Source: Takakia lepidozioides
Taxonomy: Eukaryota > Plantae > Bryophyta
Assembly (NCBI GenBank): GCA_030704615.1
Contig: CM060735.1
Span: 1 to 64,000, forward strand
DNA length: 64,000 nt
Reading direction: 5' to 3'
In this document: positions 1 through 64,000 of the stretch, piece by piece
How the letters are laid out: the number at the start of each line of letters is the position of its first letter
How positions within the stretch are numbered: the first letter of the stretch is position 1
Program-made: the position numbers and the translations under genes
Notes under the pieces: generated by a model
Told to the model about the DNA's origin: nothing
Database searches by the model: none
The model's input: the letters and a program-made list of their open reading frames with translations, nothing else

Positions 1-9935: not shown

Positions 9936-12300
9936 ACGGATCTGGTAAAATATTTAACATTTTCTATGATTCTTTCTCTTCTAGGTATTCGGGGAATTTT
10001 CTTAAATAGAAAAAATATTCCTATTACGTTAATGTCAATTGAGTCAATGCTACTTGCAGTCAATTTGAACTTTTTGGTATTTCCTGTTTATTTGGATGAT
10101 ATGATGGGTCAATTATTTGCTTTATTTGTTCCAACGGTGGCAGCTGCGGAATCCGCTATTGGGCCGGCCATTCCGGTTATAACTTTTCGAATTCGCGGGA
10201 CTATTGCAGTGGAATCTAGGGCGACCGTTCGCGTCGCCTACAGTCATTGTTTAGCCATATGGATAATATTTGCGGTCCTGTGATAGCCATATAGCAAACC
10301 ACGCGAGACCCTATTCCGCGTGCCGGGCATAGAGCTTACCCAACCACCGTGTGAACGGGTGGGAACCACAGCATGCTCTAAAAACGTAGTTGAGGGGAAG
10401 AGGAGAGAAGCTTTCTTTTCGGAGAGAGAAGACCTCACGGTAGGTATGTTTTTTAGGCTTTAAACTTGCTTCTTTTCCGCCCTGAAAAGCGCAAAGCGCT
10501 TTCTTTTTCGGGCCCCTCCTTCGGGCCGCGGGCAGCGCTCGGTGAATAAAATACGTTTGACCCGCGGCCTCCTTCCTGGTTCGGTGAATGGAAGGTTCGA
10601 ATAAAACGCAGCGGGGAGCGCATAGCGAAAAAATTTATAGGGTTTTTCCGAACAAAGGCCGAAAGTTCGCGAAGCAAACGAATGACTTTAGCCCAAACGA
10701 CCCGAGACCACTACGCCAGCCCGCTATTGTACGAGATGAGCCCCTGCTCTGGCAAATCGAAGTCTCTTTCGGTCAAACTGGACCTGCAGTTAACCACGGG
10801 GAACTCCCCTGTGGTAACGCATACGAATGCACGCTGTCAAGCTCTCAGTCTGCCATTGATAAATTGCGGTAAGACCAGAATGGGAAAGGAAACCCTGCGG
10901 ACATTGCAGATCCTCAACGAGGGAGCAGATTACCCAAACTACTGGGGACAAGAGACCAAACGACATCTCGATGCAAAACGGCCTTGAACCAACAACCGGC
11001 CAAGAACCGTAGGCAACACCGGTGAAGTCCACTTCAGTCATCTGGACGAAGGTGGATGGCAGAGGGCCCATAGTACCCGCCCAAACCGAAAGGGCGCAGC
11101 AAAAAAAATAATTTTTTTTGCTAGAACTGCTATCGGAAGGGAAGGGGCCTAAGCGTCTGCTATACCTTAGCAGACCATATTCAACCAAGTCCTCTAGCCA
11201 GGCTCCCACGGATCCCGAACGGGATTTGTCCGAAAATACGAGGAAAAGAAAGATGGGGGGGGGGCTGCCGCTTCGAGGGACCTTTGGATTATTAGCTTTT
11301 GGAAGACTAGGAAAAACTATTAAAACCTGCAAAACGTCGTGGGCAACCCGGACTTATGGATCATTTACGTCAAACCAAGGCCGCGGGACCTGGATCGATG
11401 ACACTGATACCAGACAGAACGACCATTGATGGGACCTCGAAACTGCGAGCCCTACGACGGGGCGGGGCGCAGTAATCGAGAAACAGTTCACTTGGGGAGG
11501 CACAAAACGAATCTACACGCTGCGCGCCTTCATTCGCTATATGGACGAAGCAGAAGGAGAGGCCGCTGGTGTAGAACGACGCTATACGTTCTGGGTTCGA
11601 AGACCTGCTTCCTTTCATCTAAAGGCTGAAATGGAACGCATAGCCAAAAAAATATAAATTTTTCTTCCGGCGGTAGGTGTCACGGACACCTAGGTGGAAG
11701 CCCGGTAACGATCTGTGAGTGGAAAGGGTACTCCACGCGAAATACCAGGCCAAAAGATCCTCACTATCGGGATATACCGAAACCCTTACTGTCTGCGATG
11801 CCGGCTCGCTGGCGTCCTTGTCAGAAGCCCTAGCTCGACTATCCGACATTCGATACGCTGTGAACTGCAGAGTAAACTCTGCTGTCAAGGATCCTACGGC
11901 ACAACTTGCTTGGTGACTAACACGCGGCGTAACTGCTCTTCGCGTTCCCTTCATTATGTGCGAATCTTGAGAGAATGCATCGTGTTCGGGGTCTCAAGGA
12001 CGGGCTCAGAGAAGATAATGAAAAAAAAAGGTTTCGTTGTTTCATTATCCCCCGCCAGAATCCCCCATGATCGCTATGGCGAGAAAGCGAGTTTATTGAT
12101 GTTACTTAAGCCACTTGATGAAGGCCGGCCACTGGAGAAACAGGCCAGGACCTAACGACGGGAGCAAATCCAAACAAAGGTCGAATTGGAGAGCCGTATG
12201 ATGGGCGACCATCTCGTACGGTTCGGAGAGGGCTCGGGTACCAAAGCATTCAATATGTGTCCGGGAAAGTTCCACTCTATTTAATTGCATGAAGGGATAA
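9936..12300 (+). CDS. nad4L: NADH dehydrogenase subunit 4L; exons 9936-10218 and 12281-12300; ACG start
   Basis: (M)[27 protein letters not shown]...AAAESAIG...RGTIAVES|INCMKG*. Confidence 0.96.
10219..12280 (+). mobile_element. group II intron nad4Li283g2
   Basis: Starts GGGCGAC after nt 283, DV GAGCCGTATGATGGGCGACCATCTCGTACGGTTC at about 12191, ends ACTCTAT. Confidence 0.93.
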
Positions 12301-12343
12301 GCACAAAAACAAGTGCTTCGCTTCCATTTAGTATACCTTTGAT

Positions 12344-12426
12344 TGGGAGAGGCAGGATTCGAACCTACGTAGAAAACCTTCGGCAGATTTACAGTCTGTC
12401 GCTTTTAACCACTCGGCCACTCTCCC
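12344..12426 (-). tRNA. trnY: tRNA-Tyr(GUA)
   Basis: GGGAGAGTGGCCGAGTGG...CTGTAAA...GGTTCGAATCCTGCCTCTCCCA with a long variable arm. Confidence 0.95.
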
Positions 12427-12583
12427 CACGATAAGATAAGTAAGCTTCGACTTTCCTAGCTAAAATCACGGGACTCTGGTTAGAAATCGGTCAATCCACG
12501 CGTGTAACCTTGGTTTTTCCAACGGACTAATCGAAAGAGTGGATGCATGTACCGTTGGTATATATTATTCATTATGCACTTTC

Positions 12584-12657
12584 AGCATCCTACAGGATTT
12601 GAACCTGTGACCTTCAACTTAGAAGGTTGTTGCTCTATCCAACTGAGCTAAGAATGC
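12584..12657 (-). tRNA. trnR: tRNA-Arg(UCU)
   Basis: GCATTCTTAGCTCAGTTGGATAGAGCAACAACCTTCTAAGTTGAAGGTCACAGGTTCAAATCCTGTAGGATGC. Confidence 0.95.
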
Positions 12658-13527
12658 AGTACATTACTAACCACTTCGCGAAGAAAAAGTGAACTCCAGA
12701 GAAGAAAGAAGCAAGCTTCTTTCTTCTCTCCCGCTGTCTTCGCACAGCAAATGAAGGGCGCGCGGCGCGGAAAGGGCGCCAGCTCTCTGCCCATTAAGGC
12801 ATGATGGGGCGAAGAAAAAATATTTATGGCTGCGATTTCCTAAATATTTTTTATTTGATAATTGAAGCTATGCCCCTTCTGGCTTGACGGGGTTTTTTTA
12901 ATCATCTTCTCCTCTCCGAAAAAATAATATTTTTTTCTGCTTGGCGTTTTATTGGGTTCTCCCCCCATAGCTCATTAAGTAAGGTCACAAGTTCCGCTTG
13001 ATTCGCTATGCCAGTGAGCGTAGTGAATCAAGCGCTGTTCGGGAAGATGAAAGCGGGGCCAAAGCCTCCCCCCGCTTTGCTCAGAGAACAGCGAGCAAAA
13101 AAAATATAGATTTTTATTGCTCGCTACCTGCCTCAACGCATTCCATTCTCAGTCTCCTCCTTTATTTTCTCACTCGTTTCGAGTGAACTCCGACTCCGTT
13201 GTTGAAGAAAAAAAAAGGCTGAGAGTATACGTTACAGATTTTTAATTGGCCACAAGCTTTTGAAAGCTTTAGCCACAGATCCCCCCCCCCTTTTTTTTCG
13301 TGGCTGTCTGCGCCTTATGCTACGCCCTCTGCTCAGTGAAAATTCGATGCTCAGCTGCAGAATGGATCCGGTATATAGTAATTGCATTATGATGAGTACC
13401 CTCCGTAAATTGATGAGGACGAAGCCCTAACCACTAAGGGCCTCACGAATGAAAGCACGGAGGGCGCAACAAAAGCCAACCCAGTGGTTTATTGGGTTTT
13501 CTCAGGTTCAACACACGACGAAATATC

Positions 13528-14262
13528 ACGAATTTCTTATTTAAAACTATTCCGAAAGAAGTTAGAATTCGTTTTTTTCGGATATTCATTCGTTTTAGTT
13601 TAACACGGTTTACGCGTTATCGGTTCCCAGAAGACTTTTTTTTTTCGTCAGCGAAACCCTCTCTTACTTCCCCTTATTCAGGTTCTATTCGTACACAATC
13701 AACGGAGGCTTCGAGCACGTATGTTACTATTCCTCCAATACCATGCTTCTACTTTTCATCCCCTTCCTTAAGTCATCAAATTTGGCGTTTTTCGATCCCC
13801 AGTTGCTATGAAGAACAAAGAAAAAAATACAACAAATTTTTTCACTTAAGTGGTTTTTGCTTCTCCTCGTTCTTCTTCGTCACCTTCGTGGGGGTAGTTC
13901 CCAATGTTCGGCACTTTTCATACGAATCGAATATAACATCAACTAATCCGCTCATAACAAAGTTACAACCTAGGATTTTCGACTACATTTTATCAACTGT
14001 TCGTATTTCGTCTATTCCATTAATACGCCCTCAAGTACAGGTACTTGTGATCTGTTTGCTAGAATCAAAAGGTATTTTGGTGAAAACCTCCATGAAAAAT
14101 CGTCGTTTTTTTATGGTTTTTTCGCCTTTCACAGCAGCTTTTTTAACACCTCCAGATATCTGGTGTCAAATTGTCGCTCGTTTACCTATTTATTTCACAA
14201 TAGAGTTGACCATCTTTTACGTCTTGATTCTACAGGTTTATAAGAAGCAACTAGCCCTTTAA
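13528..14262 (+). CDS. tatC: twin-arginine translocase TatC (mttB); probable ACG start
   Basis: [33 protein letters not shown] and [10 protein letters not shown] motifs. The start is inferred. Confidence 0.92.
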
Positions 14263-15094
14263 CCAAAACTACGCCATGGCCAAAAACTAGGCCATGGCCA
14301 GAGACCGAGGCCGCAGGGCGCAACAAAAATAGATTTTTCTTATTGATCTGTCTGATCTTTGGCCTAATTATGCTCGCTGCTACGCGCCAAGCCTTAACCA
14401 TCTATCCCCCCCCCCCCCCCCTTTCGTCTGGCTAGCCTTTTTTTGTCTCCGGGTTATACAGGGAGAGGAGGCGCAGGAGCCCAACAGCTTCTGTTCGCGC
14501 ATCGCTTCCCCCACCCCAGATGGTTTATCGTCGATCCGGATCCGGCCAAGCGGGGCGAGGCGACCATGGCGAAGCCATTAAGTATTCTTCACTTCGCGCC
14601 ACCTTCACGGGCTTGACGAAGGGTGAGGGCCACGAAGTGAGCTTAACGAAAAGAACTCCCCGCTTATTTTCCTCTGTACATCCCCGGAAACGCAAAGAGA
14701 GAATACGGGGCCGAAGGAAAAGCCCGTAGGGCAAAAAACGAAAAAAAAAATAGTTTTATCGTTGTATCCTCTCTCTGCGTTTCATTGGTCGATCCGCGCG
14801 GATGGTAGATAATTATTCAGGATCTCGGACCCCGTATCCGGCTCAGGGAAGACCAGCAGCGACAAAAGATATTCTATATTTTGCTGCACCCTCGTCTTCC
14901 AATGCTCCGCTTGCCCGGACATACGAGCCTTACTCTTTTGGAGCAACCGTAGTATTGTTTTTGTGTTTATGGCGAGAAGCGAAGCGCGTTTCCAAAAAAT
15001 ATAAAAATTTCCTCTCAAAAAAGAATATATATATATATATATATTCTTTTCAACATCTACGAGGAGTTAGCTCTGTTATCGCTCCGCCAATGAT

Positions 15095-15709
15095 TCACGA
15101 TGTTTGGGCTACGTCCCTGCTTCGATCAAGAAGGTCTAGATCTATGTTGTAAGGGAATCGTATTTGTTGAGGTTCATATGATACCACGGCTTTTAGTGTT
15201 TTATAATTTACCTCTAAATGAGTAGGTTTCATTCTCCATATTCGGTTACTTCGAAGGTTTTGTCTTATTCTGGATTTAATAGAATATAAAGAATTCTCTT
15301 GAATAGATGTAGGATCACCGTTGGATACTTTAAAACCAGGAATATTGACCATTTCATAATTGACACAAATCTCTTTATGACTTATTAGCTGCCTTGCTTG
15401 AAAAATAGTTGAACGAGAATTAGGACGAACCGGAATAACGTCCAATCTTTTTTCTATATCGAATAACAAACTGTTTTTTTTATCTAGATAAGTGTGCGTT
15501 TTAGACCTTTGCCTCTTTCTAATGGGTAAATTTCCATAAAAAAGGGACAACTTTTGTATAGTTTGTAATTGTTTGGAAAAGTCAGATTGTTTTTTATTTG
15601 TTTTTCTTCGAAGCTTCAAAATAATGGCTTTTTGTCTTTGAGTAAGTTTTTTAGTCTGCCAAACATTTTCTGAAATTCGACGACAATTTTTAAATCTCGA
15701 TGCAAGCGT
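15095..15709 (-). CDS. rps4: ribosomal protein S4; ACG start; probable CGA->UGA stop at 15122-15124
   Basis: (M)LASRFKNCRRISENVWQ..., EKRLDVI...QARQLISHKEICVN (S4 domain), PTHLEVNYKTL. Confidence 0.94.
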   Translation of the reverse strand, partial: TLASRFKNCRRISENVWQTKKLTQRQKAIILKLRRKTNKKQSDFSKQLQTIQKLSLFYGNLPIRKRQRSKTHTYLDKKNSLLFDIEKRLDVIPVRPNSRSTIFQARQLISHKEICVNYEMVNIPGFKVSNGDPTSIQENSLYSIKSRIRQNLRSNRIWRMKPTHLEVNYKTLKAVVSYEPQQIRFPYNIDLDLLDRSRDVAQTS

Positions 15710-15737
15710 ATGAAGTTGACTTGGTTTTTTTAGCCAT

Positions 15738-15808
15738 TGCGGATAACGGGAATCGAACCCATATCCCCTGCTTGGAAGGCGGAGAATTTACCTTTAATCA
15801 ATATCCGC
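15738..15808 (-). tRNA. trnG: tRNA-Gly(UCC)
   Basis: GCGGATATTGATTAAAGGTAAATTCTCCGCCTTCCAAGCAGGGGATATGGGTTCGATTCCCGTTATCCGCA. Confidence 0.92.
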
Positions 15809-15942
15809 CTAAAAATCGAAATAAAACATAAAAAATTTTTTTTTCAGCTTTTATCGGTTTCTTCTCCGAGCCTTGATTTACATAGTAAATATTAGGTCGA
15901 GTATTGGTTACTCTGAGCTGATGATCTTATTGAGATAAGGAT

Positions 15943-16026
15943 GGATGGATGTCTGAGCGGTTGAAAGAGTCGGTCTTGAAAACCGAAGTATCGAGAATAC
16001 CGGGGGTTCGAATCCCTCTCCATCCG
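15943..16026 (+). tRNA. trnS: tRNA-Ser(UGA)
   Basis: GGATGGATGTCTGAGCGGTTGAAAGAGTCGGTCTTGAAAACCGA...GGTTCGAATCCCTCTCCATCCG. Confidence 0.95.
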
Positions 16027-17603
16027 TGAGTAGGGTAATTAGTTAACCGTTTTTGAAACAAATTTTTTATTTTGTTCGTCGAAGGATGTAACCATTACAG
16101 ATCTTAACGTTGTGTAAACATTTTGCACACATCACATAGTGTGCGCGAAAAAAAGATATTGGCTTTATGAAAAAGAATATATAATCATTATTTATGATGA
16201 TTCATTCGAAAAGCCAGGGTCTTCAGCCTTCGGCTTTTAGCCTGGTAGCCTCTGCCTTTGGCAGTGGACAGTAGCCTGAAAAGCTTGGGGAGAGCTTGAC
16301 CCAGCAGGGCAGCGCATTAGTCGTCGCCCCCTTTTCGGCTCGGCTCAGGGCGAAGCGCTGAGCCATGCAGCGGAACGCTTTAGGCGAGCATTGGCTCGCC
16401 ATTGTTGTCATTGAGCTCTGCCAGCAATGACATAGCAGGGGTAGGTTGGGGATCCTTGCGGTGCGGGGATTCCCAACCTACACCCAATCTGCAGGGATCC
16501 CGAGCCTATCCGATCCTCGAGCTTGCGAGGCACAACCGAGCCTATGAGGTTGCAGGAGAAGCACGATTTATCAGGGAGTAGCGTCGGCGAGTCAAAAATT
16601 TTGTGTAAAAGACTAAGCTTCGTTGAAACGAAGCTTGGCTAATAGCATTGATCGTGAGTCTGAAAGGGCAATAGGACTGAGCCTGAAGCGCAGCCCATCT
16701 CTCAGCATTAGCCCTCGACTCAGTCTTCAAGCTTTCGTCTTTTCGCTTAGCCCTAAGCATTTAGCCTTAAGCTTTCTAACCTAGGCTGTTGCCTCAATCT
16801 TAGCATCCCGCTGTAGCCTTCGGCCATCGGCAGAAGGGGAGGAGAGAAGACCGAGCCGGTCCAGGACATTCGGGTGGATGACATTCGACTGGCCTTTAGC
16901 GGTTCTGCAATCAAATGGGTTGAGGGGGAATCGGCGAAGTTGACCATGGACTCTGCAATATCGAGTTGATACGAGGCGTTGAAAAAAATCCAACCTATCA
17001 TAGTTCAGGCCAATCCCATAGTGCGCTGGACCGAGATATGTAGACGTCATAATCTCTATCGTATCGACCCCGGCCCGGGAATAAATCAAAAATTTGCGTG
17101 TTCTTTAATAAGATATCATCACGCGCCCAACCACCGTGGCCCAGGGACATAAAGAAGAAATAACATAAGAAAATCTAAGTATTTCGATCGAGGAACATAC
17201 TAGTGGAAATAAAGGGGGAGGGGCGTGTCGCTTTGCGCGAAGCGCTTCGAGTTGAAATATGCGGACGGAGAGATACGATGCTTAGATAGTGCCTTGAAGG
17301 CACCCGCAAACAAGAAGTAACAATAGGACTTCTTGTGGGCCATTAATAAGCAGCAAATCTAGTCTATTCTCTTTCTCTAGTGATGAACTACGAGAAACAA
17401 CTTCACCTACAGGCACGATTGAGAAACTACGAGACGCAACATTACCTACAGGGCCTTTGGCCCAAAATTGGTGTGACTTTGATTATAGATTGGCAATAAA
17501 AAATCTGGCAATCCATGGGCCGTTGAGCCATCATCATCATTTGAAATATTATTTAGGCCATGAAGATCTGATAACTAAAAAAGAAAAAAAAAATTTTCCG
17601 CAG

Positions 17604-17688
17604 GCGGATATGATGGAATTGGTAGACATGCCAGGTTTAGGTTCTGGTGACCATAATGTTCGTGGGGGTTCGAGTCCCTCTATCCGTA
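17604..17688 (+). tRNA. trnL: tRNA-Leu(UAG)
   Basis: GCGGATATGATGGAATTGGTAGACATGCCAGGTTTAGGTTCTGG...GGTTCGAGTCCCTCTATCCGTA. Confidence 0.95.
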
Positions 17689-19565
17689 CAAGTCAGAACT
17701 TTAAGTTGTGCAATCACTAGGCCTCGGCGGAGATCCGCGGCCTTCCCTTACTTCGGCCTCTATCCGTTTGGCAAATATAGCCTATATAATTACTTTTTTT
17801 TCAGCTAATGCTGCTTTTGGAGATATTACGGGTGCCACCAGCCATCGTAGATTATTGAGCTGCACCCGGCCTGTTCAACTAATGGAAGTTGGGTCACTTC
17901 GTGACCACGGATCTACGCAGTAGTTCCTTTTTTGTAAATGATGTAATTACTTTGTAATTACATGCTTCGCTCAACCCAGTTACGCTCGTATAGCCAAGCA
18001 GGGATGGAGAAAAAAGCCGAAAGAAATAAAAATATAAATTTATATATTTAGTTCTTTCGGCTTTTTTACCAAATTTTATAATATAGAAATGTAAATTTTA
18101 GAATATAGATATGTAAATAGGTTTCACCAAGGCCACGCCGCCCCTTCATGTGATGAAGTTGGTGAAACCTAATTTACCATCATAAGAGCACAACCAAATG
18201 GTGATTTTGCGTAGTATAGAATAAGCTCCGACTTCTAGCCATTAGTTTTAGAGCCCTGGGGTTTATTCCCAAAAACCTTTGTTTGGCCTACCTCTTGGAC
18301 GCAAACTGGCTGGAGGCTAAAGGCCGGGAGTTAGGTTATGTGAACCACTAGACAAAGATGAAGCAATTATAGTAATTGCAACCTCACCTGGGGAGATAGG
18401 GGTTGTGGAAGGGGTCTACGCAAGGGTCAACCAAATCCAGATAAGGAAGGGTGCCCAACCCGTCAAACCACAAAGTATGACGATGTTATGAAGCGATGAC
18501 GATGGAATAACATAATGATTCCACACCTTTTCCTAGGTAATCTAAGCTCAAAGCTAACCCCAAACCCCGCTCTATCGCAAAACATAACGCCATGACGAGA
18601 ATTTTAATAAACTTATCTTCCATAAATTAAGATTATTACCAGCAGAAGTGCCAAGGCCCCAGGAACAATTATTTATCTAGCATTATTATTTCTTATTTAA
18701 TTCAAATAGATCATTCCGATATTATTGGTATTAATATGACATGCGTTTTGTAATCATAACCTCTTTGCGGGGGAGGGACCGCAGTGATCGCACCATCCTC
18801 TGATCACCGCGGTGATTTTTCCGTATTTAACGCCTAAAGAATATGATGTTTTGAATCTCTTTATTAGAGATTTGATTTACGCCTGCGGCCCCCACCCAAT
18901 TTTTTTTTATAGACGGCTTTAGAATATAAATTGACAAAAGTCTAACTACTATCAGTAAATTGGGTATTACACCATACACTTGTAAATCAATCGGGGTCTT
19001 TCACCTCGCTATCTGTGCTCTCGCTCCGCGCCTTTGACTCAGTAAAACGAGTCGTGATCAAAATGTTTTTAGGAACTGTAGGAGATATTTAGTTGGACCG
19101 AGAGGGCTATCGGAGTGATCAACCATCTACGATGGTTAACGACGGAGAATAAAACACATTGAATTCTCTCCCGCTTGGCCGTGTGCTTGAGGAGCGAAGA
19201 GATGAAATCGCACTAAGGGGTGAAGCCATCAAGCAGCATGGCTGCTTGATTGGCGAAGAAATAATATACGTTTATTCATAAGAAGTGCGCTCAATTCATA
19301 AATCAGATTATAAGCTATTATGTGCTCTGTTTACTACGTACGCAGAGGAGAACGACCCGGCCCGGGGTTAAAGCTACGGGTCATTCATCCACGATATAGA
19401 TGAATGATTCGGTTACGAAATAATAGCGTAGGAGAACATAACCAAATTACACGCCCCCACGATGTTTCATTATGGGCTATTGGCGCAGTGGGAAGTGATT
19501 TCGTTTTTGTTTCAGGTGCGTAGCACTTTGTGGGCTTCACGAACAAAGGCCGTAGGTGGATTTTT

Positions 19566-19637
19566 TGGAGTATAGCCAAGTGGAAAGGCTTCGGTTTTTG
19601 ATACCGACAGGCAAAGGTTCGAATCCTTTTACTCCAG
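19566..19637 (+). tRNA. trnQ: tRNA-Gln(UUG)
   Basis: TGGAGTATAGCCAAGTGGAAAGGCTTCGGTTTTTGATACCGA...GGTTCGAATCCTTTTACTCCAG. Confidence 0.94.
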
Positions 19638-19670
19638 ATTCCGGTAATTCCCAACATTTTTTCATATATA

Positions 19671-22040
19671 TTAAAAAATAAAAAATATATATATATATTT
19701 TTTTTGGTTCCAATCCAATCTGGAAAAAACGAGCTGACGTAAGAAAGTACGCAAGCCTCCCAATGAAGCCAGAATAAAACCTATCCGAATACAAAAAATA
19801 AAGGGTAGTTTCATTGTGGTAATATACCAGCCTGTTTCGAAACTTCCAGTTCCAATCAAAGCATATGGATCCGTAAAGAGATTGGTATGTATAGCCACTT
19901 TGGTAGTGCTCGTTTCTTGATTAGAAAAAGAGAATCTTTTTTCTGGGAACACAGTCAACCAATGTGGGAAACTATTACGTTCGCGATTTCTACACGATCC
20001 GTCACCATGAAAAAACTGAAAAAAAAAATATATATTTCTTTTTTCTACTCCTTCACTCTCGTACGAGGGCGCAGCGATTGGCAACAAGTCAATTATGGCA
20101 CGAAGTGATCCACCATGCTCAAACAGGAATGGGTTTTTTAAGGACGGTTTATAAATAATTGAATTACCACGAATGGAATGAAAAGTGGGTCCATGTAATT
20201 GATCAATACCTCGCGAACAACAACGTTCCTTTCCCATATGTAGTTCGGAACCCAAAGGCAATAATTGAGTAAACTGTCTCTTTTTTGTGTTGGTTAACCT
20301 AAGCCGCAGCATTACTGCAGGGGCTTGGCTTCCGAACCGTACGTGAGCCTCTGGCCTCATACGGCTCTTCTCAGGGGAGCCTGAAGACCAAATGAGATAT
20401 AAAGCAGAGATTTACATGGCGTCCGCCTAGTTTATGGTCGGGCGGGACGGCCAAAACTATTTTTTATCCGTCCATTCTGCTCATATGAACTCCTCGCTAT
20501 TCGTTACGCCGCGCCCTGAGCTATTCGTTACGCCGCGCCCTGAGTCCCCGCGTCAGCCCTTCCCCCGGGAATCCTTCATTTTACTAACGCGAGCAAAGTG
20601 AGCTTTTGCCCCGAAGGTTTCGTCTTTTCGGGAGAATCCTGTTCCCACTAGCTTACGGCCCGGCTGGCCTGCCAGTTTAACTGGAACTTAGTGGGAATTA
20701 TCCCGTTCCCTGGTCAGATGGTTGGATGTGAGATTTACTCCACGAGGAGCAGTACGAACGTAGATGATATCATCACGACCTTTATTTTCGTACCGCTAGG
20801 AATGCTTAACGCCACTTCGCCAACTGGCGTTACCCGCGGCCTCTCTTGCCATTGGCAAGTCTCTCAGTGTGGTCAGTACTGGGTGTTTTCGAGCAGCGAA
20901 GCTTCTCATACCCATTCACATTGGTTCATCCTAAGTCCCTAAACCTTTTGCACTAATTTGGGAAGAAGCCATCTTCCTATCGAGGTTCAAGAGTCAACTG
21001 GGCATCTCAGCAGCGGGATTTAAAACCCGAATTCAACCAGAGTTCACGCCATGTTGTAGGCGTGGGCTTGGAAGCGATGATGGTCGCACATAAGCTACCG
21101 GGTCGCACGACAGAATAACACCCATAATAAAGATGCAAACTCCTCCATGTGAAATCTTCATAGTCATGGCAACTTTTCGAAAGTCATGACCAACATCCAT
21201 CAGTCTATTTGGTAAGGCGCGAACAATAAAACATCTATTCCAATCAAAGCGCTTGGCGCTTTCTTGGTTACACCCATCATAGGGTGGTGTAACCGAGAAA
21301 GCGCCAAGCGCTTCATTTTCAGAGACGGAAGAATAAGCTTGCAAAAAAGCAAGCAGAGAATAAAAAGCCAAATTTTTGGCTTTTTCGTTGAGGCCGAAGG
21401 TTTTTGGAAATCGCAGCAGAAAAATCAAAAATATTTTTGATTCTTTGCAAAAGGATAAAAAGTCAAAATTTTCTCTCTTTTCATTTTCTCGTTTCTCCTT
21501 CCCGTTAGGCCAAAGCGCTTGGCGCTTTCCTCTTCGTGCCCGCTCACGCGGTTCCATCTCTTCCATCCTAAGCTTACGCCCTTTGTTCGCCAACCTATCG
21601 CGCCTATTACGACTAGATGATAGAAAGAATGTACGGAATAATAGAAAACAAAGCACACCACGGAAAGATTCTAAATATGACAAGTCTCCCCCAAAATTGA
21701 GAATAATAAAATGGAGAGAAAAAAGGAAAAATAAAAAAAATGCGGTTTTAACTCTAGTTTGGGGGGAGCTTTTCTCAATTATGTTGGGTAATATAATGGG
21801 TCTTGCTCTTACCAAAACTAGCCTTTTTGTTTCGTCCATAGAGCGCAGGAATCCCCTGGAATGTATATAAACTAAAACCAGTAATAGAGAGGTAAAAATA
21901 GGTATTATAGTACCATGAGAAGAAGGAGCACCTGTGGGAACATCTCTACTTACCAACCATTGAAATAGTATGGGTGCTGCCGTGCCACGAAGCACAACCA
22001 TAAAAATGAGGAAAAAGAAGAAGTTCTGTAGTTGGACCAT
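19671..22040 (-). CDS. ccmFC: cytochrome c maturation protein FC; exons 22040-21109 and 20292-19704 (CAA->UAA stop; genomic stop at 19671)
   Basis: MVQLQNFFFF..GTAAPILFQW, KISHGGVCIFIMGVILS|NTKKRQFTQLLPLGSELH, PEKRF and TKVAIHTNLFTD motifs. Confidence 0.95.
20293..21108 (-). mobile_element. group II intron ccmFCi829g2
   Basis: Starts GTGCGACCCGG, DV GAGCCGTATGAGGCCAGAGGCTCACGTACGGTTC, ends CTTAGGTTAAC. Confidence 0.93.
21247..21313. repeat. 28-bp-arm inverted repeat inside ccmFC exon 1
   Basis: AAGCGCTTGGCGCTTTCTTGGTTACACC-11nt-GGTGTAACCGAGAAAGCGCCAAGCGCTT with one mismatch. Confidence 0.92.
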
Positions 22041-22375
22041 CTGCTCTATTTGTTTTTAGGATTTTCGCTTCTCCGAACGAGAGAATACGAGATAAAAAAC
22101 TCGAGATTTAGGCAAAAAAATATTTTTTTTGCTATGAGTGGTTTCTTCGAACCTTTGGGCCTTATTCTTTCTCCAGCCCTCCGTGAACGCTCCGTGCCTC
22201 TCTCATACCCCCCTAGCTCCTGAAAGGCGCGGAGCGTTCGCATAGCAAATGCCGAAGGTTTCGCACAGAGGGCCGTGTGTGTAATCAGAATTAAGCTAGC
22301 TTCTTATCTCTCCAAAGGTAGCTTTCTTTATTTATGCATTCTACTAGCTTTGTATACAATTACTTCGTCACGGCC

Positions 22376-49889: not shown

Positions 49890-50463
49890 TTGATTCGATA
49901 TGCTTACTAGCATATCGAATCAAGCGGAACCTGTTGCCTCCGTGAACTATGGGAGGCTGGGAATCGAACGAAAAGGGGCCTAGGAGAGCTAAGAAGTAAG
50001 CAAAAAAAATATATATATATATTTTTTGCTTACTTCTTAGCTCAGAAGAATGAAACGCATGGTTAGCGGCGTAAGACCACGCGGAAGCGGTTGGTGGGCG
50101 AACGAAGGCTGAGGGTAACAAGCGCACAACGAAGAAAGAAGGAATATAGACCTGCGGCCTATGACCTTCGGTTCTATTCTCCCCAAGGAGCCTTTGGGGC
50201 TCTACTGTCGAAGCAGTTGCAAAGGTCAAATACCCCCCTGTTTCTCTGTCAGTTTTTCCATGCGTATGCTCTTGGTGGCGAGTGAAGGGCTCGAACGTAC
50301 GAATCGTTCGGCCCTGGGGTGCTCATTTTAGGAAATAAAAAATCTAGATTTTTTGGGCGCAGCCCTCTGCCCATGAGGGGCAGAGGGCGCAGCTCTCTTC
50401 GCTCTGCGAATAGGGTGCAGCAAAAATATAGGGTTTTTCCCAAAAAATCCCGGCACCAATAAA

Positions 50464-53400
50464 TCGAAGGACAAATGATGTTGGAAACGCCGTCGTTGAG
50501 GCGAACGAAGCAATAGCTTCAGTTGAAGCAGGACCTGAAATGGCATGACCAAATGATTGCTTAGCCAATGATGGATTTCGCGCAACGGAATGAGGTTGGA
50601 TAGGGGTTATTCTCATGTCGCCCTTCGAAGCAATCAGAAGGTACCCACGATGCGCGATTCCCCCCCCCCCCCCCGATGGAACCGTACGTGATAGTTACCC
50701 ATCATACGGCTCCTCTTTTTCCACATCTCACGTGTTTTCCCCATCTCCGAAGTATTTGCGCCGCTTCCAGGCCGAAGGTTTAACCCGGCGGGTCATTGTA
50801 GATTCCACGTGGTGTCTGTGATATAGTGGTATCTGTTTGCGATTCAGTGCCGAATGTATAGCGCCCAGACCAGTGATCCTTCTGCCGCCTTGGCTTTGTA
50901 CGCTCACTATTTTCTACTGTCCAGACCTTTCCGCCGAATATCAGGTGCATCTCTATATCATCATTCGCGCGACCGAACACAGCGCACCAGCTCTTAGGAA
51001 AAAGGTTACTAGGTGTTAGCCGTATGGTTGTCGAACGTAGGATGTCATCGACTGCATCTCGTCGGATGTTGGTAAGTAACCCTTTTCCCATGCGAGCTAT
51101 GGTTGGGGAACCTGGAAACTTGGCGATTACCTCGCCCTTTCCGTTTAGGCCCCGCGGCCCCTCAGTACATTCGACAATCACCTTTGCGGTATTGCATCGG
51201 TGCTTACTCGCCGGTGTGAATAGCGCTGACCATCTCACCTGGTAGTCCACCAGACGTCGAACCTTGTGGGAATTATCACAGCAGCGGTAGTATCTAAGAG
51301 GTCCATAGGCTGGGGACGAGAAGTAGGACACAATCGCTTCGTCCGAGGAACTGAGCATCGAAGTAAGTGTGGTGGGACGAGCTTTGGTAGGCAGGAGTAT
51401 CCCTTTCCTCCGTAGTTTCTCCGTTATCACCTCCATCGGAGCCAGGATCTGCATGGGTAACACTCCATAGCTTCCCGCCGTCTCCGTCGTAATGTATTCA
51501 CTCTCAGAAATTATTTCTTCTTTCGCTCGTCGACTCATCATCCATCGTCCAAGTAGTTTTATAAAGGCCCCGTCAGCTGTTTATGGGCCTGCAGGATCCC
51601 CTCTGGTTTCACCTCTCTCGACTTTTTCGAGGACGAAATACCTAGTGACCTCTTGTGCTTTTGTGAACATGACCCGTTCCGCCGCTTCCCGAGACGAAAG
51701 GTCCTGTCCAGTCTTCTTAAGAGCCCATGTCCATGCACCAAGGGTTAGATCCCCAATTGATTGTTCCAACTCTCTTTCCGTATCTCCGCCCATTTCTGAA
51801 TGTGGGCCTTGCTTCGACGGCGCTTTCCCATTTCTTCAGAGAAGCGTCTGGGCCATCTGCTGGCCAGGACCCCGGCTATTCTCATCCCGAGAAATAGAAC
51901 CGATCCGCTAGCTATGTGCGCATACAACGCCAGGCCCACTTCTAGGTGTAGATCGGATTTAAAGAACTGCGCAATCCCACCTCGGATCTCCTCAACCAGA
52001 TCTCTCGAGCCCGCGATACCGAGTGGAAATTCTTCCGCGTGGCGTACGTACCGCAATCTCACCAAGCCCGGGTCATCGTGGATTTGTAGCAGGGGCTAAG
52101 CTGGCTGGAGAGCCGATAAAAGATCCAGGCTGAAAGGCCGGGGGAGAAAGGGCCGCAGGGCGCCAGCTCTCTGCCCATGAATGCAGAGGGCGCAGCAAAA
52201 AAAAGAGTTTTCTTGCTGCTGCTGCGCCCCTTCCTGGACCTCTTCAGCTTTCTGGGCTCCTAGTCTCGCCAGCATCGTGGTGTTTCCGCAATGAGCTCGT
52301 CTCTCTGCTTTCGATATAGCGACAGTTTTATTGTACTCTGGGTCCGGTTCCCGCTCGGTTTGGGAGGTGTTGGAGTCACGTTGGATCTTCCCCACTTCCA
52401 GGTCTGGCTCGTTCGGGTAAATGTTGCGAAGTAGGGGTGATATGACGGAGCTACCTTGTGGGACTCCCGCTTCAGGCGATCTGCGGCCTCTGCCTTGAAC
52501 AGCTTCAATATCGGATCCATAAACCGTTGATCATGGATCTCTTCCTGGAGAATCGAGACTAAGCGGTGCCGGTCGATCGTGTCATAGCACTTTCTAATGT
52601 CGAATTCCAGTAACCACGAGATTCCCATCCAAGTGTTTTTGATCTCCTCGAGTGTTGTGTGGCACCCTCGTGAGGGACGGGATCCATGTGGGGAATTGGA
52701 GAAGAGCGGCTCATCTATTTTCTCAAGAGTCATACGCATTGCCTCCTGTATAATTCAGTCCCTCGGGTTCCCTATGCGTTCTTTAACGCGCAGCGGAGAA
52801 TAAAAATAAAAAAAGATATATATTTCTTTTCGGCTTTGCGTCTTCTTGGTTTTGGTACAATAACTCGTCTGACCGGTTGAACCACATAAGATCCCCTTGT
52901 AAGGCTCCCTTGGGCTTTCCGGAACCATTATAGGCTAATACCTCCCAGTGTTTCTACTGCCGGGTCCCATCCGGGATTACCCGGTTTCGACTTCAGCTTT
53001 TCGTAAGCCGCTATCAGTACGTTAAGGTCTGATATTATCTCCATCAGATTATCATACTTCCCACCATTAGGTCCACGCGTTGGTGAATTTCGCCGGGCAA
53101 GCAGCAAAAAAAAAAGTAGTTTTCTTTTTGCTTCCTTTTCCGGGAAAAAGCCGGAACTACATTCCTCGTCGGAGAAAAAATATAGACCTACGGCCTTTCC
53201 TGCGGGAGGTTTTCCATTCATCCCCGGATGTATATCTCTGTCACCGGGATTACCATCCTTGTAGCTGTCATCCCTGTCAACCCGCCCAACCTGTTCAGTG
53301 CCCTCTAAGCCTAACCGACGTGAGTCGGCGACCACAGGTCGTTCATCCCCCCCCTAGGGGCTCCCTTTCACCGTTGATTCTCGGTGTACTTGAGTAGGGG

Positions 53401-56400
53401 CGGCAACCTGTGATGAGAATAATCCCCCCTAGTTCATGGGAGCGGCCATTGTCGAGATTCGTCCACCTACACTTAAACAAGCCACTTTCCTAACTCCGCG
53501 GCATCGCCTCTCCTAGGGAATAGGCGGGAGTTGGATTACTGCCCCCGGCCCCGGCAGGACGCGAAGGAAGCGTCATCGGGTTTCAGATGCGAAGCTCCGC
53601 ACATCGAAGAATTCCGATAGGGTGGTTCCTCCCCCCGGTCAGAACCACACGTGCAAGTTTCCCCGCATGTGGCTCGTCCATGGCAATTTATTCAGCTTTT
53701 GCGGCTTTTTGCCGTATAAGCGCTACTGGTCCTTCTTGCACGGGGACGCGCAGCTACTACGCGATTTCCCCCCGTGCACCTCGTAACTACGGCCTTTGCG
53801 GCATAGTGTGATCTACTTTCTAGATTTGGCTATGGCTGCCTTAACAAGAGCCTTCGGCCCCCTTCAGGATATATTGAAGAGGTCTCAGGTTATGTAGTTC
53901 AAGCTGGTTTGTGCTACCGCACAATTCGCATTCCTTCCCCAGTTGTGAGTAGTCCGCCCGCTCTATCCACGCCTCACTCTATCACGTTCCTCGGTTATAG
54001 TTCTTCGGGTATAGTTACCTCACTAAATCGAGGGGCTTTTATTTTATGTGAAACTTTCCCAGAGTTTTCGGAGAAGTGAGGTAGTATAGTGACGCTACCT
54101 CCTGACCTTTTTCCGTGATCCGCAGGTTCGAACCAGATTTGTGTAAAGCAGCCCCGGTTGACCGTAGGCTATGTTTTCTGGCCTTAGAGCGCAGGACTTT
54201 CTATAGATGATGGACACAACTTTCCATAGGGAAGAGCGCTTGTTCACGAATGAATAATAGTTAACGATGCCGCGTATCACCGATGAGAAATGAGTCACAA
54301 TGTTTTTGTCCCCTGGGGCCGCCAATCGTTGATTGGAGGTTGCTCGGGCTGATCCCTTGGCGTTTCGTTTCGCATATTCACGTTCCAAGGCTTCAGTTAT
54401 TAATAAGTCCTTGATGGGAGCGATTAGTCATGGACGTGTTATCGATCGGAGTCTGGTTGGTTTGACGTGAGATACCTCGTCAGTGCTTAGAGTTCCCACA
54501 CTTCCGATGCCGTAATATGTTACTAATGCGCCTGAGTATTTGGCCATTTCGGACTTTGCGTCTAATATTGGACCTTTTCGTTCGTTCATGTCTAACTTAA
54601 GTTCTTCCTTCAGGAAGTTTTGCACGGCCCTTCGGATATCCAAGGCATCTTGTTTGCTACCGTCCTTTGGATTAAGATTAAGATTCTTCTTCTATTCCGC
54701 CAACGCGGGACGCATATCCCCTACATTGTATCTGGGTATTAGTACGTCTTCGACATAGCGGTCCAATTCATGTGGGAAAATATTGGCACGAAGCGGGGAT
54801 ATGATAGAGCCCTTACGGCCTCTGCGTCGTATTGCGTTCGATCTGTAAGGTTGTATACATCAACATAGCCCGCGTCAAGTAGCTTTCGTATGAGATCCTG
54901 TGGTGCTTTAGATCGCAGCACTGGTTCCATTTTATTAATAAGCAGATCGTGCTGAATCTTGTCTAAATATTTTTCAATTTGTACAAGCCGAGTCATGGCC
55001 GTCCACGAGTACCGCAGGTCTCGGAAGACTGTATGACAGCTTCCCCCAGGGCGAAAACTGTGGCTTGATTCTCTGGAAAGAGGCTCAACGGTTCCACCAG
55101 TCCGAGGTGGATTGCGCAATTTCGCCAACCATCGAAGCAATAGAAAAAGGCCTACTATTCCCACCATCCGGTTCAGGAATCATGATTCGTTTGGCCGGTT
55201 TCGGAGCATGCATAAGTCTGCCCTCTCAAAAACTCTTTGGATAGTCTCTCAAGGCCCTTGTCAGTCATTTCCGCTTCGGTTCCACTGTCGGTTCCTGGGG
55301 CAGGGCTACATTATCTCTTGGTCTCCTGTAGCCAGCAACCCTGAGGTTGTCTATGTCGTAAATGTCCTCGTAGGAGACGCGATCGGGCGCAGGAGGCGCC
55401 ACCGGTCTAGACTCACCTTTATTGGCGTTAGTTCTAGTAGTTGCTTTCGCTGATTCTGCTACCCTTTCCAGCCGCGGACACGCCGCGTCTTTCCGGGGTA
55501 GCGCATTACCATCTACAGCCCTTCCCTCAAAGTCTTTCACGTTACGGGCATCGTCGTATGTGCGACTTGTTTTGCCCAGTGTATCCCTCGGAGTACTTAT
55601 GGCTGATCTGTCACCCATTCCCTTTTCGGTTATACCTTGGTCCCTTGGGTTTTCGCGCCTAGGTGTCAGCCCTTTCGGGGTCCATTGGGGTGATCCCTCG
55701 CTTTCACGTTTGGTTGTTTGCTCGTCGTTTAGGTTAGTGAGCGTCTTTTCATGCTCTTTGCAGTTTCCCCCGGAGGGTTGTTCGCACCAAGGGTTTAGTT
55801 GGGCCTTGGAGCCTTCCGGGCCACCTTTGTTGGAAGGGGTAACGCTTGACCCTGATGCACTCGCGATAACCGTGCGACGAAACTCGGCCAGACCCCATGC
55901 TATGGTTCCCTGCGGTCTGTTTCCGCGCTATAGGTCAGGGGACCGCCCGTGCGATAATCTGTTAACCTTCGCTGATCCAAACGCGCTCTGGCGAGGCGCA
56001 CACTAAATACGTTTCCAATACCTACAGCAGCTCCCGCTGAAGCAATGGTAGCTGCTCCTGCTCCAATGTTAACCTAAGCCGCTCCATCGCTGGCGCAGCT
56101 CGGCTTCCGAACCGTACGTGAGCCTACGGCCTCATACGGCTCTTCTCATAATGTTTGTATCTTTGCGAGTCTTGGCCATGTGAAAGAAAGTGTTTATGCA
56201 GCAATTGAAGGTTTGCATAAGTGTCCTGCTACGCCATCCGCTTCCTCCGGGAGTAATGTGATCCACCTCTACCAAATCCCCGACATTAATAGCCTTCGGC
56301 ACTGGTTAAAGAGGCCTCCCCGCACCTCCTTCCAAGAGCCTAAGCTATCGTTGATTCGGATGCTTCCGCAGTCTTACACTCCACTCAGTACATCGTATCA

Positions 56401-57496
56401 CCATCGAACGGTTACAAAAAAAAATATTTATTTTATTTGTTGGCTGAACAGAGGCCGAAGGGATGCGACGCATGGGTTGTGCACCTCCATCTAACTGCAA
56501 TGTTCGCACCATCTCCGATCTCGACTCTCCGGTGGTGATAGATAATAGTATTGTCCACCCTGCAGCCTGCCTTTGTTTGACGTACCGCACGGCTATCAAT
56601 CTGGCCTGTACTCCAGCCGTTAGCCGTTCTTGGAGTGCCTGCATTTTCCCATGGTCATTCTGTCGCGAAGCCTTGTAGATCCTGGATTGTAATCTGAACA
56701 CATACCCTTCGACCTTTGGCCAGGGCGCAGCGTGTCCAGGCCGAAGGTAAATAAAAATAGAGTTTTTTCGCAGGTTTTATTTTTCGCTTTTGGATATTCA
56801 TAAAAATACCACTTTAAAAAAAATATATATTTTTTTTTTGCTGCACCCTCTCACCCAAGGTGCGGAGCGCCCAGTTCTTTTTTCGAAGTTATGAGTCTCC
56901 AAGTGGGCATATCACGATCATTTACCACCGCGCTTTCGCTTCTTGGAGAATCCTGCTATCAATGAACATGTGGCCTGGCTAGCCTACCCTACGATCATTC
57001 GTTTGGAGTTCAAGGTAGTTACCCCGTTCCCAAGTCGGATTGTTGCGAGAACCTGAAAGACGAGCAATACTGCGGGAGGTGGAACACGAACGTAGGACGT
57101 AGTGGAAGCAACTACTTCCCCGGCCTCTCTTTCCGTATTCCCAGAATGCCTGTGATTAGAAATCAAGCTAATCATACTGTTCCTCATTGACTTGTGGTCT
57201 AGCCCCCAATAAGGGTTCAGCATACCGAAGGTGATCGGGCACCGAAGCTTAAACTCGTTCACGAAAGTGTTCCTCTCGGTCTTCTTCCTGCGACCATTCT
57301 GCTACGAATTCCGGGGTTGCCACTCCCATGTAATGATCGAGAGTTTGCGGGACATTACCGCGCGACAGGGATTACACCTGCATCCGACGAGAGTTAGAAT
57401 ATTAAGTTCCGGCCAAAAAGAAATATATTTCTCTTTGCAAAAGTACTTTTAAGCTTGTAGGCCAACGGGTCGCACTGATTTTGCACCTTCTAGCGT
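50464..57496 (-). CDS. atp9: ATP synthase subunit 9; exons 57496-57476, 56067-56002, 53610-53603, 50593-50464; ACG start and CGA stop created by editing
   Basis: The spliced 225 nt give (M)LEGAKS|[22 protein letters not shown]|SSI|[12 protein letters not shown]...TEAIA. Confidence 0.95.
50594..53602 (-). mobile_element. group II intron atp9i95g2 with degraded maturase
   Basis: Starts [41 protein letters not shown] and VDYQVRWSA fragments are present. DV lies at about 50680-50713. Confidence 0.92.
53611..56001 (-). mobile_element. group II intron atp9i87g2 with degraded maturase
   Basis: Starts [18 protein letters not shown] and [11 protein letters not shown] fragments are present. DV GAGCCACATGCGGGGAAACTTGCACGTGTGGTTC. 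Ends GGAAT. Confidence 0.92.
56068..57475 (-). mobile_element. group II intron atp9i21g2 with internally deleted maturase remnant
   Basis: Starts GTGCGACCCG. An N-terminal RT remnant [11 protein letters not shown]...LIAVRYV is present. Ends CTTAGGTTAAC. Confidence 0.92.
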
Positions 57497-58360
57497 AACC
57501 ATTTAATTTTTGTTTTTGTCAAAACAATGACCATTCAGGGGCTGATCAATCAAAATGAAGCCAACCCAACCATTTAGCCCAAAAGGGGTGATGTCATGTC
57601 CATTTCATGTGGTTGGAACACAAAGGAAGGCTCGAAGATGTGTTCTATTTACACAATCTCCACTGGTGTAGCCAGTAGAGCGGAGAGACTTTTCGGAGTC
57701 GTATGGCTGGAAGTTGCGCTTCATACTCAGTCTCATGAGGAATGCAATTACTATGTAATTGCTAGAGAGTAGGGAGAAAAAGAAATATTTTTTCTTCACC
57801 CTCTGCCTTCTCGTCTCTCGACTCCAATCCGGTGTTCTTCTCCCCGGATGGTTTGATAGAACCTAAGTCCTAAAGAATAGACTCGACAAGTTCGATCCTT
57901 CGGCCTGCGGCTCTTTTTCGTAAAGCCAAAAGCTTCCGCCCCCCAAGCACTCGAATCTTCGAAAGCCGGAGGTACGACGGGAATTTCCGTCGTGTCCGTC
58001 GTGGAAGTTGCGAGAATATCCGTTGTGCCTGGCGTACCGGCCCCTGTATCATTCGAAACAACGGAAAAAAAAAATTCCCTGTGATCCATTGAGCCTTTTA
58101 ATAATTTTAGTTATTGTTGTTCTTCATAGAAAGGAAGCCTATTTACCAACAAACCTGGCTGGTTTTTAGGACATACTAGGGCTCGAAAGGACTGGCACTT
58201 GTTGTTATCTCCCCGGATGTGCTAGACCCGCTGTTAGATAACGAGAGCCCCCCCCCTCCCTACATCAGCATCAGGAGAAGGTGGAACCGGACCTGTATCC
58301 TGGAATTTCACTATGTGTTGTCAAGACTATGTGTTGTCAAGTAATTGAAAATGAATAACT

Positions 58361-58729
58361 TTATGGTGATATTTGAACACGGCGTCTTTTAGGGGGTCGG
58401 CATCCATTATGTGGCGTTGGGGTTACATCTCTAATTCTGGTAATAATAAGACCTCCTAGTCGTAAACCACGTAGCGAAGATTCCTTTCCATAACCTAATC
58501 CTTTTATTCTAACTTCAACCGACTTAATTCCCGGTCGAATGGCAGTTCGCGCGGCATTTTCTGCAGTTGCTTGAGCAGCATAATTGGTTGAGCGACGAGA
58601 TCCCTTGAACCCCGATGAACCTGAGGAGGACCAAGTTTTTGTATCTCCTTTATAATCCGTTGCAGTAATAATGGTATTACTTAAAGTTGATTGAGTATAT
58701 GCAATACCGTGCTTTTCTTTTTTTTGCAT
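58361..58729 (-). CDS. rps11: ribosomal protein S11; probable CAA->UAA stop at 58373-58375
   Basis: SSGSSGFKGSRRSTNYAAQ, KGLGYGKESS and DVTPTPHNGCRPPKRRRV. Confidence 0.95.
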   Translation of the reverse strand: MQKKEKHGIAYTQSTLSNTIITATDYKGDTKTWSSSGSSGFKGSRRSTNYAAQATAENAARTAIRPGIKSVEVRIKGLGYGKESSLRGLRLGGLIITRIRDVTPTPHNGCRPPKRRRVQISP

Positions 58730-59182
58730 GAGTTTTTTTTGAATGTTTAGATTCCGTTTGATATCATCGATTGGGGTTTTTTATGATCCATCTCATCCGT
58801 TTACTAATGAGAAATAAATTTGGTAGAAAATAAGAACGAGTTTGTACAGAATAATCCATTTCATTGAACGAGAGAGAAGGCCGCAACTTTTCGTTCTCTG
58901 GCTCAGAGAATCAACCGTATTCTCTTCTCTGAGCCCGCCCCCGCCTCTTGGCAGTTGCAACGCGGGGATAGATGAGGAATATGCGACGATTCAAGAAAAA
59001 AAAAATATATATTTCTTTGCCTGTATGCCAATAGGAGCCGGCCGGCCTTACCAATCGACGATGTTTTTGCGGGGGAAAAGTCAATCACAAGCCGTGTCGT
59101 TGAGTTTAAAATTCATTACACATCGCTTCGCGCCTCCATTATCGCGAGTGATGATAAAAAAACCTACAGCCTGCAGCCTGAA

Positions 59183-59557
59183 TCAACTTCGTTTATTGAT
59201 CGAAACGTTTCCGAATTTGCGACAAATCTTAGCATTAGTAGGATTTCGTTGACCGCGTAGGGGCAATCCTGCAATATGGCGAAAACCACGATAACAACCA
59301 ATACTTATCAATTGTTTGATATCCCTCTGAATTACTCTCTCCGATTCTGAATCAACCAAATAATTTTGACTCATTATTATTTTGATAATTTGGTTAATTG
59401 GAGTTGACTTATTAAACTTAATGTTAATTGAGGCCTGATTGATCACAAACTTAAATTTTTTTTTAGGGCCAATTTCAGAGATTCGAGTTGAGAAGCAATT
59501 TATACTTGTCCATTCGACACTAAATTAGTTCCTAAAATATATTAATTATGATGACAT
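59183..59557 (-). pseudogene. rps13: rps13 pseudogene
   Basis: The 3' half is recognisable (IGCYRGFRHIAGLPLRGQR). The 5' half has a stop 3 codons after the ATG and several frameshifts. Confidence 0.85.
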
Positions 59558-59560
59558 GAT

Positions 59561-59875
59561 TTATTTTTTTTTTTTCTTGTTTCCCACGTAGAATTCCGTT
59601 TCGATATTGTATACCTTTTCCTTTACAAATTTAAGGAGGTTTACAACTTTTGACGCTGGCAGCAAATTGAGTTACTTTTTGATGATCTATTCCAGTACAA
59701 CAAATGAGATTAGGCTTGAAGCGAAAAACGCGAACTGAAGGCGTAACTGTAACTTGAAGTCGAATCTCAGGACTAAATCCTAATTTTGAATATGAAATAG
59801 AGCCTTGTGGGGTACTACTGGCTTTGTATCCAACTCCAACCAATTATTAAAAAAAAAAAATAATTTGACTTCCAT
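59561..59875 (-). pseudogene. rpl6: rpl6 pseudogene
   Basis: MEVK, then a frameshift, then GVGYKAS...KLGFS...GIDHQKVTQFAA...KPP*xxKGKGIQY, with TAA in place of the conserved E. Confidence 0.85.
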
Positions 59876-59892
59876 AAACTCGACTTGATTTT

Positions 59893-62485
59893 TTCTATAA
59901 ACTCGGCATAGAATCTCAACACCACCCAAATTGGTTCTTCGTACTTCACGATCACATATCAGAGCCCCCTTTGATGAAGTGGATAAGATTATTATACCAA
60001 GCCCTTGCTTTTTCTTGATAGACGAGTTGTTGATGAAGAAATTAGAAACCCTGGTTCGGAGATTGTTTCCATTCTTTTTATTGAACCTATTCCAGAAGAG
60101 TGACACTTTAATTCCCAAGCTTCCGTTTGTTTCCTTAGAGAATCCGTGAATATAACCTTCATTGTACAAAATTATACAGAAATCCTAACAGAGACGCGAG
60201 ACGAAAACACCAGGCGGTGATGCCGACAGGCAGAGAAGACCAAGCGTTTTATTCTCCTGTTTATTTTTTTGGAATAATTAGGCTAGGTGTAGGCCCTTCC
60301 CCCCAGGAGAACCATACGTGAAAGCTTTCCCTTCATACAGCTCAAGTTGATTCTCGGAAGCCTGTCGGGCGTCCGCAGGCGCTTTCGGGGCATTCTTGGT
60401 TCATTCGCAAATTCAGTATTACCTTGCGTGACTTGCTGGTGGCAAGTAGCATGCAAAGGTTAGATGTTAGAAGTATCCCAGCCGCCACCTCTCGACCGAG
60501 GTTCGATGTGGTGCAGATCCACCAGTTCCCCATTTTATAATGACTCTCCATAGACTATACACCGGTAATCACACCTGCGCGGTAGACTTCCTCTTTGTAC
60601 GGAGATAGAATTATAAGCATTCTGCGCTTCTAATAATAGCTCTGGTCCTCGCTTAGGAGGTATGGGTCGAACCCTTGTTTCAGGGGTTTGACCATTACGG
60701 ATTTGACAGTTGTGATGTCGAACAAAAGCTGCTTGTCTGACGCTCTCCAGTCGTTTTTCCGGTGAGGGGACGGGAAAGTCTATTTTATTAGTAACCACCT
60801 CATCGGGCGGGTAGGGAGTTTCTTGTAAGCCCATCCGAGCATGCTGCACCAGACGTTAGTTCCTTCCCTGCTTGGTTTTATAGTTGCGGCGGATAAAATT
60901 CGCACGTAACTGGACCGACCTCTCAGGATAAGCTTAAAATCTCGTGCAATTATAGCAATGTGGTTCTTCAACGCCACCAACTCGCGCACCCTGATACGCG
61001 CCACACTTTGTGGGCTAGGTAGGATTGTGATACGATAACAGTTTACGCTCGGCGAGACGTTGTTGAACCTAGGGCGGCGAAGCCCGTGGTTTCAATATCC
61101 TTAATCCTAGAAGACCCTGCTGGATATTTATTACCTTGGTTTTGGCCTCTCCGAAGACAAGACCGCGTCCTTTTTGGAATTGCGCGACTGCCGATTCTAC
61201 CACTTCGGTCAGGAAGGTCGGGTCGGCCCCAGTGATGACGGAATCGTCTGCATACCTTTTCACGTGACACTTGGACGTTGGCCTGGGAGGGGCTTTCGCG
61301 CATTCCAGTACCACCGCCTCAAGACCGTTGAGGGCGACATTGGCCAGGAGTGGGGGCATCCTGCGGCCTCGCGAAGTGGGCCGATCGATATCGTCTGAAC
61401 CCATAGGAATGAATGAATGGGGGTGTCTGATTGGCATTCCACGATGAGGTCGACTGCCGGAAGATAGAGCGCTGGCATTGCCCCGTCTTTCGTGGTAGGA
61501 AAGCCCAGCAGACACTTCTCATCCGTCTCGGGTTTGGGGCGCGTAGCGCGGCGCACAGGTCAGGCTCGGTCGGTATTAAGAGGCCGAAGGCCGCACATCG
61601 CTGTAGAAGCGCCAGAAAACGTAAAGCCAAAAATAATTTATATTTTTGTTTTTCGAACTGCGCTTCGCGCCTCGGTCTCCTGTCGATTAGTGGTCCGAAT
61701 CTAACCATCCACACCCGGTGTTCCAGCACCGGAATAGTTACCCGTCTCACCGCCGGGGTCTATGCGCTGGGGCTAGTTACTAGTTTGCCTCGGAAATTGT
61801 AGACCTGAAAACGCCTACGGACTCCCATACCACCACAATTTAAAAAAAGGCAGTTTTTGTTCTTCGGGCGCCGCTTCTACGGTTCAACCCAGTGCTTGAA
61901 CACGCCGAGTTGCCCTCATATTTGCTTTGATCCAATTGTAGTAAATGTCACTTTACCCAAGTAAGCCACCTTTCGACGCAGGTCACGTAACCCTATCCGA
62001 GCCTTTACAGCTCGGTCTTCGCTTTTTTGGGTTCCCTCTACCCACATCTCGTCATATGCCCTTACGGGCGCACCTCCATATGGAGAAATAGGGGTTTACC
62101 ATGTTGTTCCATTAATAGCACCTAACCTATGCCGATTTTTAGGACTGTACTATACCCCGGGGAACTCATGCGGTTTCGACATGCCCAAAATACAAAGGCA
62201 AATCCGTTCACAGTTCACAGTCTGTCAAACTATCCAGTCGAGCCCGGAGGCTCGTCCTGGTCATCCTTGACGAGCTTTTAGACATCCGCTTACGGTGTCC
62301 CCCCTCAACTCAACCTAGCCCCTAGCTTGGAAGTACGTTGTTCCCAAGGCTTCATACCAAGTCTTTTCAGTAAAGGAAGGCTTGAGTAGGGTCAGGCAGA
62401 AACTGTTGCCCGATGGGAACTTTCCCCATATGGCTATTAATGTCTTCATGTCGCACCTAGATAAAAGATTACTTGATGTATGCAG
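59893..62485 (-). pseudogene. rps8: rps8 pseudogene, interrupted by a group II intron
   Basis: Exon 1 reads (CTG)HTSSNLLS-S|I. Exon 2 fragments LYNEGYIHGF, GLGIIILSTS.KG, DREVR and GGVEILC carry stops and frameshifts. Confidence 0.85.
60277..62456 (-). mobile_element. group II (IIB-like) intron at rps8 position 29, with degraded RT
   Basis: Starts GTGCGAC, DV GAGCTGTATGAAGGGAAAGCTTTCACGTATGGTTC, ends CCTAGCCTAAT. SYGFRRYRS, PLLANVALNGLE and RYADD fragments are present. Confidence 0.9.
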
Positions 62486-62517
62486 CAAGAAAAACTATTT
62501 TTTTTTGCTGCGCCCTC
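62482..62517. repeat. representative copy of the small palindromic dispersed element (GAGGGCGCAGC-An-x-Tn-GCTGC)
   Basis: Related copies lie at about 1726, 5935, 8855, 9677, 11091, 14316, 23737, 52186 and 56816. Confidence 0.8.
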
Positions 62518-62551
62518 TTGGTACTTGCAAAGCTAACCTTTATTCTATTGA

Positions 62552-62851
62552 CTACCAACACGATTTGTTTACGCCTATTAAAGAACCTTTAGATGCTAAT
62601 TCACGAGAAACTATACGAGAAACGCGAAATAACTTATATACGGGACGAGGGCGACCTGTGAAAATACATCGGTTTCTTACTCGTGTTTTGGAACCATTTC
62701 TTGGCAACTTAGACGACTTTAAAAAATATTCATAACGTATCTGATTAGGAAGGTTTTTATGCCGAGGAATGGCTTTACATTGCATTCGCTCCAATTCATA
62801 TTTAGCCACAAGCAATCTACGTGTGTGATCTCGTATAATTTGATTTGACGT
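62552..62851 (-). CDS. rps14: ribosomal protein S14; ACG start
   Basis: (M)SNQIIRDHTRRLLVAKYE, KLPRNGSKTRVRNRCIFTGRPR and GVNKSCW. Confidence 0.95.
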   Translation of the reverse strand, partial: TSNQIIRDHTRRLLVAKYELERMQCKAIPRHKNLPNQIRYEYFLKSSKLPRNGSKTRVRNRCIFTGRPRPVYKLFRVSRIVSRELASKGSLIGVNKSCW

Positions 62852-62855
62852 ATGA

Positions 62856-63416
62856 CTAAACCTCTTTTTGCAAAAAGCCACTCCACGAAATGAAAGTCTC
62901 ATCTTGTGTGTTGGCTGGAGTAACAATAGTTACATCGAACCCTCGAATATGCTCAAAAATCTCGAAATGATTTTGTATTTCCGGAAATGATCGTAACAAC
63001 GACGTCGCCATTGATGATTGAATGGGGTTTTTTTGTATTTTGACTGGGTAATCGTAAAAAGATATTATCGTAACAAGTTTTTCCGAAAAATTATACATGG
63101 TATACCCTCGTAGAGTGCTTCGTGCTAGGTAAGTGACATATCCTGTGTCTCTCTTTGACTCTCGATTTAGTACAAATTTATTGAATCGAAACGACTTTCC
63201 TGTCGAATCTCTACTTCGTGTCTGTATTAATTTTTGACCACAAACAATCTCCATAGCTAATTTTACATTTTCTATTAAATCAGAGGGTGCCTTTGGAACT
63301 ACTATTATTTTACACAATCTAGGAACTTCCATAATGTTGGCATAATTGAGTTTTAACAACAAATCTTGACGTAATGAATTTTCGTAATGAAAACGGAGTC
63401 TATTTGGAGTGAACAT
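62856..63416 (-). CDS. rpl5: ribosomal protein L5
   Basis: [29 protein letters not shown] and [10 protein letters not shown]. Confidence 0.95.
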
Positions 63417-64000
63417 AAGTTGGCTGTGTTTTTTGTATTTTAAGTGAAAACTAATATAAGCACTGTTCACTAGCTGCTTCACGAATAGTGGACTGTTATG
63501 CGCTCTGTTTACGTAGTAAACGGAAGAGCGTAACAGGACGTAGTAGCCAGCTCTTGATTTGCTTCGCGCCCCGAGAAAGCGGAAAAAAATATTTTTTAAC
63601 TTTATCGCAGCAAATATTTTGAATTTTAGCCCGGAAGCCTTGGCGCTTCACCTGGGGATCTTCGACCCCAGCGCCATGCGCTCGATTATATTCGTCCCTA
63701 AACGGAAAAGCTCAGAAAAGAGATGATTGATTCTCTTCTCCGTTTACCCACTTACTTCTCTCCCGACGGGCCGGGCCTGGCAAAGCACATGGGAGCAGGA
63801 AAAGCGCTGTGTGGGACAATGAAACCCGTTGCGCAGTTTCATCTCTCCCACGGTTCACCTGGGAGGTTGCGAACGAAGTGGTCTTGGACCCAAGGCCTTC
63901 GGCCTCAACGCTTTTTTTTTCCTTCCACGCATCTTCTCAGGCTAAAACCACTTCATTCGCATTGCGAATAAATTGTAAGTTGCGCCCTTTTTTCTTCGTT

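Follow-up and report, generated by a model that had tools for sequence, protein, structure and literature searches.

The mitochondrial rps8 pseudogene of mosses quite probably harbours an ancient and decayed group II intron, which is most likely no longer spliced. In the 64,000-nt stretch of Takakia lepidozioides DNA analysed here (hereafter the window), this intron is 2180 nt long and extends over 60277..62456 on the minus strand. It follows nucleotide 29 of rps8 in liverwort numbering, which gives rps8i29g2 in the usual nomenclature. The element would have been inserted before the lineage of the window, Sphagnum and the peristomate mosses separated; rps8 would then have died, the maturase ORF would have decayed, and deletions would have removed different parts of the intron in different moss lineages. 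What is annotated in mosses as an rps14–rpl6 spacer with an rps8 pseudogene may largely consist of rps8i29g2.

The window comes from a plant mitochondrial genome and carries rrn18, rrn5 and 12 tRNA genes, as well as cox1 with its several introns, ccmF, rps2 and tatC; group II domain V is matched 13 times. Its right end is occupied on the minus strand by the gene cluster rpl5–rps14–(rps8)–rpl6–rps13–rps11. The upstream gene rps14 (62552..62851, minus strand) was delineated from its Pfam Ribosomal_S14 match and by aligning its protein with those of mosses and liverworts. Its product shares 89–90 of 99 residues with Sphagnum-type sequences and 81–84 with other mosses, and the rps11 protein is grouped with moss proteins at the 90% cluster level. 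These rps14 and rps11 similarities suggest that the genome belongs to an early-diverging moss outside Sphagnum. A short-read contig of a different run (L007) agrees with the intron stretch at 99.95% identity, and contigs from several further runs also cover this stretch.

Some other features of the window deserve a mention. At the start of rpl6, a 12-T homopolymer at 59848 has one base more in contigs of two runs (X7 and X9) than in the assembly. With the extra T, the rpl6 N-terminus reads differently, and two TAA codons come next in frame with rpl6; this could reflect either a homopolymer assembly error or an unusual rpl6 start. Another group II domain V match (47.4 bits), without host gene, is found on the minus strand at 619–727, in the trnfM–rrn5 spacer (entry 619–1649). 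Since family F06 intron fossils have been reported in the rrn5/trnM-CAU spacer of Sphagnum palustre and Anthoceros agrestis in the 2023 survey (PMC10012718), it is probably the same F06 fossil. The small-subunit rRNA match (2724–5689) is 2966 nt long where the model has 1533 positions, which implies large insertions or expansions in this gene, and no group II match was reported within it.

Read on the minus strand, the locus runs CTG CAT ACA TCA AGT AAT CTT TTA TCT AG, then GTGCGAC...CCTAGCCTAAT, then T ATT CC. The conserved group II 5′ end GUGYG is present as GTGCGAC at 62456..62450. At the other end, the Rfam Intron_gpII (RF00029) domain V/VI model gives a full-length match at 60345..60277, with 41.3 bits for a gathering score of 40. 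This match terminates exactly at 60277, the 3′ boundary set by the first-pass annotation, whose placement of a group II intron at nucleotide 29 of rps8 is borne out at both ends. Domain V (GAGCUGUAUGAAGGGAAAGCUUUCACGUAUGGUUC, 60309..60343), a hairpin with the AGC triad and a bulge, is delineated by the RF00029 and RF04357 alignments, and domain VI (60277..60303) appears in the RF00029 alignment as a short stem with one mismatch, where A60284, 8 nt from the 3′ end, is the candidate bulged branch point. RT, X and En remnants lie inside the intron.

The remainder of the RNA architecture is less sharply drawn. The 5′ part of domain I (62250..62412, minus strand) is matched by the Rfam group-II-D1D4-7 model (RF02012) below threshold, with 27.5 bits for a gathering score of 34 (E 0.003), and single-sequence folds do not decide the architecture of this domain. 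A scan for EBS1/EBS2 against the 5′ exon returned several candidate pairings, but 60% of shuffled sequences also give one. The minimum-free-energy fold of the 3′ end of the intron was no better than that of shuffled sequences, and the Rfam covariance model was used there in its place.

The host gene was analysed by comparing each exon with liverwort rps8 on its own, the exons being kept separate in all searches. In a tblastn search with liverwort rps8 (P0001), the 29-nt exon 1 (62457..62485, minus strand) reads LHTSSNLLS where the liverwort protein has MHTLSNLLS, 7 of 9 residues being identical. The liverwort rps8 proteins start with MHTLSNLLSSIKNAQ (MHTLSNLLSSI), and the intron splits the codon AG|T in such a way that the T ATT which follows it provides the S-I of this same N-terminus. 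The assignment of the upstream piece to rps8 and the restoration of the N-terminus across the split codon, as both had been put forward in the first-pass annotation, are in agreement with these alignments. Exon 2 (59897..60276, minus strand) was identified by tblastn of P0001 against this exon alone and by a Pfam Ribosomal_S8 match over positions 36–126.

The frame of this gene is heavily damaged. Its start position is CTG, where liverworts have ATG. According to tblastn against liverwort rps8, a 46-nt out-of-frame deletion in exon 2 follows S10-I11 and has removed codons 12–27. A second frame change, between Cys42 and Pro46, corresponds to a 4-nt deletion near 60214 that is not shared with Sphagnum. 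A TAG codon stands at 60187..60185 where Trp55 (TGG) is expected; it is not repairable, since plant organelle editing proceeds only from C to U or from U to C. Two further frame changes are observed in exon 2, and the conserved core LKYHSSGIGVIKKMKTISKPGF is found in a different frame again. The DNA over 59600–60310 is confirmed by target-capture-like contigs of another sample (X9). Splicing would not restore an open, conserved rps8 frame, given the 46-nt deletion, the TAG codon, the frame changes and the CTG start. A degenerate rps8 adjoining rpl6 is indeed found in moss mitogenomes, and such a pseudogene is on record for Physcomitrium, Anomodon and Tetraphis; intact rps8 was retrieved by protein search from liverworts only. 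Judged from its sequence, the host of the intron is this known moss pseudogene and not a working gene.

The intron-encoded protein has undergone a comparable ruin. Remnants of an RT-X-HNH protein extend in domain IV over 60427..61577 (minus strand), as mapped by tblastn with P0053, by Pfam RVT_1 (E 5e-5) and by a match to PDB 6ME0 at E 3e-10. The mapping query P0053, a 566-residue protein with RVT_N, RVT_1, GIIM and HNH domains, is the closest full-length relative found. On the minus strand, RT motifs 1–3 are spread over two frames at 61577–61349, RT 4–7 lie at 61392–61111, the X/thumb domain with its motif LILRGRSSYVR at 61031–60579, and the HNH endonuclease with its motif C..C...LHHIEP...CH at 60672–60427. 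The frameshifted RT motifs listed in the first-pass annotation (SYGFRRYRS, PLLANVALNGLE and RYADD) could all be recovered, in three different frames. The remnants are collinear with P0053 in five pieces and three frames, with 5 stops and at least four frame changes. The collinear RT, X and En pieces are 29–52% identical to this protein, and tblastn found no counterpart in the intron to its residues 1–100 (the N-terminus) or 169–227 (a gap of about 60 residues in the RT). The description of the intron as complete and RT-encoding is correct for the ends of the RNA, but not for the ORF.

For the RT 4–7 remnant, the T.el4h maturase (6ME0) was the only solved chain matched at E up to 1, and P0053 itself matches 6ME0 at E 1e-111; the protein atlas returned only generic bacterial RT clusters for the RT relatives. 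The ORF is a fossil, which would once have coded for a complete maturase of chloroplast-like type with RT, X and HNH domains, and nothing suggests present-day mobility of rps8i29g2.

The transcripts of the locus could be followed in assembled contigs. One run (X7) is identified as RNA by C-to-U changes on the coding, minus strand in rps14 and rpl5. One of these changes, at 62850, converts the ACG start of rps14 to AUG; another, at 62607, converts a Ser codon of rps14 to that of a conserved Phe; two sites lie in rpl5, at 62887 and 62918. The DNA of a second species (X10) carries T at 62644. A 1265-nt contig of the RNA run proceeds unbroken from rpl5 through rps14 and exon 1 and across the 5′ splice site into the intron. 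The coverage of this run has a hole at 60145–60291, and the 3′ splice site is crossed unspliced by a contig of another run (X8), whose RNA nature is no more than a guess. The 62457|60276 joint, whose detection had been proposed as a check in the first-pass annotation, was looked for in four runs and found in none of their assembled contigs, which may miss rare forms. Unspliced RNA is present, and a minority of spliced RNA remains compatible with these data, as contigs drop rare forms. The intron would be transcribed as part of an rpl5–rps14–...–rpl6 transcription unit, from which it is most likely no longer removed, or removed inefficiently. Splicing would most likely have been lost because nothing selects for it in a pseudogene.

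Homologous copies of the element were found in other mosses after their neighbourhoods had been fetched through the rps14, rps13 and rps11 proteins and through a 62-residue ORF obtained by the RT search. Collinear copies sit between rps14 and rpl6 in both Sphagnum-type and Bryopsida-type mitogenomes. The Sphagnum-type 141-kb contigs (L008–L012) align with the window over 4.5 kb, from 63500 to 59018, at 81% identity and with the whole intron included; a copy on a nuclear chromosome of Sphagnum tenellum (L001/L002) aligns collinearly in the same manner. In the Sphagnum-type copies, about 70 nt are missing, a loss that takes in the last part of exon 1, the 5′ splice site and about 53 nt at the start of the intron, and domain VI is decayed. 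The Bryopsida-type contigs are represented by L021–L024 (105–112 kb), whose rps11 is identical to that of Physcomitrium, and by L003, whose rps13 clusters with those of Tetraphis and Hyophila. They match the window only from 61637, 61325 or 61172 down to 58334, and retain only the 3′ 1.0–1.4 kb of the intron together with the rps8 pseudogene. In a second, closely related species (X10), the two intron ends occupy the same site, and an internal 438-nt deletion (60350–60787, seen in a low-depth contig of depth 3) removes the X and HNH remnants and stops 4 nt short of the Rfam domain V match.

The most complete of these copies is that of the window genome, where exon 1 and the two splice sites are retained and domain V/VI still reaches a group II score; with the Rfam model, this domain was found at E up to 0.01 in the window organism and in none of the other moss copies. 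The context of the 46-nt deletion in the host gene (TTATTCCAAAAAAATAAA) is common to the window and to the Sphagnum copy, and L003, in which the splice site is lost, keeps only CAAAAAAATAAA of it. The presence of collinear copies in Sphagnum-type and Bryopsida-type mitogenomes implies that the insertion predates the split of these moss lineages. The simplest history would be a single insertion before this split; rps8 and the maturase would have died early, and independent deletions would have come afterwards.

Pieces of the element also occur in other settings. In Sphagnum tenellum, the nuclear chromosome scaffold OZ234852.1 (L001/L002) carries at about 11.39–11.41 Mb two inverted copies of mitochondrial rpl2..rps13, intron fossil included, which are nearly identical to Sphagnum-type mitochondrial DNA. 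At 4000–4212 of L014, a contig 107 kb long with 33% GC, 213 nt of the Sphagnum-type RT fossil recur at 97.7% identity beside a psaA fragment, and probably represent organelle DNA that now resides in a different genome compartment.

The Sphagnum copy also allowed compensatory changes to be considered, using the minimum-free-energy fold of domains I–III obtained from the window sequence alone and a partner-permutation test. Pairs changed on both sides and yet still paired in the Sphagnum copy numbered 10 for 5.2 expected (P about 0.01), and the long-range helix formed by GCUAGGGGCUAG with CUAGCCCCAGC shows three G-C to A-U changes. The substitution rates in domains I–III do not differ between paired (0.206) and unpaired (0.209) positions. 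There is here a weak hint that the ribozyme fold remained constrained for some time after the lineages split. Such a constraint sits oddly with the pseudogenising 46-nt deletion, which is common to all lineages.

The 2023 survey of Zumkeller and Knoop lists 161 streptophyte mitochondrial group II introns, with Sphagnum, Flatbergium, Physcomitrium, Anomodon and Ulota as its mosses (PMC10012718). Position 29 of rps8 is not among them. The sole rps8 entry is a fossil of the lycophyte Phlegmariurus, rps8i51-53g2f, which is 868 nt long, 79% identical to nad5i392g2 and without maturase; it is assigned to family F02, described as having neither a maturase nor a moss member (PMC10012718). No paper on an intron in the moss rps8 pseudogene was found in full-text literature searches, and rps8i29 appears to be an uncatalogued insertion site within the literature that could be searched, in keeping with the doubt of the first-pass annotation about any earlier record of it. 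The g2f fossils of this survey, in Phlegmariurus and in hornwort and Sphagnum intergenic regions, have, like rps8i29g2, decayed with their host and persist in slowly evolving mitochondrial DNA. The Phlegmariurus fossil also shares its host with rps8i29g2, namely an rps8 pseudogene between rps14 and rpl6. Compared by description, the two elements differ in their site (51–53 in the lycophyte, 29 here), in their length (868 and 2180 nt) and in the maturase remnants of rps8i29g2. The lycophyte fossil also differs in its host lineage, since rps8i29g2 occurs in mosses, for which the survey lists no such fossil at the rps14–rpl6 locus.

As for its protein, the RT 4–7 remnant likens rps8i29g2 to the chloroplast-like RT-X-HNH introns, such as T.el4h of Thermosynechococcus. 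Unlike this type, its protein is broken in at least four places, with 5 stops and about 160 residues missing. The closest full-length relative is encoded (as P0212/P0053) by an intron in the mitochondrial large-subunit rRNA gene of an AT-rich eukaryote (L025). That intron matches the same Rfam domain I subfamily, group-II-D1D4-7, which scores above threshold in L025 and below it in rps8i29g2. It differs in its host gene, its organism and its intact ORF, and the relationship is distant. Over 4005–10918, L025 displays this rRNA group II intron with its intact RT-X-HNH ORF, followed by group I introns with LAGLIDADG ORFs; the metagenome project that yielded this contig also supplied some of those from mosses. 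Within the window, a cox1 intron (36709–39390) with an intact 893-residue RT/GIIM ORF is also closest to 6ME0, and the attempt to tell the two intron ORFs apart by solved structures failed, since both match this chain best.

Several other readings of the locus have to be weighed against an ancient, unspliced relic. The intron may still be a working ribozyme, removed with the help of nuclear-encoded splicing factors even though rps8 is dead, or because some residual function of the locus needs its removal. The intact 5′ GUGCG, domain V and bulged A of domain VI speak for this, as do an Rfam score within the range of the other introns of the window, the weak compensatory signal relative to Sphagnum and the more advanced decay of the other moss copies. 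It is nonetheless unlikely: none of the four runs yields a spliced joint, the edited RNA contig passes the 5′ splice site unbroken, the TAG for TGG, the frameshifts and the CTG start put the host frame beyond C-to-U repair, and domain VI is short and mismatched. Similarly unlikely is a scenario in which rps8i29g2 would be an uncatalogued moss-wide intron whose window copy still folds and perhaps splices. The insertion and the decay of its maturase would in that case have eliminated mitochondrial rps8 in the ancestor of mosses and left it dependent on a nuclear copy, and the surplus of compensatory changes would indicate a ribozyme still under selection after the Sphagnum split.

The origin of the element has been read differently as well. 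The first-pass annotation had proposed a lineage-specific retrotransposition, and had found the style of the RT motifs to resemble that of the cox1 intron ORF. A recent arrival of a cox1-intron relative in an otherwise intron-free rps8 would agree with the absence of the site from the published catalogue and with the uninterrupted rps8 of liverworts. It is refuted by the collinear homologues in Sphagnum-type and Bryopsida-type mitogenomes, and is extremely improbable also in view of the heavily decayed ORF. The likeness to the cox1 intron ORF is weak, at 28–31% protein identity with no nucleotide similarity, though the closest solved maturase is the same for both; in a blastn search of the intron against the remainder of the 64-kb window, an AT-rich match of 50 nt was all that came up, and no nucleotide paralogue. 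Orthology with the Phlegmariurus fossil, numbering apart, is very improbable too. The two sites lie in the same gene and region, 22–24 nt apart, the published label of the fossil itself varies between 51, 52 and 53, and the introns of plant mitochondria resemble one another at their 5′ ends. Against this stand the length of the lycophyte element, its 79% identity to nad5i392g2 and its place in a family said to be without maturase and without moss member, the 2180 nt of rps8i29g2 with their RT, X and HNH remnants, and the S-I found directly after the intron, which fixes its site at position 29. An ancient insertion into a gene that has since become a pseudogene remains the preferred reading of the moss element.

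No new mechanism is revealed by this intron, since fossil organellar group II introns are already well known. Patterns of mitochondrial group II introns are used by specialists as markers of major land-plant clades, and rps8i29g2 adds one insertion site to the intron catalogue used for deep plant phylogeny. Most of the 1.5–3 kb rps14–rpl6 spacer of mosses would consist of the remains of a maturase-bearing intron. Both this intron and the death of rps8 would predate the divergence of Sphagnum, the peristomate mosses and the window lineage, and the independent deletions of one and the same element could serve as rare genomic markers for the early branching of mosses.
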